Source of the DNA: Candidatus Micrarchaeota archaeon
GTDB lineage: Archaea > Micrarchaeota > Micrarchaeia > Micrarchaeales > CABMGC01
Assembly (NCBI GenBank): GCA_027371545.1
Contig: DAHXMW010000001.1
Span: 9,378-73,377, forward strand
DNA length: 64,000 bases
Direction: 5' to 3'
The first letter of the stretch is position 1, and every line of letters starts with the position of its first letter. Of this stretch, positions 1 through 64,000 are shown piece after piece. The position numbers and the translations under genes are program-made. Below the pieces are notes generated by a model that made no database searches, had not been told where the DNA came from, and worked only from the letters and a program-made list of their open reading frames with translations.

Positions 1-291
1 GCGGTGATGCGGCTATTATACCCCCTGCAATCTCCTTTTGGGTTAGCGCTCCCGCTAGCAATCGCAGTTGCATCACTGGCACTCGCGATCTCAAAATCAA
101 ACATTACCATAAAAAAGCCAAGGAGATTTATACACTCAAAATTTTATGTCTGCGACTTTCTTGCGGTTGAAGGATCTGCAAACCTAACCTACAACGGCAC
201 GCACAAAAACATAGAGCAGATATCTTATACGGAAGATGCAAAAAGGATCAGTGCTCTAAAGGATCAATTCGAAAAACTATGGGTGGATTAG
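1..291 (+). CDS. PLD/HKD-family phosphodiesterase or nuclease, C-terminal fragment (gene continues upstream of window)
   Basis: HKD-type motif 'HSKFYVCD...VEGSANLTYNG' in the translated frame; the frame is open to base 1. Confidence 0.55.
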   Translation, partial: AVMRLLYPLQSPFGLALPLAIAVASLALAISKSNITIKKPRRFIHSKFYVCDFLAVEGSANLTYNGTHKNIEQISYTEDAKRISALKDQFEKLWVD

Positions 292-977
292 CTAAAGCAG
301 ATTCTTACATCCCCAGAATAGTTAAACTGCGGCGCCTTTATGAATACACTTACTATAAAGCTGTCTTTTGTAGACGCAACGAAAGGGGTCTTTGGTTGGG
401 TGCTTACCAGCTCGAAAGGCTCGTTTATAGTAACTGAATTTACCTTGGACATATAACTTCCAACTTTGTAAAACTGCAGATCCTTCCTGAATACCTGCCC
501 CCTCTGTATCTTTATGGTTGTAGCGGTGTTCTCCAGATCCGACTTTCTGCCTGGAAATTCAAGCGTATACTTGCTTATATTGAGCGTTACTTCCTCTGAT
601 GTGTCGTTCCCAAAATCTATCGAAATAGGCCCATCATAGTTCATCTGCGGGCCCTGTACAGTAAGCCTTATGTTCTCCTTAGACATATATCCTACCTTTA
701 TTGGGAGGCTTGGCTCTATTCCAATGACCTTGAACGGGCTGCTGACCTTTATATCCTTAAGCGTTACGGTAGGGCCTCTTATGTTCTCAGGGAGCATTCC
801 GCTCCCCATCTTATTCTGGAACGGTATATTTATATCAAAAACATTCGTAGTAGAGGTTACGCCGGGCATTGCATGGACGCTGCCCATAAACTTAATGTCT
901 ATGGAACTGAGCCTGATCGTAAATCCACTACTGCGCCCAAGAAATCTGCCTAAAAATGAAATACCCATAAGGCTCAC
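288..977 (-). CDS. hypothetical beta-rich protein with an internal two-fold repeat
   Basis: 229-aa ORF. Two similar segments: '...PFKVIGIEPSLP..ENIRLTVQGPQMNYDGPISIDF' and '...PFELVSTQPKTP..DSFIVSVFIKAPQFNYSGDVRICF'. No family recognised. Confidence 0.4.
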   Translation of the reverse strand: MSLMGISFLGRFLGRSSGFTIRLSSIDIKFMGSVHAMPGVTSTTNVFDINIPFQNKMGSGMLPENIRGPTVTLKDIKVSSPFKVIGIEPSLPIKVGYMSKENIRLTVQGPQMNYDGPISIDFGNDTSEEVTLNISKYTLEFPGRKSDLENTATTIKIQRGQVFRKDLQFYKVGSYMSKVNSVTINEPFELVSTQPKTPFVASTKDSFIVSVFIKAPQFNYSGDVRICFS

Positions 978-1079
978 CAGTGTAAATAATCAGACCCTGT
1001 ATCCAGATATAAAACTAATGCTGTCAAGTTTTATAAACTAATACTTGAAATTGTCTCTATACAGCAAAATAGTGATTTT

Positions 1080-1544
1080 TTGGTAGCATTAAACGATAAA
1101 GCTCCGGACTTCAATCTTCCAGGCTCTGATGGGAAAAAGCATTCGCTTAAGGAATTTGCAGGAAGGTATTTGGTAATATACTTCTATCCAAAGGACGATA
1201 CCCCAGGATGCACCGTCGAAGCGATAGGCTTTACAAAAGCCCTTGAAGATCTACGTACAATGGGGTGCGAGGTCGTAGGCATAAGCAGCGACGACGAAAG
1301 ATCTCACCTTAGATTCTGCGAAAAGCGCAGCCTAAAGCATCTGCTTTTATCAGACGAGTCGCATGAGACCATAAAAGCTTATGGTGCTTACGGGAGCCGC
1401 GGCATTTTTGGGATGGGGACGCAGCGGAAGACATACATACTGGATGGCACAGGGACGGTGATAAAGATATTCGAAAAGGTAAATCCAAAAGGCCATGAGA
1501 AAGAGATACTTGATTTCATAGAAAGCGCGCAGAAAAAGAGGTAA
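1080..1544 (+). CDS. bcp: thiol peroxidase / peroxiredoxin, Bcp type
   Basis: 'APDFNLPGSDGKKHSLKEFAGRYLVIYFYPKDDTPGCTVEA' carries the peroxidatic Cys motif (TPGCT). TTG start. Confidence 0.9.
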   Translation: MVALNDKAPDFNLPGSDGKKHSLKEFAGRYLVIYFYPKDDTPGCTVEAIGFTKALEDLRTMGCEVVGISSDDERSHLRFCEKRSLKHLLLSDESHETIKAYGAYGSRGIFGMGTQRKTYILDGTGTVIKIFEKVNPKGHEKEILDFIESAQKKR

Positions 1545-1548
1545 TCCG

Positions 1549-4083
1549 ATGTCTAAGGGAAAAAATATAGCAAAACGGCTCTCTGATTACGAAATAAGGC
1601 CGAGCAATTACTGCATAACCATAAAGCCTGATGCGCGCACTTTCACCTTCTCGGGGCACGAAATAATAAGCGCAGAGTGCAAAAGCCCTATGAAAGAAAT
1701 ACGACTTAACTCATCGGAGATAAAGATAAAGAGCGCCTTTGTAGAATCTAAGGATGGGGAAGAGAAGGCGAGGGTCACCGAAGAAAAAGATCTACAACGC
1801 ATACGCTTATCCCTAAGCAGCAGAGTGCGCGGAAAGATAAAAATAAAGCTTGAGTTCGAGGGGACAAACAACGATGGCATGTACGGGTTCTACAGGAGTA
1901 CATACTCAAATAATGGGAAAAAGTGCACGCTTCTATCCACTCAGTTTGAAGCAACGAATGCGAGAAATGCCTTCCCATGCTTCGATGAGCCTGAACTCAA
2001 GGCTACTTTCGACATATCGCTTGTAGTAGACAAAAAACAGGACTGCATATCAAACATGCCTGAGGCAGAATCGATGGACATGGGAAATGGAAAGAAAGCA
2101 GTAATATTCAAGCGCACTCCAAAGATGTCTACGTATCTTGTCTATTTCGGAGTGGGCAACTTCGACATCCTAAGCTCAAAAATGGGAAATCTTGAAGTGA
2201 GAGTAATATCCACGCCTGGAAAGAGGCAGCTGTGTGCGCTTGCAATGGATTACACCAAGAAATTTGTTGCCTTCTATGAAAAATACTTCGGGATAAAATA
2301 TCCACTTCCAAAACTTGACATGATAGCCATACCTGACTATGCTGCAGGCGCAATGGAAAACTGGGGTGCGATAACATTCAGGGAAATAAATCTCCTAGCA
2401 GACGAGAGGACTTCAGAAGCCGCGAAGCAGAGAATAGCCGAGGTGATAGCCCATGAGCTTGCCCACCAATGGTTCGGCGACCTTGTTACTATGAAGTGGT
2501 GGAATGACCTATGGCTGAACGAGAGCTTTGCCACATTCATGAGCTACAAAGCACAGGATGCACTATTCAAGGAGTGGAAGATAAGCGAGCAGTTCCTAGA
2601 GAAGGTAACATCCTCCGCACTAGGGGCGGATCAGCTTGAATCAACGCATCCAATAAGCGTCGAGGTAAATTCTCCAGAGGAAATAGACCAGATATTCGAT
2701 TCCATAAGCTATGAAAAGGGATGCAGTGTGCTCAAGATGGTAGAGGATTATGCCTCGGAAAGCACATTCAGGAAAGGCTTGAGAAACTACCTGAAGAAGC
2801 ACTCGTACTCAAATGCAACCAAAGATGACCTATGGGGCGCAATACAAGATGCCGCCGATAAGGAAGGCGCAAAGAAAAAGATAATCGAGGTAGCGCAGGC
2901 ATGGATTGAAAACCCGGGATATCCAATAGTAAGCGTCTCAAATTCTGGAACAGGTCTATCAGTATCGCAGGAGAGGTACTTCCTATTGAAAGACAAGAGG
3001 AGCAATACGCTTTGGCCCATCCCTATTTCCTATAATGCATCGAAAGGCAGCGTCTCATTCCTTCTCGAAAAGAGAGGCGGGAGCATACGCGATGCAAAAG
3101 ATGGGCTGATAAATGGAGACAGGACGGGATTCTACAGAGTCAGGTATTCAAAAGGTATATTAGAAGAATTATCTGGCAGGATGGCTAAACAAGAACTAAG
3201 CGGCAAGGAAGAGTGGGGGATAATAAGCGACCTTTTCGCTCTCGCAAGATCTGGAAGAATAAAAGCTGAAGAGTACTTGGATTTCGCGGAAAATCACCAT
3301 GAAGAGCTCAGCTACCCCGCAAACTCTGCAAATCTACGCCATATGATATGGCTCTCAAAAATGCTTCCTGATGGTGATGAAAGAAAGAGGGCCATCAAAC
3401 TCACCGCGGAGTGCGGTTTCTCTATCCTGAAGCAGCTCGGCTGGTCCAAGAAAAAGGGCGAGTCAATAATAAGCACAATGCTAAGGGGCAACGCCATCTA
3501 CGCATCGGCATTCGGTGGCAACGCAGAAGTCATATCCAAAGCGAAGAAGCTTTTTGGGGAGTACATGCGCCAAAGCCCCGCTGCAGACCCTAACCTAATG
3601 GGTTCCATATACAGCATAAATGCAATGTATGGCGGTAGCAAGGAATTCTCAAGATTTATAAGCAGATTCAAGGAGGCCAGAATGCCCGAGGAGAAACTCA
3701 GAATACTCGGTGCAATAGGCCAATTCAGGGACAAGAAGCTCCTCGAAAGGGCACTATACTTATCAACATCAAATGAGATTCGCAAGCAGGATTCGATATA
3801 CATACCTGCTTCGGTGTCTTCAGATCCTTCAAACCTTGATCTCCTGTGGGTATGGGAGACTAAGAACTGGAAGACGCTAATGAGTAATTACGCCAGCGGC
3901 ACTCATATGCTGGGCAGGTATATAGAAAACTTCGGGTATTCATCAAGCAGGGAGACAATCAACAGAATAAACGGCTTCTTCGGAAAGAAGGAGAACATGC
4001 GCAACGATCTAAAGAAGCCGATACGGCAGACAGCCGAGATAATAGCCTCCAACGCAAACTTTTCAGCTGCAAATTCCCATTGA
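1549..4083 (+). CDS. M1-family zinc aminopeptidase (aminopeptidase N / tricorn-interacting-factor-like)
   Basis: GAMEN exopeptidase motif ('AAGAMENWGA') and 'HELAHQWFGDLVTMKWWNDLWLNESFA' (HEXXH-18-E). Confidence 0.9.
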   Translation: MSKGKNIAKRLSDYEIRPSNYCITIKPDARTFTFSGHEIISAECKSPMKEIRLNSSEIKIKSAFVESKDGEEKARVTEEKDLQRIRLSLSSRVRGKIKIKLEFEGTNNDGMYGFYRSTYSNNGKKCTLLSTQFEATNARNAFPCFDEPELKATFDISLVVDKKQDCISNMPEAESMDMGNGKKAVIFKRTPKMSTYLVYFGVGNFDILSSKMGNLEVRVISTPGKRQLCALAMDYTKKFVAFYEKYFGIKYPLPKLDMIAIPDYAAGAMENWGAITFREINLLADERTSEAAKQRIAEVIAHELAHQWFGDLVTMKWWNDLWLNESFATFMSYKAQDALFKEWKISEQFLEKVTSSALGADQLESTHPISVEVNSPEEIDQIFDSISYEKGCSVLKMVEDYASESTFRKGLRNYLKKHSYSNATKDDLWGAIQDAADKEGAKKKIIEVAQAWIENPGYPIVSVSNSGTGLSVSQERYFLLKDKRSNTLWPIPISYNASKGSVSFLLEKRGGSIRDAKDGLINGDRTGFYRVRYSKGILEELSGRMAKQELSGKEEWGIISDLFALARSGRIKAEEYLDFAENHHEELSYPANSANLRHMIWLSKMLPDGDERKRAIKLTAECGFSILKQLGWSKKKGESIISTMLRGNAIYASAFGGNAEVISKAKKLFGEYMRQSPAADPNLMGSIYSINAMYGGSKEFSRFISRFKEARMPEEKLRILGAIGQFRDKKLLERALYLSTSNEIRKQDSIYIPASVSSDPSNLDLLWVWETKNWKTLMSNYASGTHMLGRYIENFGYSSSRETINRINGFFGKKENMRNDLKKPIRQTAEIIASNANFSAANSH

Positions 4084-4097
4084 TAGAGTGAATACTT

Positions 4098-5408
4098 ATG
4101 GATACAAACAATAAAGCGCTCGAGCTACATAAGCGCAGCAAGGGCAAGATAGAGATAATCCCAAAAGTGCCACTTAGCAATTCAGATGAACTCTCCGAGT
4201 TCTATACTCCTGGTGTAGCATCAGTATCAAACGCTATAAGCGCAGAGCCTGAGAAAGCATACGAGTATACCTCAAAATCTAATATGGTCGCAATAGTATC
4301 AGACGGAACGCGGGTCCTTGGCCTTGGAAATGTAGGTCCGGAAGCAGCAATTCCAGTAATGGAAGGGAAATCTGCAATATTTAAGAGGTTTGGCGGGATA
4401 GATGCCGTGCCGATATGCATAGCAGAGAGGGACGAAGAGAAGATAATAGGTCTGGTAAAGGCCATCTCCCCGTCTTTTGGGGCAATAAACATAGAGGATA
4501 TTGAGTCACCAAAGTGCTTCAGGATACTCGAGAGGCTTCAGAAGGAGCTCGATATACCTGTCTTCCACGATGACCAGCAGGGTACCGCTGCAGTTGTTCT
4601 TGGCGGGATAATCAACTCACTAAAGCTTTCAGGGAAGGGAAAAGGCTCAAAGATTGTAATACTCGGTGCGGGCGCCGCAGGCTATGGAATTGCAAGGCTG
4701 CTTCTCACGCGTGGCTTCAGTAATATAATTGTTGTAGATTCAAGCGGTGCAATATACAAAGGCCGCAAGGAAGACATGACTCCAGAAAAGGTGCGAATAG
4801 CCGAGGCCACAAACAAGGGAATGTTCACAGGCTCGCTTGACAGCGCAATGGAAGGTGCAGATATATTCATTGGGGTCTCATCAAAAGGCAAGATAACAAA
4901 GGAGAACATAAGCAGCATGGCCGAGAGGCCTATAGTGTTTGCCCTATCAAATCCATACCCAGAAATAAGCTATGAAGATGCGGTAGACGCAGGCGCTTTC
5001 ATAGTAGCTACTGGAAGAAGCGATAAACCAAACCAGGTAAACAACCTCCTCGCTTTTCCAGGAATCGTAAGGGGGCTGCTGGAGACTAGGGCACATGCAA
5101 TAACGGAAAACACTTTACTGGCAGCAGCAGAAGAGATAGCGCACTCGGTAGGAAAGAATCTAGCTGCAGAACACATACTGCCAAGGATCGGAGACAGAGG
5201 CTTCGAGACCTCTGTAGCGCCCAAGGTTGCCGCTGCAGTAGCAGAGGCAACAGTATCACAGGGATTGTCAAGGATAAAGGTAAGCAGGGATGAAGTGCTC
5301 TCATCAGCAAGGTCTGCAATCAGGCGCTATATTAGAATAGAGGCCAAGCTTGTAAAGAAAGGATTCTATGAGAGAGAAGGTAATCCCATGGAACGCAGCA
5401 AAGCCTGA
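4098..5408 (+). CDS. NAD(P)-dependent malic enzyme (oxaloacetate-decarboxylating malate dehydrogenase)
   Basis: 'YTPGVA', 'VSDGTRVLGLGNVGPEAAIPVMEGK', 'FHDDQQGTAAV' and 'GAGAAG' Rossmann motifs are typical of short prokaryotic malic enzymes. Confidence 0.85.
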   Translation: MDTNNKALELHKRSKGKIEIIPKVPLSNSDELSEFYTPGVASVSNAISAEPEKAYEYTSKSNMVAIVSDGTRVLGLGNVGPEAAIPVMEGKSAIFKRFGGIDAVPICIAERDEEKIIGLVKAISPSFGAINIEDIESPKCFRILERLQKELDIPVFHDDQQGTAAVVLGGIINSLKLSGKGKGSKIVILGAGAAGYGIARLLLTRGFSNIIVVDSSGAIYKGRKEDMTPEKVRIAEATNKGMFTGSLDSAMEGADIFIGVSSKGKITKENISSMAERPIVFALSNPYPEISYEDAVDAGAFIVATGRSDKPNQVNNLLAFPGIVRGLLETRAHAITENTLLAAAEEIAHSVGKNLAAEHILPRIGDRGFETSVAPKVAAAVAEATVSQGLSRIKVSRDEVLSSARSAIRRYIRIEAKLVKKGFYEREGNPMERSKA

Positions 5409-5414
5409 CATAGC

Positions 5415-6635
5415 CTACCTGTTTATCTTCGTAGTAAACATGCCATTATAGCTTATGGCAAGCACTTTAGGAGAAGGTTCATTAGCTGTCTTTAAGTAAG
5501 AGACCCCGTAGAAAGAGAGCAGAGGGAAGAGGTATATAACTAGCAACGTTCCCGCGGGCAACGCAACGATGGCAAGAAGCAGTAGGCAGATCCCAAGCCT
5601 TGAGAAGTTCAGGTAATACTCCCTATTTATCCAGAAAAGCGATCTGTCTATTCCATGCTCCTTCTCCACAAGGACAAGGAAATTTGTCGTAGCCTTATTA
5701 TTGAGTGGCGCATTAACAAGGGCGTATACGAACGAGAAGAAGAATACATTTATAGGCGGCGGCATGAAAGCCGGGAAGACTAGAAACAAGCTGGAGGCTA
5801 TCGTAGCAACAATGCCTATCCTAACAAAAGCATTCCACCTCTTGAATCCTTTCCTAAAAATGAGCCCAGAGACTGTGGAAACTAGAAGCGTAAAACTTAC
5901 ATAAACTCCTACAAGAAAGTAGTTTGAAGTTATCTGGAATACGTATATCGGCATTACTATAGAAAACGGCACCGCGAAGAGCTGGCTGAAGAAAAAGAGG
6001 CTCTTGAAGTCAGAGTATCCATAAACTTTTATCATGGTGTCCCTGAGCCTGAATTTCCTACCCTGCTGTATGTTGTGCACATCAAGTTTTCGTATCGCAA
6101 GCGCAGAAGAGAGCAGTACCGCAGCAGCAACTGCGAAGTCTATTATAAACCTGCTGCTGCCAGTGGTACCTGCAAACTGAACCAGCGTTCCTCCTAAAAG
6201 AGGCGAGATCATGGCTATTACGCTGCTAAGCGCATTTATGGTTGAGATGAGCGCAAACCTATTCCTCTTCAGTGTTATGTCATAGAGGATATTGTTGCTT
6301 CCAGCCCAGAAGAGACCGCTAGAAAGGCCGTATACGAATCCGAATATCAGTACATTTGAAAAATACCCTATCGCCACTATGAGTGCAATCAGTATTGCTA
6401 TCCTGAACACTTCCCCGGCAATGAATAAGTCCCTTGGCATAAACTTGTTCATTAGGTATCCTGAGAGAGTGAACATCAGGAAGAGCCCTGCGGTCAATGC
6501 GAGCTGGAAATACAAGACTGCAGCGTATGATCCCGAAGAGAAGAAGAAAAGGTTAAGGAAGACGCCAACTATCCCCTGTGAGAATGTGAAGAGAAGGAAA
6601 GATATGTAATATCTTCTTATATTGTCAAGATTCAT
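5415..6635 (-). CDS. multi-pass membrane transporter, MFS-like
   Basis: 406 aa, about 12 hydrophobic segments, two-halves organisation. No specific substrate motif recognised. Confidence 0.45.
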   Translation of the reverse strand: MNLDNIRRYYISFLLFTFSQGIVGVFLNLFFFSSGSYAAVLYFQLALTAGLFLMFTLSGYLMNKFMPRDLFIAGEVFRIAILIALIVAIGYFSNVLIFGFVYGLSSGLFWAGSNNILYDITLKRNRFALISTINALSSVIAMISPLLGGTLVQFAGTTGSSRFIIDFAVAAAVLLSSALAIRKLDVHNIQQGRKFRLRDTMIKVYGYSDFKSLFFFSQLFAVPFSIVMPIYVFQITSNYFLVGVYVSFTLLVSTVSGLIFRKGFKRWNAFVRIGIVATIASSLFLVFPAFMPPPINVFFFSFVYALVNAPLNNKATTNFLVLVEKEHGIDRSLFWINREYYLNFSRLGICLLLLAIVALPAGTLLVIYLFPLLSFYGVSYLKTANEPSPKVLAISYNGMFTTKINR

Positions 6636-6649
6636 TCTCCCATCTTGGG

Positions 6650-7081
6650 TTACTTCGCATTAACCCCAAGCAGCGCCACATCTGCGGCACTGCCCTCGTG
6701 AAATTTAAGATCCAAGAATCGGCGTATAATAACACCGTTCTCTCTTGCAAAAGTCTCAATACTTTCCCTTCTGTCAGAGAAGACCAGGAAGTCTCCTGCG
6801 TCATTAACGCTACACTCGGATAAGGCCTCATCTATCCTGTCGCTTCCGCTTATGAATAGCATCATCTCTATATTTACGTTACCAGAAGCCATTCCGCCTT
6901 CGCTAAGCCTAACATATGCATTCAGATACGATGGCAGAAGGCGTTCCAGAAACTCCTCCTTGTTCTTAAGGAGCAGCATAAATCGCCCTTTTCCGAAAGA
7001 AGAAGCAGCTCCCTTCAACTTTTCAGCATCAACCTCGGAAGTGCATTCTGCAGCGCATCCTGGGCCAACGGGATCCATCAA
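6650..7081 (-). CDS. KEOPS complex subunit Cgi121-like
   Basis: The pattern 'IEMMLFISGSDRIDEALSECSVNDAGDFLVFSDRRESIETF' parallels archaeal Cgi121 ('MEILVRASGQRQIHEAIKIIG..DGNVCLICEDEETF'). Confidence 0.55.
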   Translation of the reverse strand: MMDPVGPGCAAECTSEVDAEKLKGAASSFGKGRFMLLLKNKEEFLERLLPSYLNAYVRLSEGGMASGNVNIEMMLFISGSDRIDEALSECSVNDAGDFLVFSDRRESIETFARENGVIIRRFLDLKFHEGSAADVALLGVNAK

Positions 7082-7145
7082 CTCACAAAATTACCTTGGA
7101 TTCTTAAGTTAAAAAACCTGCTCTATAATCGTGCGCTGCAGCTAT

Positions 7146-7156
7146 AGGTTTAAAAT
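7146..7156 (+). promoter_or_regulatory. BRE/TATA-like box upstream of S8e
   Basis: 'aggtttaaaat' lies about 45-50 nt upstream of the ATG at 7201. The same 'aaGGTTTAWAAA' pattern recurs at 23024 and 46582. Confidence 0.45.
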
Positions 7157-7200
7157 CTTTCCCATACATATCTTATTTTAAAAACACCATAGTGTATATT

Positions 7201-7596
7201 ATGAGCCAGTTCGGATCACAACTCCATTCAAGCTCCTCAAGGAAATTGTCAGGGAGCGGGAAGAAGAGGAACAAGAACAAGGATAAAAAGCGACATGAGA
7301 TGGGGGGATACTTTTCCGCTACAAAGCTAGGCGCAGAGAACAGCCACAAGAAAGTAAGAGGAAGGGGCGGATCGCTTAAGGATAAGCTCAAATACGCGGC
7401 AACAGTAAACCTGCTTACAAAAAGCGGATATAAGAAGACCAAGATAAAAGCAGTAGTCGAATCAAAAGACAACCGCAACTTCGCAAGGCTCAACGTCATA
7501 ACCAAGGGGTCTGTAATAGATACGGATCTAGGCAAGGCTGTGGTAACTAGCAGGCCCGGAAGCAGTGCAGTAATAAACGCGCGGCTGATAGAGTAA
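7201..7596 (+). CDS. rps8e: 30S ribosomal protein S8e (eS8)
   Basis: 'SRKLSGSGKKRNKNKDKKRHEMGG', basic N-terminus, '...VVTSRPGSSAVINARLIE'. ATG at 7201 preferred over the upstream GTG at 7192. Confidence 0.85.
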   Translation: MSQFGSQLHSSSSRKLSGSGKKRNKNKDKKRHEMGGYFSATKLGAENSHKKVRGRGGSLKDKLKYAATVNLLTKSGYKKTKIKAVVESKDNRNFARLNVITKGSVIDTDLGKAVVTSRPGSSAVINARLIE

Positions 7597-7980
7597 GGTG
7601 ATGCAATAAGCGCAGTTGTCTATTCTTGCAGCGCGGCAGACGCGGAGAAGCTCAGGCATATCCTCTCATACGACCCATATCTTGACAAATCCATCTCCGC
7701 TGAGAAGCTAAGTGAGATAAAAAAGGACAACTCTGCGAATGTCATATTTGCCAGGCAGGATTATCAACTCAAGGATGGGGTATCTCTTGGGCTTGACAGG
7801 GAGAAATATTACCTTTATATATCAGCAACAGACGAATTCCTCTCAGAAGCAGATAAGAAACTCAAGCAGGAGATACCAAGCATAGAGAAGGTGGATGCTG
7901 CCTTAACGGACAGGATTGTATCAGAACTGGACAAGGAAAGGTCGATGAGCGAGCACGGCCTCGGCCTTATTTTCGGTTAG
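7597..7980 (+). CDS. unannotated 127-codon open frame lacking a canonical start; hypothetical protein ending in 'GLGLIFG'
   Basis: Uninterrupted frame from the S8e TAA stop (7594-7596) to TAG at 7978-7980, in the same frame as S8e. The first in-frame GTG/ATG occur only in the last ~38/~12 codons. GGTGAT (7597-7602) precedes an ATA at 7606. The translation looks protein-like. Confidence 0.45.
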   Translation, partial: GDAISAVVYSCSAADAEKLRHILSYDPYLDKSISAEKLSEIKKDNSANVIFARQDYQLKDGVSLGLDREKYYLYISATDEFLSEADKKLKQEIPSIEKVDAALTDRIVSELDKERSMSEHGLGLIFG

Positions 7981-7990
7981 GCGGTGCCGG

Positions 7991-8890
7991 ATGAACCTGA
8001 CCAAGATTACAAGGCTCTCCGCAAATGAGATAAATAATATATTCGACATCTCCGACGCAATAAAATCTGGCAGGCAAACGGCAGCCATGGAAAGGAAAGT
8101 CTTGGCTCTGCTTTTCGAAAAGCCTTCCACAAGGACCCGCGTCTCTTTTGAGGCTGCGATGGCTAGGCTGGGCGGAAGCTCAATATACATAGACAAAAAT
8201 ACATCACAGCTCTCCAGGGGTGAGACTATCGGCGATACTGCAATGGTGCTGAGCCAGTATGTCGATTTCATAGCTGCAAGGATGTATAAGCAGCAAGATC
8301 TGGAAGATCTTGCATCTTCATCCACAGTGCCTGTAATAAACGCGCTTACTGATCTGGAGCACCCATGCCAGGCCATAAGCGATATGTACACGATGAGGGA
8401 GAAGGCAGGTGCGCTCGGAGGGAAAAAACTTGCGTTTGTAGGTGATATAGCCGCAAACACTGCAAACTCGCTTCTGGTAGGATGCACGACCATGGGTATG
8501 CAGGTTACCTTGGTGGGGCCTGAAGGCTGCAAGCCAAACGCCGAGTATCTATCGATAGCGAAGAAGAGGGGTACCGTGGAAGTCACTGTAGACATGCAAC
8601 ATGGCTTAGAAAGCGCCGATTTCATATATACCGATACGTTTGTGAGCATGGGACAGGAGGCTGAGGCAGAGAAGCGGAAAGCAGAATTCAGGGAATTCCA
8701 GCTTAATACCCGTGCGCTCTCTTATGCAAAGAAGACAGCTTTAGTGATGCATTGTCTCCCTGCCCACAGGGGCGAGGAGATAACATCTGATGTTCTAGAT
8801 GGAAAGAGGAGCATAGTTGCCCTTCAGGCAAAGAACAAGATGATAGTGGAAGGTGCTATCCTAATCCATCTTTCCCAAAATAATGGTTGA
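7991..8890 (+). CDS. argF: ornithine carbamoyltransferase
   Basis: 'FEKPSTRTRVSFEAA', 'HPCQA', 'FVSMGQE' and 'HCLPAHRGEE' motifs. Confidence 0.85.
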   Translation: MNLTKITRLSANEINNIFDISDAIKSGRQTAAMERKVLALLFEKPSTRTRVSFEAAMARLGGSSIYIDKNTSQLSRGETIGDTAMVLSQYVDFIAARMYKQQDLEDLASSSTVPVINALTDLEHPCQAISDMYTMREKAGALGGKKLAFVGDIAANTANSLLVGCTTMGMQVTLVGPEGCKPNAEYLSIAKKRGTVEVTVDMQHGLESADFIYTDTFVSMGQEAEAEKRKAEFREFQLNTRALSYAKKTALVMHCLPAHRGEEITSDVLDGKRSIVALQAKNKMIVEGAILIHLSQNNG

Positions 8891-8894
8891 TTAA

Positions 8895-9587
8895 ATGGCC
8901 CAGAAGAAAATAATGTGCCTCTCCCTCGGGGGGAGCATTATATCCCGCGACACAGGCGTTAACGTTGAATACAGCAAGAAGCTCTCAGCTCTTATAGATC
9001 ACTTCAGGGACAAATACAAGTTTATAATAGTTGTCGGAGGCGGATATGCCAGCCGCTTATACATACAGTCAACAAAGAATATAATAGAGAACAACTCCCT
9101 TCTTGATCAAGTCGGAATAGCATTTACAAGGATAAATGCGCTCATACTCAAGGATCTGCTTGGCAATCTCAGCGTATACCCGAACGTTATAACTAGCCTG
9201 GAAGAGCTGAAGAACTCTCTTAGCATGAATGACATAGTGGTACTCGGGGGACTGCTACCAGGGATATCTACCGATGCCGTATCGGTACTAGCATGCGAGG
9301 TTACAAACAGCAAGCTCCTGATAAATGTCAGCGCCACATCCTACGTATATGACAAGCCGCCATCAGAGGAAGGCGCAAAGAAGCTCAAGAACCTGACCCA
9401 TGAGCAGCTTGTAGAGCTTGCATACAAATACGACCAGAGAGAAGCTGGCTCGCATTTCATACTGGATCTGGTAGCAAGCAAGCTGGCAAAGAGATCCAAG
9501 ATAGAGATACGCTTCGTTGACGATAATATAGAAAACCTCTATGCTGCAATAGAAGGCAGGGAGCACAACGGCACCACCGTTAAGTGA
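8895..9587 (+). CDS. pyrH: UMP kinase, archaeal type
   Basis: Amino-acid-kinase fold ('LSLGGSII', 'VVGGGYASR', 'ISTDAV'). The C-terminus 'IEGREHNGTTVK' matches archaeal PyrH ('GDHNGTTIEP'). Confidence 0.8.
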   Translation: MAQKKIMCLSLGGSIISRDTGVNVEYSKKLSALIDHFRDKYKFIIVVGGGYASRLYIQSTKNIIENNSLLDQVGIAFTRINALILKDLLGNLSVYPNVITSLEELKNSLSMNDIVVLGGLLPGISTDAVSVLACEVTNSKLLINVSATSYVYDKPPSEEGAKKLKNLTHEQLVELAYKYDQREAGSHFILDLVASKLAKRSKIEIRFVDDNIENLYAAIEGREHNGTTVK

Positions 9588-9606
9588 AGCCCAAAGAGAG
9601 CATTCT

Positions 9607-10182
9607 ATGCAGATGAACGGCGCAATAAAAAGATGTGATTGGGCGTCAGGGGATTCAGCGTATATAAAATACCACGATACTGAATGGGGCGTCCCTGTAC
9701 ACGATGACAGGAAGATATTCGAATTTCTAATCTTGGAAGGTGCCCAGGCAGGCCTAAGCTGGCTTACTGTATTGAGAAAGCGCGAGAACTACCGTAAAGT
9801 CTTCGATATGTTCAATCCTGAGAAGGTAGCTTCCTACGGCAAAGATAAAGTACTATCCATCCTCTCTGACAAAGGAATAATAAGAAATCGCCTAAAGGTT
9901 GAGGCTGCAGTATCAAATGCACAAGCATTTCTAAGAGTCAAAGAAGAGTTCGGGAGCTTCGATTCTTACATATGGGGATTTGTAGGGCACAAGACGATAA
10001 GAAACAACTGGGAAGATACGAGCCAGATACCATCACGCAGCATAGAGTCTGAAAAGATGAGCATGGATATGAGACGCCGTGGATTCAAATTCGTAGGGAG
10101 TACCATATGCTATGCGCATATGCAAGCAACAGGTATGGTAAACGACCATATAACTTCCTGTTTCAGGTACACGCAGCTGTAA
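9607..10182 (+). CDS. tag: DNA-3-methyladenine glycosylase I
   Basis: 'RCDWASGDSAYIKYHDTEWGVPVHDDRKIFEFLILEGAQAGLSWLTVLRKRENYRKVF'. Confidence 0.9.
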   Translation: MQMNGAIKRCDWASGDSAYIKYHDTEWGVPVHDDRKIFEFLILEGAQAGLSWLTVLRKRENYRKVFDMFNPEKVASYGKDKVLSILSDKGIIRNRLKVEAAVSNAQAFLRVKEEFGSFDSYIWGFVGHKTIRNNWEDTSQIPSRSIESEKMSMDMRRRGFKFVGSTICYAHMQATGMVNDHITSCFRYTQL

Positions 10183-10193
10183 ATATGGTGCTC

Positions 10194-10841
10194 TTATTTT
10201 GGTGCGTGTGCGTCAAGCGCCTCCACGTTCTTTATATTCGAGAGGTTTTTTAAGGCTTCAAATGTGGCAAATGCCATATTATAAACGTCTCTCGTCCTTC
10301 CCCTTGAGAATGTCCATACGTCCTTAACTCCTGCAAGCTCAAGAACGGCTTTCACCGTATCGCTTGCAGCTATGCCTGCGCCTCTTGGAGCCGGTTTTAG
10401 TATGACCTCTGCGCTTCCGCACTTTGCCGATGTCCTGAGCATTATGCTGTGGGCTGTGCCGCAGTTGCACTCCCACGAACCGCAGCCGAGCTTTACGGAT
10501 ATTATATTCTTCTTGGCATCCCTGATTCCTGTCTCTATAGATGGCTTAACCTCCACGTCCTTCCCGAATCCGAATCCTACATGCCCTGCGTAATCCCCTA
10601 TTATGACCGTTGCCCTATATTTCTGCTTCCTGTTGTTCTTAGTCATCCTCTGCACTGACGCTATCTCAAGCACATTGTCCTTGAGCCCCGGTAGTATCCT
10701 GTCGACAATCTCTATCTCCTTTATCGGCTTTCCAGTTGCAAATATCTGCTCAATGGTTGTTATCTGGCCGCTGTTGACCAACTCGCCTATCTTTGTCCTT
10801 GGCTTCCAGATTACGCTTGTGCTTTCACTCTCCAAATCCAA
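10194..10841 (-). CDS. rps5: 30S ribosomal protein S5 (uS5)
   Basis: 'VQRMTKNNRKQKYRATVIIGDYAGHVGFGFGKDVE' and position after L18. Confidence 0.9.
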   Translation of the reverse strand: MDLESESTSVIWKPRTKIGELVNSGQITTIEQIFATGKPIKEIEIVDRILPGLKDNVLEIASVQRMTKNNRKQKYRATVIIGDYAGHVGFGFGKDVEVKPSIETGIRDAKKNIISVKLGCGSWECNCGTAHSIMLRTSAKCGSAEVILKPAPRGAGIAASDTVKAVLELAGVKDVWTFSRGRTRDVYNMAFATFEALKNLSNIKNVEALDAHAPK

Positions 10842-10845
10842 TCAA

Positions 10846-11427
10846 TCACTCATTTTTCAATAGCTTCTCCTTAACGCTTGCAAATTTGGCTCCCAAAGAT
10901 GCAGGGTCAATTCCCTCCTTTATATAAGATGAGAACCTCTCCTTGTAGCCATCAGGGTTCTCCTTCTTCATCTCAGCAGCATACTTGGACAGTTCGGTGC
11001 AGTTGTAGAAAGAATCCTTTATGGAAAAGGTGCCCTTTATGTCCATGCCTCCGTCGACGCATCCCTTTCCGAACGCAAACGGTATCGAACTCGGCGAAGA
11101 CCGTGCAAGGCCTATATCCAATATGTAGCTTCCCTTCTTTCCATTAAGTTTTCTCCCGAGAAGAAATCCTGTAAGGTATGCCGTGGCCCTGTTTGCACGC
11201 GCAGGCCAGCCAAGCTTTGCCAACTCCTTAGAATCCGCGCGGGCTATAATCATGTCTCCTCTAGAATCGTATTTTACTACCTGGCCCATCACCATCCTGT
11301 TGCTCTTCCTTACGACTACTCTCTCAAATCCGCCCCTGACGAGCTTCATTCTCCTCTTATAGTCAGTAACGGCCTCCCTTCTCCTCCTAAACTTCAAATC
11401 TTTTATCGCTCTCTCCATCTCTGTCAC
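10846..11427 (-). CDS. rpl18: 50S ribosomal protein L18 (uL18)
   Basis: 'FRRRREAVTDYKRRMKLVRGG...RVVVRKSNR' and operon position. Confidence 0.9.
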   Translation of the reverse strand: MTEMERAIKDLKFRRRREAVTDYKRRMKLVRGGFERVVVRKSNRMVMGQVVKYDSRGDMIIARADSKELAKLGWPARANRATAYLTGFLLGRKLNGKKGSYILDIGLARSSPSSIPFAFGKGCVDGGMDIKGTFSIKDSFYNCTELSKYAAEMKKENPDGYKERFSSYIKEGIDPASLGAKFASVKEKLLKNE

Positions 11428-11921
11428 TTATTATACCTGCTCCTTGCGTACTCGTTCACTTGCTTCAGGTCCTCGTCGCTTATCTTCGCCCCTTCTTCCC
11501 TGAGGTGAAGCAGCAGAGTTGCTTTGTTCTCGTAAGATGCGCCCTTTATGTGCCTGTAAAACTTCCTGAATGTCTTGGAATCGACTCTCTTCATGTCTCT
11601 GAGTTTCATCAGGAAAAGCCTCTGCGACCTGACCTTCTTCTCCCATCCTACCCCTTTCCTCGCATTGCTTGTTCCCTTGCGCCTTCCAGGGCCTCTGCGC
11701 CTTCCCTCATCGCGCTTCCTCTTCAGCACCTTTGAGTTCATGCTCAGGTTGTGCTTCTGAGGCAAGGCATATATTCCGCCATTCTTGACCAATTTGCGTA
11801 TATCCTCTGCTGTAAGGGCCTTCTCCGCCTCCTGCAACGACGCACCTTTTATGCGTATGGCGTTTATACCTCTGCCCATGATCCTGCTTGCGGTCCTCTT
11901 TGCAAATCTAACTCCCATCAA
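11424..11921 (-). CDS. rpl19e: 50S ribosomal protein L19e
   Basis: 'RTASRIMGRGINAIRI', 'RKRDEGRRRGPGRRKGTSNAR'. 4-nt overlap with L18. Confidence 0.9.
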   Translation of the reverse strand: MMGVRFAKRTASRIMGRGINAIRIKGASLQEAEKALTAEDIRKLVKNGGIYALPQKHNLSMNSKVLKRKRDEGRRRGPGRRKGTSNARKGVGWEKKVRSQRLFLMKLRDMKRVDSKTFRKFYRHIKGASYENKATLLLHLREEGAKISDEDLKQVNEYARSRYNK

Positions 11922-12274
11922 CGCACCCTGTTTGAAATCTTTATACCTTTCCTGTCTGCAATCTCCTGAAGTGCAATTCTCTTCCTCAATGAAACCCCGT
12001 GGGCGAACTTCGCTACAACATCGCCGCCTTCAACCTGCAGCAATTCGCGCTCATTATGTACTACCTTCTCGAGCTCCACGCCGTTTTTCCTGAATCTTAC
12101 CTTCTCACTGTTCTTATACCCTATATTAGGCACAGCTCCGTATCCGCTCTTGTAAATCCTCTTCTTGTTGTCTACCCCTCTCTGCTTTCTCCATCTTGCG
12201 CTTACCCTCTTTCTCTTCTTTGCGCCATAATTCGGCACGTTGAATTTGGGATGCCTCTTCTTTATCATTTTCAT
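11918..12274 (-). CDS. rpl32e: 50S ribosomal protein L32e
   Basis: 'KKRHPKFNVPNYGAKKRKRVSARWRKQRGVDNK'. Start set to the ATG forming an ATGA overlap with the L6 stop (12271-12274), not the longer ORF. Confidence 0.85.
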   Translation of the reverse strand: MKMIKKRHPKFNVPNYGAKKRKRVSARWRKQRGVDNKKRIYKSGYGAVPNIGYKNSEKVRFRKNGVELEKVVHNERELLQVEGGDVVAKFAHGVSLRKRIALQEIADRKGIKISNRVR

Positions 12275-12795
12275 TCCTCTAAAGCCACGTATATGCCATC
12301 CTGGAATACTCTGGTATCGTATCCACGCGCTGCGCATGCCTTCCTCATGTTCGCAACAGTCTGGCCTACGTCATAATTGTCAACGCCCCTTACCGTAACG
12401 TCCTGCCCCTTTACCTCTACTTTGGTATCACCGACAGTGTGCGTTACTCTTGGTATCTTCTCTCCGAAGATGTTCTTTATGATTATGTCCCTGCCCTTTA
12501 TCTCTATTGACATCGGAAAGTGTGCGTAAACCACCTTCATCTTTACCTCTATCCCTTTAGTAACGCCTTCCATAGCGCTCTTCACTCCGGAAGAGAAGGA
12601 CTGTATGGCAAGCGCAGCAAATTTTTCAAGCTTCTTTCCTCCCTTTTCCTTTATTATTACCTTGCCGCCTTCGATACTCACGCTCATCAGCTTCCTGTTT
12701 ATCTTCTTCCTTGCAGTTCCGAGCTTGCCGCTGACTACTACAAAGTCTCCGTCAAGAGACAAATTCGCGCCCTGCGGTATATTAAGCTCGTACAT
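12271..12795 (-). CDS. rpl6: 50S ribosomal protein L6 (uL6)
   Basis: Two-domain L6 pattern ('VEVKGQDVTVRG', 'RGYDTRVFQDGIYV') and operon position. Confidence 0.9.
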   Translation of the reverse strand: MYELNIPQGANLSLDGDFVVVSGKLGTARKKINRKLMSVSIEGGKVIIKEKGGKKLEKFAALAIQSFSSGVKSAMEGVTKGIEVKMKVVYAHFPMSIEIKGRDIIIKNIFGEKIPRVTHTVGDTKVEVKGQDVTVRGVDNYDVGQTVANMRKACAARGYDTRVFQDGIYVALEE

Positions 12796-12806
12796 GGAAC
12801 ATCACA

Positions 12807-13190
12807 TCAATATACATATGCAAGCAGCCTTCCTCCTGTCCTCTTCTCCATTGCCTGCTTCGTTGTCATTATCCCAGAAGGGGTTGATATTATCACTATC
12901 CCGAAGTTCTTGCTTGGTATATGCCTTGCCTCGTATTTCTGCAGATCGGATATCGCTACCGCGTGCCTTGGCTTTATCACTCCTATATCGTTTATCTTCC
13001 TTGCCAGTGCAACCTTGAGCCTCTTGAACCTTCCATCTTCGTACTCTTCGAATCCTGATATGTAACCATTATCCTTCATTGTATTTAACACCGCCTTTAT
13101 TATTGTAGTTGACGGTAGCACGCACTCACGCATGCCAGCCGTCTCGTACACCTTTATCTTGTTTATCGCATCTGCGAATACGTCTACCAT
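12807..13190 (-). CDS. rps8: 30S ribosomal protein S8 (uS8)
   Basis: 'DVFADAINKIKVYE', 'GIVIISTPSGIMT...GGRLLAYVY'. The ATG at 13190 is chosen over the upstream GTG. Confidence 0.9.
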   Translation of the reverse strand: MVDVFADAINKIKVYETAGMRECVLPSTTIIKAVLNTMKDNGYISGFEEYEDGRFKRLKVALARKINDIGVIKPRHAVAISDLQKYEARHIPSKNFGIVIISTPSGIMTTKQAMEKRTGGRLLAYVY

Positions 13191-13195
13191 AAGAA

Positions 13196-13348
13196 TCACT
13201 GAAACTTTTCAAAACCTATCTGCCTTCCTACTTCCCTGAAGCATCTCCTGCATATATAGAGGTCATAAGACCTTATCAGGCCGCGTGCGTTCCCGCATAT
13301 CTTGCACTTTCTCCTGCCTCTTCCCTTGAATTTAAGATCATAACTCAT
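13196..13348 (-). CDS. rps14: 30S ribosomal protein S14 type Z (uS14), 50 aa, missing from the ORF track
   Basis: Hand translation of the minus strand gives MSYDLKFKGRGRRKCKICGNARGLIRSYDLYICRRCFREVGRQIGFEKFQ*. It has a CxxC...CxxC zinc ribbon and sits between L5 and S8 as expected. Confidence 0.85.
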   Translation of the reverse strand: MSYDLKFKGRGRRKCKICGNARGLIRSYDLYICRRCFREVGRQIGFEKFQ

Positions 13349-13362
13349 CTTTATAAAATCAC

Positions 13363-13884
13363 CTAAGACTCTGTCGCTATACCTGCTTTGAAGTTGTCTT
13401 TTAAGTATCTTTCTATCTCCTCGCTACCTATGGTCCTGTGCGAGAGCGGCACCCTTGCTGATCTCCTCTTGCGCTTCTCCACCCTCCTGCCTCTCCTAGA
13501 GAAGGATGCATTCACGTTGAGCCCAAGCATGCCTATCTTCGGATCATACTTTACACCTGCTATGTAGATATACTCCTTGATTCCGAAGCTTAGCGAATTA
13601 TTTGTTATAGCCCCTTCCTTTATCAGGTTATCATTGGCATCAAGGGTCTTCTTGAGCATCTCGGATGCCTCTTCTCCTCTAAGGGTAACCATGCTGCCTA
13701 TTATCTGCCCTTTCCTAACATTGAGCTCCGGCTGCCTGTGCTTTGAGACTGTGAATGCTGCTTTATGTCCTGTAAGTTTTTCCAGCAGAGTCTTCGCATT
13801 CTGTGAGTTGGACTCGGTATCGCCTATGCCTATGTTAAGCACTACCTTCTCAAGCCTTATCTCTCTCATCTTGTTATCCGGCAT
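13363..13884 (-). CDS. rpl5: 50S ribosomal protein L5 (uL5)
   Basis: 'MREIRLEKVVLNIGIG', 'FGIKEYIYI..VKYDPKIGMLGLNV'. Confidence 0.9.
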   Translation of the reverse strand: MPDNKMREIRLEKVVLNIGIGDTESNSQNAKTLLEKLTGHKAAFTVSKHRQPELNVRKGQIIGSMVTLRGEEASEMLKKTLDANDNLIKEGAITNNSLSFGIKEYIYIAGVKYDPKIGMLGLNVNASFSRRGRRVEKRKRRSARVPLSHRTIGSEEIERYLKDNFKAGIATES

Positions 13885-13893
13885 TATTCTCAG

Positions 13894-14559
13894 CTATACT
13901 ACCATTATATTATCAAGGAGGGTCTCTATTACCTTCCCGTCCTTAGTATTTATCTGGACAAGTGCATCTCTCTGCGCATTACCTTTCCTTATCTCCTTTA
14001 CCGTACCCTCTCCTGAGGAATGTACCCCCTTGATTACTACGCATCCGGCTCCCTCCTTAAGCCTAAGTACCTTCGCCTTGCCGCCTGAAAGGTCTACCGA
14101 ATCATTTACGTTTACGTCTTCAGAAAACCGCATATTGGTTCCATCGTGAAGCCTTATCATCTGTGTCTTGCCACGTGCGAGATACTTTCCCACCACCTTG
14201 AAGACATGCCTGTTGCCTTCTCCTATCGATACAGTTCCGTTCCTGCTTATTCCTACTACGTATCTTGCCTTATCCTCGCCCAATGATACTGCATCTCCAA
14301 AGCCCACCGGGTAATGCGGATCCCTTACCTTCCTGCCATTTACTGAGACCAGCCCATCCTTAAGTATCTTCCTGGCCTCGAACATCGTCCTTGCCGTGCC
14401 AAGTTTATCCCTGAGAAGTACACCTATAGGCAGGCTCATCTCCGCGGTATGCCTTCCCGGGTTCTGCACTGCTATATATTTGGAGAACTTCCTGCTAACC
14501 TGCGGATACTTTCCCGCAGCAAGCCTGTTTAAATGATTTGTTCCTCCTTTTTTTGACAT
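13894..14559 (-). CDS. rps4e: 30S ribosomal protein S4e
   Basis: 'KKGGTNHLNRLAAGKY', KOW-like C-terminal half. ATG at 14559 preferred to the TTG at 14568. Confidence 0.9.
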   Translation of the reverse strand: MSKKGGTNHLNRLAAGKYPQVSRKFSKYIAVQNPGRHTAEMSLPIGVLLRDKLGTARTMFEARKILKDGLVSVNGRKVRDPHYPVGFGDAVSLGEDKARYVVGISRNGTVSIGEGNRHVFKVVGKYLARGKTQMIRLHDGTNMRFSEDVNVNDSVDLSGGKAKVLRLKEGAGCVVIKGVHSSGEGTVKEIRKGNAQRDALVQINTKDGKVIETLLDNIMVV

Positions 14560-14564
14560 GATAA

Positions 14565-14948
14565 TCAACCTTTCGTAGTGCTCTTCATACCCTCTACTGC
14601 TTTTGACCTAAGCTTGTCCTGCAGCCCAAGGTCTGTTATGTAGAGGTTGGATATCCTTATCGGTATCTGTATCTCCTTTCCCTTTGCATTCTTTCTAAGA
14701 TAAGAATCCACGTATGCTATGCCTCTCCTTACATCTACCTCGTCAATCTTGCCGGTCTTTCCCTTTCCGTCTCCGGCCATTATCTTTACGCTGTCTCCTT
14801 TCCTTAGCTGGATGCTCCTCCTTTTTATGCCAAGCTTTGCGGCGAGCTCCTTCGAGATATGCGCATGCGCGTATTTCTGCCTGACGCTCATCGGTGCCTG
14901 GAATCTTGCTTTCCTCTGCTTATTTGGTTTACCACTCGGCATAATCAC
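14565..14948 (-). CDS. rpl24: 50S ribosomal protein L24 (uL24)
   Basis: KOW motif 'LRKGDSVKIMAGDGKGKTGKI'. ATGA overlap with L14. Confidence 0.9.
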   Translation of the reverse strand: MIMPSGKPNKQRKARFQAPMSVRQKYAHAHISKELAAKLGIKRRSIQLRKGDSVKIMAGDGKGKTGKIDEVDVRRGIAYVDSYLRKNAKGKEIQIPIRISNLYITDLGLQDKLRSKAVEGMKSTTKG

Positions 14949-15346
14949 ACTATCTTTGAGGCTATTCCTGCCACTTTTACAAACCTCTCAACTACTTCTC
15001 TAGCCATTGCGCCTTTTACCTCAGTCCCTATGGGCAGGTTTTCGTCGTTAATCATTATGCCCGCGTTATCCTCGAATTTAACCCTCAAGCCGTTTGCCCT
15101 CCTTATCAGGGCCCTCTGCCTGATTATTACTACGCGGACAGGCTTCTTCAGATAAGTTGGAGTCCCTTTCCTTACACTTGCGGATACTACGTCTCCTATT
15201 CCTGCCGCTGTCATCCTTCCATGCCTGCCATTGCTCTTGCCTATTATATGAATCATCCTGAATTCGTAAGCCCCGCTGTTGTCCGCACAGCTTATGACAG
15301 CGCCAGGGACGAGTGTCTTTGTTATATGCGTTGAGAAGCCCTTCAT
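14945..15346 (-). CDS. rpl14: 50S ribosomal protein L14 (uL14)
   Basis: 'ADNSGA', 'GDVVSASVRKG', 'FEDNAGIMIN'. Confidence 0.9.
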   Translation of the reverse strand: MKGFSTHITKTLVPGAVISCADNSGAYEFRMIHIIGKSNGRHGRMTAAGIGDVVSASVRKGTPTYLKKPVRVVIIRQRALIRRANGLRVKFEDNAGIMINDENLPIGTEVKGAMAREVVERFVKVAGIASKIV

Positions 15347-15351
15347 AAAAA

Positions 15352-15642
15352 TTACCCTTGCTTGATTACGTTTGTCACAACAAAAGACTTTGTCTTGCTG
15401 AGCCTTCTTGTCTCTGCTATCTCAACAGTATCTCCCTGCTTAACTCCCATGCACTCTGGATTATGTGCAGGTATGTGCGATCTCTTTCTGAGATACCTCT
15501 CGAACTTGTATATGTAACGGGTATAATCAACCTTGACAATAACGGTCTTCTTGGCCTTATTACTGACCACAACTCCGCTCATTCTAGAGCCTCTTGTTTT
15601 TATGCCTCCGTGAACGGGGCATCTAGTGTCGTTGCATTCCAA
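15352..15642 (-). CDS. rps17: 30S ribosomal protein S17 (uS17)
   Basis: 'CPVHGGIKTRGSRMSGVVVSNKAKKTVIV', 'GDTVEIAETRRLSKTKSFVV'. Confidence 0.9.
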   Translation of the reverse strand: MECNDTRCPVHGGIKTRGSRMSGVVVSNKAKKTVIVKVDYTRYIYKFERYLRKRSHIPAHNPECMGVKQGDTVEIAETRRLSKTKSFVVTNVIKQG

Positions 15643-15701
15643 AATATCAGCCTATCGCAAATTAAGAAGGCAAAATCAAATATATTTGAGGTGTTAGCTT
15701 A

Positions 15702-16013
15702 TTATAGTTTTCTGTTTGCAGAAGCCCTCCTGCGCGAGTAATACCTCAGCGATTTCTCGAGCCTGTCCTCTGGAGCGAAGTCTATCTCCGCGCCTTCAAC
15801 AAAAAAGTTGCTTTTTCCATCGGAAAAGTTGAATGATGCATTGTGCTTTATTATTGTCACATATCCACTGCTCCTACGGATCCTTATCGTATGGGTAGTC
15901 TCGTCCACAACTATTCCTGATATCCCTACCTGCTTCTTATCAAGCGCATCAGCAACCTCCACGTGCAGGCCTATGAGCTCGCCAATTACAATATTTTTGC
16001 TGTCGTAGTGCAT
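15702..16013 (-). CDS. rnp1: RNase P protein component 1 (Rpp29/Pop4)
   Basis: 'GELIGLHVEVADALDKKQVGISGIVVDETTHTIRI' Sm-like barrel; canonical position upstream of S17. Confidence 0.8.
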   Translation of the reverse strand: MHYDSKNIVIGELIGLHVEVADALDKKQVGISGIVVDETTHTIRIRRSSGYVTIIKHNASFNFSDGKSNFFVEGAEIDFAPEDRLEKSLRYYSRRRASANRKL

Positions 16014-16080
16014 ATCCTGATAATTCTACCAAGACCATTTATAAATATTCCCTACCGATAATTACAATAAAGAAAAAGTG

Positions 16081-16992
16081 ATGATATTGCCCGCTCCAAT
16101 AGGAAAACTGGTTAGCGATTCATACTCGACGATACGCGAATCTCCGGAAATCCTCTACGCCCCAATAGCTGCAGGGATAATATTCTCATTAATGTATCTT
16201 CTCCTCTTGCAGCCTCTAGTAACCAATCTAGGCACTGAATCTGCTCTCCTTAGCACTAACCAGACAACAGCAAGCCAATTCCTCTCAAGCGTAAACCTTA
16301 CGGGGATTATAAGTGCAGAATTCGTATATATAGTAATAACGGTGCTTGTAGGCGTACTCCTTTCTGGCATGTATATCAGCTTCGCTGCGCAAAAGGCAGA
16401 TGGGAAAAAGCCATCATTGGGAGAAGCATTCAAATTTGGAAAGGAGCGATACCTTGACCTTCTCCTCCTCGATCTCGGAATATTCCTTATTGTAGCAATT
16501 ATTGCCGTGCTGCTCTTAATCATATTTGCAGGATTATTCGCTGCTGCATCTTCTTCAGCTGCGATAGCAATACTTGCGCTGGGCCTTCTGGTATTGGTAG
16601 TTATTGTTTTCATAATCCTCTTCTCGATCGGCTTGTTTGAGGCGGCAGTGATAAGGCTGCTAGAACATCGGGGGGTATGGGATTCAATAATGCAGAGCAT
16701 AGAGATAGGCAGGGCAAACTTCATAGCGCTGTTCATAATACTTATAGTTCTCGCAATAATAAGCGTAGTGTTTGTCAGCGTACCATCCGTAATACTGGGT
16801 CTTATATCTAGCTCCCTTTCCCAGCCTGCAACTCTTATACTGGGTCAGGTATTCTCAGTGTTCTCTACTGCTTTGGCAGTATTCTTCTACTACTCTCTGG
16901 GAAGGCAGACTGCAGTGGAAAGCGCAGCTGACAAGATGCCTGCGCGAAAGGCAGCTACACGGGCTAAGAGAAAAACCAAAAAAACGCAGTAG
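16081..16992 (+). CDS. multi-pass membrane protein with Lys-rich C-terminal tail (paralog A)
   Basis: About 6 TM segments. 'SGMYISFAAQKADGKKPSLGEAFKFGKERYLDLL' and the C-terminal 'FFYYSLGR' are shared with the next gene. Confidence 0.5.
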   Translation: MILPAPIGKLVSDSYSTIRESPEILYAPIAAGIIFSLMYLLLLQPLVTNLGTESALLSTNQTTASQFLSSVNLTGIISAEFVYIVITVLVGVLLSGMYISFAAQKADGKKPSLGEAFKFGKERYLDLLLLDLGIFLIVAIIAVLLLIIFAGLFAAASSSAAIAILALGLLVLVVIVFIILFSIGLFEAAVIRLLEHRGVWDSIMQSIEIGRANFIALFIILIVLAIISVVFVSVPSVILGLISSSLSQPATLILGQVFSVFSTALAVFFYYSLGRQTAVESAADKMPARKAATRAKRKTKKTQ

Positions 16993-16997
16993 ATGCC

Positions 16998-17828
16998 GTG
17001 CGCACACGTGATATATTCAGAAAGACATTCGGCTTATTCGTTAGAAAGCCAAGGATACTTATTCTTCCTTTAGCCTTAGGTATTGCATTGGCATTCCTGG
17101 ATACGCTGCTACTGGCGCCATACAACCCCTCCTTGCATGAAGTTATACTTCAGTCCATATCGTATGTGCTTGGCGCACGTTCCCCGTTCATAAATTCAGA
17201 GGTTGCATACGCACTGATGGATCTTCTCTATTTTGTAATAAGCGAACTGCTCGGCCTTCTGATGACAGGTACATATATCTGCATAGTCGTTCAGGAGAGA
17301 AGGGGGCAGAAGCTCTCGATAAAATCAGCGGCAGAGCAGGCGGGGAGAAGGTACACGAGCCTGCTTGCCGCAAACCTCGCCGCAATACTGATACTTTTGG
17401 TATCAGTCTCCATTCCCCTGCTGGCATTTTCATACGTCATAAGCATGCTTCCACAAGGCGCCGCCGTGCCGGCAGTGATAATATCCGCAATAGCAATATT
17501 CTCCATAGCCGCGATAGTCGAGATAATGCTATTTCAGGTAAATGCAGCTAACCTTATAGGCGGAAAAGACGCTGCAGGCTCGATATACGGGAGCATAATA
17601 GTGGGCAGGAGCTACGCAAAGGAAACTGCAATACTAATGTCAATGCTTCTGCTTTCCAATATAATAATCATAGAGCTTCCGGCAATTGCCGCAGGACTTA
17701 TTATTCCTTCAAGCTCAGGCCCCACGGCTATACTTTTAGGGCAGTTCGCAGGTCTCATCGACTCGGTAGCGATGGCATACTTCTATTATCTCGAGAGAGG
17801 AAGCGCAAAACGGCATGCTTCATCTTAG
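16998..17828 (+). CDS. multi-pass membrane protein (paralog B of the preceding gene)
   Basis: 'TGTYICIVVQERRGQKLSIKSAAEQAGRRYTSLL' and 'YFYYLERG' are collinear with paralog A. GTG start 5 nt after the upstream stop. Confidence 0.5.
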   Translation: MRTRDIFRKTFGLFVRKPRILILPLALGIALAFLDTLLLAPYNPSLHEVILQSISYVLGARSPFINSEVAYALMDLLYFVISELLGLLMTGTYICIVVQERRGQKLSIKSAAEQAGRRYTSLLAANLAAILILLVSVSIPLLAFSYVISMLPQGAAVPAVIISAIAIFSIAAIVEIMLFQVNAANLIGGKDAAGSIYGSIIVGRSYAKETAILMSMLLLSNIIIIELPAIAAGLIIPSSSGPTAILLGQFAGLIDSVAMAYFYYLERGSAKRHASS

Positions 17829-18392
17829 TATGGCAAAGGTGATATACCCTGTATGCCATATCCCTTTAGTCGTAGGCCGCACGCCTTGATCCCTTACCAT
17901 GATTTCCCTGGCAATGACCTCTATTGTATATCTATCAGAGAATCCCAGCTTATCAAGCTTTTTAGCAAATGCAGCTACCTGCTCAGTATTGGGTGAATAG
18001 CCAGCAACAACCCCATCCTTCTTCAGCGCCTTTTTGCAGTGCCTCAGGGCCTTTTCCGGAGAGGGCAGGTCAAGGGAGATGAAGTCTACCATGCGTTCGT
18101 CTATGCCTTTAAATATATCCTTGTTCTTGAACTCTATGTTCTCTATACCCAGTGTCCTCCTGTTTCTCTCTGCTATCTCTATGAATTCGCTCCTCAACTC
18201 GTACGCATATACGAATTTGCATATCCTGGCAAGGCTGAGCGCCAGCCATCCGCTGCCCAGCCCTGCGTCTACGCATACGCTCTCCCTGGATACTCCTGAA
18301 AAAGCTATTATGGCACCTATATCCTTTGGGAGTATCACCTGCGGGCCTCTCCTAAGCTTCCTATACAACGGCGGGTAAATGAACATGCTCAA
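17820..18392 (-). CDS. trmI: tRNA (adenine-N1)-methyltransferase, TrmI/Gcd14 family
   Basis: 'GPQVILPKDIGAII', SAM motif 'VDAGLGSGWLALSLA', 'DFISLDLPSPEKAL', 'RPTTKGIWHTGYITFA'. Confidence 0.8.
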   Translation of the reverse strand: MSMFIYPPLYRKLRRGPQVILPKDIGAIIAFSGVSRESVCVDAGLGSGWLALSLARICKFVYAYELRSEFIEIAERNRRTLGIENIEFKNKDIFKGIDERMVDFISLDLPSPEKALRHCKKALKKDGVVAGYSPNTEQVAAFAKKLDKLGFSDRYTIEVIAREIMVRDQGVRPTTKGIWHTGYITFAILR

Positions 18393-20569
18393 GCCTTCTT
18401 TCTTGCGCGCTGCTTCTTCTTAAGGGAAGTCTTGCGGTTTTTCTTTAAGGCCTTGGCCTTTGCAGGAGCTGCATCTGCAGCAGGCACCTGCACTGAAGCC
18501 TGCGCTTCATTCGGTGCGCTTGCTTTAGGTGTCGCCCATCCTTCCTTGCTCTTGCACAGCGGATCAAGGTCCATCTCGAAGACCCTCTTTCCCCTGCGAA
18601 ATACCTTTACCTTTGGGGTATTGCACATCTCGCATATCTTGCCGGTGGGAACTATGAGTGCATTCTGCGGAACAGGGTATGTGATAGTGCACTGTGGCCA
18701 GTTGGTGCATCCTACGAAATTCTTTCCTGTCTTGGATCTCTTAAGCATCAGGTTTCCTCCGCACTTGCACTTCCCAAGTGATTTCGAGAGCTCACTCTCC
18801 CTGAATCCCTTTGCCAGCTCCTTTCCTATGCTGCTCTCATTCGCCTTAAACTCATCTATTATCCTTGAGATAAGATCCATGCCTTCTTTCAGCGCGTCGC
18901 CTTCCTTGAGCTTGCCCCTGGCTATCTCCTCCATGTCCCCTTCAAGCTTTCTGGTAAGCTCCTCGTCAAGTATCTCCTTGCAGTATCCGCTAAGCGCTTC
19001 ATATATGCTCATGCCAAGCGCAGTAACCTCTATTCGTGAGCCCTTGACATAGTCTCTCCTGAATAACGTATCTATAACCTCAGTCCTTGTTGCCTTGGTG
19101 CCTAGGTTCTTCTTCTCCAGGAGCGCTATCAGGCTCGCTTTCGAATACCTATTAGGCGGCTCTGTCCTGCCTTCCTTCATATGCACCTTGTCCGGCCTTA
19201 CAGATGAACCTTCTTTAAGTTCAGGCAGCGAAGCCTCCTTTGGCGAGTAATGCCTATACGTGGCAAGCCATCCACGCTCCTTTATAGAAAGCCCCTGCGC
19301 CGTATACTCCTCTCCGCCTGCGGAAAGAACAACGCTTGATTTAAGCAGCACCGCAGCCTCGCGGAAGCATGACAGGAACCTCCTCACTACAAGGTCATAG
19401 ACCTTCATCTCCTCCTCTCCAAGTCCTGATGGCACCTCTCCTGTAGGGTATATTGCCGGGTGAGCCTCATCCTTCTTTGCACCCTCAATCGGGCGGTATG
19501 CTCCCCTCTTCGATATCTCCTCTGTATCCTTGGCGTACGCATCCATCTTCGAGAGACCGGCTATTATCCTCTGGAAATTTATCGTAGGTGGCAACTTCTG
19601 CGACGCTGTCCTAGGATACGATATATAAGATTTTTCATAAAGGCTCTGGGCTATGGCAAGAGTGCGCGATGGGTCTATCCTGAATACCCTGCTAGCCTCA
19701 AGCTGCATAGATGTTAAGTCGAATGGAGGGAACGGGAAAAGCCTGCTCTCCTCTGATTTTATCTCCTTTACAAGCATCTCTGAAGAAGATGTTGCGTTGA
19801 GAGCAGCCTCAGCTTCTTCCTTGGCAAAAAAGTTGCCCTTGCGGTTCTCAAGCTCCAAATCCCCTATAAGCACAAGGACCTTCCAATATGGTCTTGACTT
19901 AAAATTCTTTATCTCGAGTTCCCGCTGCGCGAGTATCGAGAGCGTTGGGCCCTGTATCCTGCCTATGCTGAGCACTTTCTTTATGCCCCCTGTATTCACA
20001 GCACTCATAAGCGCTCTGCTGAGATTTATTCCCCACATCCAGTCGAGCATATGCCTGCTCTCCCCTGCATAGTAATTGTATATATCTATTCCTTCCATGC
20101 CTTCATACGCCCTGACTAGATCTGGCTTTGTGGTTGTCGAGAACTTCATTCTGCCTACATCAGACAGTTCGCCAGGGCTATTTGCATCGCCGTATCTTAC
20201 ATACTTTATTATGTTGGTCCCTATTACCGTGCCCTCAACATCGTAGTCGCATGCGTTTACGAATCCTGTGCACTTTTCCCCAACGTACTTTATCACATCA
20301 AGATATTTTTTGGTAAAATATGAATTTTTGTTTGCTTTATACGAGGGAACCCATTCCAGTTTGAATACTGGGAATGTTGCGCTTTCCGCCTGCCTGACAG
20401 TGAAAAGATGCCCTGCTGCCGCGACAACGAAGAGTGAGTCGCCGTCTTTTTCTATCTGGTAATATGAGACTCCATTGGAAAAGAGTCTCTTCGGTTTCCC
20501 ATCATCCGCGAGAGAAAGCGCAAGCCTGACTGCCACGCTTGGTTTCTCCGCTATTATAAGCTTATTCAT
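18389..20569 (-). CDS. topA: type IA DNA topoisomerase with C-terminal zinc ribbons and basic tail
   Basis: TOPRIM 'LIIAEKPSVA', 'DYDVEGT', active-site region 'SYISYPRTASQKL', 'CKCGGNL...C..WPQC' zinc fingers, K/R-rich end. Confidence 0.85.
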   Translation of the reverse strand: MNKLIIAEKPSVAVRLALSLADDGKPKRLFSNGVSYYQIEKDGDSLFVVAAAGHLFTVRQAESATFPVFKLEWVPSYKANKNSYFTKKYLDVIKYVGEKCTGFVNACDYDVEGTVIGTNIIKYVRYGDANSPGELSDVGRMKFSTTTKPDLVRAYEGMEGIDIYNYYAGESRHMLDWMWGINLSRALMSAVNTGGIKKVLSIGRIQGPTLSILAQRELEIKNFKSRPYWKVLVLIGDLELENRKGNFFAKEEAEAALNATSSSEMLVKEIKSEESRLFPFPPFDLTSMQLEASRVFRIDPSRTLAIAQSLYEKSYISYPRTASQKLPPTINFQRIIAGLSKMDAYAKDTEEISKRGAYRPIEGAKKDEAHPAIYPTGEVPSGLGEEEMKVYDLVVRRFLSCFREAAVLLKSSVVLSAGGEEYTAQGLSIKERGWLATYRHYSPKEASLPELKEGSSVRPDKVHMKEGRTEPPNRYSKASLIALLEKKNLGTKATRTEVIDTLFRRDYVKGSRIEVTALGMSIYEALSGYCKEILDEELTRKLEGDMEEIARGKLKEGDALKEGMDLISRIIDEFKANESSIGKELAKGFRESELSKSLGKCKCGGNLMLKRSKTGKNFVGCTNWPQCTITYPVPQNALIVPTGKICEMCNTPKVKVFRRGKRVFEMDLDPLCKSKEGWATPKASAPNEAQASVQVPAADAAPAKAKALKKNRKTSLKKKQRARKKA

Positions 20570-20584
20570 AAAAACCAGTAAACA

Positions 20585-20818
20585 TCAACTGCGCCTGCCC
20601 TTATTATACTTCCTGTCCTTCTTCTCCTTCTCCTGGGCTTCGATATCTTCCCTCGCAAGCGACCTTGTCATGTAAAATCCTGCAGCCAAGTCGGCAATAA
20701 TGAGTATATAGAACACTATTCCTGGGCCTAAGGTAAAAAATGCGACAAGGGATAGAATGCTCAGGAATACCACTAAGACAGACATAATCTCCTGCCTTAC
20801 ATCTTCCTCTGCATCCAT
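20585..20818 (-). CDS. small two-TM membrane protein
   Basis: 77 aa with two hydrophobic helices and a charged tail. No family recognised. Confidence 0.35.
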   Translation of the reverse strand: MDAEEDVRQEIMSVLVVFLSILSLVAFFTLGPGIVFYILIIADLAAGFYMTRSLAREDIEAQEKEKKDRKYNKGRRS

Positions 20819-20882
20819 TATCTCAATCTCTTTAAATAGTTAATATTAAATAATATTGCGCTAAACCGCTCTTTGTGAGTAT

Positions 20883-21242
20883 ATGACAGGGGTTATACTG
20901 ATACTGGCTCTTACTGCTCTTGCAGCCTTGCTCGCTGCAATAGCACAATATATATTCAAGCTTCACATGAAGCGCTTTAGCTTCAGCATTGCTGGAATAT
21001 TGGACCTTTTGCTCACAAAGCAGATAATCCTTGGGCTTCTCATATACGGCGCAAGTTTTATAATATACCTTATTGCCCTCGGGCATGCTAGCCTGGTTTT
21101 TGTATATCCTGCATTCTCCAGCTCCTTTATATTCGTGATGCTTATCTCTGCCTTTTTCCTCAAGGAACGCATAAGCGCACGGCGTGCAGCTGGTATGATG
21201 CTTATAGTCTTGGGGATAACCCTGATTGCCCTTGCGCAGTGA
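20883..21242 (+). CDS. half-size (4-TM) EamA/DMT-superfamily membrane protein
   Basis: 119 aa, four TM helices, single EamA-like repeat ending 'LKERISARRAAGMMLIVLGITLIA'. Confidence 0.55.
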   Translation: MTGVILILALTALAALLAAIAQYIFKLHMKRFSFSIAGILDLLLTKQIILGLLIYGASFIIYLIALGHASLVFVYPAFSSSFIFVMLISAFFLKERISARRAAGMMLIVLGITLIALAQ

Positions 21243-21246
21243 TCAA

Positions 21247-21591
21247 ATGCCAAACAAAAACACCAAGATTTATCTTGCAGAAGTCCTTATACTCAGTACC
21301 TTCCTCGGCGGCCTAGGACAGCTCCTATTCAAGGCTGGCCTCCTTGAGCTTCAGCCCATCTACATGATTCTTGCGATACTTACAGGGCTTGTGGCATACG
21401 GGATATCTACGCTTCTTTATTTCTACGCTCTCGGGAGAGAGCACCTCAGCTGGGTATACGGATTTAGCGGTTTAAGTTACATCTTCACATGGATACTTGC
21501 ATACCTGTTTCTGGGCGAGGCGACAACCTTGCTTGGCACAATAGGCGTGCTGCTGATAGCAATTGGGGTTGCGCTATCAGGTACCAGTTAA
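21247..21591 (+). CDS. half-size (4-TM) EamA/DMT-superfamily membrane protein, partner of the preceding gene
   Basis: About 114 aa from the ATG at 21247, 4 nt after the upstream TGA. Same 4-TM layout, ending 'FLGEATTLLGTIGVLLIAIGVAL'. Confidence 0.55.
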   Translation: MPNKNTKIYLAEVLILSTFLGGLGQLLFKAGLLELQPIYMILAILTGLVAYGISTLLYFYALGREHLSWVYGFSGLSYIFTWILAYLFLGEATTLLGTIGVLLIAIGVALSGTS

Positions 21592-21594
21592 CTC

Positions 21595-22044
21595 TTACTC
21601 TTCATCCACTTCCTTATCCTTCTTCCCGCTTTTTTTCTGGCGCCTCTCCTCGGATTCCACCAATTCCATGCCTATTGTGGCAAATTTATAGCCTACGCTG
21701 GCAAAGAGGAAGAAAAGCCCGACTTTTATTGCGCTAACGAATATCACTGAGAATTGCGATGACAGCGAGAATGAGAAGTTATTTATGCTTGCAGGTATGC
21801 TGGAATTAGAGCCTGCAAGGGGCGCATAAACCTGCGAATAGCTGCTAAGGCTTATATAAAGGCCGTATCCAAGCAGCAGTGCAAGGAGTATAAGAAGTAA
21901 TCCTAATACAAAGAGAGCATAACCAAGATATCTGCTGTCCATGCTTAATCTCACTGGGGCAAAATATATATACATTGGCAGGAAGAAGAGCATTGCTACC
22001 ACGCACAAATCATTGCCAACGCTCCATGCGGCGCATGAATGCAA
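21595..22044 (-). CDS. hypothetical membrane protein with acidic/basic C-terminal tail
   Basis: Hydrophobic segments and the tail 'ESEERRQKKSGKKDKEVDEE'. Start uncertain. Confidence 0.35.
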   Translation of the reverse strand: MHSCAAWSVGNDLCVVAMLFFLPMYIYFAPVRLSMDSRYLGYALFVLGLLLILLALLLGYGLYISLSSYSQVYAPLAGSNSSIPASINNFSFSLSSQFSVIFVSAIKVGLFFLFASVGYKFATIGMELVESEERRQKKSGKKDKEVDEE

Positions 22045-23001
22045 AAGGTTATAGCTATGGATCAGAAAACAGGAAGTGGCCCATCAAGAAGGAATAATAA
22101 ATTCGGTCAGTATCTAGGCGTAGCGCTGCTGATGATAATTCTTGTCATTATACTCACTTATGTCTTTGTTGATTACGCAACAGCAACAATAGACGAGCTC
22201 ACAAGGGCGATATCTGCAGGGATATTCGGCATAGGGGTAATAGAGGTAGTAGCATACCTGCTTTACAAATATTCGCGTACAACCATAATAAAATCAGAAG
22301 CAAAGACACTTGCCAATCTATTCAGGGTCACTGCTTATACCGCACTCGCGCTGATAATACTCTCAATCCTGAACATAAACGTAACGGGGCTCCTGATAAG
22401 CGCAGGATTCCTTGGTATAGTTCTCGGTCTCGCTGCACAATCAACACTGGGGAATTTCATAGCTGGCCTTTCCCTTCTGATAGCAAGACCATTCTATCCT
22501 GATGACTATGTGACTATAATAACATGGCAATACGGGGCCCAGCCTCCTTCATTCAGCCATTCAAAGTTCGTCCCCGGATATGTGGGAACAATAGACAACA
22601 TCGGCCTTATGTATACAAAAATAATAGACGAGTCAGGCACTCCTGTATACATACCAAACAACATAATAAACCAGTCACTGGTCCTGAACCATAAACGCGC
22701 AAAAGATCATCCGATGACGATTCTCATAGAAGTGCCAAATGAGGTAAAGCTGACTGGGATCGAGGAGAAGATAAAGAAGTTCTTTTCGGATAACGGCATA
22801 CAGTTCTATGAAGATACGGTAAAGGTGGAGTATGCAGGGCTTTCATCTTACATGCTAACAGTAATAATCAGGGTTAACGACCACAGGGCAGAAGCGCAAC
22901 GACTGAAGTTATACAGGGAGCTTATAGACTACATATCTACGGCGAGAGGCGACCAAAAGGGAAGGAATCAGAAGAGCCTCGGTTCGTCAGGGAAGTCTTG
23001 A
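22039..23001 (+). CDS. small-conductance mechanosensitive channel (MscS family)
   Basis: 'GFLGIVLGLAAQSTLGNFIAGLSLLIARPFYPDDYVTI' pore helix/beta-domain signature. Confidence 0.8.
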   Translation: MQKVIAMDQKTGSGPSRRNNKFGQYLGVALLMIILVIILTYVFVDYATATIDELTRAISAGIFGIGVIEVVAYLLYKYSRTTIIKSEAKTLANLFRVTAYTALALIILSILNINVTGLLISAGFLGIVLGLAAQSTLGNFIAGLSLLIARPFYPDDYVTIITWQYGAQPPSFSHSKFVPGYVGTIDNIGLMYTKIIDESGTPVYIPNNIINQSLVLNHKRAKDHPMTILIEVPNEVKLTGIEEKIKKFFSDNGIQFYEDTVKVEYAGLSSYMLTVIIRVNDHRAEAQRLKLYRELIDYISTARGDQKGRNQKSLGSSGKS

Positions 23002-23023
23002 ACTGAAAGTAAAACTATTTTCA

Positions 23024-23037
23024 GAAAGGTTTATAAA
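23024..23037 (+). promoter_or_regulatory. BRE/TATA-like box in the MscS-Lon spacer
   Basis: 'gaaaggtttataaa' matches the window's recurrent promoter pattern. It lies about 200 nt upstream of the Lon ATG, too far to be the Lon core promoter. Confidence 0.35.
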
Positions 23038-23063
23038 CTGCTATATTCTATTTAATGCTTCGT

Positions 23064-23114
23064 GCGTTTAGAGTATTCTATTCATTTTCCCCACCCTCTA
23101 AACGCCGCTTTTTT
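23064..23114 (+). terminator. 10-bp hairpin plus T6 tract (MscS terminator or 3' end of a small RNA)
   Basis: gcgtttagag (23064-23073) pairs perfectly with ctctaaacgc (23096-23105). tttttt follows at 23109-23114. Confidence 0.45.
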
Positions 23115-23242
23115 ATACATAAAACAGCTGCTGCACTGATGTAGCCGAAGTGCAGCCATATATTCAATATCCCTAAATAAATGCCACAAATTTTTATAGT
23201 TATACATGCAGATTATCTTGCTATTTGTAAAAAACTGGTTCC

Positions 23243-25207
23243 ATGAAGCGGTTCAAGACAACAGAGAGCATAAAGATACCATCAAGGCTAGTCGACCAGG
23301 TCATAGGCCAGGAAAATGCAGTCGAGATAATAAAGAAAGCTGCGAAGCAGAACAGGAATGTCCTACTTATAGGCGAGCCTGGAACTGGCAAGACGATGCT
23401 GGCGCAGGCTATAGCGGAGCTTCTACCTTCAGCCGATCTTGAGGATGTCTTAGTATACAAGAATCCAAATGACGAGAATAAGCCCATTGTAAAGTGCGTA
23501 AAGACATATCCAAAGCCGCCCGAGGCTGGAAAACCACTTCCAGACGGTCAGGGCAGGCAGATTGTCCAGAAAGAGCGCATGAAGGGCAAGATGCAGCCCT
23601 CGCAGGGAAGAAGCCTACTTATACCAATTATATTCATAATAGTAGTTGCGCTTGCGATACTCTCCTTCACCCCATTTGTAAAAGGCAATCAGATAATCCT
23701 CCTCAGCGCAATAATACTCGGCGTGCTGATATTCGGTTCTATGGCCTTATTCATAAGCGGGTTCAGGAGAGTAGGGATAATGCCTGGGGTGTTCGAGGCC
23801 AACGAGGCAAAACTGATAGTCGACAACACTGGCATGGCGCATGCCCCGTTTGTAGATGCTACCGGATCGAAGGCAGGGTCCCTCTTCGGAGATGTGAAGC
23901 ATGACCCGTTGCAGTCAGGAGGGCTAGGAACACCGCCGCATCTGAGAGTCGAGAGCGGTTCTGTGCACAAGGCAAACAAAGGCGTTCTCTTTATAGACGA
24001 AGTAGCAGATTTGGAGCCAAAATCGCAGCAGGAACTCCTTACGGCAATGCAGGAAAAGAAATATCCAATAACAGGGCAGAGCGAATTAAGCTCTGGAGCG
24101 CTCGTCAGAACTGAGCCGGTGCCATGCGACTTTCTACTCGTAGCTGCTGGGAACCTGCAGGACATACAGAAGATGCATCCTGCACTGAGATCAAGGATAA
24201 GGGGATATGGGTACGAAGTGTACATGGAGTCTACGATGCCTGATACGGAGAAGAATAGGGAGAAGCTCGTTACTTTCATAGCCCAGGAAATAAAAAAAGA
24301 TGCCAAGATACCTCCATTCACATACGAGGCTTGTATGGCAGTAATAAATGAGGCACGAAGGAGAAGCGGAAGGAAGGGCAAGCTCACTCTTGCACTAAGG
24401 GATCTAGGCGGGCTGATAAGGGCTGCAGGAGATATAGCCAAAGAGAACAAGGAGAGCGCGGTATCGGAAAAAGATGTAAAAGCAGCGCTTACTCTTGCAA
24501 AGCCAATAGAAGCACAGCTGGTCGAGCAGTCGCTGGAGTACAGGAAGGACTATCAGATATTCAGGACAAGCGGTTTTGCAATAGGGCGTGTAAATGGCCT
24601 TGCGATAGTCGGGTCGTCATACTTATCATCAGGGGTGGTACTTCCTATAGTCGCAGAGGTAACGCCTGCAAGCTCAAAGACAGAAGGCAAGCTCATACCA
24701 ACCGGCAAGCTTGGGAAGATAGCACAGGAAGCGGTAAAGAACATAAGCGCAGTAATAAAGAAGCATATGCAGAGGGACATAACGCAATATGATATACACG
24801 TGCAATTCATGCAGACATATGAAGGCGTCGAGGGTGACAGCGCAAGCATATCAGTTGCAGTTGCTGTAATCTCAGCTCTCGAAGGCATACCTGTAAACCA
24901 GGAAGTCGCCATGACGGGGTCCCTTTCCGTAAGGGGCGATGTACTTCCTGTAGGAGGAGTGACAAACAAGGTCTCCGCTGCGATAACCGCAGGAATAAAA
25001 TCAGTAATAGTGCCCGAATCAAACGTAAAAGACATACTGCTCGAAAAGGATCAGATGAAGAGGGTAAAGATAATCAAGGCATCAAATATAGCTGACGTTT
25101 TACAGGTTGCCCTCAAAGACAGTTCAAGGAAGAGGGAGATAATACAAAAACTCAGGAAATACATAACTGCAGATAATAAAGAAAGGCCTGAAGAGAAACA
25201 GGGATAG
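23243..25207 (+). CDS. lonB: archaeal membrane-anchored Lon protease (LonB)
   Basis: Walker A 'GEPGTGKT', two inserted TM helices, '[16 protein letters not shown]' catalytic Ser region. Confidence 0.9.
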
Positions 25208-25208
25208 G

Positions 25209-26348
25209 ATGGCGGCACGGAAAGATACAAAAAAAGCGCCTTCAGAGGCGTCTATGCAAGACAATGCTACAGAGAGGCTTGAGGCAATGGGCCGCTCGCT
25301 GCTCATAGACATAAATAATGGCACCCCTCCAAAGTTCACAACGACTGCGAGGACGCGGTCAAATATAATATTCGACGAGAGCAAGGGCTACCTGAAACTC
25401 GGTCCTGCAAAAGAAGAGCGTAATTTCTTGAATATCTCCCAGTCAAAGAGATTCATGCAGACAATAGCCATAGCGTCAAAATGCCACAAGTTCCTGAACG
25501 AGAACCTGCATACTACGATAAGGGGCCTCTATTACCAGCTCAAATTCTCTCTTGGCGAGGATGTTGACGAGAATATATTCAGCGAGCAATCCGAGTCAAA
25601 TCCACTTATAGAGGATCTTGAGGTGGCACTCGGAGTAAACAGGGAAAACCTTAACCTAAATGCAAACAGGAAAGGGGTTCTAGCCGGCAGGATGAAGGTG
25701 ATAGACCGCTTCGGGGACGAAAAGACAGAGATAGACTGTTCAAAGCAGGGGAGAAGCGGATGGGCTATACCGAGCGATGTAGACAACGACATAGAATTCG
25801 TGGATATAGACGCCAAATACGTTCTTGTGGTTGAGAAAGATGCCCTCTGGCAGAGGCTAAACGAAGACGGTCTATGGAAGAAAGAAAATGCGATACTGAT
25901 AACTCCTCAGGGCCAGGCGGCGCGGGGAACAAGACGTATAATAAGGAAGCTTGCGGATAAAGGGCTTCCAATATATGTATTTACGGATTCGGATGCGTGG
26001 GGCTGGTATATCTACTGGACCATAAAGACCGGGAGCATAAACCTTGCTTATATAGGATCTGATGTCGCAACTCCTGAAGCAAAATTTATAGGCGTGACCA
26101 TGTCGGACCTAGACAAGTACGAATTCCTGAATAAGATGACAATACATGCAACCGAGGTGGATTTGAAGCGCGCGCAGGAGATGCTTGATTACACATGGAT
26201 AAAAGGCAACAAGGGCTGGGTAAACGAGCTCCAGCGAATGATAAAGTCAAAGAAGAAGCTTGAGCAGGACGCGCTCCAAGGCCCTAGGCTTACATTTGTA
26301 GACGATTACATAAACGAGAAGATACGGAATAAGGAATATCTTTCGTGA
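25209..26348 (+). CDS. top6A: DNA topoisomerase VI subunit A (Spo11 family)
   Basis: 'TIRGLYYQL', TOPRIM 'YVLVVEKDALWQRL', 'DSDAWGWYI'. Confidence 0.9.
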   Translation: MAARKDTKKAPSEASMQDNATERLEAMGRSLLIDINNGTPPKFTTTARTRSNIIFDESKGYLKLGPAKEERNFLNISQSKRFMQTIAIASKCHKFLNENLHTTIRGLYYQLKFSLGEDVDENIFSEQSESNPLIEDLEVALGVNRENLNLNANRKGVLAGRMKVIDRFGDEKTEIDCSKQGRSGWAIPSDVDNDIEFVDIDAKYVLVVEKDALWQRLNEDGLWKKENAILITPQGQAARGTRRIIRKLADKGLPIYVFTDSDAWGWYIYWTIKTGSINLAYIGSDVATPEAKFIGVTMSDLDKYEFLNKMTIHATEVDLKRAQEMLDYTWIKGNKGWVNELQRMIKSKKKLEQDALQGPRLTFVDDYINEKIRNKEYLS

Positions 26349-26349
26349 A

Positions 26350-26985
26350 TTAATCCTTTATTGTGTTGCTTGAAGGGCAGAGCTCATTAAGCACACATCC
26401 CCCGCATTTCTTAATCCTTGCAGTGCAGACATCCCTTCCAAGCTCTATGAAATGATTAGATACTTCGCACCATCTATCCTTCTCAAACCTTCTCATAAGG
26501 TCCTTTTCAACCTTGTACGGATCCATGTGCCTGCTGAGTCCGAGCCTTCTGGCTACCCGGCCACAGTGCGTATCTACTGCAATGCCCTCGCATATTCCGT
26601 AACCCTCTTCAAGTATTACATTGGCCACCTTCCTTCCTATCCCTGGCATTCTGGTAAGTTCGCCTATGCTTCTTGGGACCGTGCCTCCAAAATCCATTAC
26701 CAGCATGTTGCAGGAGGCTTTTAGATTCCTTGCTTTCGTCTTGTAGTAATTAAGTCCTTTCAGGTAGCGCCTAAGAACCCTTATGTCCACATCGGCATAG
26801 TCATTAAAGCTTCTAAACCTGCGAAATAGTTTCTTGGTGACATTGTTTACCTGCTTGTCTGTGCATTGTGGGGAGAGAAAGACAGCCACGAAGAGCTCCT
26901 CCATGCTTTTATGTGCAAGCTGCGTGTGAAGGTCCCTCCCATAGCGCATCCCAAGCCTATCCAGTATCTCACTCTCGCGAGCCAT
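26350..26985 (-). CDS. nth: endonuclease III (HhH-GPD glycosylase/lyase with 4Fe-4S cluster)
   Basis: 'LSPQCTDKQVN', HhH 'LTRMPGIGRKVANVIL', 'VDTHCGRVARRLGL', 'CTARIKKCGGCVLNELC'. Start placed at the internal Met (MARESE...). Confidence 0.85.
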   Translation of the reverse strand: MARESEILDRLGMRYGRDLHTQLAHKSMEELFVAVFLSPQCTDKQVNNVTKKLFRRFRSFNDYADVDIRVLRRYLKGLNYYKTKARNLKASCNMLVMDFGGTVPRSIGELTRMPGIGRKVANVILEEGYGICEGIAVDTHCGRVARRLGLSRHMDPYKVEKDLMRRFEKDRWCEVSNHFIELGRDVCTARIKKCGGCVLNELCPSSNTIKD

Positions 26986-27021
26986 AAAACTATTTAAGCG
27001 CCAACTGTTAAAAGTTATTCT

Positions 27022-27858
27022 ATGATTAGGAAGCCGTATGTTGCAGGCAGCTTCTATCCGCGCCAAAAGGCATCGTTGGAAAAAATGGTATTCTCGATGC
27101 TGTCAGACGCAGGGGAGCAGGAATGGGTTAGCAAAGGTACCAATGCGTTCATAACTCCTCATGCTGGAATATCCTACTCAGGAAAGACTGCGGCGTTCAC
27201 CTATGCCGCAATAGCGTCAAGGCTTAATAAAAAGGATGCAGACACTATAATAATTATAGGGCCTAATCACACTGGAATTGGCAATGAGATATCGCTCTCA
27301 GAGGCGACATGGGAGACTCCTATGGGAAAGTTTGACACTGATTTAGATATGGTAGAAGAGATACAGCGTTATGACGATAAGATATCGATTGACGAAGATG
27401 CTCACCGCATGGAGCATTCAATAGAGGTACAACTTCCATTCCTTTCCGCAGTAGCACCGAAAAAAAGCCTTATATGCGTATGCATGGGCATACAGTCATA
27501 CTACAACTCAAAGCTTATCGCAGAGGCAGTATTACACTCTGCAGAAAAAAACAATAGAGAGGCGATAACCATTGCAAGCTCTGATCTCAACCATTACGAG
27601 CCAGCACCTGTAGCATATATGCGCGATAAGCCGCTGATACGTGCGATAAAGGCGGCGGATCCTGACGGATTCTACAGGAGTGTCGAGGAATCTGGAAACA
27701 GTGCGTGCGGATACGGCCCTATAGCATCCGCAATGCTGATCTCAAAATCCCTAGGTGCAAAGAAGGGCATGGTACTAAATTATTCGAATTCAGGAAATTC
27801 TTCAACAGAAAATGATCACGGTGTAGTTTCATACATCAGTGCAGCATTCACAGATTAA
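27022..27858 (+). CDS. MEMO1-family protein (AmmeMemoRadiSam system protein B-like)
   Basis: 'KPYVAGSFYP', 'ITPHAGISYSG', 'GPNHTG', 'EHSIEVQLPFL'. Confidence 0.8.
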   Translation: MIRKPYVAGSFYPRQKASLEKMVFSMLSDAGEQEWVSKGTNAFITPHAGISYSGKTAAFTYAAIASRLNKKDADTIIIIGPNHTGIGNEISLSEATWETPMGKFDTDLDMVEEIQRYDDKISIDEDAHRMEHSIEVQLPFLSAVAPKKSLICVCMGIQSYYNSKLIAEAVLHSAEKNNREAITIASSDLNHYEPAPVAYMRDKPLIRAIKAADPDGFYRSVEESGNSACGYGPIASAMLISKSLGAKKGMVLNYSNSGNSSTENDHGVVSYISAAFTD

Positions 27859-27869
27859 AAGGCGGTGAA

Positions 27870-29369
27870 ATGACAGGAAAAAAATCAAGAAAACTGATTA
27901 TAATCGGAATAGACTCTGCGCCGCTGTGGCTTCTTAAGAAGTTCTCCGCAGAGCATGATAAAAAAGACGGATTCTCCGAGGTATTTGGCTTTGGGAAGCG
28001 GGGCGTAATTGACCTCGAATCAACAATTCCTCCAATGACAGGTGCAGCATGGCCAAGTTTCTATACTGGGCTCCAACCTTCAAAGCATGGCTCTATGGAC
28101 TTCTTTGTGCTTGACAGACACTATACAAAGCAGCTTGTATACTTTGACAACTCAAAAGGGGCGTTTTGGGATATCCTGGGAAGACGGGGATTTGAAAGTT
28201 TCATAATAACTCCGCCTATGGCTGTCTCCCCAAGCAGCGAAAAGAATGTTCAGATGATGTCCGGCTGGCCTCTAGCCCCGCGATTCAGTTCCAATAAAAT
28301 AGAGAAATACGCGAAGAAAAGCAGCTTTGCAGGGGAGCCTGAGATAGAAAGGGAACTAAAGGAAGGGCGGATAACATTGGAGGAAGCGTCAACGCAGTAT
28401 ACAGCTAGCGCTAGGGCAAGGGCCAGGATGACAATGGAAATAGCAAAGCACGAGGATTTCGATCTGCTATTCTCATGCTTCACCGAGACGGACAGAATGC
28501 AGCACTATTCTCTTAACAATCAGAAGTGGGAGAACTACGTAATGCCAATATACTATGTAATATCTGAGGCGATAAGCGAACTTTACAAGTATGCATCGGG
28601 CAATTACGATGACTTTGCCATTATGATTGTTTCTGATCATGGCGCCCAGCCGATACGCTCAAAATTCCTCATTAATTCTTGGCTTATACGCGAGGGATAT
28701 GCCAACCTGAAGAAAAGCGTAGAAGAAAAATACAACTCCCAAAAAAGTAGCCCTGATGCGAGATATAAGATAAGAGAAATGCTGATGAGGAGCAAACTAA
28801 GAAAGGTTTACGATAAAATGCCAGGGAAGATTCACAACGCTGCGTACAGGGTTGCGGGAAGTTTGCTTTCAGGCGCATCAGCAGGAAGCTACACGCGCAT
28901 ACACGATTTTGATTTCGATATGAGGCGTACAAAGGCATTCGCATCAGTATCAAACGGGCCAATCAGCATGATATGGGTAAATGATTCAAGATTCGACATG
29001 CCTTCAGTTGAAAGACCATCTAAAGGCAAGATCAAGTCAGAGATTAAGAGAAGGCTGATGGGAATAAGGTCAATGGGAAATGGCGTCATTGCAAACGTTA
29101 TAGACGGCGAAGACTATTACGGAAAGAATCCTGCATTCATAGCCCCTGATCTTCTCATCGAGGCAGAAAGAGGATTCACGATAGACGTATTCAACTATTC
29201 AAATACGTCTTTTTACATGAAACCGGAGATCTCAAGGAGCGGTGACCATCAGCGGCATGGCATATTCGCCGTCAGGAGCAGATCAAAAAATGCAAGATGG
29301 CCAGGCAGAGGAGCATGGATAGGGGATATAAACGAATATATCCTGGAGTTTTTCAATTCTAGGCGATAA
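27870..29369 (+). CDS. alkaline-phosphatase-superfamily enzyme (type I phosphodiesterase/nucleotide pyrophosphatase-like, Thr nucleophile)
   Basis: 'IIIGIDSAPLW', 'TIPPMTGAAWPSFYTGLQPSKHG', 'VSDHGA'. Confidence 0.65.
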   Translation: MTGKKSRKLIIIGIDSAPLWLLKKFSAEHDKKDGFSEVFGFGKRGVIDLESTIPPMTGAAWPSFYTGLQPSKHGSMDFFVLDRHYTKQLVYFDNSKGAFWDILGRRGFESFIITPPMAVSPSSEKNVQMMSGWPLAPRFSSNKIEKYAKKSSFAGEPEIERELKEGRITLEEASTQYTASARARARMTMEIAKHEDFDLLFSCFTETDRMQHYSLNNQKWENYVMPIYYVISEAISELYKYASGNYDDFAIMIVSDHGAQPIRSKFLINSWLIREGYANLKKSVEEKYNSQKSSPDARYKIREMLMRSKLRKVYDKMPGKIHNAAYRVAGSLLSGASAGSYTRIHDFDFDMRRTKAFASVSNGPISMIWVNDSRFDMPSVERPSKGKIKSEIKRRLMGIRSMGNGVIANVIDGEDYYGKNPAFIAPDLLIEAERGFTIDVFNYSNTSFYMKPEISRSGDHQRHGIFAVRSRSKNARWPGRGAWIGDINEYILEFFNSRR

Positions 29370-29371
29370 CA

Positions 29372-30430
29372 ATGAAAGTATATCTGCTAGGTGGGCAAGG
29401 GCGCTTCGATAATTCATCAGGGGAAGGGGTATCCACCTATATGTACGAGATATACAGGGGCCTTAAGTCAAACAAAGGCATTAAAGCCAGCAAGATCGAG
29501 TATCCAATAAGGGACAGGACAGGAGGTGCATACTCGTGGTTCCGCATGGCAGTCATCGCTTCATTCAGCGATTATAGCCATGCAGACATAATCCACAAAG
29601 TTGACGTAAAGCCAATAAATCCTGTTAGAAAAGGCGCTGCAAAGATTGTCTCTACGGCGCATGACTTCCAGCCCCTCCTCGAGCCTGCTCTTGACTCGGA
29701 TATGTCTACTTCGCTAAAGGGGAGAATCCGACTTGCGCTTGAGACCAGATACTCCCTCAGGCTTATGCTCAAATCCGATTATCTGCTCGCAAACTCCACG
29801 CTCACAAAGAACGACGCCGTAAAGCTGGGCTTTGAGGGCAGCAGAACATTCGTGATAAACCATGGCATAGACAAGGCCTACATGTCTAACATGCCACGCA
29901 AAAAGGCTGGAAAAAAGTATGTTGTAGGATACATCGGAGCATTCAGGTCACGCAAAAATGTGGGGTTTGCAATACGCGCATTCAAAATGACATCTCAGAA
30001 AAACCTGGAGTTCAGGCTTTGGGGCAACAAGAGATATGAATACGAAAAGCTTGAATCTGCCGCAAGCGATGACAAGCGCATATATTTCATGGGCTTCGCT
30101 CCAGCGCAAAAGATAGTGGAAACATATGACAGCTTTGATGCATTTGTCTTCCCTAGCCTTTACGAAGGAATGGGGTATGAGATACTAGAAGCAAAAGCCA
30201 GAGGTTTGCCGGTAATAATATACAAGCATGCAAAGATACCCGAGGAAGTAAGGCGCTACTGCATAGAGGTTAAAGACGAGGGCGCAATGGCCGACGCCAT
30301 CGAGAATCTATGCTCTAACGGCCCAGACGATAGCATCATCTCCAAGGCTATGCGCGACGCTAGAAATTTCACATGGGAGAAGACAGTATCTAAAACAATA
30401 GAAGCATATGAAGAGATACGCGAAGCCTAG
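29372..30430 (+). CDS. GT-B glycosyltransferase (family 4/1-like)
   Basis: The C-terminal half 'FVFPSLYEGMGYEILEAKARGLPVI' carries the EX7E-type motif. Confidence 0.75.
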   Translation: MKVYLLGGQGRFDNSSGEGVSTYMYEIYRGLKSNKGIKASKIEYPIRDRTGGAYSWFRMAVIASFSDYSHADIIHKVDVKPINPVRKGAAKIVSTAHDFQPLLEPALDSDMSTSLKGRIRLALETRYSLRLMLKSDYLLANSTLTKNDAVKLGFEGSRTFVINHGIDKAYMSNMPRKKAGKKYVVGYIGAFRSRKNVGFAIRAFKMTSQKNLEFRLWGNKRYEYEKLESAASDDKRIYFMGFAPAQKIVETYDSFDAFVFPSLYEGMGYEILEAKARGLPVIIYKHAKIPEEVRRYCIEVKDEGAMADAIENLCSNGPDDSIISKAMRDARNFTWEKTVSKTIEAYEEIREA

Positions 30431-31635
30431 TATATTACGCCTATACCTGCAAACTTTCCGGAATCATAAATAAGAAACCTTCCCATCTCTGGACACTCTG
30501 CAGCGCTCTCTATAACTGTGCTTTTCGAAAGCCTGACTTTTGCCTTTCCTGTGCCTAACGGCTTAATAGAGCCTGCTTTCATAATCATCCCGCTCTTCAG
30601 ATCCATCTCGCCGAATACAGAGATATCCGCCATTAGCTCAATGCCATTCATCCTTATCTGCACTTTTTTAGGTATCCTACTCACAGAAAACATCATTGCC
30701 TCAAATTCTGTACCGCACCTGGGATTGCTTTTAAGATCAAATCCCACGCATCCGCGGGTTGCAGATGCTCCTGACATTTCCAGTGCCACATTATTTCCTT
30801 CCGAAGCAACACCCCTCTCTTTTCCCTTGACATATATTGATTTAACCTGCGCGTCTTTTCCAAGAGGCATAATGCGCATCTTCTGCCCTCCTCTCAATTT
30901 CCCGGTTATCAACTTACCGGTATATAATGTCTTCTTTCCGCTCCTTATGCTTCCCTGGAACAAGAGCCTCAGCACCTGGTTACCTTCCTTTTTAGCAGAT
31001 GTTGCCTCATAAATAAGGTTCATTAGCGGCTTGCCCATATACCATCCAATGCGCGCAGAGCGCTTTACAAGATTATCTGCTTTATATGCAGATACAGGTA
31101 CAAAGCTTATCGAACTCTGTTCAAAACCTATATTCATACAGAATTCCCGTACAGAATCCCTGATAAGTTCAAACTTCTCCTTTCTATATTCAATAGCGTC
31201 CATCTTGTTTACTGCTACTACTACTCTCCTTATCCCAAGCAGTTTCGCCAGTACGAGGTGTCTCCTTGTCTGCTCCGTTATCCCTTCTCCGTCCTTCGCA
31301 GAGACCATAAGCACGGCAAAATCCCCATAAGATGCGCCGCTTATCATATTGCCTATAAGCTCTTCGTGGCCTGGAACATCTATAAATTCGAAAGCAGCGT
31401 CCTTATAAGTAATCTGTGCCCTTGTGGTGTCTATCGTCAGTCCGCCTTCACGCTCCTCCTCAAAGCTATCTAGTATGAAACCTGGCTCAAAGTTCCTTCC
31501 TAGTTTCCTGCTTACGTTTTTTGCCTCTTCAATCCTCTGTTTTGTTGCAGACCCTGTGGCTATAAGGAGGCTTCCTATCAGAGTAGATTTGCCATGATCC
31601 TTATTTCCCAGAAGGGTAACCCTTTTGATGTCCAA
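30427..31635 (-). CDS. CysN-like translational-type GTPase (putative sulfate adenylyltransferase subunit 1; no APS-kinase domain)
   Basis: G1 'GNKDHGKST', G2 'GGLTIDT', G3 'DVPGHEE', G4 'NKMD', G5 'VSAY', plus two beta-barrel domains. TTG start preceded by AGGTG. Directly downstream of CysD. Confidence 0.65.
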   Translation of the reverse strand: MDIKRVTLLGNKDHGKSTLIGSLLIATGSATKQRIEEAKNVSRKLGRNFEPGFILDSFEEEREGGLTIDTTRAQITYKDAAFEFIDVPGHEELIGNMISGASYGDFAVLMVSAKDGEGITEQTRRHLVLAKLLGIRRVVVAVNKMDAIEYRKEKFELIRDSVREFCMNIGFEQSSISFVPVSAYKADNLVKRSARIGWYMGKPLMNLIYEATSAKKEGNQVLRLLFQGSIRSGKKTLYTGKLITGKLRGGQKMRIMPLGKDAQVKSIYVKGKERGVASEGNNVALEMSGASATRGCVGFDLKSNPRCGTEFEAMMFSVSRIPKKVQIRMNGIELMADISVFGEMDLKSGMIMKAGSIKPLGTGKAKVRLSKSTVIESAAECPEMGRFLIYDSGKFAGIGVIY

Positions 31636-31643
31636 ACAAGCAC

Positions 31644-32432
31644 CTACATATATCCAAGCGCCCTTAACTTCTCCATAACATATGCTTTCTCCTTGTCCTG
31701 CTCTCTCCCTGCTCTCTCTTCAGTCTCCGTTACCTTGAGCTCACCCATTATCTGCTTGACGCTCTTTGCATTTGATTTTACGGGAACTGTGCAATGCGTA
31801 CATCCAAGGCTTCTATACCTATATCCGTTGCTGGAATAATAAAGCGGATTTACTGGCACCTTCATCTTCATTGTATACTGCCATATATCTATCTCATTCC
31901 AATCGAGTATCGGATGAACGCGTATATGCCCTTTCGTATCCATCTTGGAGGAATAGTTGTTCCAAAGCTCAGCTGGCTGGTCCTTGTAATTCCACTTGAA
32001 CTCAGTATCCCTTGGGCTAAAGTACCTTTCCTTTGCCCTTATTCCATGCTCGTCCCTGCGTATTGATACGATAAGCGCATCAAATCCGTGCTCTTTCATA
32101 ACTTCCTTTAGTGCATCTGTCTTGTTAGACCCGCAGCAACTGAATCCGGAAAGCTCCGGTTTTATCCTACTCTTAGCAACTATCAACTCCAGGCCCCATT
32201 TTTTAGCTAAGTCGTCCCTGAACTTATAAGTTTCCGGGAAGTCTATTCCGTTGTCTATATGTATCACGGGAAAAGGCACCTTTCCTAGAAACGCCCTTCG
32301 CGCTATCATTATCATTGCAGTGGAGTCCTTGCCGCCCGACCACAGCGCAGCAACATTCTCAAACTTCTCCTTTGTCTCGCGTATTATATACGCACTCTTC
32401 TCTTCCAACTCGCCTATATTCTGCATTATCAT
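31644..32432 (-). CDS. cysD: CysD-like PP-loop ATP pyrophosphatase (putative sulfate adenylyltransferase subunit 2)
   Basis: PP-loop 'LWSGGKDS', 'RRDEHGIRAKERYFSPRD', 'RYRSLGCTHCT', and the C-terminal block 'ERAGREQDKEKAYVMEKLRALGYM' collinear with E. coli CysD '...[24 protein letters not shown]'. Confidence 0.8.
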   Translation of the reverse strand: MIMQNIGELEEKSAYIIRETKEKFENVAALWSGGKDSTAMIMIARRAFLGKVPFPVIHIDNGIDFPETYKFRDDLAKKWGLELIVAKSRIKPELSGFSCCGSNKTDALKEVMKEHGFDALIVSIRRDEHGIRAKERYFSPRDTEFKWNYKDQPAELWNNYSSKMDTKGHIRVHPILDWNEIDIWQYTMKMKVPVNPLYYSSNGYRYRSLGCTHCTVPVKSNAKSVKQIMGELKVTETEERAGREQDKEKAYVMEKLRALGYM

Positions 32433-32720
32433 CTAATCCACCTTATTCATATTCGAGAGTCCTTTGAGGTAAATCAGGGCTCCTTCAAATCTCTTCCCAT
32501 CCTTAACTGCAACAGGTACTTTTGCGACAAGCTTTCTTTTCGAATCGTAAAGCCCTACGTAAGACTTGTTCATATCATCTGCCTTTCTGAGTCCATGCTC
32601 AAAGACAACGTGATAATATCTTATATTAGAACCTCCAAGCTTCTCTCGAAGCCTATTCCAATTTTCAGCAGTATTAGCCGACCACAACGAATCAACTATA
32701 TTATCAATTTCCTTAGCCAT
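32433..32720 (-). CDS. 95-aa protein of unknown function, translationally abutted to CysD
   Basis: The ORF starts at the ATG directly after the upstream TGA and ends with a TAG directly followed by the CysD ATG. No recognisable motif. Confidence 0.45.
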   Translation of the reverse strand: MAKEIDNIVDSLWSANTAENWNRLREKLGGSNIRYYHVVFEHGLRKADDMNKSYVGLYDSKRKLVAKVPVAVKDGKRFEGALIYLKGLSNMNKVD

Positions 32721-32948
32721 TCAATCGCCTAAATATCCAAGCGCCCTTAACTTCTCCATGACAGTGCTCTTCTGCCTTGCTTTTCCGTGTTTCTCCATCT
32801 CCAACTCAGCAACAGTCTCGCGCAAGACATATGTTGCGTAGTCAGAGACCGAAGAGAAACCAGTACTGCCTATAAGCCTCTCTACGTTATCAAACAGTGC
32901 TGTCGGTATCGTTATCGTTGTATACTTCCTTCTTGTATGCGTCGCCAA
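32721..32948 (-). CDS. ribbon-helix-helix (CopG/Arc-like) DNA-binding protein with a CysD-like C-terminal tail
   Basis: RHH pattern 'KYTTITIPTALFDNVERLIGSTGFSSVSDYATYVLRETV'. The tail 'VMEKLRALGYLGD' follows. No in-frame ATG; TTG at 32948 preferred, and the maximal ORF reaches a TTG at 33005. Confidence 0.6.
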   Translation of the reverse strand: MATHTRRKYTTITIPTALFDNVERLIGSTGFSSVSDYATYVLRETVAELEMEKHGKARQKSTVMEKLRALGYLGD

Positions 32949-32967
32949 GTTATCACAAATGTAATTT

Positions 32968-32992
32968 AATGTTACAACATTAAAATATAAAA
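32968..32992 (-). promoter_or_regulatory. TATA-like box plus perfect 6-2-6 palindrome upstream of the RHH gene (candidate promoter/operator)
   Basis: Minus-strand 'ttttatatttta' (32981-32992) is immediately followed by the palindrome aatgtt-NN-aacatt (32968-32981), about 20 nt upstream of the TTG at 32948. Confidence 0.4.
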
Positions 32993-33453
32993 AGACATCG
33001 GTCAATAAACCTTATGTAAAAAATTATTCTTCTACATAAGAAGTGACGATTTTTATCCATTTACTACACAAAACCCTATCAATAGGTAAATATAAGGTCG
33101 CAAAAATGCGGCAGACCTGCGCTGCTACAGTTTCAACTAACAATTGCGGCAGGCATCATCACATCGACCTATAATCATGGGTCATCGTGTCCTGACCCTA
33201 TCATCTGCCTACCGCAGGCCAAGACAGTAATGTATGTAACCTAATATTTTTAAGAATGGACAACCAACCATGCCATGCAGCTACATGCACAGCGAAAAGC
33301 GGAAAGAGAAAAAAACTCACGATAAAGTATTTCTGCAACTGTATAGATGCAGCAGCCGACTCTGCCAGCTATATTCGTTAATTAGCGAATATGGTGGCAG
33401 GTTGCACTGCATTTAAAATACTTTTTAGGCAAGTATTAAATATCGGTGGAAAA

Positions 33454-33855
33454 ATGGTAGGTGTGAAAAATACGCGAAAAATTTCGGCTGCTAGCCCAAG
33501 GGCTTTCTACATGGAGCTTCTGGGAAGCATAATATACATGGTACTTGCATTCGCTGTTACTGGATTTGCAGCCAGTGCAGGTTCGTATGCAAATACACAG
33601 TGGAACGGAGCTGGTGCTTTGTGGTTGCCTGTCCTGTATGCCGGGGCAATAGTGAGCGCGATAGCTCTATTCTTTCTGAGCTTTGCAAATGCCGGCGAGT
33701 TCAACAATACACATCCTAAGAAAACATACGTCTTCTCGCTTGTAGGTGGATTTTCCCTTGTCGCACTGACATTCAACTCATCGCTCTTCTTGGGTGCGAT
33801 AATAGGCTTTGTCCTTGCCTTTGTAGGTGTGTTATCCGAAGAAAGGACAGAATAA
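33454..33855 (+). CDS. small four-TM membrane protein
   Basis: Hydrophobic helices. The ATG at 33454 is preceded by GGTGGA and a TATA-like 'atttaaaata'. The longer ORF from 33391 is less likely. Confidence 0.4.
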   Translation: MVGVKNTRKISAASPRAFYMELLGSIIYMVLAFAVTGFAASAGSYANTQWNGAGALWLPVLYAGAIVSAIALFFLSFANAGEFNNTHPKKTYVFSLVGGFSLVALTFNSSLFLGAIIGFVLAFVGVLSEERTE

Positions 33856-33873
33856 CAAACCGTATTGTATCGT

Positions 33874-33908
33874 GCGGTCCTCCTGGAAAGTGGTGGACCG
33901 CCTTTTTT
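33874..33908. terminator. hairpin plus T-tract between convergent genes
   Basis: gcggtcc (33874-33880) pairs with ggaccgc (33895-33901), followed by tttttt (33903-33908). Confidence 0.5.
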
Positions 33909-33959
33909 CTAAGATAAAGAGCTGCTGTTTCTGGCGTGTCCTAAAACTTGTAAAAGAGA

Positions 33960-36713
33960 TTAGCTGCTGTTGTATAATATCCTGAATACCTTTGTATCGG
34001 AGTTGGAGTATACCTGCTCCATTCTGGCCACGGTTCCGTTTGTATTCCATTCGCATACATTGTTATTGCAGAAGTAAAGCAGTCTTATAAAGTTGCTCTG
34101 CGCAAGCGCGGTGCCTAGCATAAGCGCTCCTGTCATGTTGCTGAAAGGGGGTTTAATTTCCGGCGGACTGCTTGGGTTCGGAACGCTGGAATAGGTTATC
34201 ATAAACAAATCCCCGTTGGTGTTGTTAAGCGTCTGTTTCAGAATGCTGTAGTTTCCATTGTACTGATTATAGAACGCAACATAAGAAAAAGGCGAGAGGA
34301 CTGTCTGCCCCGACTTGGTAGGCTCAATCACATACGCACCTACCTCGCTCTGATTCGTCACCCTGACAAGTACCTTGTATCCGCTGTTACTTCCAAAGAC
34401 ATAGTCTATGCTGTTGCCGCTAATCGAAGGGCTGAAGTTGTTGAATTGTATATACCCATAATAGCTTTCATTCAGGCTTATATTGGCCTCAGTGTATATC
34501 CCGCTCAATTCGCTAAGCCACGCATATCGTATGAGGAAGTAGTCTGGCCTGCCATTTATGCTGCTCGTTAAGAACTGCGGATCTGGGCTTGCGTTAAGCA
34601 GCCAGGCAGCAAAAGGATCTGCTTTTGAGGCATTCTGCGAACCAACGCTATCCGTAACGCTTATCCTCTGCGCCCATCCCTCTATCACGCTTCCATCCGG
34701 CCAGAGCGTCAGGAATGTGCTATTTGTAGGGGTGTTTGTGCGTATCCAGTTCAATGCACTAAGGAAAGTGGGATTTATAAAATCAGCCTGCGTCACATCT
34801 GAAGAGTACGCTATGTCAAAATAGCCGAGCACGAATATTATCAGCACAACCATAAAAAGGTATTTGCTATTGGCGCTGCTCAAGAAAAGATAAGCATAAA
34901 TGCTTATTGCAAGGGCGATACCAAGAGGTATTATCGCATAAACCAATCCCAGGGTTATCTGTAGCGCATTAAACTGAAACGCTAAGAAAGCAATTGAAAA
35001 TGCGGTAAGCAGAATTGCCCAAAGAATCTTTTTTTCTTTGCTTACATTATCCTTAAACGGTCCGTAAGGAGAGAACAGGAATAGGGCGACCACAGTAAAG
35101 GTTGCAGCGAGAACCAGAGATAGAGAAACTCCTATGCCTGCAAAATTGTAAAGCTCTATTCCTATTCCCAAGCTAGCAAATACCGAAATAAGCCCATCCG
35201 AAAGCGTGTAAAGCCTGCCTCTACGGACAGAATTAACTATCAGCCAATAAATGGCATAAGCGGAGAATATCGCTATTGGGACTGCGACAAGGGAATTGAA
35301 TCTTATTGCATGTATCTGCAGATAAGCAGTTACGATAAAGTACGCGGCAAAGGCCGCAAAAGCTTCACCTGCCTCAAACCTTATCCTTGGTATGCCTGAC
35401 ATAATGCCTTTCCCAGAGTCGTAAATCTGCATAAAGAAGAAAGGTAGCATTGTCACAAGGAGTATTATGAAGTCTATGAAAAAGTATACTGTGGATACGC
35501 TGCACGAAGGAGAATTAAGATTCAGTATGGCAGCAAAGGCCATGAAAATTGATGTAGGATTTGCAAATAAGTTTATTCCAAAACTGTCAAACAGGAAGCT
35601 GAAGCTTGGGGGCTGGAGTTCCTGTATCGTCGCACTGAACTTATTGTTTATTATTGCCCCATTGTCTACGAACACAGAACAGAGGAACGGATGGGCAAAG
35701 ACATCAAGCACTATTATAAAAACTGCGGCTATTACAATTGCATATATGAGTTTGGCTTTGGAAGTATAAAGACCTTCAGTGGCAAGCTTCTTGAAGATGT
35801 CTCGCCGTTCTCCGTAATCAAGACCTAACCACGCAGCAACGGTAACAATCAGTATGGCTACAAAATAGATCCCCGTAAGCGGCTGGACTATTATAAATCC
35901 AAGCGCTTCGTACAGTCTCACAAGGAGCCACCATACTGCAAGGGCAAGTGCCATGTATACTACGCTTGATCTGAGTTTTTTGCTGTCATATACGAATCCC
36001 AAAAGCATTATCAGGAGCATTGCAAGGTAGTAGACCGCTGTGGCGAACGGTGCGCCATTCCACACATAATTGCAGATGCTCAAAAAGATACCTGACATTA
36101 CCGCAAAAAACAGTTTCCTTTTTTGTTTTTCTTCCCTAAAAATCTGCAGGGCAAATACCAGTGACATTATCAGGAATATCGTGATGAATCCGTCACCCCT
36201 GTAAACAAGTGCGTTTGTCCTAGCCGCATCGCCTGAACTAAGCGCAACGAATGCCATTACCAAGAGGCCAAAAAACCTGTCCTTGCTTAGATACCTAGAT
36301 AGCAGATATGCTCCCAATACATCAAAAATACCAAATAATACCGGTATAAGCCTCATTATTGTATAATAATTAATGCCGAAATAGCGCAGCAACATATACG
36401 GGATCAAGGTTACTTCATAAAGGCCATTTGGTTCTATTACCGGAGTGTGCGCTGGCCATCCAGACAGGGCGGAATACTTCGGTATCTGAAAATTATTCGC
36501 TACTGCCTGCCTTATTATTGAATAATGGTAAAATCCATCCGGCTCAAAGAAACCTGTAAGATGATACATGCCTACTCTAAGGTAGACTGTAACCCCAAGT
36601 ATTGCGATTACTCCTATGTAAAAAAGTAGGTTTTTAGTATTAATGGAAGGTAAGTTCCTCTTGCCGCCTGCGGCATCATTATTGTTGGATAATTCTTTTT
36701 CCATCAGAAACAC
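33960..36713 (-). CDS. AglB/STT3-like oligosaccharyltransferase (GT-C fold) with divergent catalytic motif
   Basis: 917 aa. The N-terminal half has about 13+ TM segments with first-loop 'FFEPDGFYHYSIIRQ' (like STT3 'DPDxYYHxR'). The soluble C-terminal part has 'LWPDGSVIEGW' where WWDYGxW is expected, then 'RISVTDSVGSQ' and 'DYFLIRYAW' in AglB-like order. Confidence 0.55.
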   Translation of the reverse strand: MFLMEKELSNNNDAAGGKRNLPSINTKNLLFYIGVIAILGVTVYLRVGMYHLTGFFEPDGFYHYSIIRQAVANNFQIPKYSALSGWPAHTPVIEPNGLYEVTLIPYMLLRYFGINYYTIMRLIPVLFGIFDVLGAYLLSRYLSKDRFFGLLVMAFVALSSGDAARTNALVYRGDGFITIFLIMSLVFALQIFREEKQKRKLFFAVMSGIFLSICNYVWNGAPFATAVYYLAMLLIMLLGFVYDSKKLRSSVVYMALALAVWWLLVRLYEALGFIIVQPLTGIYFVAILIVTVAAWLGLDYGERRDIFKKLATEGLYTSKAKLIYAIVIAAVFIIVLDVFAHPFLCSVFVDNGAIINNKFSATIQELQPPSFSFLFDSFGINLFANPTSIFMAFAAILNLNSPSCSVSTVYFFIDFIILLVTMLPFFFMQIYDSGKGIMSGIPRIRFEAGEAFAAFAAYFIVTAYLQIHAIRFNSLVAVPIAIFSAYAIYWLIVNSVRRGRLYTLSDGLISVFASLGIGIELYNFAGIGVSLSLVLAATFTVVALFLFSPYGPFKDNVSKEKKILWAILLTAFSIAFLAFQFNALQITLGLVYAIIPLGIALAISIYAYLFLSSANSKYLFMVVLIIFVLGYFDIAYSSDVTQADFINPTFLSALNWIRTNTPTNSTFLTLWPDGSVIEGWAQRISVTDSVGSQNASKADPFAAWLLNASPDPQFLTSSINGRPDYFLIRYAWLSELSGIYTEANISLNESYYGYIQFNNFSPSISGNSIDYVFGSNSGYKVLVRVTNQSEVGAYVIEPTKSGQTVLSPFSYVAFYNQYNGNYSILKQTLNNTNGDLFMITYSSVPNPSSPPEIKPPFSNMTGALMLGTALAQSNFIRLLYFCNNNVCEWNTNGTVARMEQVYSNSDTKVFRILYNSS

Positions 36714-36745
36714 AGTAGACAGTTAAGCAGACACCTGATGGTACT

Positions 36746-37969
36746 CTAAGCTCTGATTAAGTTTATAAACGCATCAGTCTGGAAACTGTATATTGCACCT
36801 ACCGTCCATGCCTGCGGGTCGCATGCTCTGGTCTCCATACGCTCCATTCCTATAAGCCTCCCATTAGCATCCACGCCATAATACTCAGGGAAAGTGCCTA
36901 TCTCCCTATAAGCCTTAAGGATGGTTCTTTTTATCCGCTCATATTCTAAGTCAAGCCCAATTCTCCTGAGTCCTTGAGCAATTATCCAGTTATCATGCGG
37001 CCATACGGATCCGTTTTGGTAATTGTAAGGGTTGAAGGTATCAGAGAAAGAGGATTCGGTTCTTATCCCGTATGATGTAAACATATCCTTTTTCAGGAGC
37101 CTTCTTGCGACAGCAATGGCGCTTCCCCTGTCTAATATGCCAGTAAACAGAAGTTGCCCTGGATTGCTGGTAACCGTTTCTACAAGCCTGTCAGAGCCAT
37201 CGAGTGCGATACCATAATAACCCCTCTTATCCGACCAGAATCTACTGATGTTTGATTTTATCTCCGCCGCCATTGTCTCGGTGTCATATTCTTGCCTTGC
37301 CCTATCAATCCCCAGCGCGCTGCGGATAGCGCCAAAATACCTAAATGCCATATACGCATAACCCTGCACCTCTACAACAGCAATCCTTCCTTCAAGGTCT
37401 TCAAGCATATTGCCTATTCCGTCCTTCCAGCTTTGGGATGGTAAGCCTTCATTTGGATTTAATCTGCTGTACCTAAGGAATCCATCATGAAGCCCATAAT
37501 CAGCCATCCATCCAACGGCGCGCTCTATGTTGCCATATATTGACCTTATGAACTCAAGATCGCCTGTCTTATCCAGATATGCACCTGCACCTATTATGAA
37601 CAATGGTGTGCTGTCCACAGAGAAGTATGCAGGCTTGCCGCCATGGAGCCAGCGTATGCCCTTTTTGTATGCCTCAACTGAAGAGCCGCCTGGGAAGAAT
37701 TCGTGCAATATCTTGCCTGGTTCTTCGCCATTCTTAGCGTCTACTTTGGTGCCCTGGAGCTTTGCCAGCGCTTCCAGGGAGTGCTTCAGTATGCCGCTGT
37801 CGTAGCCAAGTAGCTGCATTCCAGATATTATGGAGTCCCTGCCGAATAGCTCCATGAATTTTGGATACCCGGCCCCAAGATAGCCATTTCCAGAGGCAAG
37901 CTTGGAAACTGCGGAATCAACGCTTTCTGCTTTAAATGGATGCTTCCTCAAAGCTGTGTTTGCCTGCAT
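36746..37969 (-). CDS. amylo-alpha-1,6-glucosidase / glycogen-debranching-enzyme C-terminal-domain-like (alpha/alpha)6 glycoside hydrolase
   Basis: 'FGRDSIISGMQLL', 'GEEPGKILHEF', 'YFSVDSTPLF', 'NGSVWPHDNW' motifs. Confidence 0.65.
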   Translation of the reverse strand: MQANTALRKHPFKAESVDSAVSKLASGNGYLGAGYPKFMELFGRDSIISGMQLLGYDSGILKHSLEALAKLQGTKVDAKNGEEPGKILHEFFPGGSSVEAYKKGIRWLHGGKPAYFSVDSTPLFIIGAGAYLDKTGDLEFIRSIYGNIERAVGWMADYGLHDGFLRYSRLNPNEGLPSQSWKDGIGNMLEDLEGRIAVVEVQGYAYMAFRYFGAIRSALGIDRARQEYDTETMAAEIKSNISRFWSDKRGYYGIALDGSDRLVETVTSNPGQLLFTGILDRGSAIAVARRLLKKDMFTSYGIRTESSFSDTFNPYNYQNGSVWPHDNWIIAQGLRRIGLDLEYERIKRTILKAYREIGTFPEYYGVDANGRLIGMERMETRACDPQAWTVGAIYSFQTDAFINLIRA

Positions 37970-37973
37970 AAAA

Positions 37974-39239
37974 TTACCGTATTATTACCTTGTCAGATAC
38001 GTCTACTATGCGGTCTATCCCGTATACTATGGGATTTCCGAAGCTTGTATTTATCACAAGCCTGCCATTCTTCACATCGACACTTGCGACCTTCCCTATT
38101 AGGGCGCCAAGCTCATTTATCACTTCCTTGTCCTTAAACCTCCTCTTTCTAAGTTCCCTTCTCTTTATGAGGTTTAGGGATGAGGCTATCGCCGCTTCTA
38201 TTATGACACCTATTACAATGTAATCCACAAGCTGACTGAAGTATATCTGCCCTATTATCCAAGCTATGAAAGAGTACGTAAGTATCCAGAATACTGCCGC
38301 AGCGCCCATGTAAGAACCATACTTGAGGCTCTTGAAATAGTATTTGGTCCTGCGCATGTCGATGAACCTGCCTACTATATATAGAGAGAGTATTATCGGG
38401 ACTATGAGCATGAATCCCTCTATCCCGTAGGAGATGGCCAGGAAACTATCTGCAGTTATCTTTAGCTCCTGAGCATAGCTTCCAACTCCGACGAAGATTG
38501 CAGAGACGAGAAAAAGCAGGGATCCCAAGTAAAACACGAAGCTGCTCCGTTCCGCGCTGAAACCGAATCCCCTAAAGGAATTTATCAGCATATCCTCAAA
38601 TCCGAAGCCCTTTACCATAAGATATGCGCCTATTATTATTACCGGAGGAATCCATCCGGCGCCAAGTAAGAAGCTCAGGGCCACCAACAGAAACAATATT
38701 CCCGGGAGCCCGAAGACTATCTTCGCGTAATGCGGTTCCTTCAGCTTCTCAAGTATTGTGAAATAAGCATTTTCTATATTCTCCGCCTGCTTTACCTTTA
38801 CCACGCGCACGCCGTTTATCTTTATCCGGGATTCTACTATGGGGAGAACCCTGTCATCACTTGCGCCGTCGGTTACGAATATGCATGCATCGGCCTTGTA
38901 CTGTCCAAGAACTATATCAAGCTGCCTGGCTATCTCCTTGTCTGCATCATATCCCTCCCTCTCGCTTCCGGTTATTGTTGCGATCTCCACTTCGTAGTCC
39001 TTCTCCTTAAGCGAATCGTAGAGTTTGACTGAATAAAACATCGCATTTCCGTCAGTATCCTGAGGATCGGCAAGCGCGAACTGCGAAGCTGCGCTGAGGT
39101 TCTGCACCCTTCCCAACAAGGGCCCGCTTATACCTGTCTTCCTATATAAATCGTTGTCTATATCCACTCCCAATATCAGCAGCCGCTCATCTTTGTTCTT
39201 GAAATTTGGCTCGCTTTTTTTGACAGGCATCAAAATCAT
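37974..39239 (-). CDS. archaeal membrane protein, DUF373-like
   Basis: Soluble N-terminal domain 'LILGVDIDNDLYRKTGISGPLLGR...ALADPQDTDGN', then about 6 TM segments and a small C-terminal domain. Family assigned from memory only. Confidence 0.4.
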   Translation of the reverse strand: MILMPVKKSEPNFKNKDERLLILGVDIDNDLYRKTGISGPLLGRVQNLSAASQFALADPQDTDGNAMFYSVKLYDSLKEKDYEVEIATITGSEREGYDADKEIARQLDIVLGQYKADACIFVTDGASDDRVLPIVESRIKINGVRVVKVKQAENIENAYFTILEKLKEPHYAKIVFGLPGILFLLVALSFLLGAGWIPPVIIIGAYLMVKGFGFEDMLINSFRGFGFSAERSSFVFYLGSLLFLVSAIFVGVGSYAQELKITADSFLAISYGIEGFMLIVPIILSLYIVGRFIDMRRTKYYFKSLKYGSYMGAAAVFWILTYSFIAWIIGQIYFSQLVDYIVIGVIIEAAIASSLNLIKRRELRKRRFKDKEVINELGALIGKVASVDVKNGRLVINTSFGNPIVYGIDRIVDVSDKVIIR

Positions 39240-39354
39240 TACTCAGGCAACCTATATTATTTTTATGCATGGCGCTGTAGATAAGCGAAAAATGCGGAAA
39301 ACTGGGTTTCTTATATGTTTATAATTTTTTGTTCTGATACCATATAAGATAGAA

Positions 39355-39711
39355 ATGCTTCTTGGTATAAAGCGGATATACGACAAGGCGGAAATAACCG
39401 AAGGCAAGAGGGTCCTTGTCGATAGGCTGTGGCCTAGGGGCGTAAAGCGCAGCACATCAAATATAGATGTCTGGCTTAAGGATGTAGCTCCGAGCACAGA
39501 ACTTAGAGAATGGTTCTCCCACGATCCTGAAAAGTGGGAAGAATTCAAGGAGCGGTACAGAAAAGAGCTCAAGGACAACAAGGCATTCGACGAACTGGTT
39601 AAGATGGCGAGAGAGGGTGACATAACCCTTATATATTCGTCTAAGGATGAGAAGCACAACAACGCCGAGGTCCTGCAGGAAGAGATACAAAAAGCGCTCA
39701 GCCACTCTTAA
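39355..39711 (+). CDS. DUF488 (YeaO-like) family protein
   Basis: 'KRIYDKAEITEGKRVLVDRLWPRGVKR...DVWLKDVAPSTELREWFSHDPEKWEEFKERY'. Confidence 0.75.
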   Translation: MLLGIKRIYDKAEITEGKRVLVDRLWPRGVKRSTSNIDVWLKDVAPSTELREWFSHDPEKWEEFKERYRKELKDNKAFDELVKMAREGDITLIYSSKDEKHNNAEVLQEEIQKALSHS

Positions 39712-40996
39712 GGTCCTCCATATTTGCAACTGCAAGGGGAATCAGCATCTCCTCCTTCGACATGCCACCATGATGGCCCCTGAAGGAAACCTTCCGCATG
39801 CCATTCTCCTTATGCATATACCAAACCATATTATTCTTCCGTGGCAGCGCCAGAACATCGCCAACCCTTGTTCTAAACTCTGTCTCAGGATTCCTGCCTC
39901 CAAAAAGCCCTTCGCCTATGGCATAATCCATGTCAACGAATTCCGCATCCTTTCCTAACTCTGATTTAAGATCATCTATTGTTTTTTCCTTCATGTCCTC
40001 CTTTATGTAAAGAAACATATCTCGCGGGCTTCCTGCCGGGGAGAGCCTCGTCCCATCCTTCTTCAGCCTGAAAGCGCTCTCAAGCCTCTTCTTGCCATTG
40101 AGGTATATTACTCTAGATGGGTCAACATCTATCTGACCGTGGTCCGCTGTTATGACTATCCTTGTCCTGCGCGCGTGCCTAGCCTCTGTCCGCTCCACAA
40201 GTCTCTTCATTGCAAAAGAGAAAAGCGCTATCTCGTTTTTCGCCTGGATTGACGAAGGCCCGTACTTGTGCTCTGCATCGTCTATGCCTGACCAATATAT
40301 GTAAAAGTATGATTTTCCGCTGGCCTTGCGTATGCCGTCCTCTATATTGGCAAGCATCTCTCCGAGTGATGAGTGTGGCATTATATCTGCCCCTTCAAAG
40401 AGTCTCTTAGAGTATACGCTTTTGCAGACTGCGGCCTTGAGCAGCGCATGGCTTTCTATTCCTTCTTCAGCGAATAGCTTTGAGAATGGTTTCCCCTTGA
40501 AGAGTTGCGATCCACTTATCTTTCCAGCAAGCTCATCAGGCTGTTCGGCGCCAAGTTTCCTGAAAGGCAGGGTCTCTATTATAGAGTCTGCCTTCTCCAT
40601 GTATATATTCCATTCGGCAAGAAGATGCTCGGAAGGGAGGAGGCCCGTGCTTACGGTAGTCAGCGCTGCTGCTGTTGTCGAAGGGAATACGCTGGTAAGC
40701 GGGCATACAAAGCCATTCCTATTCACCGAATCCACGAAAGGCTCACTGCCTGCTTCTCTCCAGCTTCTATAACCGAATCCGTCCACAAGGAAAAAAAGAA
40801 CAATCTCCGTTTCCTCCCCAATTCCGCTCTTGCTAATTATGTCGCTAGGAAGCTTCCTATGCTCGTATCCGCTTCCTAGGGACTGCGCAACAGTTGGCAT
40901 TACATTTGAAAGGCAGTAGCCGTCATAATCAGGCCTTACGAAATCGCCGAGGAATCTACTCTTAAGTATCTTATCCTCAGGCTTCTCGTATATCAC
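39698..40996 (-). CDS. alkaline-phosphatase-superfamily enzyme (type I phosphodiesterase/nucleotide pyrophosphatase-like)
   Basis: 'FFLVDGFGYRSW', 'TSVFPSTTAAALTTVSTGLLPSEH', 'ITADHGQ', 'GHHGGMSKEEMLIPL'. Confidence 0.65.
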   Translation of the reverse strand: MIYEKPEDKILKSRFLGDFVRPDYDGYCLSNVMPTVAQSLGSGYEHRKLPSDIISKSGIGEETEIVLFFLVDGFGYRSWREAGSEPFVDSVNRNGFVCPLTSVFPSTTAAALTTVSTGLLPSEHLLAEWNIYMEKADSIIETLPFRKLGAEQPDELAGKISGSQLFKGKPFSKLFAEEGIESHALLKAAVCKSVYSKRLFEGADIMPHSSLGEMLANIEDGIRKASGKSYFYIYWSGIDDAEHKYGPSSIQAKNEIALFSFAMKRLVERTEARHARRTRIVITADHGQIDVDPSRVIYLNGKKRLESAFRLKKDGTRLSPAGSPRDMFLYIKEDMKEKTIDDLKSELGKDAEFVDMDYAIGEGLFGGRNPETEFRTRVGDVLALPRKNNMVWYMHKENGMRKVSFRGHHGGMSKEEMLIPLAVANMEDLKSG

Positions 40997-41044
40997 TCAA
41001 CCAACCTTGGAAACCAATCCGCAGCAGCTTCCGAAGAGAGCGCG

Positions 41045-41605
41045 TCATACGACTATCTTTCGCGCTTCAAACTTGCTTATCTGTGCGATGTTCTTTATCG
41101 CATTTACCCCGTCAGCCTGGAAGCTATTGTCGAGTGCTGCTTTTATGAATTCCTCAAGCGTGACTTTTGATGCGTACTCCGCAAAGAAAGCATCAAGAGC
41201 TTTTCTCATTGCTGTTTTCTTTGTAGTGGCTACCTTATTCCTTGTAACTATCATTGCTTTGAGCGTGAATGCCTTTCCCTCCTTATCCTTAAGCTGCTTT
41301 GTAATGTAAACAACGCTGGTATGTCTCCTTACAAGCGAATGCACGTATCCGTAGGTCTCTTCAAGGAACCCCAATTCCGTGTTTGCAGAGCTGCCGCTCG
41401 CCTTAGTAACCCTAAGGCCTACCACGAAGAAAGAGTGCTCCGGCTTGTTGGTAAGCCAGGACAAATTCACCTTTATCATCCTTCCGCCTACTAGCTTTTC
41501 ATCGTCGGCAGGTATCTCGCCTATGACATTCTCTCCAAAAAGCTTTGGGGAATAGACATTGAACCATTTCTTGTTCTTCCATTTTTCAGCAGATTTCTGA
41601 GCCAT
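41045..41605 (-). CDS. rps3ae: 30S ribosomal protein S3Ae (eS1)
   Basis: 'KNKKWFNVYSPKLFGENVIGEIPADD', 'GRMIKVNLSWLT'. Confidence 0.9.
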   Translation of the reverse strand: MAQKSAEKWKNKKWFNVYSPKLFGENVIGEIPADDEKLVGGRMIKVNLSWLTNKPEHSFFVVGLRVTKASGSSANTELGFLEETYGYVHSLVRRHTSVVYITKQLKDKEGKAFTLKAMIVTRNKVATTKKTAMRKALDAFFAEYASKVTLEEFIKAALDNSFQADGVNAIKNIAQISKFEARKIVV

Positions 41606-41609
41606 CTAA

Positions 41610-42068
41610 TCAGTCACTCTTTATAAGCAGTGCAACCTTATCGGGTTCGTATTTCCAGTCAGAAGGGAGGTCACCAATCCTCTTGTAATATTTGGAAAGC
41701 CTCCATATCTTCGCTTCTATCCTGTTTAGCCTTGTCTTGTTGTGTACGTCATTGTGGTTCGTCTTAAGGTGATTTCTCAGCCCTACAGCTCTCTTGAGCA
41801 GGTCCATGAAATCCTGCGGCAACTCTGCCTTCTCATCCACATCAGCGAGTATCTCCTTGAGTCGCTTTCCGGTAGCGCTCTTAACATAAGGCACTCCGTG
41901 CTTCTCCTTCAATACCTGGCCTATCATGGCGTGATGCATTCCTTGTTTTGCGTACTCCTTCACGAGCTTGCGTATCTCCTTCTCGTCTATCTGGGCTTCC
42001 GCGGTAGTTGCAGAAAAGACCTTTCTTGACTTTGATTTACCCTTCTTCCTTGTATGCATTCTAGCCAA
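41610..42068 (-). CDS. rps15: 30S ribosomal protein S15 (uS15/S13e)
   Basis: 'MARMHTRKKGKSKS', 'DFMDLLKRAVGLRNHLKTNHNDVHNKTRLNRIEAKIWRLSKYY'. Confidence 0.9.
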   Translation of the reverse strand: MARMHTRKKGKSKSRKVFSATTAEAQIDEKEIRKLVKEYAKQGMHHAMIGQVLKEKHGVPYVKSATGKRLKEILADVDEKAELPQDFMDLLKRAVGLRNHLKTNHNDVHNKTRLNRIEAKIWRLSKYYKRIGDLPSDWKYEPDKVALLIKSD

Positions 42069-42185
42069 TATAACACCAAAACTAACGTAGCAGCTAATGA
42101 TTACTAAATTATACAGATATTTAATACAGATAATATTAAAAGCCTTGCTGACATGAATCCGCGCCTGCAGAATATCGCAAAAAGC

Positions 42186-44555
42186 TCAGGGATGCAGGCT
42201 TATGCGTATCCCAAGCTCCTCTATCTTCTCCGAGCCTTCTCCAACCGAGATGTAAGATATATTCATAGCTCCTTTTATGTCTTCCTCGCCATCGCCTATC
42301 TTCTCACTCACTACAAGCTCCTTCACCTGCGCGTTGAGGGCCATCTTCATGTTATGTTTCAGTATCCTTACCGATTCCAGCACCTTTGCTATTTTCCATC
42401 CGTGCTCCAAAGCTTCCTTGTCATACGCGAACTCTGCAGATACCGGCCATTTAGATACGTGTATTGAAGCACAGCCATCAACCTTGGAATATCTCCTTAT
42501 ATATATCTCGTCAGTTACGTACGGCATGAACGGGGCAAGCATCTTTAGAACTGCGAGAAATATGCTGTCAAGATGCCGCCTTACGGACGCATCACTGCCA
42601 TACACTCTATACTTGACAAATTCCAAATAGTCATCGCAGAAAATCCAGAAGAATCTCTCCACTTCCCTCCTCGCAGCATAATAATCATACTGCTCGAACA
42701 GGGATGTGGCTTTCTCTATAGTTGCACTGCATAGGGAGAGTATCCATCTGTCCACAGCGTTCTTCCCTGCGCCTTCTTTTGCATCTGACGCTTCAGGATA
42801 GTTCATTGTTATGAAATTATTGACGTTCCATAGCTTGTTGATGAGCTTTGAACCTGCGACGAGTTCCTTCTCTTGGAAAGAAGCATCGCTTCCCGGTGAG
42901 GATGAGCTCGCCCACCATCTAAGTGCGTCAGCACCATACTTCTCGATTACTACCTTTGGCTCTACTATATTCCCAACAGATTTATGCATTGGTGCTCCCT
43001 TCGAGTCAAGCCCGTGCCCTGAGATAAGGGCGCTCTTCCACGGCAGCTTTCCCGTATGCAGGTAACTTTTTACTATCGTGGTGAAAAGCCAGAACGATAT
43101 TATATCGTGTGCCTGCGGCCTGAGGTCCATCGGGAAGATGCGCTCAAAGAGCGCGTTGTCCGTCTTCCACCTGGCATTTATCATAGGGGTAAGCGAGGAT
43201 GTCGCCCACGTGTCCATTATATCGGTCTCAGGTTCGAACGAGTCGCTTCCGCAAGCACATCTCTTTCCAGGCTGCTGCTCCAGCGGATTTACCGGAAGGG
43301 TATCAATATCGGCAAATATAGGCTCGCCGCATTCTTTGCAGTACCATACGGGAAACGGAACGCCATAGTAGCGCTGCCTAGATATGGACCAGTCCCACTG
43401 GAGCCCTGAGACCCAGTTCCTGTACCTCACTTTCATATACTCGGGATGCCAGTCCAGCTCTTCTCCAAGCTCTATAAGCTTATCCTTAAGATCAAGATAT
43501 CGTATATACCACTGCTTCTTTACAAGAAACTCTATCTCTGTGTTGCACCGCTCATGAACATTGACCGTGTGGACTATCTCCTTCTCATCCAGGACGAGCC
43601 CTTTCTCTTTAAGCTCCTTTACTATTTCCTCTCTTGCTTCGCGTATCTTCATGCCCTTATACTTTCCCAGGAGCATCCTTCCATCTTCGTCTATTGCAAT
43701 CCTGAGCTCAAGGTTGTAAGCCTTATACCATTCTATATCCGTGAGGTCACCGAATGTGCAACACATAACTACTCCAGTGCCCTTTTCAGGATCAACTCTC
43801 CTGTCCCCTATCACCTTTACCTTGTTTCCAAAAAGCGGGACAGTTACGTCCATGCCTATCTTTCCAGAGTTCTTTTCGTCTTTATCATTTACCATCACCG
43901 CCACGCATGCCGGGAGCAGCTCCGGCCTGGTTGTTGCTATCCGTATGCCATCAGAGAACTGTATCGTTATAAACTTGGACTTGAAGTCCATATCCTTAAG
44001 CTCCATCTGGGATATTGCAGTCTTGCACTTAGGGCACCATATCGAAGGGCTTTCCTTCCTATACGCTCGTTTTTCATTCGCAAGCATCAGGAATGAGAGC
44101 TGCGATATCCTCTGCACATCCTTACTTATTGTTGAATATCTGAGGGACCAGTCGACTGATATTCCTATCTGCGTCCATGTATTTCTGTACATCTCCTCAT
44201 ACTTCTTTGTCTCCTCCTCTACAAGCCTTGAGAACTTCTCCCTGCCCATCTCTTCTGCAGTTGTCTTGTAATTCTTTTCCACAAGCATTTCCGTGGGTAT
44301 CCCATTGTTGTCGAAGCCGAAAGGGTAAAAGACGTTATAACCGCGCATCCTCTTGTACCTGGCAACGAAGTCAGCCTGCGAGTATGAGTAAGCATGCCCT
44401 ACATGTATCAATCCGGATATTGTTGGTGGCGGCGTGTCTATTGCGTATACCTTGGCGTTGCTGCTTCGCACAAACTTATACACGCCATTGCGCTCCCACA
44501 ACTCGGCAAGCCTGGCTTCAACTTCCTTAAAATCATACTTTCCGCCCATAGGCAC
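42186..44555 (-). CDS. valS: valine--tRNA ligase
   Basis: 'IDTPPPTISGLIHVGHAYSYSQADFVARYKRMRGYNVFYPFGFDNNGIPTE' (HIGH region, archaeal ValRS pattern). KMSKS-equivalent 'PMHKSVGN'. Confidence 0.8.
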   Translation of the reverse strand: MPMGGKYDFKEVEARLAELWERNGVYKFVRSSNAKVYAIDTPPPTISGLIHVGHAYSYSQADFVARYKRMRGYNVFYPFGFDNNGIPTEMLVEKNYKTTAEEMGREKFSRLVEEETKKYEEMYRNTWTQIGISVDWSLRYSTISKDVQRISQLSFLMLANEKRAYRKESPSIWCPKCKTAISQMELKDMDFKSKFITIQFSDGIRIATTRPELLPACVAVMVNDKDEKNSGKIGMDVTVPLFGNKVKVIGDRRVDPEKGTGVVMCCTFGDLTDIEWYKAYNLELRIAIDEDGRMLLGKYKGMKIREAREEIVKELKEKGLVLDEKEIVHTVNVHERCNTEIEFLVKKQWYIRYLDLKDKLIELGEELDWHPEYMKVRYRNWVSGLQWDWSISRQRYYGVPFPVWYCKECGEPIFADIDTLPVNPLEQQPGKRCACGSDSFEPETDIMDTWATSSLTPMINARWKTDNALFERIFPMDLRPQAHDIISFWLFTTIVKSYLHTGKLPWKSALISGHGLDSKGAPMHKSVGNIVEPKVVIEKYGADALRWWASSSSPGSDASFQEKELVAGSKLINKLWNVNNFITMNYPEASDAKEGAGKNAVDRWILSLCSATIEKATSLFEQYDYYAARREVERFFWIFCDDYLEFVKYRVYGSDASVRRHLDSIFLAVLKMLAPFMPYVTDEIYIRRYSKVDGCASIHVSKWPVSAEFAYDKEALEHGWKIAKVLESVRILKHNMKMALNAQVKELVVSEKIGDGEEDIKGAMNISYISVGEGSEKIEELGIRISLHP

Positions 44556-44715
44556 AAACCATCAAAGCAAGCTGTGCGCTTTTTCCGAACAAGCAGCACC
44601 AAACTAATCTTCAAGGCTTGCTAATATATTCCTTTCCTTACATGAAAACCAGATACGCCGTAAATACTTATCTCAATCAATATTAATCTTATCTTTGCAT
44701 ATCAGAACGAACAAG

Positions 44716-46497
44716 ATGAATAAAATCGCGTCCCTGCCATACATGAAGAAATGGTTCATAGTCGCATCTCTACTTGGAATTGTGTCGGGGATATCAGCAC
44801 TTGCGTTCTACTATGCAATAATAGCAGTGGAGCACATATTTCTTGGATCTTTTGTTGGGATGAGTATACCTCGCCCAGCAGGCGAGGGGGGCATCTCGGG
44901 TTTCGTATACGATGTCAAAAATTACTGGTACATACCCCTGAGCATAGTGATCGGGGGTATCCTGTCAGGCGCGATAGTATATAAGTTTGCCCCGGAGGCG
45001 GAAGGGCATGGTACCGACGCGGCGATAAAGGCGTTCCACTACGACCAGGGAAAGATCCGCCGCAGGATACCGCTTGTAAAAGGAATAGCCTCCGCAATAA
45101 CTATAGGCTCTGGAGGCAGCGCAGGAAGGGAAGGCCCAACGGCACAGATATCAGCAGGGATAGGCTCGTTTATAGCGGATACTCTCGGTCTAAGCGATAA
45201 TGATAGGAGGCTGGCAGTTGCGGTATGCATAGGCGCAGGGATAGGCACTATATTCAAGGCCCCCATAGGGGGGGCAATCCTTGCAGCAGAAGTGCTATAC
45301 AAGAGGGATCTGGAGACCGAGGTAATATACCCGTCAATAATAGCAAGCGCAATAGGGTATTCTATCTTCGGCTCTGTGGTAGGCTTCACCCCAATATTCG
45401 GCTACAATCTGGTGCCATTCAGCGTACTTCGCCTTCCTATGTATGCGATACTTGGCATTGTCACAGGCTTGCTTGCAATATTGTATATAAAGACGTTCTA
45501 TGGCGTTAATGGATTCTTCAATAAACTCAAGATAAGCAGGTATGCAAAGCCTGCGATGGGGGCATTTGTAGTAGGGATTCTTGCGCTCTTCTTCCCAGAG
45601 ATAATGGCCACAGGCTATGGGTGGGTCCAGATACTGATGAATGGGTCTTTGCAGCAGATCCCAACATTCGGCGCGCCGCTTCTCCTGATGCTTATACTTC
45701 TTCCGTTTGTGAAGATTATAGCTACTTCGTTCAGCATAGGTTCTGGAGGAAGCGGAGGTGTATTTGCGCCAGGTATAGAGATTGGCGCAAGCGCAGGGCT
45801 ACTTGTCTTCTTAATATTCCATGCCGTAAGTCCGACTCTTGCGGCAATAGCTGTGCCATTTGTAATAATAGGTATGCTCTCATTCTTCGGCGCGGCTGGA
45901 AAGGCGCCGATATCGGTGCTTATTATGGTGGTGGAGATGACAGGGAGCCTCCAGCTTCTTCCAGGTGCAATGATAGCCGTTCTGATAGCGTACTTCATAT
46001 CCGGTGACAATACCATATACCGTTCGCAGGTGCCTACAAGGAAGGATTCGCCTGTCCATTTTGGCGAATACAACGTCCCTATGCTCACGGGAATGACTAT
46101 AGAAGGCATAGGGTTGCATGACATATCAATAAGCCCTAAGTCAACAATATCCACTGCCATCAGGAATATGAAGGCGGAGGGTCTCGCTTCCCTCCCCGTG
46201 GTGGAGGGTGGGAAACTGATAGGCGTAGTCTACCTGTTGGACATAAACAATACCAGGGGCCCGGAGAGAATCAGGTCGCTAATGAGAACCGGGAGCACAT
46301 ACCTGAGGCTACATAATACTGCAGATGAGGCATGGGAGGTTATGGTAAAGAACAAGAGTACATGGGTCTCAGTTGTAGAGAAAGGCAAATATCTTGGTGT
46401 CGTTACGCTTGACAGCATACTAAAGCGCTACAAAAGCAAGATTGCATCGCTTCGCGGAACCCCAAAGCAGGCTAATGGGCCTTCCACTCCAAAATAA
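44716..46497 (+). CDS. ClC-family chloride channel/H+-Cl- antiporter with C-terminal CBS pair
   Basis: 'GSGGSAGREGP', 'GIGTIFKAPIGG', 'GSGGSGGVFAP' selectivity motifs; CBS-like C-terminal ~140 aa. Confidence 0.85.
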   Translation: MNKIASLPYMKKWFIVASLLGIVSGISALAFYYAIIAVEHIFLGSFVGMSIPRPAGEGGISGFVYDVKNYWYIPLSIVIGGILSGAIVYKFAPEAEGHGTDAAIKAFHYDQGKIRRRIPLVKGIASAITIGSGGSAGREGPTAQISAGIGSFIADTLGLSDNDRRLAVAVCIGAGIGTIFKAPIGGAILAAEVLYKRDLETEVIYPSIIASAIGYSIFGSVVGFTPIFGYNLVPFSVLRLPMYAILGIVTGLLAILYIKTFYGVNGFFNKLKISRYAKPAMGAFVVGILALFFPEIMATGYGWVQILMNGSLQQIPTFGAPLLLMLILLPFVKIIATSFSIGSGGSGGVFAPGIEIGASAGLLVFLIFHAVSPTLAAIAVPFVIIGMLSFFGAAGKAPISVLIMVVEMTGSLQLLPGAMIAVLIAYFISGDNTIYRSQVPTRKDSPVHFGEYNVPMLTGMTIEGIGLHDISISPKSTISTAIRNMKAEGLASLPVVEGGKLIGVVYLLDINNTRGPERIRSLMRTGSTYLRLHNTADEAWEVMVKNKSTWVSVVEKGKYLGVVTLDSILKRYKSKIASLRGTPKQANGPSTPK

Positions 46498-46581
46498 GAG
46501 CTGCCAGCCTCTTCATTGCGAAGGCTTAATATATAGAAACATTTAAATATCTTACTGCAACTTATTATATAGCTTATTTTA

Positions 46582-46596
46582 GAAAGGTTTAAAAAA
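46582..46596 (+). promoter_or_regulatory. BRE/TATA box upstream of TFB (near-leaderless)
   Basis: 'gaaaggtttaaaaaa' is centred about 23 nt upstream of the ATG at 46615. Confidence 0.5.
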
Positions 46597-46614
46597 TTAA
46601 CCTGACGTTTAAGC

Positions 46615-47655
46615 ATGGTGAGAACGATGACAAACCAGAAAAAAGATTTAAGGCAGGAGAAAAACGATGACTTTGAACTGTTAGCTGACTCAGCGCACCC
46701 TGCGCAGCAGAGGCCATACGCTGCGAGAAGGGACAGCGAGAATCCGGCTGAGATAAAGCACTGCCCAAGTTGCGGCAGCACGGATGTAATATTCGACAAC
46801 GAGAAGGGAGAGTATGTATGCAACAACTGCGGTCTGATAATAGAAGAGAACGTGACTGACGTAGGACCAGAGTGGAGAGCTTTCGACAGCGATCAGAGGA
46901 ATTCAAGGGCGAGGACAGGCGCTCCAATAAAGTACATGAAGCCCAACAAGGGCCTGGTAACAGAGATTGATATGTACAATAAGGACATACGTGGCACAAA
47001 GTTGCCATCAAAGCGCCAGGCACAGCTATACCGCATGAGGAAATGGCATAAGAGGGCAAGCATCGCCAGTTCAAGCGAGAGAAACTACATAATAGCGATG
47101 CCTGAGCTGAACAGGGTAGCAAGCTACCTGGGGCTTCCAGACAATATAAGGGAGCAGGCTGCGCTTCTATACAGGCAGTGCGTAAAGAACAACCTGATAA
47201 GGGGAAGGCCGATAGAGACGGTAGTGAACGCAGCATTATATGCTACATGCAGGAAGACTGGTATGCCAAGAACGCTTGACGAGATAGCACAGATATCTGG
47301 CGTGCCGAAGAAGGAGATAGGCAGGTCATTCAGGGTGATTGCCCATGAGCTTAATCTGAAGATACCACTGACTGATCCTTCTAGCTATGTTCCGAGGTAT
47401 ATATCCGCACTTAAGCTTAGCGGAGAAGCACAGGAGAAGTCAATGCTTCTCTTAAAGCAGGCGATGAAGAAAGGCCTTGTCAGCGGAAGGAGCCCTACTG
47501 GGGTCTCTGCTGCTGCAGTATACATAGCAGGCGCACTGGTGGGAGAGAGGCGCACCCAGAAGGAAGTGGCAGATGTGGCAGGAGTAACTGAGGTTACCAT
47601 AAGGAACAGGTACAGGGAGTTGAAGAAGGAACTGAACATAGACGTAAACCTCTGA
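46615..47655 (+). CDS. tfb: transcription initiation factor B (TFB/TFIIB)
   Basis: Zn ribbon 'CPSCGSTDVIFDNEKGEYVCNNCGLII', B-finger/linker, two cyclin folds. About 48 aa N-terminal extension. Confidence 0.9.
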   Translation: MVRTMTNQKKDLRQEKNDDFELLADSAHPAQQRPYAARRDSENPAEIKHCPSCGSTDVIFDNEKGEYVCNNCGLIIEENVTDVGPEWRAFDSDQRNSRARTGAPIKYMKPNKGLVTEIDMYNKDIRGTKLPSKRQAQLYRMRKWHKRASIASSSERNYIIAMPELNRVASYLGLPDNIREQAALLYRQCVKNNLIRGRPIETVVNAALYATCRKTGMPRTLDEIAQISGVPKKEIGRSFRVIAHELNLKIPLTDPSSYVPRYISALKLSGEAQEKSMLLLKQAMKKGLVSGRSPTGVSAAAVYIAGALVGERRTQKEVADVAGVTEVTIRNRYRELKKELNIDVNL

Positions 47656-47662
47656 TGGCACA

Positions 47663-48163
47663 ATGTCCGGTGCATTAGGGCCAGCCTGGACTTGGCTGGC
47701 ATTTTCTGTATTTTCCATTGCGCTTAGCATGGCATACGCGTCCCCTGGCAGTTATGTGGGTTCCCAGAACTATACTGTAGCGTATGCAAATTCTACAATC
47801 AATAGCACAGCCAATTACATAGAGACAATAAACCAGAGCGGCTACCTTCTCTTCTATCCTAATCTATCAAAGGCATATTCCTACCTGGAAAAGGCAAGGA
47901 GCATATATACAAAATCCCCTTCGGCTGCAGTTGCGTATGCAAATCAAGCAGAGGCTTCTGCAAGAGAACAGTATGCCACTATCGGACAGTATAGGCTTTA
48001 TTCACTTGTAGCTGCTGCTATCTTTACTATTGCAATGGGCGCAATACTATATCTCTTCATGATACCAGTCAGGAAAACAGTCAAGAAAAGCAGCAGTACG
48101 ACACCGGCGAGAATATCACAGAAAAAGCCTACACGAAAGAAAACTAAGGGCCATTATGCCTAA
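47663..48163 (+). CDS. secreted/anchored protein with signal-like N-terminus, five N-x-S/T sequons and a C-terminal TM anchor
   Basis: Hydrophobic N-terminus; NYT, NST, NST, NQS and NLS within about 60 aa; C-terminal TM followed by a K/R/S/T-rich tail. Confidence 0.4.
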   Translation: MSGALGPAWTWLAFSVFSIALSMAYASPGSYVGSQNYTVAYANSTINSTANYIETINQSGYLLFYPNLSKAYSYLEKARSIYTKSPSAAVAYANQAEASAREQYATIGQYRLYSLVAAAIFTIAMGAILYLFMIPVRKTVKKSSSTTPARISQKKPTRKKTKGHYA

Positions 48164-49250
48164 GGCTGTATACTCTTCCCCTCCAGGTTATCCTCCGCAT
48201 GAAGGCAGCACATGAGAGATTATAAACATACAAAAACGGCATAAGCACAGAAGCCACAAGTAATGGTGCTGTGGCATCCTTCCCAGCTCTCTTTCTTGTA
48301 CGGTATGCTGATATAGCTGCATGCAAGAGCAGCACTAAGGAAAGAGGATTGTATTGCGCAAGGGCCACTCCTGTTATTATCAGCAATGATTCGGCTGAGT
48401 AGTAAGCCAGTCCTACATAAAGATTTCTCCGCTGCCCAAGTACACTCAATGCCGCCTGCCGGTTTGACCACTCGAGGAACTCCGGTAAACTATCTTTTGA
48501 TATGACTTCAGGATGATATTTTCCAACATACCAAATTCCCAAGCCCTCTCCCATAGCCATCTTCATTATTGTTATGTCATCTGAGACAGAGAAATCTGAC
48601 TCAAGGAAGAAGCGCATTCTACTACCTCCAGCTATAAGGCTTCTCCTGAAGGCCATAGACCCGCCCCATACAAATCTTGTAGCATTGCTTTCCATCAGCC
48701 CTTCACCTACGAAACCCCATGCAAATTTGAATAGGGAGACAACTCCTCCTTCAGGAGCAAAGCGTGGGAACATTGTTGAGACCCCGATCTTCTTATCTGC
48801 CAGGGGCGCAACTAGCTCCGAAAGCCATGTCATTTCTACACGTATGTCAGAGTCGGCCACAGCATACACCTCATATCCTGGATTCATCTTGATGGCGCTT
48901 GCTATCGCCCTGACCTTTCCGCTGCACTTATAGCATTTTATATTGGAGATGATATGTTGCACTTCTGCCTTCTCTGTTGCATCAACTGCCGGATCACTGG
49001 CATCGTCGACAACTGCAATAACTCTGAAATCCGGATAATCCTGCATTTTTATTGATTTCAGGTTCCCCTCCAGTCCACGATCCATGCCCCTGCAGGGAAC
49101 TATAACCAGAACGCGCGGATGGTATGCCATCGGATTGTGCACCTTTTCCTCCATATTATTTCTGCCCCTCAGCTTAATCACATCAGCCGCAATCAGCAAG
49201 GCAAATACCGCTGAAATAAAGAGTAGATAATACTGCAAAAGCCAATTCAA
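48144..49250 (-). CDS. GT-A glycosyltransferase, family 2/21-like, membrane-associated
   Basis: 'VLVIVPCRGMDRGLEGNLKSIKMQDYPDFRVIAVVDDASDPA', 'ADSD' (DxD), C-terminal TM segments. Confidence 0.7.
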   Translation of the reverse strand: MNWLLQYYLLFISAVFALLIAADVIKLRGRNNMEEKVHNPMAYHPRVLVIVPCRGMDRGLEGNLKSIKMQDYPDFRVIAVVDDASDPAVDATEKAEVQHIISNIKCYKCSGKVRAIASAIKMNPGYEVYAVADSDIRVEMTWLSELVAPLADKKIGVSTMFPRFAPEGGVVSLFKFAWGFVGEGLMESNATRFVWGGSMAFRRSLIAGGSRMRFFLESDFSVSDDITIMKMAMGEGLGIWYVGKYHPEVISKDSLPEFLEWSNRQAALSVLGQRRNLYVGLAYYSAESLLIITGVALAQYNPLSLVLLLHAAISAYRTRKRAGKDATAPLLVASVLMPFLYVYNLSCAAFMRRITWRGRVYSLRHNGP

Positions 49251-49307
49251 TTTTCCACCCTCCTAATCTACAAACATTTATATTATTCTAACCAGACTGA
49301 TAATCAT

Positions 49308-50348
49308 ATGCCATACCACAGTTTTGAGACTATAATACTGCCCTCGTTTCTAGCATTCATAATAACTATAATAGGGACAGAGTTCATAATGGTATACCTG
49401 AAAGGCGCAGGCATAATAGCAGAAGATAGAAACAAGAGCAAGCCAGTGATACTGCCCAGCAGTGGAGGTGTGGCTGTAGCATTCGGGCTTATAGTGGGTA
49501 TACTTTCATATACATTTGGAGGATCTTTCTTATTCGTTCCAGTTCTGGACGTAGAGAAACTTCTCTCTATAGCACTATCAATAGTCCTAATTGCGTTCGT
49601 GGGCTTCCTTGATGACGTAAACGTGAAGAGCCACAGGGTTGCGAGCACAGGGATAAAAGATATAAGGCAGGGCCTAAGGCAGTGGCAAAAGCCGCTTCTC
49701 ACGTTTGTCGGTGCCCTTCCGCTCATGGCTATAAACGCAGGCGTAGGGGTTGTCTTCGTTCCGTTTATCGGTAGGATAGCATTGGGAATACTCTACCCTC
49801 TGATAGTACTTCCGATAGCAATAATATTCGTCTCTAATTCCTTCAACCTCCTTGGAGGGTTTGATGGGTTGCAGCCATCAATGGGCGCAATAGCGGCTCT
49901 CGGCCTGGTAATCTACTCATTTTTCTACGGCAATTACATGGGGCTATTTCTTTCCTCTATACTATTTGCGGCCATTTTGGGGTTTATCCCGTTCAATACG
50001 TATAGGGCAAAGATAATCCCTGGTGACAGCTTTACGTATGCAGTAGGGGCCTCCCTTGTAGCAGTAATGGTCATGGGTAATGCTGAGGCGTTCGGTATTA
50101 TAATATTCGTGCCTTGGATTATAGAGTTCTTCCTGCACCTGCGCAAGAAATTCAAGGTATCAGATCTTGGCGTGCGCCAGAAGGATGGGACGTTCAAGGC
50201 TCCTTACGGCAGGAAAATATATAGCCTGACGCATGCAGTAATGAACCTCAAGCCGATGAGGGAGAAGGATATAACCCGCTACCTTTCAGCAGTAGAAGTT
50301 ATGTTTGTGCTTTTAGGGCTCGGACTTAAGCTTGCCGGATTGCTCTGA
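49308..50348 (+). CDS. polyprenyl-phosphate HexNAc-1-phosphate transferase (MraY/WecA/AglH family)
   Basis: 'FVGFLDDV', 'NSFNLLGGFDGL', 'PGDSFTY'; about 10 TM segments. Confidence 0.75.
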   Translation: MPYHSFETIILPSFLAFIITIIGTEFIMVYLKGAGIIAEDRNKSKPVILPSSGGVAVAFGLIVGILSYTFGGSFLFVPVLDVEKLLSIALSIVLIAFVGFLDDVNVKSHRVASTGIKDIRQGLRQWQKPLLTFVGALPLMAINAGVGVVFVPFIGRIALGILYPLIVLPIAIIFVSNSFNLLGGFDGLQPSMGAIAALGLVIYSFFYGNYMGLFLSSILFAAILGFIPFNTYRAKIIPGDSFTYAVGASLVAVMVMGNAEAFGIIIFVPWIIEFFLHLRKKFKVSDLGVRQKDGTFKAPYGRKIYSLTHAVMNLKPMREKDITRYLSAVEVMFVLLGLGLKLAGLL

Positions 50349-50569
50349 CGCACAAACCTGGACCCGTCAAATATCAGTTTAACATCATCGGCTTTTATTG
50401 TCTTCCTACCTGCATGCTGAGCGTACGTGCGCGATCTCTCTGTCATCTGCTCCGCAAGCTTCTCTATCTCCTCTTCCAACCTTAAAACTGCGTCTTCAGT
50501 AACCTTCTCTGCGCCAGCTTCCCGTATAAATTGCTCTATCTCATAAAGACTAAATGATTTTTTTATCAC
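50279..50569 (-). CDS. archaeal histone-fold protein with ~24-aa C-terminal extension
   Basis: 'EIEQFIREAGAEKVTEDAVLRLEEEIEKLAEQMTERSRTYAQHAGRKTIKADDVKLIF' aligns with HMfB ('IGRIIKDAGAERVSDDARI...ARHAGRKTIKAEDIELAV'). GTG start at 50569 chosen; the listed longer ORF has an implausible N-terminus. Confidence 0.7.
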   Translation of the reverse strand: MIKKSFSLYEIEQFIREAGAEKVTEDAVLRLEEEIEKLAEQMTERSRTYAQHAGRKTIKADDVKLIFDGSRFVRQSNPASLSPSPKSTNITSTAER

Positions 50570-50737
50570 AGCATTACCCCAAGGAAAAAAGACAATAGAG
50601 TTGAAAGGAAAACCTTTAAATTCATATTCGGGTGCCCATAATAGCGGCATTACCAGAAGTTTTACTGGAATATCCACTCTGTAGAGGCAAACTGCCAGCT
50701 TCATATACCGATTCAGGCGAAACCAGACATATCTGGC

Positions 50738-51928
50738 TTACTTGTATCGCAGTATAGCCCCTATGCCCTTGAAGCCCATCAGGAACTCCTTTCCATAAGA
50801 ACTCTCAGATGACACAAATACCGTATCTACCCCTCCTTCATCGGCGAGACCTACCAGTTCTGCTATTGCATCTTCCCTAGATACAGGTTCAAGGGTCCCG
50901 CCGCACTCGTGCCTCTTTTGCTTCACTTCACTTTCCATGCTCTTTACTATCTGGTTGCAGGAGCTGCATTTATACTCAACCATATACATCTCTAGGTCAT
51001 TGTTTATTATGAGCGTGCCTGCCTGATTCGCAAGAAGCGCCTTCTTGGTATTCTCATATCCGTATGTTGCCAATCCCCCATGGGATATCTCTTGGATGAA
51101 CCGCTCTATAACTCTCCTCTCCATATACGCTTCCTGTTCCTTGAGCAGATCAGAAGCCTTCTCCACAAGTTCGTTGAGCCCGAACTCATCCGTATATCCT
51201 GTATCATATACGCCGAGTATCTTTATCTGATAATTCAAGGTGTTTGATTTCACAAAGCCTTCCTTGGTAGGCCCAGGCCCACCAACTATAAGCCCCTTTA
51301 CCTTGAACTGGCTCTGCTCGAATACGGAGTTTATTATCTCAGAGACACGCGAGTAGTACTCGCCTATGCTCTCCTCGATTATCCTCTCGTATCTCCTTGC
51401 CGACTGCCCTCCCTTGCGCACCTTCGCATGAACCATCGAATTAAGTTTCTTAATAACCTGTATGTGCAGGCCCTTCAGTGTGGCAACAGTTGCCTCTCTG
51501 CCATCAAGGACAACAAGGGCGTATGTATCCTTAGTGCTGACTATGTCCTCTATAGGATCCAAGAGAAACGTTGAATCGCATCGGTATATGTTTACTTTTA
51601 TGGGCAGCGGCGGCTCCATTGAGAACAATTCTATCGATGTCTTTCCAGGGTTGTCTGAGATGTTGCCGCAGAACACCGCAAGTCCATTCTTCGGGGTTTC
51701 CTTGTAAAGCCTCAGGTACTGTATTATCTTGTCTATCGCGCTCTGAACGTTAGTCCGTGTGGACTTTGACTTTATATTAGATGATTGGCTGTATTCCTCC
51801 CTGAGCTTTGAGACTTCTTCCGAAAGCTGAAAACCTGCAGGTACGTATATGCTTATAAGCTCCGTTCCAGAGCCGCGTATAGAACGCAGTTTTTTTATCT
51901 CCCTAAGCATCGAGTACTCGTTTTTCAT
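50738..51928 (-). CDS. prf1: peptide chain release factor aRF1
   Basis: NIKS ('SSNIKSKS'), 'YRCDSTF', GGQ ('RKGGQSARR'). Confidence 0.9.
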   Translation of the reverse strand: MKNEYSMLREIKKLRSIRGSGTELISIYVPAGFQLSEEVSKLREEYSQSSNIKSKSTRTNVQSAIDKIIQYLRLYKETPKNGLAVFCGNISDNPGKTSIELFSMEPPLPIKVNIYRCDSTFLLDPIEDIVSTKDTYALVVLDGREATVATLKGLHIQVIKKLNSMVHAKVRKGGQSARRYERIIEESIGEYYSRVSEIINSVFEQSQFKVKGLIVGGPGPTKEGFVKSNTLNYQIKILGVYDTGYTDEFGLNELVEKASDLLKEQEAYMERRVIERFIQEISHGGLATYGYENTKKALLANQAGTLIINNDLEMYMVEYKCSSCNQIVKSMESEVKQKRHECGGTLEPVSREDAIAELVGLADEGGVDTVFVSSESSYGKEFLMGFKGIGAILRYK

Positions 51929-52003
51929 CGTTATTCTACCATGTGGAAAGGCTTCAGTAAAAGTATTTAAATAGCAATGCTAATAAATACAATAAGATTG
52001 GAT

Positions 52004-52159
52004 ATGCCGGGATTATCGACTCCGCAGCAGCAGGCTGGAATACTTAGCTTCTACGATGCACCCGAGAAGGGTCCCAGGCTCAGCGCAAAGCACATACTTG
52101 TTTTTGCAGTAATATTCTCAATTATAATAATCTTCCTGGACCACGTGGTCGCGCTATAG
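52004..52159 (+). CDS. secG: preprotein translocase subunit Sec61beta
   Basis: 'QQAGILSFYDAPEKGPRLSAKHILVFAVIFSIIIIFL' matches the archaeal Sec-beta pattern (AGLxRYxDE...P..V + TM). A TATA-like box lies at 51964-51973. Confidence 0.65.
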   Translation: MPGLSTPQQQAGILSFYDAPEKGPRLSAKHILVFAVIFSIIIIFLDHVVAL

Positions 52160-52206
52160 AGTATTATGCTGCAAGTGCCGTACGAAAGCAGCGATCCTGT
52201 GCCATT

Positions 52207-53088
52207 TCATGTAAGCGTAAAGGCATCCTTTCTCTTCTCACTGACTTCTCCGCTTTCAGAAAGCAGATATAATATCGCCCTTATCCCTTCTTCGTCTATG
52301 CCTGTCTTTGCGGACAGGTCAGCAGTCTTTGATGTACCGCTTCCTATAAGCTTTATGAGCTGCGGACCGTTCTTTTCCATGAAAGACCTTAGCACAATAT
52401 AGAATTTCCTGTTGAAGGCCCTAGTGCCAAGGACATGCCCCTTCCTTATGCTCTCCTCTAGCGCACTTGATATCGCAGCGGCCTGACTCTCGCTCTGCAG
52501 TACTATATAACCTTCTTTCTCAAGCGTGGCAACCTCGTCAATCTCTGTTATTGGTGTGTAGCCTGCCGAAGGCTGCTGTGCACGCTGCACATAAGATGGG
52601 CCCCTGGGCTGCTGGTATGCTTTCAACTGCGGTGCTGGGGAGGCGCCAGGTGTGCTCTTCTTGCGCATAAGGAAGTTATCATAAACATCCTTAGAAATGC
52701 TGTATACCCTATTTCCATCCTTGCTATTGAAGAGGTTCACGAACTTTTTCTGAAGCAGGGATTTCATTACAGCTTTTTCATCCTGCGTAAGAAGTTTGTT
52801 TACATTCTCAACAGTCCTCATCTGGTATCTGAGAGTATCTATTTTTTTGAGCACTGCAATCTCGACTTGCGAAGGCGTCAGTGGCGCTCTTCTTGCCACC
52901 TGCTGCGCTGAAGCAGCAGCATCGCGCCCTTCCCTGTAACTATCATCCTTCTTTATTACTATATAACCTCCGTCATCGCTTCTAAGGAACTCGACTTCCT
53001 GCCCCTCAGAGAGTTTCATCGACTTGATAAGTTCGTCTGGAAGGTTTACAATCAGCTTATTGCTCTTTGTCCTGTATATCTTAACCAA
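52207..53088 (-). CDS. hypothetical protein: N-terminal AbrB/SpoVT-like swapped-hairpin domain plus two putative winged-helix modules
   Basis: 'NKLIVNLPDELIKSMKLSEGQEVEF' (AbrB-like). Q/P/A-rich linkers. 'KTADLSAKTGIDEEGIRAILYLLSESGEV' is HTH-like. Confidence 0.4.
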   Translation of the reverse strand: MVKIYRTKSNKLIVNLPDELIKSMKLSEGQEVEFLRSDDGGYIVIKKDDSYREGRDAAASAQQVARRAPLTPSQVEIAVLKKIDTLRYQMRTVENVNKLLTQDEKAVMKSLLQKKFVNLFNSKDGNRVYSISKDVYDNFLMRKKSTPGASPAPQLKAYQQPRGPSYVQRAQQPSAGYTPITEIDEVATLEKEGYIVLQSESQAAAISSALEESIRKGHVLGTRAFNRKFYIVLRSFMEKNGPQLIKLIGSGTSKTADLSAKTGIDEEGIRAILYLLSESGEVSEKRKDAFTLT

Positions 53089-53173
53089 TCAACCATCATC
53101 GCAGTTAAATATGCAGTAATTTATTCCATGGAAAGTATAAAAAGTTAGCATAATATAAAGAGTAGGTGTTCAT

Positions 53174-54067
53174 TTGCGATACACTGCCGCACGGGCTGCG
53201 GATTTCCTAGTGTTGGAGAGAAGTAGGCATGCATTCTCTTCGAAGAGAGACAATGGTCGCGTCATGATCTTCGGAGGTTCATCCAGATACCACGGTGCAG
53301 TAGCTCTGGCATCACTCGCAGCTTTGAGAGCAGGCGCAGGTTACGTAGTATCAATGGTTCCACAGAAAATACTTGTGGAAGAAAGGTCCGTCTCACCGAA
53401 CATAATAGTGGTGCCTTCAGGAATAAGCCATCTGTCTTTTGGAAAAGCAGCGATGGCGGAGATTGAAAAGTCAGATTCCATCGTAATAGGTCCTGGTGCC
53501 GGGAGGGATCCGCCAACACTAAACGCATGCGCATCTGCAATACGCAATGCGTGCATCTCCAGGAAGAAGCTCGTCATAGACGCGGATGGTATCTTTGCAA
53601 TCAGAAGACAACTAAATCTGGGAAAGAAAGAAGACGTAGTCCTTACTCCTAATGATAGGGAAGCAGCAGTGCTTGCGGGAATGGCGATTGGCGAGGAGAA
53701 TGCATCCAGCATACAAAAAAGGATAGACATCGCTATTCACATAGCAAAAACATACCATACATCGGTAATACTAAAGGGCCACAGAAGTATTGTGACTGAT
53801 GGCACGCGTGTAAAGGCCATAACGCCAAAAACCGCAACCCTTGCCACTATGGGAACTGGCGATGTCTTGTCAGGGATACTCTCCTTCTATCTAACCAGAT
53901 CAAGTGACGCATTCGACGCCTCAGTCTGCGCCGCATATCTGCACGCAATGATTGGGGACTACATAGCCGCAAATTTTGGGGAGCATGCAATAGCATCAGA
54001 TATAATAGAAAATATGCCTGCTGCAATATCATGGATAAAGAAGGGAATGGGGCGTATTCGCAAATAA
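53174..54067 (+). CDS. nnrD: ADP/ATP-dependent NAD(P)H-hydrate dehydratase (YjeF C-terminal/carbohydrate-kinase family)
   Basis: 'GGSSRYHGAVALASLAALRAGAGYV', 'VIGPGAG', 'ATMGTGDVLSGIL'. Confidence 0.8.
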   Translation: MRYTAARAADFLVLERSRHAFSSKRDNGRVMIFGGSSRYHGAVALASLAALRAGAGYVVSMVPQKILVEERSVSPNIIVVPSGISHLSFGKAAMAEIEKSDSIVIGPGAGRDPPTLNACASAIRNACISRKKLVIDADGIFAIRRQLNLGKKEDVVLTPNDREAAVLAGMAIGEENASSIQKRIDIAIHIAKTYHTSVILKGHRSIVTDGTRVKAITPKTATLATMGTGDVLSGILSFYLTRSSDAFDASVCAAYLHAMIGDYIAANFGEHAIASDIIENMPAAISWIKKGMGRIRK

Positions 54068-54094
54068 CTATTTAATATTGGATAACCAAATTAT

Positions 54095-56026
54095 ATGCTT
54101 GATATAATGGCTGATGAACCTTATTCCTATGCCTTGGAAGATTTTGCCCATCACATATACGAAAGGGCTAAAGAATGTTATCCCGAAGCCAATCTTGGAG
54201 AGTCTGAGGTTCGCTCTTCTGTCTCATGGCAGAAGTCTGCTGACAAAGATCTCGCCTCTTCGATAGCATTCAAACTTTCCAAAATGCTGAAGAGGAATCC
54301 AAGAGAGATAGCCGATAAACTCTTCAAGAGCGCAGAAATACCCGGAAAGATACCGTATAGAATAAGCAGCGAGAACGGGTATATCAATGCAAGGTTCGAT
54401 AGGGCTAGGTTTTCGGGAGCGGTGCTTCAATATATCAACTCAGAAGATATGACGCACCGGCAAGGCGCAGGATCGAAGCCGAAAGGATTTGTCCTCGCAG
54501 AGTTCCCTAGCGTCAATCCAAACAAGCCGTGGCACATAGGCCATCTCAGGAATGCGCTTCTTGGAGATTCCGTATCGAGGATAATTGAGGCCGACGGATT
54601 CTCGGTAATAAGACAGGATTACATAGACGATCTCGGACTCCAGATTGCGGAGAGCGTATGGGGCTATATCAAACTAAACGGTAATCCTGATAAAAAATTC
54701 GATCAGTGGCTTGGGGAGCAGTATGTTGCGGTAAACAAGGAGATGGAACACGATGGCGTGAAAGAGGAGGTGAACCGTGTGCTCAAGCGCATGGAAGAAG
54801 GCAATACTGAAGAAGCAAGGACCGCGCGCCTTATCGCTGAGAGATGCGTAGCTGCCCAATATGCCACGGCGTTCGAATACGGGATATATCACGACATGCT
54901 GGTCTGGGAGAGCGATATAATAAGGGAAAGGCTTCTTGAGCAGGCTATTGGGCTGCTTGAGCAAAAACACTTCATAGAGAATGTAACAGAGGGTAAGTAC
55001 AAGGGCTGCAAGATAATAAACTTATCAAGCATCAGGAGCAGCGGCTCGGCTTTGGCTGAAGGTCTAGTAGAGAGGGACGATGAAGCAAAGGTTCTAGTCA
55101 GGAGCAGCGGCGCCGCTACATACCTGGCAAAGGACATAGCTTTCCACATGTTTAAGTTCGGCCTTATAGGCAAGGGGATGCGGGTAAGCACATTCTTGGA
55201 GAAGCAGCCAAACGGCAATCCAGTATTTACGACGTCTTCCAGCGGAGAGGAACTCAAGCAGCCTCCATGCGACATGGCTATAAACGTCATAGGCTCTGCG
55301 CAGGATTACCTGCAGCTGCTGTTAAAGTCGTCATTTATCGCCATGGGTATGGATGAAGTTGCGAATAAGATAATACACCTCTCTTACGGTGAAGTCAACA
55401 TAGAAGGCTCCGACCTTAGCGGCAGGAGGGGCGGATGGCTTGGCGAAGGGCGCAACTACACTGCGGATGATCTTCTTGCAGTCACATCATCAAAAGCCGC
55501 AGAGATGCTGCGGAGCAGCAAGAAGTTCGAGATCAGCGAAAATCTCGAAGATACCGCAAGAAGGATAGCGCTCTCTGCAATAAAATTCGAGTTCCTTAAG
55601 ATATCTCCCGAGAGGCGCATCACATTCTCATGGGAGAAGGCACTGAAGTTCGAAGGAGAGACAGGACCATATTGCATATATACCTACGCAAGGTCCAGGA
55701 AGATCCTCAAGAACGCAGGATATACGCTTGATTCAAGCCGTGAACCGGACTGTTCAGCAGTTACAGAAGGCGAGGATTATATCCTGATAAAGCTACTTGC
55801 GGCAAAGGCGGAGTGCATAAAAAAGGCAGCACGCGAATTCAGACCTGACATAATTGCAGATTACCTGATAGCCATATGCTCCTCATTCAGCAGATTCTAT
55901 GAAAAGTACCCTGTGATCAAGGGTGGTGAGAGCAAAGAATTCCGCCTTTGTCTTGTATATGCCGTCTCATTTGCCATAAAGGACCTTCTCATGCTTCTTG
56001 GAATAGAGACTGTTGAATCTATGTAG
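54095..56026 (+). CDS. argS: arginine--tRNA ligase
   Basis: 'SVNPNKPWHIGHLRNALLGD' (HIGH), DALR anticodon-binding C-terminal domain, terminal Met. Confidence 0.85.
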   Translation: MLDIMADEPYSYALEDFAHHIYERAKECYPEANLGESEVRSSVSWQKSADKDLASSIAFKLSKMLKRNPREIADKLFKSAEIPGKIPYRISSENGYINARFDRARFSGAVLQYINSEDMTHRQGAGSKPKGFVLAEFPSVNPNKPWHIGHLRNALLGDSVSRIIEADGFSVIRQDYIDDLGLQIAESVWGYIKLNGNPDKKFDQWLGEQYVAVNKEMEHDGVKEEVNRVLKRMEEGNTEEARTARLIAERCVAAQYATAFEYGIYHDMLVWESDIIRERLLEQAIGLLEQKHFIENVTEGKYKGCKIINLSSIRSSGSALAEGLVERDDEAKVLVRSSGAATYLAKDIAFHMFKFGLIGKGMRVSTFLEKQPNGNPVFTTSSSGEELKQPPCDMAINVIGSAQDYLQLLLKSSFIAMGMDEVANKIIHLSYGEVNIEGSDLSGRRGGWLGEGRNYTADDLLAVTSSKAAEMLRSSKKFEISENLEDTARRIALSAIKFEFLKISPERRITFSWEKALKFEGETGPYCIYTYARSRKILKNAGYTLDSSREPDCSAVTEGEDYILIKLLAAKAECIKKAAREFRPDIIADYLIAICSSFSRFYEKYPVIKGGESKEFRLCLVYAVSFAIKDLLMLLGIETVESM

Positions 56027-56801
56027 CCCCGCTTTTATCCGCAGCTTCAAGAGACTTTGCTACTTCTTCAGATTCATCATGCTCGATTCCATATCTCTTC
56101 ATAAAGAACGTGGCAATATTGTGCACATCCCTCTCCAGGAATTCCCTGGCTCTTGGATGGTCTATGCTTACCGCCTGCCCAAAATCTATGATGTAAGGCG
56201 TATCATTCTTTACAAGCACATTGTATTCGCTCATATCCCCATGCACCAGTCCATAGCTGCTCAACTTGCGCATAGACTCGAATATCCCTTCCATTATCCT
56301 TTCAGGGTGCTCTGATTTTGTGTCCTTCAATCTTGGCGAAGGAACCCCATTTTCTCCTATAAATTCCATTGCGAGCACATTTCCATTGGCATAATACGGC
56401 ATAGGCGCCATCACCCCTGCCTCCTTCGCTATCTTCAAGTTTCCGTATTCTTTTCTGCACCATATGCCTATAAGTTTATTTACGTCTGTGCTCTTCCCAG
56501 AAAACCTTCTGTCCCCTCTTATGTAATCCTCCCTCTTTCCAAAGCTTGAGGTCTCCATCCTGAATATTTTCAGGAGCACAACATCCTCCTTCACCCTGCG
56601 TCCGTTCTGGGCTAAATAAATATCTGCTTCCTTGCCGCTCGCTATCTGAAAGTATATTGACGAGATTATTCCTATCCCGAAAAGCTTCTTCAGACTGGAA
56701 GTGGTCCTATCATCAATTGACGAGCTGCCGAACTTTAGCACTTCCTTCAGCGTAAACCGGTCCCTGTCTGGCCGTTTCCTCTTGCTTACCATCCGCGACA
56801 T
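56019..56801 (-). CDS. RIO-type serine protein kinase (Rio1-like)
   Basis: 'IASGKEADIYLA', 'LVHGDMSEYNVLV', 'IIDFGQAV'. Confidence 0.85.
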   Translation of the reverse strand: MSRMVSKRKRPDRDRFTLKEVLKFGSSSIDDRTTSSLKKLFGIGIISSIYFQIASGKEADIYLAQNGRRVKEDVVLLKIFRMETSSFGKREDYIRGDRRFSGKSTDVNKLIGIWCRKEYGNLKIAKEAGVMAPMPYYANGNVLAMEFIGENGVPSPRLKDTKSEHPERIMEGIFESMRKLSSYGLVHGDMSEYNVLVKNDTPYIIDFGQAVSIDHPRAREFLERDVHNIATFFMKRYGIEHDESEEVAKSLEAADKSGAT

Positions 56802-56857
56802 GATATAATATCCCTCCCAACATTTCTATATTTATTCTTTGCCTGAGCAGTCTCACC

Positions 56858-57508
56858 ATGAGTGTGCGCATAATTGCAGATAACAGGGAAAGATCCGAGA
56901 ACATCTTGGAAACTCTCGTATCCATGGATTCTTTAGTAGAGATCTTGCAGTTGCCCGTAGGGGATTATGTCCTCTCCGACAGGATATGTGTGGAAAGAAA
57001 GAGCGCACCAGACTTCGAAAACTCAATAATAGACGGCAGGCTCTTCGAACAGGCAAAACGCCTTTCAGAAGGGTTCGAGCGGCCCATAATGATAATAGAA
57101 GCATCCGAGCAGCAGCCGCGTATAAGAAGGAATGCACTGATATCTGCGGTACTTAAGCTCTATACCACATACGGCATACAAGTAATATTTACAGAGAGCG
57201 ATGAGGATACTGCATTCACGCTGCACAAGATAGCTGAATTTGAGCAGGAAGAGAACAAAAGGCAGCCTGTGATAAGGGGACAGCGCAGGAAGCGCACCGA
57301 TTACGACATACAGCTGAGCATCCTGAGTTCCATACCGGGCATAGGCGAGAAGCTTGCTTCGTGCCTCCTCTCAAATTTTGGCAGCGTAAAGAACGTCATG
57401 ATGGCAGATACAAAAGAGCTGCAGAAGGTCAATAAGATAGGCAGAAAGAAGGCAGAAGCCATATACCATTCCCTGAATGGCGCGCCTGATAATGGGGCAT
57501 CCCAATGA
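56858..57508 (+). CDS. short-form XPF/ERCC4 structure-specific nuclease with C-terminal (HhH)2
   Basis: 'IIADNRE', 'LPVGDYVL', 'VERKSAPDF', 'IPGIGEKLA...NKIGRKKAEAI'. Confidence 0.8.
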   Translation: MSVRIIADNRERSENILETLVSMDSLVEILQLPVGDYVLSDRICVERKSAPDFENSIIDGRLFEQAKRLSEGFERPIMIIEASEQQPRIRRNALISAVLKLYTTYGIQVIFTESDEDTAFTLHKIAEFEQEENKRQPVIRGQRRKRTDYDIQLSILSSIPGIGEKLASCLLSNFGSVKNVMMADTKELQKVNKIGRKKAEAIYHSLNGAPDNGASQ

Positions 57509-58137
57509 AACTTATCGAGAGAATATTCAACGGCGGGGAGCAGGGCATAATAAAGAAGAGCAAAGTAATAGCCGAACACGCCAAAAAGGCCAACGCGCTA
57601 ATGCTTCAGGTAATCTCTGGCAGCAGGGACATATCCGGAATAAGGCGGCTCGAGCGGCTCTCCGATTCTGAACTGTTCAACCTTACCAATTCCGTAACAT
57701 CTGGTTCAATAGCACCAAATCTTATAGATGACGTAATAAGGTTCCTGAATACGGAGGACGACATAGTTGACAATATATTCAACCTATCAAGGGCTGTCAT
57801 ACGCTACGATGGCGGCTCACCTGCAATGAGGAAGTACCTAGGTTCAAATCTCAGCAAGTTCAATCTATTCACGGACAGAGCTCTCGGGCTTCTCATAGAG
57901 ATGCATTCCGCGGAGAGAATATCAGAGATGCGAAAATTCAGGACCGAGATAGAAAAATACGAGAGGAAAGTAGATGACGTAAAGGACGCGATGCTGAATT
58001 ATGCATATGCTGCCAAGCTCAACTACAAGCAGTTCGCGCACACAACCGACATAGCATATCTTGGGGATAACATACTCGACAGCTGCGAAGATTCCGCTGA
58101 CAGGCTGCTGGGAATAATGCTCTCGATAGCCACATGA
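57505..58137 (+). CDS. DUF47/PhoU-like protein (PiT-associated regulator)
   Basis: Helical about 200 aa protein, ATGA-coupled upstream and 10 nt before a PiT-like permease. This is the classic DUF47-PiT pairing. Confidence 0.5.
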   Translation: MKLIERIFNGGEQGIIKKSKVIAEHAKKANALMLQVISGSRDISGIRRLERLSDSELFNLTNSVTSGSIAPNLIDDVIRFLNTEDDIVDNIFNLSRAVIRYDGGSPAMRKYLGSNLSKFNLFTDRALGLLIEMHSAERISEMRKFRTEIEKYERKVDDVKDAMLNYAYAAKLNYKQFAHTTDIAYLGDNILDSCEDSADRLLGIMLSIAT

Positions 58138-58147
58138 GCGTGATGGG

Positions 58148-59062
58148 TTGATAGGTGCGTTAACATATGTCATGGCCCTCTTCCTCATAGCCCTCGTCTC
58201 AGGGAACAACCTCACTGCGTGCTCCGGTTCAATAATAGCAGGAAGGATCGTGGGAAAGAAGACGGGGATAATCCTTACAATAGCAGGATACTCAATAGGT
58301 TTCCTCCTGCAAGGAAGCCTACTCAGCACAGGCATAAACGCAATACTGCCTGTAAGATCGGACCAGAGCATACTTCTTGCACTCAGCATCGCAACCCTGA
58401 TATTCCTGATAGCCCATCGCTTCAGGGTACCGCAATCGCTCTCGATAACCCTCTCCATGACTGCCCTTGGCATAAGCACCGCATTAGGCCTTGCCGTAGA
58501 CTGGAGTTTTATAGCATACATGATTGCCTTCTGGATAGCCGCTGCCCTCATGTGCGCAGTTTTCGCATTTGCAACAATGCGTGCAACAAGAGGCTTCATG
58601 TCAAAGGTAAAGATATGGAAGGCGTTGTCCTCGGTCAAAGCGCTTCTTATACTTATCTCATTCTTTACTGCGTTTACTCTCGGTGCGAATACAATAGGGT
58701 TCCTGTACGTCTCACTTCCAGGCAGAGTGCCAGAGTTTATGATAATAGCCGCAATAGTATTCGGCTCTTTCGTCTTCAGCGCAGGAGAGATTAAAAGAGT
58801 AGGCAGCGATATACTCCCATTAAGGTACCTGAATGCCCTGGTCTCGCAATCGATATCAGTACTCCTGGTCGAGGCCGCAACTCTCTCCAGCGTGCCCCTG
58901 TCCAATACGCAGACGTTCATAGCAAGTCTATATGGATCTGCCGTGAGCTACAGGACGCGAATAATACGCAAGCGCCCGGCTGAGACAATACTATTTACCT
59001 GGATTGTAACTTCTCTGGTAAGCTTCAGCGCAGGCTTCCTCCTTACGAAGATACTCCTATAA
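58148..59062 (+). CDS. inorganic phosphate (or sulfate) transporter, PiT/PHO4-like
   Basis: About 10 TM segments. Two degenerate GANDxxN-like repeats ('SGNNLTA', 'LGANTIG'). Confidence 0.5.
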   Translation: MIGALTYVMALFLIALVSGNNLTACSGSIIAGRIVGKKTGIILTIAGYSIGFLLQGSLLSTGINAILPVRSDQSILLALSIATLIFLIAHRFRVPQSLSITLSMTALGISTALGLAVDWSFIAYMIAFWIAAALMCAVFAFATMRATRGFMSKVKIWKALSSVKALLILISFFTAFTLGANTIGFLYVSLPGRVPEFMIIAAIVFGSFVFSAGEIKRVGSDILPLRYLNALVSQSISVLLVEAATLSSVPLSNTQTFIASLYGSAVSYRTRIIRKRPAETILFTWIVTSLVSFSAGFLLTKILL

Positions 59063-59150
59063 TATAAAGATGCGCTGGACTCTTGCGAAATCAGTTTATT
59101 ATTCTTTTCATGCCAATCTGTATTACAAGCACTTCACGAGGCAAGTTTAA

Positions 59151-59897
59151 ATGAACATACAGTCAAAGATACTATTCTACATAATAGCAGTTCTAGGCGT
59201 GCTACTCTTCGGCACTGTGGGAACCTACATAATAGGTTCGCACGGCGGCTTTAGCGTAAATGTCAATTCTCCGCTTACCGCTCTTTACTTTACCATTGTT
59301 ACACTCTCTACTGTGGGATATGGTGACATAGTTCCAGTCTCCACAGCCGCAAGAATATTTGTCATAATATTGATAGTCTCGGGTTTGACTATATTCCTAA
59401 GTGCAATAACGTTTCTTGGAAGTGATTTCATGAATTCAAAAATAGACCAGTTATCCGGAGGAATAGCCTCTGTCGAGCGCAAGTTCCTGAGCAACCACAT
59501 AGTACTTATAGGGACAGATACTACTAACGCATCAATCGCAAAGAAGCTTAAGAAGGCAAAGCAGAAGTTCATAATAATAACTTCGGATAAGGTTGTATAC
59601 GACAAGCTCAGGGAGCATGGCTACAAGGCTTACGTGGCAGATTCGACATCAGTCCAGGACATGAAAAAATTTGAGCTTCACAGGGCAAAGGAAATAATAA
59701 TAGATCTCAAGGATAATTCCAGAACAGTATATTCAGTAATAGTTGCAAGGGACATCGCAAAGAATGTAAAATTAAGGATAATAGCGACAAACGAGGATAC
59801 CGAGAGGCACCTCAAGGAGATGGGCTACAATAACGTGATAAATCCAGCAGAGGCAATAGCAGTAGAGATAGTGGGCAGCATGGGTGTAAAGGTTTGA
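59151..59897 (+). CDS. 2-TM potassium channel with cytoplasmic RCK/TrkA-N domain (MthK-like)
   Basis: Selectivity filter 'TLSTVGYGD'; RCK region 'HIVLIGTDTTNASIAKKL'. Confidence 0.85.
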   Translation: MNIQSKILFYIIAVLGVLLFGTVGTYIIGSHGGFSVNVNSPLTALYFTIVTLSTVGYGDIVPVSTAARIFVIILIVSGLTIFLSAITFLGSDFMNSKIDQLSGGIASVERKFLSNHIVLIGTDTTNASIAKKLKKAKQKFIIITSDKVVYDKLREHGYKAYVADSTSVQDMKKFELHRAKEIIIDLKDNSRTVYSVIVARDIAKNVKLRIIATNEDTERHLKEMGYNNVINPAEAIAVEIVGSMGVKV

Positions 59898-62332
59898 GCA
59901 AAATTGGAGGAGCAGGCACCAAAACCGAAAAGACCGCAGATTTTACTGAACTGTTCGCAAAGCTTAACTCCTCAGAAAACGGGATAACCGAGACAGAGGC
60001 GGATAAGCGCATACAGAAGTACGGGTACAACGAGATTATAGAGAAGAAGAAAAGTCCTATATTCCTCTTCCTTAAGAAATTCACAGGTCCGATACCGTTC
60101 ATGCTGGAAATAGTCATAGTAATAACATACCTGATAAACGACTACAAGGACCTTTACATAATAGCCGCTCTTCTAGTGTTCAACGGCATAGTTGGATTCA
60201 TTGAAGAGTACAGGGCCGACAGTTCGGTAGAGCTCCTGAAGAAAAGGCTTCAGGTAATGACCCGTGTCCTTAGGTCTGGAAAGTGGAAACGCGCTGAGGC
60301 GCGCAGCCTTGTACCAGGGGACATAATCCGCGTCAGGATAGGTGACATAGTTCCTGCGGATAGCGCTGTAATATCTGAGCAGGATCTGCACCTTGACCAA
60401 TCCATACTTACGGGGGAAGCAATGCCCGTAAAGAAGCAGGGAGGAAGCACCATATACTCAGGTTCCGTTGTCAAGGAAGGCGAGGCTCTCTGCATTGTCA
60501 CCGGCACAGGTTACAACACCTACTATGGTCATACTACAAAGCTGGTGCAGGACGCAAAGCCCAAGCTGCATTTGCAGGGAGTGATAATGGGCATAGTAAA
60601 GAACCTCATAGTTATGGATCTCGCAGTAGCGGCGATAATATTCGCATACTCATTTGTGTTTCTGCACCTCGGCATAACAGAGCTGCTTCCTTTCGTTCTT
60701 GTTATAATAATAGCATCGGTTCCTGTCGCCCTGCCCACTGCGTTTACCGTAACAATGGCCCTCGGGACGGAGAAGCTGGCAAAGAAATCCGTTCTTGTTA
60801 CCAAGCTAGAGGCGATAGAAGAAGCATCCAACATGAATGTAATATGTTTTGACAAGACAGGGACAATAACGGAGAACATGCTTCAAGTAAGGGACGTATT
60901 CTGCGCCTCAGGCGTGGCTGAGAAGGACGTTCTCCTTGCAGCTGCCCTAGCCTCGCGGGCTGAGGACAACGATCCGATTGACAACGCTGTCTTAGGCTCA
61001 GCGGCCCAGAAAGGAGTTGACATCAAGCCGTACACGCAGGAGAAGTTTATACCGTTCAAACCAGCCACTAAGATGTCAAGTGCCGATGTCCGCTACAAAT
61101 CGGGAAGCATGAGGGTTTACAAGGGCGCATATCAGGTGATAGCTGGGATTGCAAAGCAGAATCCGCACGAGGCAAAGATAATGGAAGCAAAAGTGGCTGA
61201 GTTTTCAAAGAAGCAGTTCAGGACTATAGCAGTTGCGGAATCCAAAGGTGGAAAGGCACGACTTCTGGGAATACTCGCGCTTTACGATAGGCCAAGAAAG
61301 GACGCGAAGAAAACCATCTCTGAGATACGGGCACTTGGCATAAGGGTAAAGATGCTAACAGGAGACAACGTGCACATAGCAGAAGAAATTGCAAAGGAGG
61401 TAGGGATAAACGGAAAGGTTGCTGACATAGCAAAACTGAAGAAGATGCCTCATGAGGAGATGCTAAAAGAGATAGATGACACAGAGGTGTTTGCAGAGAT
61501 ATACCCTGAAGACAAGTATACCATAGTAAAGGCGCTTCAGGAAAAAGGCTATAGGGTCGGGATGACTGGGGATGGGGTAAACGATGCCCCGGCGCTAAAA
61601 CAGGCCGAGGTCGGGATAGCCGTTGCAAATGCTACAGACGTAGCCAAGAGCGTCGCAGCGATAGTCCTTACGAAAAACGGGGTGGAGGTAATAAACGATG
61701 CAGTTGTGGAAAGCAGGAAGATATTCGAGCGGATGATGACTTATACCATGGTTAAGATAACAAGAGTGATACAGATAGTATTCTTCATAATGCTTGCGCT
61801 CTTCGTGCTCGGCACCATACCTATATTGCCATTTGAGCTTATACTGCTTATATTCACAAACGATATAGTAAACATAGCCGTTGCAACGGATCATACAATA
61901 TACTCGTCGATGCCTGATACATGGGATATAGGCAAGATCATGCGCTCCTCATTCATAATGGGCTTCATGATGCTCATCGTCTCGCTTGCATTCATACCGC
62001 TTGGCATCGTCCTAGGCCTTGGTGCTGCAGCGTTCCAGACATTTGATTTTCTTATGATAAATATAACTGACAACCTGCTCTTCTATGCCGTGCGCGGAAG
62101 GGAGAAGCTATTCGGTTTGAAGCCGACAAAGACGCTGATTATAGCATCTGCTTTTGGAATAGCATTCGGAATAACCGTATCATATTTCGGAATACTTGTA
62201 ACAGGCATAGGCACATTCGCAATAGCATTGCTTATAGTACTTGCAATAATACTTATGCTCTTATTCGATATGGTAAAGTCATTCATATTCAGGAAAGTCG
62301 TAAAGTGGCAGACGCTCACAGGAACGCGCTGA
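59894..62332 (+). CDS. P-type ATPase, plasma-membrane H+-ATPase-like (type III)
   Basis: 'TGEA', 'CFDKTGTITEN', 'MLTGDN', 'MTGDGVNDAPALKQAEVGIAV'. TTG start overlaps the channel's stop codon. Confidence 0.8.
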   Translation: MSKIGGAGTKTEKTADFTELFAKLNSSENGITETEADKRIQKYGYNEIIEKKKSPIFLFLKKFTGPIPFMLEIVIVITYLINDYKDLYIIAALLVFNGIVGFIEEYRADSSVELLKKRLQVMTRVLRSGKWKRAEARSLVPGDIIRVRIGDIVPADSAVISEQDLHLDQSILTGEAMPVKKQGGSTIYSGSVVKEGEALCIVTGTGYNTYYGHTTKLVQDAKPKLHLQGVIMGIVKNLIVMDLAVAAIIFAYSFVFLHLGITELLPFVLVIIIASVPVALPTAFTVTMALGTEKLAKKSVLVTKLEAIEEASNMNVICFDKTGTITENMLQVRDVFCASGVAEKDVLLAAALASRAEDNDPIDNAVLGSAAQKGVDIKPYTQEKFIPFKPATKMSSADVRYKSGSMRVYKGAYQVIAGIAKQNPHEAKIMEAKVAEFSKKQFRTIAVAESKGGKARLLGILALYDRPRKDAKKTISEIRALGIRVKMLTGDNVHIAEEIAKEVGINGKVADIAKLKKMPHEEMLKEIDDTEVFAEIYPEDKYTIVKALQEKGYRVGMTGDGVNDAPALKQAEVGIAVANATDVAKSVAAIVLTKNGVEVINDAVVESRKIFERMMTYTMVKITRVIQIVFFIMLALFVLGTIPILPFELILLIFTNDIVNIAVATDHTIYSSMPDTWDIGKIMRSSFIMGFMMLIVSLAFIPLGIVLGLGAAAFQTFDFLMINITDNLLFYAVRGREKLFGLKPTKTLIIASAFGIAFGITVSYFGILVTGIGTFAIALLIVLAIILMLLFDMVKSFIFRKVVKWQTLTGTR

Positions 62333-62337
62333 GGCAA

Positions 62338-63366
62338 TCAGATATTCCTAAGTATGTACCTGCCTACTTCTGAACACTTGGATTCCCCGCCTACATCGTA
62401 TGTCTTTATTCCACCTTCCAGCGAAGCTGCAACTGCGCTCTCTATTCTCTCCGCAGCGCTCTCGCTTCCCATCCACTCAAACATCATCTTTGCGGAAAGT
62501 ATGGTTGCAATCGGGTTTACCTTGTCTAGTCCCGCATATTTCGGAGCAGATCCGTGGACAGGCTCGAACATTGCATATCCATCACCTATATTGGCAGAAG
62601 GCCCGACACCTATTCCGCCCACTATCATCGCCGCTTCATCGGATAATATATCCCCGAACAGGTTCTCGGTTACTATAACGTCATAAGATTCCGGGTTCTT
62701 TATGAGCCACTGTGCCATCGCATCAACATGCGCATCATCTATATGCACCTTCCTGTGTCCTGGGCCCAAGCCATATATGCTATCCTTGAAGAGCGCATCG
62801 GAGACCTTAAGTATATTGCCTTTATGCACTATTGTAAGGTGCTTTCTTCTCTTTTCCGCAAGATTGAGGGCAAATTCCCCTATCCTCAGGCTGCCCCTTC
62901 TCGTAATAACCCTCATCGCTGCGGCAGTATTCTGCGAGACCATGAAATCTATGCCGCTGTACATCCCTTCAGTATTCTCCCTCACTATAACAAGATCTAC
63001 ATTATCCTTTACAGCTGGCACGCCTTTTCTTGTCTTGCAGGGCCTTACATCAGCGTAGAGACTGAACATCTTCCTTATCTTCACGGCAGCACTAACTTCG
63101 GATCCTGCTCCTTCAGGAGTCGTCATTGGGCCCTTCATCACGCAATCGGATCTTCTAAGAAGGTCTATGGTCTTCTGCGGTAAATTGGTCCCGTACCTGC
63201 TTATGCAATTGTATCCTGCATCGCCTATGCGTATCCTTGCCGTTATCCCCGCATCTGCCGCTGCCTTCCTTATAACAGGAAGCACAACCTTCATTATCTC
63301 AGGCCCGGTTCCGTCACCAGGCAGGAACGCTATTCTCCATTCCTTCTTTGCCTTTTTGTTATCCAT
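62338..63366 (-). CDS. beta-decarboxylating dehydrogenase (isocitrate / 3-isopropylmalate / homoisocitrate dehydrogenase family)
   Basis: 'LPGDGTGPEI', 'MKGPMTTP', 'LYADVRP', 'VRENTEGMYSG', 'NLFGDILSDEAA', 'EPVHGSAPKYAG'. 8-nt overlap with the aconitase gene suggests isocitrate. Confidence 0.7.
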   Translation of the reverse strand: MDNKKAKKEWRIAFLPGDGTGPEIMKVVLPVIRKAAADAGITARIRIGDAGYNCISRYGTNLPQKTIDLLRRSDCVMKGPMTTPEGAGSEVSAAVKIRKMFSLYADVRPCKTRKGVPAVKDNVDLVIVRENTEGMYSGIDFMVSQNTAAAMRVITRRGSLRIGEFALNLAEKRRKHLTIVHKGNILKVSDALFKDSIYGLGPGHRKVHIDDAHVDAMAQWLIKNPESYDVIVTENLFGDILSDEAAMIVGGIGVGPSANIGDGYAMFEPVHGSAPKYAGLDKVNPIATILSAKMMFEWMGSESAAERIESAVAASLEGGIKTYDVGGESKCSEVGRYILRNI

Positions 63367-64000
63367 CTCTTTCAGCCTCCAGCACTATGCGCCTAAGAAC
63401 ATAATTGAGCACTCCGCCTACTCTGCAGTACTCTACTTCAAGCTCAGATTCAAGCCTTACCATGCCAATGAATGAAGCCTCCTTTCCGGATTTGGAGGTG
63501 TAAGAGACATTTACCTCGCCCTTCGGCTTGAGCGCATCAGATATCCCTATACTGATGGGCTTCTCCGGGTCTATCCCGAGGCTTGCAAAATCCTTGTCTG
63601 CAGGAAACTCTATTGGAACTATCCCCATACCTGCAAGGTTTGAACGATGTATTCTCTCAAAGCTCTTCGCTATAACTGCTTTCACCCCAAGGAGCGCAGG
63701 GCCCTTTGCAGCCCAGTCCCTCGAGCTTCCAGAGCCGTACTCCTTGCCTCCTATAACTACAAGTGGCACTCCTTCCTTTGCATAATTCATTGCAGCATCG
63801 TATATTGGGACTCTTGACTTGTCGGGAAAATGAAGCGTATAACCGCCCTCCTCCCCATTTAGCAAAAGATTCTTTATCCTCACGTTGGCAAAGGTCCCGC
63901 GCATCATCACCTCATGATTTCCTCGTCTGGAGCCATAAGTATTGAAATTCTTCCTCTCAACTCCGTGCTCTATCAGGTACTTTCCTGCAGGAGAGTCCTG
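63359..64000 (-). CDS. acnA: aconitate hydratase (AcnA/IRP type), C-terminal swivel domain; gene continues beyond the window
   Basis: 'NFNTYGSRRGNHEVMMRGTFANVRIKN', 'VVIGGKEYGSGSSRDWAAKGPALLGVKAVIAKSFERIHRSNL'. The frame is open to base 64000. Confidence 0.85.
   Translation of the reverse strand, partial: QDSPAGKYLIEHGVERKNFNTYGSRRGNHEVMMRGTFANVRIKNLLLNGEEGGYTLHFPDKSRVPIYDAAMNYAKEGVPLVVIGGKEYGSGSSRDWAAKGPALLGVKAVIAKSFERIHRSNLAGMGIVPIEFPADKDFASLGIDPEKPISIGISDALKPKGEVNVSYTSKSGKEASFIGMVRLESELEVEYCRVGGVLNYVLRRIVLEAERDG

Follow-up and report, generated by a model that had tools for sequence, protein, structure and literature searches.

The window analysed here, a 64,000-nt stretch of DNA from a Candidatus Micrarchaeota archaeon, carries on its forward strand the gene for ribosomal protein S8e (7201..7596; Pfam PF01201, E value of 1.7e-24; TIGR00307, 91.6 bits, above the cut-off), which ends with the TAA stop codon at 7594-7596. 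This stop codon is abutted by a Shine-Dalgarno (SD) sequence, GGTGAT (7597..7602), that is complementary to the 3′ end typical of archaeal 16S rRNA and whose GGTG core ends 5 nt upstream of an in-frame ATA triplet (7606..7608). From this triplet, the inferred initiation codon, the coding sequence of a 124-amino-acid protein extends along the same strand to the TAG stop codon at 7978-7980 (CDS, 7606..7980), as supported by homologues, dN/dS values and an AlphaFold2 model. The next cistron, also on the forward strand, has its own GGTG SD and an ATG start at 7991 (SD and start together, 7983..7993) and encodes an aspartate/ornithine carbamoyltransferase (pyrB, 7991-8890; Pfam OTCace_N and OTCace), an order that is common to the window and the sister species.

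A preliminary description of this DNA had pointed out that the S8e frame stays open for 127 codons past the TAA, up to the TAG at 7978-7980, and its coordinates, translation and ...EHGLGLIFG end are all correct, as are the positions given for GGTGAT and the in-frame ATA. The late canonical starts were less accurately placed: a GTG followed by an ATG does occur, but the GTG (7891) lies 29 and not approximately 38 codons before the stop, and the ATG (7945) lies 11 codons before it. The first in-frame GTG is therefore reached 95 codons into the gene, with no canonical start before it. The argument that such a run would arise by chance in well below 1 % of cases holds for a given site, for which the probability of 127 sense codons is 1.2e-3; however, approximately 6.5 such frames are expected per shuffled 64-kb window, and length alone is thus not decisive, whereas homology is. 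Among 64 long open frames of the window, this is the only one that lacks a canonical start near its 5′ end.

The homologue search that had been proposed as a check of the translation yielded 122 database homologues with E values down to 6e-61. The best match is 93 % identical to the window protein, and the protein set of the present genome does not contain the gene. Altogether, 114 species-level genomes encode a family member, and all of them are labelled Micrarchaeota, Marsarchaeota or uncultured archaeon, except one, a metagenome-assembled genome titled 'bacterium' (L059). In every one of the 80 species-level Micrarchaeota genomes examined, S8e is observed directly upstream of the new gene. 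Compared with the sister species (dS of about 1), the new gene shows a dN/dS of 0.04-0.05, equal to that of S8e, and an alignment of 80 sequences revealed invariant columns forming the motifs Y-D-P-Y-L-D (residues 22-27; 7669..7686, forward strand) and I-F-A-R-Q-D (residues 47-52; 7744..7761, forward strand). The stretch 7606-7980 is a genuine functional gene, and its 124-amino-acid product belongs to a family found throughout Micrarchaeota. Searches of Pfam and NCBIfam with the window protein and 10 distant relatives gave no family match, and a sequence profile search of the PDB found no relative of the window protein. The neighbourhoods of relatives outside Micrarchaeota revealed neither a conserved context nor translation-related neighbours, and the S8e synteny is limited to Micrarchaeota.

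The GTG at 7891 and the ATG at 7945 are the sole canonical in-frame starts, and it could be supposed that translation from one of them yields just a short C-terminal peptide, the remainder being untranslated. However, codons 1-95, upstream of any canonical start, evolve with a dN/dS of 0.036-0.045 and hold all invariant motifs and the entire globular fold, and both late starts lack an SD site; we give this supposition hardly any credence. The same 95 codons without a canonical start, together with the absence of the gene from the protein records of this genome, would fit a sequencing or assembly error that destroyed a normal ATG, or a decaying pseudogene, and error or decay had been one option of the preliminary description. 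Against this stands the junction TAAGGTGATGCAATAAGC, which recurs unchanged, ATA included, in 8 independent assemblies, obtained from different samples, of a sister species that differs elsewhere. The junction is also identical in L009, and ATA and GGTGAT are retained in L010, all these species being at a dS of about 1 from the window. In addition, dN/dS is 0.04, all invariant motifs are intact, and ATA, ATT or ATC occupies the same place in 31 further species. Based on the identical junction in independent assemblies and the low dN/dS, error and decay were rejected, with next to no probability left for either.

The codon at the family start position was then compared over 81 loci, with ATA, ATT and ATC collectively referred to as AUH. 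In the alignment, the ATA at 7606 of the window matches the family Met1 (M-P-A-R-V-Y in the family, I-S-A-V-V-Y in the window), and the position is occupied by ATG in 39 loci, ATA in 24, ATT in 5, ATC in 3, TTG in 6, GTG in 1 and other codons in 3. The question of whether orthologues start with AUG was thereby answered in the affirmative for 39 of the 81 loci. Fitch parsimony on a neighbour-joining (NJ) tree indicated at least 16 changes of start-codon state. As in the window, no canonical start exists upstream of the conserved coding sequence in loci L010, L066 and L074, and in L033 and L050 a stop codon lies 3 codons upstream of the start position with no canonical codon in between. Codons 2-9 show the same degree of conservation in AUH and ATG loci and vary synonymously: the residues P-A-R-V-Y-x-C-D are equally conserved in both classes, and all six Arg codons are used. 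Purifying selection is observed directly behind the AUH codon, since codons 2-19 (7609..7662, forward strand; strand β1 and helix α1) exhibit a dN/dS of 0.16 within AUH clades. A start later than the AUA would remove β1 and α1 from the fold. The public gene calls in AUH lineages begin at Met20 and omit codons 2-19.

The use of AUH starts is specific to this gene within these loci, as both S8e and pyrB have canonical starts throughout and not a single AUH start (ATG in 78 of 80 S8e genes). Reassignment of ATA to methionine can be ruled out: ATA encodes the invariant Ile47 (also in the window) and interchanges there with ATC and ATT (54 ATA, 21 ATC and 2 ATT in 77 loci), and it therefore reads as isoleucine in elongation. 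No second AUA-start gene was found in the 64-kb window. The ggcGGTGAaATG context of the gene at 27870, to which the preliminary description had likened the junction, is real; the GGTG-ATA candidate at 27831 belongs to a non-coding leader ahead of the normal ATG at 27870.

An S8e fusion produced by read-through of the TAA, with no initiation of its own, had also been put forward. In the window and in 17 other loci, the S8e stop codon does share the frame of the new gene and precedes its start position by 9 nt (rarely by 0 or 12), but this layout consists of the stop codon, GGTGNT and 3 nt, and the 9 nt are conserved as an SD site and not as codons. In the remaining 63 of the 81 loci S8e is out of frame; in L048 and L070 its TAG stop overlaps the ATA but belongs to a different frame, and in L048 and L085 an in-frame TGA stands immediately 5′ of the ATA. 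Since no more than 18 of the 81 loci have S8e in frame, and some loci have a stop directly before the ATA, read-through was dismissed as exceedingly improbable.

The alternation of start codons is accompanied by a difference in the SD sequence. GGTG was observed 5-6 nt upstream of the start in 32 of 32 AUH loci and in only 2 of 39 ATG loci (Fisher, p = 3.5e-18), and the association persisted when counted by clade (11/11 AUH versus 1/17 ATG, p = 5.6e-7). The SD duplex energies of AUH and ATG loci differ accordingly (−8.1 versus −5.7 kcal/mol, p = 2e-7), calculated with an assumed anti-SD sequence that was not read from this genome, as the window contains no 16S rRNA. In this family, AUG behind a weak SD and AUA, AUU or AUC behind a strong GGTG SD can stand in for each other, and the two states have been swapped many times. 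In 8 AUH loci with a 6-nt spacing, an in-frame GTG lies inside the SD, 3 codons upstream of the AUH codon (−9), and could be an alternative start.

Initiation at the AUA at 7606 behind GGTGAT, which the preliminary description had listed among its options, is strongly supported by comparative evidence, namely the alignment, the AUH/SD covariation and the selection on the codons that follow. Near-cognate initiation driven by the SD is the best reading of the locus, albeit without direct N-terminus or ribosome data (neither proteomic nor ribosome-profiling). According to this model, GGTGAT would hold the small subunit, or a ribosome that has just finished S8e, and would position the AUA at the P site, where the initiator tRNA, whose identity is inferred, would presumably insert methionine. 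The N-terminus would then read (M)SAVVYSCSAADAEK in the window protein and (M)PAR-VY... in relatives. Alternatively, translation might begin at one of two other sites, the GTG within the SD or the ATG at position 7601, and then enter the ATA frame through frameshifting or by reinitiating once more. The window does contain an out-of-frame mini-ORF, GTG-ATG-CAA-TAA (7598-7609), whose TAA (7607-7609) overlaps the ATA in the window clade, and the GTG at −9 is in frame in the 8 loci mentioned above. However, the mini-ORF is confined to the window clade. Where the remaining AUH loci have a spacing of 5 nt, the GTG does not share the ATA frame, and neither the mini-ORF ATG nor the overlapping stop is conserved (e.g. 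in L017). Furthermore, a GTG that is base-paired to 16S rRNA as part of the SD cannot simultaneously fill the P site, and the ATG at 7601 has zero spacing from the SD. We consider this route very unlikely, if not quite as far-fetched as read-through, and retain SD-driven initiation at the AUA.

The distance from the S8e stop codon to the start of the new gene ranges from −4 to +10 nt in 76 of the 81 loci, which falls within the overlap or spacing of about −8 to +10 nt reported to permit termination-reinitiation (PMC10666635). The geometry of translationally coupled pairs (Huber et al. 2019, 2023; PMC6728339, PMC10666635), comprising this gap range and a downstream-gene SD located at, or inside, the 3′ end of the upstream gene, is met by these 76 loci, and the ATAG overlap in L048 and L070 is analogous to ATGA. 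In contrast to the new gene, the coupled cases described start with AUG, GUG or UUG. Initiation is thus probably coupled to termination of S8e, which is an inference, as dependence on upstream translation has not been shown. No RNA structure was detected at the junction (z of −0.02), and an Rfam search was empty; a bacterial-type promoter and terminator scan also gave nothing, although such a scan is not applicable to archaea.

According to reviews, the start codons of archaea are AUG, GUG and UUG only (PMC7531240), and searching the literature for archaeal genes that start with AUA or AUU returned nothing relevant. In Escherichia coli, ATT supports initiation at approximately 0.3 % of the level of ATG (PMC10666635), and the efficiency of AUH starts may therefore be low.

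The bacterial infC gene, encoding IF3, has a conserved and nearly universal AUU start, which is used for IF3 autoregulation. In both cases one specific gene keeps a near-cognate AUH start over long evolutionary periods, a comparison that rests on established background. Unlike infC, the new gene is archaeal, and its AUH start alternates with AUG by species and always comes with a stronger SD, which indicates compensation and not a demonstrated regulatory loop.

The AlphaFold2 model of the 124-amino-acid protein (pLDDT of 89, pTM of 0.79) predicts a ferredoxin-like β-α-β-β-α-β domain, with β1 formed by residues 2-9 and α1 by residues 10-21, followed by a long helix (residues 98-118; 7897..7959, forward strand) that becomes acidic towards its end. 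A Foldseek search of the PDB with two confident models returned only generic ferredoxin-like matches (E values of at least 0.02) and no informative relative; matches to small domains of this type had E values of 0.02-0.1 and TM scores of 0.4-0.55. The topology is shared with PII, PstA, CutA, ACT and the N-terminal domain of V-ATPase subunit a/I, and in the latter a long helix also follows the domain. In contrast to these likenesses, there is no significant match, no sequence similarity and no shared ligand-binding motif, and the resemblance is at the level of the fold class only. A relation to aEF1B is unsupported: hhalign gave a probability of 0.08 % against an aEF1B sequence, in what is a weak test, and aEF1B is absent from the top Foldseek matches of the models.

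Behind the acidic helix, the protein ends with G-L-G-L-I-F-G (residues 118-124; 7957..7977, forward strand), a tail that is modelled with low confidence and is probably flexible. The preliminary description had likened this tail to the C terminus of the archaeal ribosomal stalk protein aP1, and the resemblance turned out to be real and in exact C-terminal register. The superfamily has otherwise diverged to about 25-30 % identity, and no part of it is better conserved than this tail. G118, G120 and F123 do not vary across the 80-sequence alignment, and the conservation of G124 reaches at least 90 %. The ending G-Φ-G-x-Φ-F-(G), where Φ is a hydrophobic residue, is observed in 321 of 337 family proteins, at most 4 residues from the C terminus and behind acidic residues (2-4 Asp/Glu among the 8 preceding residues in nearly all members). 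Using hhalign, the last 11 profile positions pair with residues 98-108 of aP1, EALAGLSALFG, with a pairwise E value of 0.064 that is not significant alone, and the tail of one relative weakly matches the aP0 C terminus in NCBIfam PRK04019 (E value of 0.015, below the cut-off). In aP1, residues G102, L103, L106 and F107 are required for factor binding, and the carboxylate of the terminal Gly contacts aEF1A (PMC5887453, PMC4267659). The family tail matches each residue on which aP1 depends for binding aEF1A and aEF2 and covers the positions equivalent to G102, L103, L106, F107 and G108, with L119, I122 and F123 of the window protein corresponding to L103, L106 and F107.

Like aP1 (L12/P1, PF00428) and the aP0 C terminus, the new protein is small and acidic, and an acidic helical segment leads up to its extreme C-terminal G-L-[SG]-x-[LI]-F-G. 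It differs in its N-terminal part, which is ferredoxin-like α/β, whereas that of aP1 is an all-helical dimerisation domain that binds aP0. It also lacks the Ala/Pro/Glu low-complexity hinge and a PF00428 match, and its gene follows S8e; for all these reasons, it is not a member of the aP1 family. No canonical aP1 or aP0 was found in the window or the examined loci, apart from a dubious ORF in L045 resembling the aP1 N-terminal domain, and no relevant account of a stalk-like tail on any DPANN protein emerged from literature searches.

Judging from the matched residues, and with no binding data, the tail may bind aEF1A, aEF2 or aIF5B. It would be presented to these translational GTPases or to ABCE1, and the protein, if anchored via its conserved globular domain, could act as an extra recruiting arm; in soluble form, it could instead compete for the factors or escort them. 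It is quite conceivable, however, that gene and AUA start are real and the likeness to aP1 is convergent and irrelevant, the tail serving oligomerisation, a different partner or degradation instead. The shortness of the aP1 match, its non-significant E value, the lack of a Pfam Ribosomal_60s match and the restriction of the ribosomal-gene synteny to Micrarchaeota would fit such a tail. On the other hand, the motif remains the best-conserved element of a strongly diverged superfamily, sits as in aP1 at the extreme C terminus behind an acidic helix, matches every aP1 residue shown by mutagenesis to matter, and in some distant members (ending SGISLF or TGLSLFE) comes closer still to aP1. As a whole, a real S8e-linked gene that starts at AUA via its SD and bears a conserved stalk-like tail, with the presentation of this tail to factors inferred, is the explanation that we favour and deem probable.

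More tentatively, the family might constitute an unrecognised class of free-standing 'stalk-tail' proteins in Micrarchaeota and, more distantly, in other archaea, in which a small ferredoxin-like anchor would expose an aP1-like C-terminal peptide for ABCE1 or the translational GTPases. The coupling to S8e would, in Micrarchaeota, link the amount of the protein to the production of ribosomes, and the evolutionarily stable AUA, AUU or AUC start would tune it. We regard this proposal as possible but doubtful. If true, it would provide the cell with another arm, in addition to the stalk of the ribosome, for recruiting or sequestering factors, as well as the first well-supported near-cognate initiation fixed in an archaeal lineage. 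Should a non-stalk protein carry the docking peptide, recruitment of aEF1A, aEF2 or aIF5B would not be exclusive to the stalk, and the tail peptide along with the known aP1 mutants makes the idea of factor recruitment directly testable. Standard gene callers miss the gene entirely in this genome, or cut 19 N-terminal residues in approximately 40 % of Micrarchaeota species, and consequently the public picture of the family is wrong. The new gene offers a concrete, testable case of archaeal near-cognate initiation, and the switch between AUG and AUA, AUU or AUC, which occurred at least 10 times in this one gene and each time paired the AUH codon with a strong GGTG SD, represents a natural experiment on start-codon/SD compensation.

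The S8e gene of the window (7201-7596, plus strand; PF01201, E value of 1.7e-24) ends with a TAA at 7594-7596, after which the same frame stays open for 127 codons, up to a TAG at 7978-7980. A Shine-Dalgarno (SD) motif, GGTGAT, occupies 7597-7602, and an ATA follows in frame at 7606, all on the plus strand and all as reported in the preliminary description. The earliest in-frame canonical starts, GTG at 7891 and ATG at 7945, stand 29 and 11 codons ahead of the stop, the former distance having been put slightly wrongly at about 38. The open run had also been called improbable by chance, which holds at the given site (P of 1.2e-3); however, a shuffled window is expected to contain about 6.5 frames of this kind, and frame length is therefore weak evidence alone, so that homology has to decide whether the gene is real. 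Among 64 long open frames in the window, this is the sole one without a canonical start. The long frames at 990-1544 (plus strand), 30427-31719 and 41610-42185 (both minus strand) do not reach a canonical start until 28-39 codons in, where two of them have GGTG-TTG. Neither tRNA genes nor Rfam families at gathering threshold were found across window positions 1-64000.

The homologue search that remained to be done with the translation returned 122 matches (best E value of 6e-61), all of them from Micrarchaeota or "Marsarchaeota" MAGs and labeled "hypothetical proteins"; their length is about 124 aa, or about 154-160 aa where an insertion is present. Scanning a single genome for each species located the gene in 114 genomes, and S8e was directly upstream in 80/80 fetched loci. 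Against two sister species (90-92% amino acid identity, dS ~1), dN/dS was 0.04-0.05, equal to that of S8e, and codons 1-95, which precede any canonical start in the window, gave 0.036-0.045. The AlphaFold2 model of the window protein was confident (pLDDT 89, pTM 0.79). The protein itself is missing from a 5.8-billion-cluster database, where the nearest match is 93% identical, as expected if gene callers are unable to call the gene. Collectively, these comparisons of sequences showed that the gene is selected, conserved and linked to S8e.

The family N-terminus reads M-P-A-R-V-Y-x-C and that of the window I-S-A-V-V-Y-S-C, an alignment that puts the ATA at 7606 in the position of the family Met codon. 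As to whether orthologues start with AUG, which had been left as a question, ATG occupies this position in 39 of 81 loci, the others having ATA (24), ATT (5), ATC (3), TTG (6), GTG (1) or another codon (3). On a quick NJ tree built from S8e and the new protein, at least 16 state changes of the start codon were needed, and AUH (AUA, AUU or AUC) formed 11 separate clades. An in-frame TGA immediately precedes the ATA in two fetched loci (L048, L085); in two others (L033, L050), a stop lies three codons 5′ of the start with no canonical codon between, and in the window and three loci (L010, L066, L074) the next canonical start is 54-95 codons 3′ of the AUH codon. The AUH class conserves codons 2-9 just as well as the ATG class does, with synonymous change being free (all six Arg codons, both TAC and TAT), and codons 2-19 yielded a dN/dS of 0.16 within AUH clades. 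Public gene calls in AUH lineages begin at the internal Met20 (M-x-YDPYLD) and comprise 105-107 aa; a start there would remove b1 and a1, the first strand and helix of the fold. The junction TAAGGTGATGCAATAAGC is found unchanged in eight independent assemblies of one sister species, which differ from the window elsewhere.

The readings rejected (ALTERNATIVES) were read-through, error or decay, a short peptide and an out-of-frame mini-ORF. Read-through of the S8e TAA into an S8e fusion, one of three options previously left open, is rejected because S8e is in frame in just 18/81 loci, and another, a sequencing error or decayed gene, because independent assemblies share the junction and dN/dS is 0.04. 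A short peptide begun at 7891 or at 7945 would leave out the conserved, selected and folded part, which precedes both codons, and the mini-ORF GTG-ATG-CAA-TAA (7598-7609) is confined to the window clade. Reassignment of ATA was ruled out as well, since ATA encodes the invariant Ile47 in 54/77 loci, interchanging with ATC and ATT. The remaining option, initiation at AUA, is supported by the Met-position alignment, selection on the following codons and SD covariation. In the absence of expression data, the comparisons showed the predicted N-terminus to lie at or to adjoin the AUH codon.

Two loci have ACG (L075:4001) and GTA (L064:4001) at the start position; in L075 the first canonical start is 18 codons in (+54 nt), and in L064 an in-frame ATG 24 nt upstream, inside the S8e end, is a possible alternative start. 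Near-cognate codons beyond AUH may thus also be used for the gene. In another locus, an amino-acid-kinase gene 3′ of the new gene (L057:3277-3966, plus strand) likewise lacks a canonical start: its frame opens directly after a TGA with ACG AAG AAA, encoding the conserved N-terminus TKKTVCISIGG, and 99 codons pass before an in-frame ATG, GTG or TTG is reached. Either another non-canonical start or an indel may explain this.

GGTG was present 5-6 nt upstream of the start in 32/32 AUH loci versus 2/39 ATG loci (Fisher p of 3.5e-18) or, counted by clade rather than species, in 11/11 versus 1/17 (p of 5.6e-7). Predicted pairing with an assumed generic archaeal anti-SD sequence was -8.1 kcal/mol for AUH and -5.7 kcal/mol for ATG loci (p of 2e-7). 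Given that assumption, AUH was shown to be always accompanied by a strong SD. In the same loci, S8e itself starts with ATG (78) or GTG (1) and the downstream pyrB with ATG (39), TTG (9) or GTG (1), and neither ever with AUH. The single further GGTG-ATA candidate in the window, at 27831, belongs to the leader ahead of a normal ATG and is not a second AUA start. The gap between S8e stop and start was -4 to +10 nt in 76/81 loci, the range in which termination-reinitiation works and in which reinitiation is influenced by the SD (PMC10666635, PMC7531240). In L048 (~4001) and L070 (~520), the TAG ending S8e overlaps the ATA start, giving ATAG, the AUA counterpart of the classic 4-nt ATGA overlap of coupled genes. 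No RNA structure or Rfam family was found at the junction.

We propose that GGTGAT would hold the small subunit, or a ribosome fresh from S8e termination, and place AUA in the P site, where the initiator tRNA would read it with a third-position mismatch; Met would then be the first residue of the protein. The weak codon would be offset by strong SD pairing or by coupling, so that AUG with a weak SD and AUH with a strong one would be roughly equivalent states. The bacterial infC gene has an AUU start codon and is similar in its near-cognate start, whereas the start described here is polymorphic, SD compensated and archaeal. Reviews name only AUG, GUG and UUG as archaeal starts (PMC7531240), and ribosome profiling of Haloferax detected near-cognate sites that were then set aside (PMC7261190).

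The modeled fold is b1(2-9)-a1(10-21)-[inserted helix]-b2-b3-a2-b4, after which come a long helix (98-118) and a tail modeled at low confidence. Foldseek against PDB gave only generic ferredoxin-like matches (PII, PstA, CutA, ACT, KH and the N-domain of V-ATPase subunit a/I; E values of at least 0.02), and profile searches of PDB, Pfam and NCBIfam found nothing. In an exhaustive profile search, 1.84 billion representatives yielded 160 relatives, many of ~97-107 aa without the insertion; the core of a modeled 97-aa distant relative was identical in fold. Some are labeled Aenigmarchaeota or Hydrothermarchaeota, where the gene is not beside S8e and has no consistent neighbor. The only non-Micrarchaeota start site inspected, that of the Aenigmarchaeota-type locus L090, is a canonical GTG. 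Upstream of it (L090:4700-4960), ARAGORN placed a tRNA-Thr(CGT) at 4801-4889, within a longer tRNA-like stretch beginning GCCTCGGTAGCTCAGCC at ~4716, which might represent another tRNA, either split or with an intron. Four relatives (P0229, P0244, P0270 and P0277; 175-195 aa) are tandem duplicates with two ferredoxin-like domains each, the stalk-like tail being on the second domain only in the two whose sequences were inspected (P0229, P0244). Another relative, P0253 (171 aa), is an apparent chimera of a Cgi121-like N-terminal part and the family's C-terminal helix and GLGFIFGG tail, and may be a true fusion or an assembly or frameshift artifact. Its N-terminal part resembles the 143-aa ORF divergent from S8e (window 6650-7081, minus strand), which has only sub-threshold KEOPS Cgi121 matches (E values of 0.0026 in Pfam and 0.0064 in NCBIfam) and has a conserved counterpart of 142 aa, without a Pfam match, in the sister species.

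The extreme C-terminus is the best conserved feature across the superfamily: G-Φ-G-x-Φ-F-(G), where Φ is hydrophobic, occurs in 321/337 sequences with 2-4 acidic residues ahead, and G118, G120 and F123 are invariant in the Micrarchaeota alignment. In the P. horikoshii stalk protein aP1, the tail EALAGLSALFG requires G102, L103, L106 and F107 for aEF1A/aEF2 binding, and the terminal Gly carboxylate forms a salt bridge to aEF1A (PMC5887453, PMC4267659). The window tail, MSEHGLGLIFG, is in exact register with G102, L103, L106 (as Ile), F107 and G108, and hhalign aligned exactly those 11 tail positions to aP1 and no others (E value of 0.064), in line with the resemblance pointed out in the preliminary description. 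The likeness is restricted to the tail; in contrast, domain and family model both differ, and the protein therefore failed tests of aP1 family membership. Of the aP1 and aEF1B sequences in our alignments, just the final 11 residues of aP1 were confirmed (PMC5887453). Replacement of aP1 by the new protein is not excluded directly, as Micrarchaeota aP1/aP0 sequences were not compared. aP1 is generally regarded as universal among archaea. By analogy with aP1, we tentatively suggest, with rather less than even confidence, that the conserved globular domain (motifs YDPYLD, IFARQD) might anchor the protein to a partner while the flexible tail docks in hydrophobic grooves of a translational GTPase or ABCE1; tail docking, like AUA initiation, is an inference. 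Within incomplete literature coverage, we found nothing on the family, which is uncharacterized, or on any archaeal protein outside the stalk that ends in a stalk tail. Finally, a long ORF running off one locus (L045:1-690, minus strand), with no Pfam match and no obvious start codon, contains a segment, APYLIGAMLLSKVGTEINYENLKSLLDSAGIK, that matches the N-terminal domain of aP1, a part outside the 11 confirmed residues, with 47% identity across 34 aa (tblastn E value of 7.6e-6, small local database), and seems, by eye, to hold more such repeats.

What the first reader, a model, noticed from the sequence alone, without database searches (positions are those of the whole stretch)
31650..32759. 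Perfect 27-nt DNA repeat gives the RHH protein the same C-terminal peptide (MEKLRALGY) as CysD
The plus-strand string atatccaagcgcccttaacttctccat occurs at 31650-31676 (end of cysD) and again at 32733-32759 (end of the RHH gene). On the coding strand both copies read ATGGAGAAGTTAAGGGCGCTTGGATAT = MEKLRALGY. The flanking residues are also similar (KEKAYV|MEKLRALGY|M* versus RQKSTV|MEKLRALGY|LGD*). In CysD this segment corresponds to the conserved family C-terminus (E. coli ...[11 protein letters not shown]). Identity at every synonymous position over 9 codons is more than protein-level selection requires. That points to recent duplication or gene conversion, or to a nucleic-acid-level function such as a shared RNA target site. 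My inference is that the DNA-binding protein displays a CysD-mimicking tail, which could let it compete for or sense the CysD docking partner (for example the GTPase) and so couple transcription of the operon to complex assembly.
Basis: seen in the sequence. Interest (0 to 1): 0.7.

Follow-up and report, generated by a model that had tools for sequence, protein, structure and literature searches.

The report
Repressor shares its enzymes' C-terminal tail
In a tiny archaeon, a small DNA-binding repressor ends in the same short peptide as the sulfur-activating enzyme it controls; the peptide is ancient and conserved, the letter-perfect DNA match is an occasional copy-correction event, and the shared tail probably lets the repressor sense the enzyme.

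Summary
The 27-nt repeat is real, exact, and unique to these two sites. Both copies encode MEKLRALGY at the ends of two genes in one operon: RHH regulator, p95, CysD-like PP-loop enzyme, EF-1alpha/CysN-like GTPase.

The tail is not recent. All 120 listed RHH homologues and all 120 listed CysD-like homologues carry it. The operon order holds in about 70 Micrarchaeota species.

DNA-level identity is lineage-specific. Only 8 of 73 species show an excess of identical codons. In those, both copies change in parallel between genomes, which indicates short-tract gene conversion. No RNA structure or conserved nucleic-acid element was found.

In CysD the tail is the ancestral family C-terminus. The RHH carries a copy after a variable linker. 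It sits behind a conserved TATA box and an AATGTnnnnACATT operator.

The same tail and operator also mark a CysH-like enzyme in related genomes that have no dedicated GTPase nearby.

Best reading: the RHH is an autorepressor whose tail mimics the tail of its target enzymes and docks at their tail-receptor site. This resembles CymR/CysE-CysK. The receptor is unidentified, and the GTPase is only one candidate.

The parts
32982..32993 (-). TATA box of the operon promoter (minus strand TTTTTATATTTT)
   Evidence: A TTTATATA-type box lies immediately upstream of the operator in 71 related loci. Sequence read.
32962..32987 (.). Operator: palindrome AATGTTACAACATT (core 32968-32981) within a 12-2-12 inverted repeat
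   Evidence: It is the only AATGTnnnnACATT in 64 kb. Inverted repeat I5. The same palindrome lies 30-60 nt upstream of the RHH gene in nearly all of about 75 loci.
32958..32962 (-). Extra operator half-site (minus strand ACATT), 10 nt after the palindrome's ACATT
   Evidence: An extra ACATT at +10 nt occurs in 19 of 71 loci. An extra AATGT at -10 nt occurs in 16 of 71.
32721..32948 (-). RHH (CopG/Arc-like) regulator, 75 aa, TTG start. RHH core residues 7-50, variable linker 51-62, conserved tail 63-73.
   Evidence: 257 homologues were found. Column entropy is high in the linker and near zero in the tail. AF2 gives an extended N-terminus, H16-25, H34-53 and tail helix 62-69. Pfam RHH_1 gives weak hits in 26 of 93 members.
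32733..32759 (-). Repeat copy B: encodes MEKLRALGY of the RHH tail
32433..32720 (-). p95: 95-aa protein of unknown function. Its start abuts the RHH stop (TGAATG).
   Evidence: Present between the RHH and CysD-like genes in most loci and absent from about 10%. No Pfam, NCBIfam, PHROG or PDB match. One homologue (L053) carries the same tail.
31644..32432 (-). CysD-like PP-loop enzyme, 262 aa (SGGKDS motif; four conserved Cys, CCG...GCTHC; C-terminal ...ERAGREQDKEKAYVMEKLRALGYM*)
   Evidence: NCBIfam PRK05253 scores 296 bits against a cut-off of 195; Pfam PAPS_reduct. Closest PDB sequence is 1zun_A. The family is 71-79% identical across the phylum. AF2 model.
31650..31676 (-). Repeat copy A: encodes MEKLRALGY of the CysD-like tail
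30427..31635 (-). EF-1alpha/CysN-like GTPase, 402 aa, last gene of the operon
   Evidence: Pfam GTP_EFTU. NCBIfam EF-1alpha 270 bits and CysN 217 bits, both below their cut-offs. Directly downstream of the CysD-like gene in about 70 loci.

Best explanation
Shown here:
1. The repeat encodes a short C-terminal peptide, consensus hydrophobic-hydrophobic-x-[KR]-L-[KR]-A-L-G-Y-hydrophobic. A CysD-family PP-loop enzyme and the small RHH protein encoded at the head of the same operon share it.
2. In CysD the peptide is the ancestral family C-terminus. In the RHH it follows a variable linker after the DNA-binding fold. It is invariant across the whole RHH family, so protein-level selection holds it independently in both proteins.
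3. The RHH gene sits behind a conserved TATA box plus AATGTnnnnACATT operator, the layout expected of an autorepressor.
4. The perfect DNA identity in this window is a lineage-specific result of short-tract gene conversion between the two direct copies, which lie 1083 nt apart. It is not a nucleic-acid signal.

Inferred:
5. The RHH tail acts as a molecular mimic of the enzyme tail. It docks at the site that normally receives that tail.
6. That site is either the nucleotide cleft or lid-docking surface of the PP-loop enzyme (my preferred candidate) or the EF-1alpha-like GTPase.
7. Repressor activity would then be tied to the amount or substrate state of the enzyme complex. This resembles CymR and CysE both plugging their C-terminal peptides into CysK, and RHH antitoxins using a C-terminal tail to bind the protein encoded downstream.
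For: Repeat and codon excess.

Tail conservation:
- 120/120 RHH homologues and 120/120 CysD-like homologues carry the tail.
- Per-position profiles over 70 species show L, G and Y invariant in both proteins.
- The RHH linker has 2-3.3 bits of entropy per column, while the tail is near 0.

Synteny and operator:
- The order RHH-(p95)-CysD-like-GTPase holds in about 70 of 75 informative species loci.
- TATA plus operator is found in 71 loci. The window has a single operator.

Concerted evolution:
- Only 8 of 73 loci have p<0.01 for identical codons. The other 64 show 112 identical codons against 134.5 expected.
- The window and L008 differ synonymously at 34% of cysD codons, yet both tail copies changed TTA>CTG, GCG>GCT and GGA>GGG together.
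- Over the 21 nt encoding KLRALGY, paralogues within a genome match at 20.4/21. Orthologues between genomes match at 17.0-17.4/21. Window versus L006 shows 8 parallel changes and 0 single-copy changes.

The tail is ancestral to CysD...ER[AS]GRxQDKE....MxKLR[AS]LGYM* or ...SMExKKRxGYF* ends are seen across 50%-identity cluster representatives. It aligns to the C-terminus of P. syringae CysD.

The tail travels with the regulon:
- A CysH-like PAPS_reduct enzyme next to tailed RHHs (L045, L050, L053, L059; also L068) ends in ...ERAGRGVARERIMKKLRALGYN*. In L045, L050 and L068 it has its own operator copy.
- A divergent CysD-like enzyme (L055) and one p95 variant (L053) also carry the tail.

The tail is not confidently packed into the CysD-like monomer: AF2 helix 245-258 has pLDDT about 59-65.

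Precedents: CymR and CysE peptides in the CysK active site (bioRxiv 10.1101/2024.09.19.614015), the CdiA-CT mimic (PMC5562914), and a C-terminal helix docking on aEF1alpha (PMC4267659).
Against: - No physical interaction was tested, and no multimer model could be run.
- The receptor is unknown. Loci with a tailed RHH and a tailed enzyme but no dedicated GTPase within 10 kb argue against the GTPase as the universal receptor.
- AF2 gives the RHH tail helix a fairly high pLDDT of about 85. It may therefore simply pack on the RHH core or dimer as a structural third helix.
- The RHH tolerates 1-8 residues after the Tyr, whereas CysD always has exactly one. The two tails may not be recognised identically.
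- RHH fold membership rests on weak sequence and fold scores.
- DNA binding and repression are inferred from promoter architecture only.
Confidence: 0.5

Rival explanations
1. Structural-helix rival. The RHH tail is a third helix needed for folding, dimer-of-dimers formation or cooperative operator binding by the RHH itself. It descends from the CysD tail through an ancient partial duplication but no longer shares a binding partner with it.
For: AF2 predicts the tail helix 62-69 at pLDDT about 85, with pTM 0.65 for the monomer. Extra operator half-sites at 10-nt spacing suggest cooperative multimer binding. The RHH tolerates a variable number of residues after GY, unlike CysD.
Against: It does not explain why the same seven positions (K-L-[KR]-A-L-G-Y) stay fixed in both proteins over about 75 species while synonymous sites randomise. 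It also does not explain why the tail appears on three different PP-loop enzyme types and one p95 variant, all of them next to the RHH.
Confidence: 0.2
2. First reader's specific version. The RHH tail competes with the CysD tail for a docking groove on the EF-1alpha/CysN-like GTPase, coupling transcription to CysD-GTPase assembly.
For: The GTPase is encoded directly downstream in about 70 loci. [quoted passage not shown] The CysD tail is conserved in classical CysD, which works with CysN.
Against: Tailed RHH and tailed PP-loop enzyme pairs occur with no dedicated GTPase within 10 kb. This holds for L055/L088, where only the housekeeping EF-1alpha next to S10 is present, and for L059/L089, L045, L050 and L053. 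In the CysD-CysN crystal entry 1ZUN, the CysD chain holds 204 of 325 residues. The tail region therefore appears unmodelled rather than docked on CysN (this is an inference).
Confidence: 0.2
3. Passenger rival. The RHH tail has no function and stays CysD-like only because gene conversion keeps overwriting it from the selected CysD copy, or because it was duplicated recently.
For: Clear concerted evolution in 8 of 73 species.
Against: In the other 64-65 species, synonymous sites of the two copies are no more alike than codon usage predicts (112 observed against 134.5 expected). The peptide is still intact in every one. The RHH tail has its own residue preferences: K or R at -4 where CysD has only R, and I/V/M/T at -8 where CysD has only M.
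Confidence: 0.05
4. Nucleic-acid function or artefact. The 27-mer is an RNA or DNA element (sRNA target, structure, protein-binding site), or it is a chimeric assembly.
For: Exact identity at all synonymous sites in this window.
Against: The DNA identity is absent in most species. The copies use different codons in different clades. The RNA folds no better than shuffles, with z = +0.64 and -0.87. There is no Rfam family in the window and no third copy. Independent assemblies at k = 141 carry it.
Confidence: 0.03

Closest known systems
CymR / CysE - CysK complexes (Firmicutes), and the CdiA-CT toxin that mimics CysE
   Same: A sulfur-metabolism transcription factor (CymR) and an enzyme of the pathway (CysE) each carry a C-terminal peptide that inserts into the same site of a partner enzyme (CysK). 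This links gene regulation to enzyme and metabolite state. Tail mimicry by an unrelated protein (CdiA-CT) is also documented (bioRxiv 10.1101/2024.09.19.614015; PMC5562914).
   Different: The folds differ: Rrf2-type CymR versus RHH, and a PLP enzyme versus a PP-loop enzyme. The peptide differs, ending in Ile there. The domain of life differs. In that system the two tails are not homologous at DNA level, and binding has been shown experimentally. Here binding is only inferred.
RHH type II antitoxins (for example FitA, RelB, ParD, CcdA)
   Same: An N-terminal RHH DNA-binding fold is followed by a flexible C-terminal segment that binds the protein encoded downstream. The operon is autorepressed at a palindromic operator. 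FitA and Arc/omega were among the weak fold hits, and Pfam RelB-like was hit by 3 members.
   Different: There is no toxin gene. The downstream genes are metabolic enzymes. The tail is a copy of the partner enzyme's own C-terminus, which is not a feature of toxin-antitoxin systems.
Bacterial ATP sulfurylase CysD-CysN (P. syringae, PDB 1ZUN)
   Same: A PP-loop CysD-type subunit with SGGKDS and a C-terminal ...ERxGR...GY[FM] end, encoded next to an EF-Tu/EF-1alpha-like GTPase. 1zun_A is the best sequence and fold match.
   Different: The archaeal enzyme lacks a roughly 35-residue insertion. It has four conserved Cys (CCG...GCTHC) that P. syringae CysD lacks (alignment). It falls below the equivalog cut-offs. 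Its GTPase scores closer to EF-1alpha than to CysN. No tailed RHH is known for the bacterial system.
Archaeal ribosomal stalk aP1 C-terminal helix binding aEF1alpha
   Same: A short C-terminal amphipathic helix on a flexible linker docks into a hydrophobic cleft of an EF-1alpha-type GTPase (PMC4267659). This is a structural precedent for the GTPase-docking variant.
   Different: The peptide sequence is different and the process is translation. No evidence here shows that the tail contacts the GTPase.
Concerted evolution of short paralogous tracts by gene conversion (for example tufA/tufB in enterobacteria; my own knowledge)
   Same: Paralogous copies within a genome are more alike than orthologues between genomes, with parallel synonymous changes.
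   Different: The homologous tract here is only about 27-31 nt, lies between otherwise unrelated genes, and is homogenised only sporadically (8 of 73 species).

Membership tests
Ribbon-helix-helix (CopG/Arc/MetJ) DNA-binding proteins | N-terminal beta-strand followed by two helices | tested here: met
   AF2 with 93 sequences gives residues 1-15 extended, H16-25 and H34-53, at pLDDT 90-96. The invariant RKYTTITIP segment fits the DNA-reading strand. The strand itself cannot pair in a monomer model.
Ribbon-helix-helix (CopG/Arc/MetJ) DNA-binding proteins | Significant sequence or fold similarity to known RHH proteins | tested here: inconclusive
   Pfam RHH_1 hits 26 of 93 members, best E = 0.0014, and does not hit the window protein. 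NikR E = 0.09-0.3. Foldseek top hits are Arc, omega and FitA, but with E >= 1.3. Sources name the homologues 'CopG family'.
Ribbon-helix-helix (CopG/Arc/MetJ) DNA-binding proteins | Binds inverted or tandem repeats in its own promoter | not testable with these tools
   A conserved AATGTnnnnACATT palindrome, with half-sites at 10-nt spacing, lies just downstream of the TATA box in 71 loci. This is consistent with RHH binding, but binding itself was not shown.
CysD (sulfate adenylyltransferase subunit 2) | PAPS_reduct/PP-loop fold with SGGKDS and family-level HMM score | tested here: met
   PF01507 E = 8.8e-39. NCBIfam subfamily PRK05253 scores 296 bits against a cut-off of 195. 1zun_A E = 3.3e-54.
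CysD (sulfate adenylyltransferase subunit 2) | Equivalog-level score (same function as characterised CysD) | tested here: not met
   TIGR02039 scores 217.9 against a cut-off of 396.6. PRK12563 scores 221 against 413. The protein also has a four-Cys motif and lacks an insertion found in P. syringae CysD.
CysD (sulfate adenylyltransferase subunit 2) | Conserved C-terminal ...ERxGR...GY[FM] end and an adjacent EF-Tu-like GTPase | tested here: met
   The tail aligns to the 1ZUN CysD C-terminus and is seen across family representatives. The GTPase gene lies directly downstream.
CysN (sulfate adenylyltransferase subunit 1) | Family HMM score above cut-off | tested here: not met
   TIGR02034 scores 216.9 against 336.1. 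EF-1alpha PRK12317 scores higher, 269.7, but is also below its cut-off of 502. The protein is best described as an EF-1alpha/CysN-like GTPase.
Type II toxin-antitoxin module with RHH antitoxin | Toxin gene immediately downstream of the RHH gene | tested here: not met
   The downstream genes are p95 (no match), a PP-loop enzyme and a GTPase. There is no toxin family hit. This is a resemblance in architecture only.
Tail-mimicry regulator-enzyme complexes (CymR/CysE-CysK type) | Regulator tail and enzyme tail bind the same site on a partner | not testable with these tools
   Shown here: the sequence motif is shared, it is conserved, and it co-occurs with the regulon.
Concerted evolution by gene conversion | Paralogues within a genome more alike than orthologues between genomes, with parallel substitutions | tested here: met
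   20.4/21 within genomes against 17.0-17.4/21 between genomes. Window versus L006 shows 8 parallel changes and 0 single-copy changes. The window/L008/L009 comparison shows the same co-variation. The effect is restricted to 8 of 73 species.

The most novel reading that the evidence does not exclude
A regulon-wide 'tail code' operates in Micrarchaeota. The RHH repressor and every PP-loop sulfur enzyme it controls (CysD-like, CysH-like, and sometimes p95) display the same C-terminal peptide and compete for one receptor site. The repressor would then read the free or occupied state of the enzyme machinery directly, at protein level. This would be a metabolic operon regulated like a toxin-antitoxin module, with the regulator's sensor peptide copied from the enzyme and occasionally re-copied by gene conversion.
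Probability: 0.3. Interest if true: 0.75.

Novelty: new variant of a known kind. Interest (0 to 1): 0.55.

Why it matters
Regulation in DPANN archaea is almost unexplored. These cells have very few transcription factors. Here a phylum-wide, highly conserved regulator can be assigned three things from sequence alone: its operator, its target genes, and a candidate sensing mechanism.

If the shared tail is a docking mimic, it would extend the CymR/CysE-CysK principle to a different fold, a different enzyme class and a different domain of life. In that principle a regulator borrows an enzyme's C-terminal peptide.

It would also point to a function for the universally conserved CysD C-terminus, which is structurally unseen.

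The sporadic 27-nt gene conversion between unrelated genes is a clean natural example of how little homology suffices for concerted evolution in archaea.

Tried and rejected
- Structural role of the CysD C-terminus. The 1ZUN paper is not held. Papers citing it say nothing about the tail. The PDB chain used by Foldseek has 204 of 325 residues, so no contact information was available.
- Complex modelling. The structure tool takes one chain and returns no coordinates. I therefore did not attempt fused CysD-GTPase-RHH constructs.
- p95 identity. Pfam, NCBIfam and PHROGs gave nothing. The homologue search returned only 2 proteins. A profile search against PDB gave nothing significant. The function remains unknown.
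- Natural GTPase-CysD fusions as a stand-in for the complex. Long representatives turned out to be intein-containing CysDs, APS-kinase fusions or a phosphodiesterase fusion. Only one was a G-domain fusion, and it is doubtful.
- RNA-level ideas. Rfam found nothing in the window. Folding of both tail regions was no better than shuffles. No third copy of the 27-mer exists.
- Co-variation between tail variants and partner proteins. The tail is too invariant to give a signal.
- Literature on RHH plus CysD. Nothing relevant was found.
Full report
**1.
The 27-mer ATATCCAAGCGCCCTTAACTTCTCCAT occurs exactly twice in the window, at 31650-31676 and 32733-32759. There is no further copy even with three mismatches, and none is expected by chance. 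With flanks it is a 31-nt direct repeat with one mismatch, spaced 1083 nt.

On the minus strand both copies read MEKLRALGY. One ends a 262-aa ORF (31644-32432...KEKAYVMEKLRALGYM*). The other ends a small ORF (...RQKSTVMEKLRALGYLGD*).

The same arrangement is present in an independent assembly built at k = 141 (L001). Two sister species carry it at 26/27. An assembly artefact is therefore excluded.

**2. The genes.**
Four minus-strand genes lie head to tail.
- A 75-aa RHH-like protein. Its start is most likely TTG 32948. This matches the gene called in public assemblies (P0001), and the promoter lies inside the longer ORF.
- A 95-aa protein with no recognisable family, here called p95.
- A CysD-like PP-loop enzyme. 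It hits PF01507, scores 296 bits on NCBIfam PRK05253 (cut-off 195), and its best PDB sequence match is 1zun_A.
- A 402-aa GTPase. It scores between EF-1alpha and CysN and falls below both cut-offs.

Neighbouring loci place the window in Micrarchaeota (DPANN archaea).

**3. The tail is ancient in both proteins.**
The RHH has 257 detectable homologues of 70-80 aa, and all 120 listed end in L-x-[AS]-[LA]-G-Y. All 120 listed CysD-like homologues, 71-79% identical to the window protein, end in L[RK]x[LFM]GYx*.

In 80 species-level loci the order RHH-(p95)-CysD-like-GTPase holds in about 70 of the 75 that extend far enough.

Position profiles over 70 species give these consensus tails:
- RHH: [VIL]-h-x-K-L-[KR]-A-L-G-Y-x, followed by 0-7 more residues.
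- CysD-like: E-x-x-Y-[VI]-M-[EQ]-[KR]-L-R-[AS]-L-G-Y-M*.

The RHH linker in front of the tail is highly variable (2-3.3 bits per column), while the tail is almost invariant. This is the signature of a short linear motif on a flexible tether.

**4. Where the tail came from.**
Across 50%-identity representatives of the wider CysD family, the C-terminus reads ...ER[AS]GRxQDKE....MxKLR[AS]LGYM* or, in the classical bacterial type...SMExKKRxGYF*. The window tail aligns with the C-terminus of P. syringae CysD. The peptide is therefore ancestral to CysD, and the RHH carries a copy of its last 11-13 residues.

**5. The DNA-level identity is sporadic concerted evolution.**
I compared codons at positions where the two tails have the same amino acid, using each locus's own codon usage as the null.
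- Only 8 of 73 species show an excess at p<0.01. The window has 8/8 identical codons against 2.85 expected (p = 1.7e-4).
- The other seven are L006, L021, L008, L009, L022, L024 and L018.
- The remaining 64 loci show 112 identical codons against 134.5 expected, so there is no excess.

The identical tracts use different codons in different clades. The window reads GAGAAGTTAAGGGCGCTTGGATAT, and L006 reads GAGAAGCTCCGCGCCCTCGGCTAC.

The window and L008 differ synonymously at 34% of cysD codons. Even so, both tail copies changed together: TTA>CTG, GCG>GCT and GGA>GGG.

Over the 21 nt encoding KLRALGY, paralogues within a genome match at 20.4/21. Orthologues between genomes match at 17.0-17.4/21. 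Window versus L006 shows eight sites changed in parallel in both copies and none changed in only one.

This is the hallmark of gene conversion between the two short direct copies. It recurs in a few lineages and is absent from most.

A conserved RNA or DNA function is not supported, for four reasons:
- DNA identity is absent from most species.
- The RNA shows no unusual folding, with z = +0.64 and -0.87.
- There is no Rfam match in the window.
- There is no third copy.

The 'passenger' idea holds that conversion alone keeps the RHH tail CysD-like. It fails because the peptide is intact in all the lineages where synonymous sites have randomised. The RHH tail also has its own residue preferences.

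**6. The RHH is the operon's regulator.**
Upstream of the RHH gene, 71 loci share a TTTATATA box followed immediately by the palindrome AATGTnnnnACATT. Extra half-sites often lie 10 nt away on either side.

In the window these elements are:
- TATA box at 32982-32993.
- Palindrome at 32968-32981, the only match in 64 kb. It lies inside a 12-2-12 inverted repeat.
- Extra half-site at 32958-32962.

An operator that abuts the TATA box and covers the expected transcription start is the classical layout of an archaeal repressor. That last point is inference.

AF2 gives an extended N-terminus, two confident helices, a lower-confidence linker and a tail helix at residues 62-69. Similarity to known RHH proteins is weak but consistent.

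**7. The tail follows the regulon, not the GTPase.**
In loci where the tailed RHH is not next to the canonical enzyme, it sits beside other tailed enzymes.
- A CysH-like PAPS_reduct protein occurs in L045, L050, L053 and L059, and also in L068. It scores 136 bits on NCBIfam phosphoadenylyl-sulfate reductase and ends in ...ERAGRGVARERIMKKLRALGYN*.
- A divergent CysD-like protein occurs in L055 and ends in ...LLLQKLRALGY*.

The CysH-like genes in L045, L050 and L068 have their own copy of the operator. One p95 homologue (L053) has acquired the tail too.

No dedicated GTPase lies within 10 kb in two such loci. L088 contains only the housekeeping EF-1alpha next to S10.

The minimal conserved pair is therefore 'tailed RHH plus tailed PP-loop enzyme'.

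**8. What the structures say.**
AF2 places the CysD-like tail in a helix (residues 245-258) at only about 59-65 pLDDT. The tail is therefore not confidently packed into the monomer.

The only solved CysD, 1zun_A, has 325 residues in its sequence record but 204 in the coordinate chain used by Foldseek. The sequence alignment puts the tail at residues 267-324. I infer that the C-terminal segment is unmodelled. It is neither shown buried in CysD nor shown docked on CysN.

In related PAPS-reductase-fold enzymes the C-terminal segment is a mobile active-site element. This is my own knowledge of CysH and was not tested here. It is why I rank the enzyme's own cleft slightly above the GTPase as the likely receptor.

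**9. Mechanism proposed.**
Shown:
- A shared peptide, independently selected in the regulator and in its target enzymes.
- A conserved operator and promoter layout.
- Sporadic gene conversion between the two copies.

Inferred: the RHH tail mimics the enzyme tail and docks at the tail-receptor site. Repression would then be coupled to the abundance or substrate state of the enzyme machinery.

The closest precedents are:
- CymR and CysE, which insert their C-terminal peptides into CysK (bioRxiv 10.1101/2024.09.19.614015), with CdiA-CT as a mimic (PMC5562914).
- RHH antitoxins, which bind their downstream partner through a C-terminal tail.
- For the GTPase variant, the aP1 stalk helix binding aEF1alpha (PMC4267659).

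My probabilities:
- Tail-mimicry docking of some kind: about 0.5.
- Within that, enzyme cleft: about 0.25-0.3.
- Within that, GTPase: about 0.2.
- A purely intra-RHH structural role for the tail: about 0.2.

**10. Verdict.**

The system is a new variant of a known regulatory principle. I found no description of it in the literature. Interest is moderate to fairly high, but the mechanism remains untested.

Noticed in passing
window 31644-32432 (minus strand); residues ~99-100 and ~211-214: The CysD-like enzyme has four Cys (SCCG...GCTHC) conserved in all 120 close homologues. P. syringae CysD lacks the pattern. It resembles the CC...CxxC iron-sulfur motif of APS reductases (my own knowledge). 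The enzyme may therefore not be a plain ATP sulfurylase subunit.
   Followed up: partly
L045 5556-6434(-), L050 5554-6348(-), L053 35-829, L059 4290-5093, L068 6744-7538(-): A second, CysH-like PAPS_reduct enzyme (about 264 aa) carries the same ...KLRALGY tail in place of the CysH catalytic tail. In L045, L050 and L068 it has its own AATGTnnnnACAT[TG] operator. It is usually paired with a sulfatase-family gene.
   Followed up: partly
L053 2388-2741: One p95 homologue (117 aa) has a C-terminal extension ending ...EELMRQKLSALGYM*. This is a third protein type of the operon that has acquired the tail.
   Followed up: no
window 27870-30430; L088 and L089 flanks: The RHH and PP-loop module repeatedly sits among alkaline-phosphatase-superfamily genes (Phosphodiest or Sulfatase), glycosyltransferases, STT3/AglB and S-layer genes. 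One representative (P0384) fuses Phosphodiest to PAPS_reduct. This hints at a role in sulfating surface glycans rather than in cysteine synthesis.
   Followed up: no
L005 5338-6162; proteins P0244, P0248, P0281: A free-standing LAGLIDADG endonuclease ORF lies between the CysD-like and GTPase genes in one species. Several CysD-family representatives contain LAGLIDADG inteins. This fits a highly conserved, probably essential gene.
   Followed up: no
window 32430-32725: The RHH, p95 and cysD genes are in the same reading frame and abut stop-to-start (TGAATG and TAGATG). Recombination between the two 27-nt direct copies would give an in-frame deletion of p95 and cysD, leaving an RHH that ends ...MEKLRALGYM*.
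   Followed up: no
L036 4291-6369: In one species the tailed RHH is followed by a second operator copy (4291), then a membrane protein and a NifS-type cysteine desulfurase (524 bits). This is another link between the regulator and sulfur metabolism.
   Followed up: no
PDB 1ZUN chain A: The coordinate chain holds 204 residues against 325 in the sequence record. The conserved CysD C-terminus, including the GYF end, seems never to have been seen structurally.
   Followed up: partly
L006, L020-L022, L024, L062, L068: A clade lacks p95, so the RHH gene is directly followed by the CysD-like gene. Four of these seven loci are among the eight with DNA-identical tails. Closer spacing or shared ancestry may favour conversion.
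   Followed up: no
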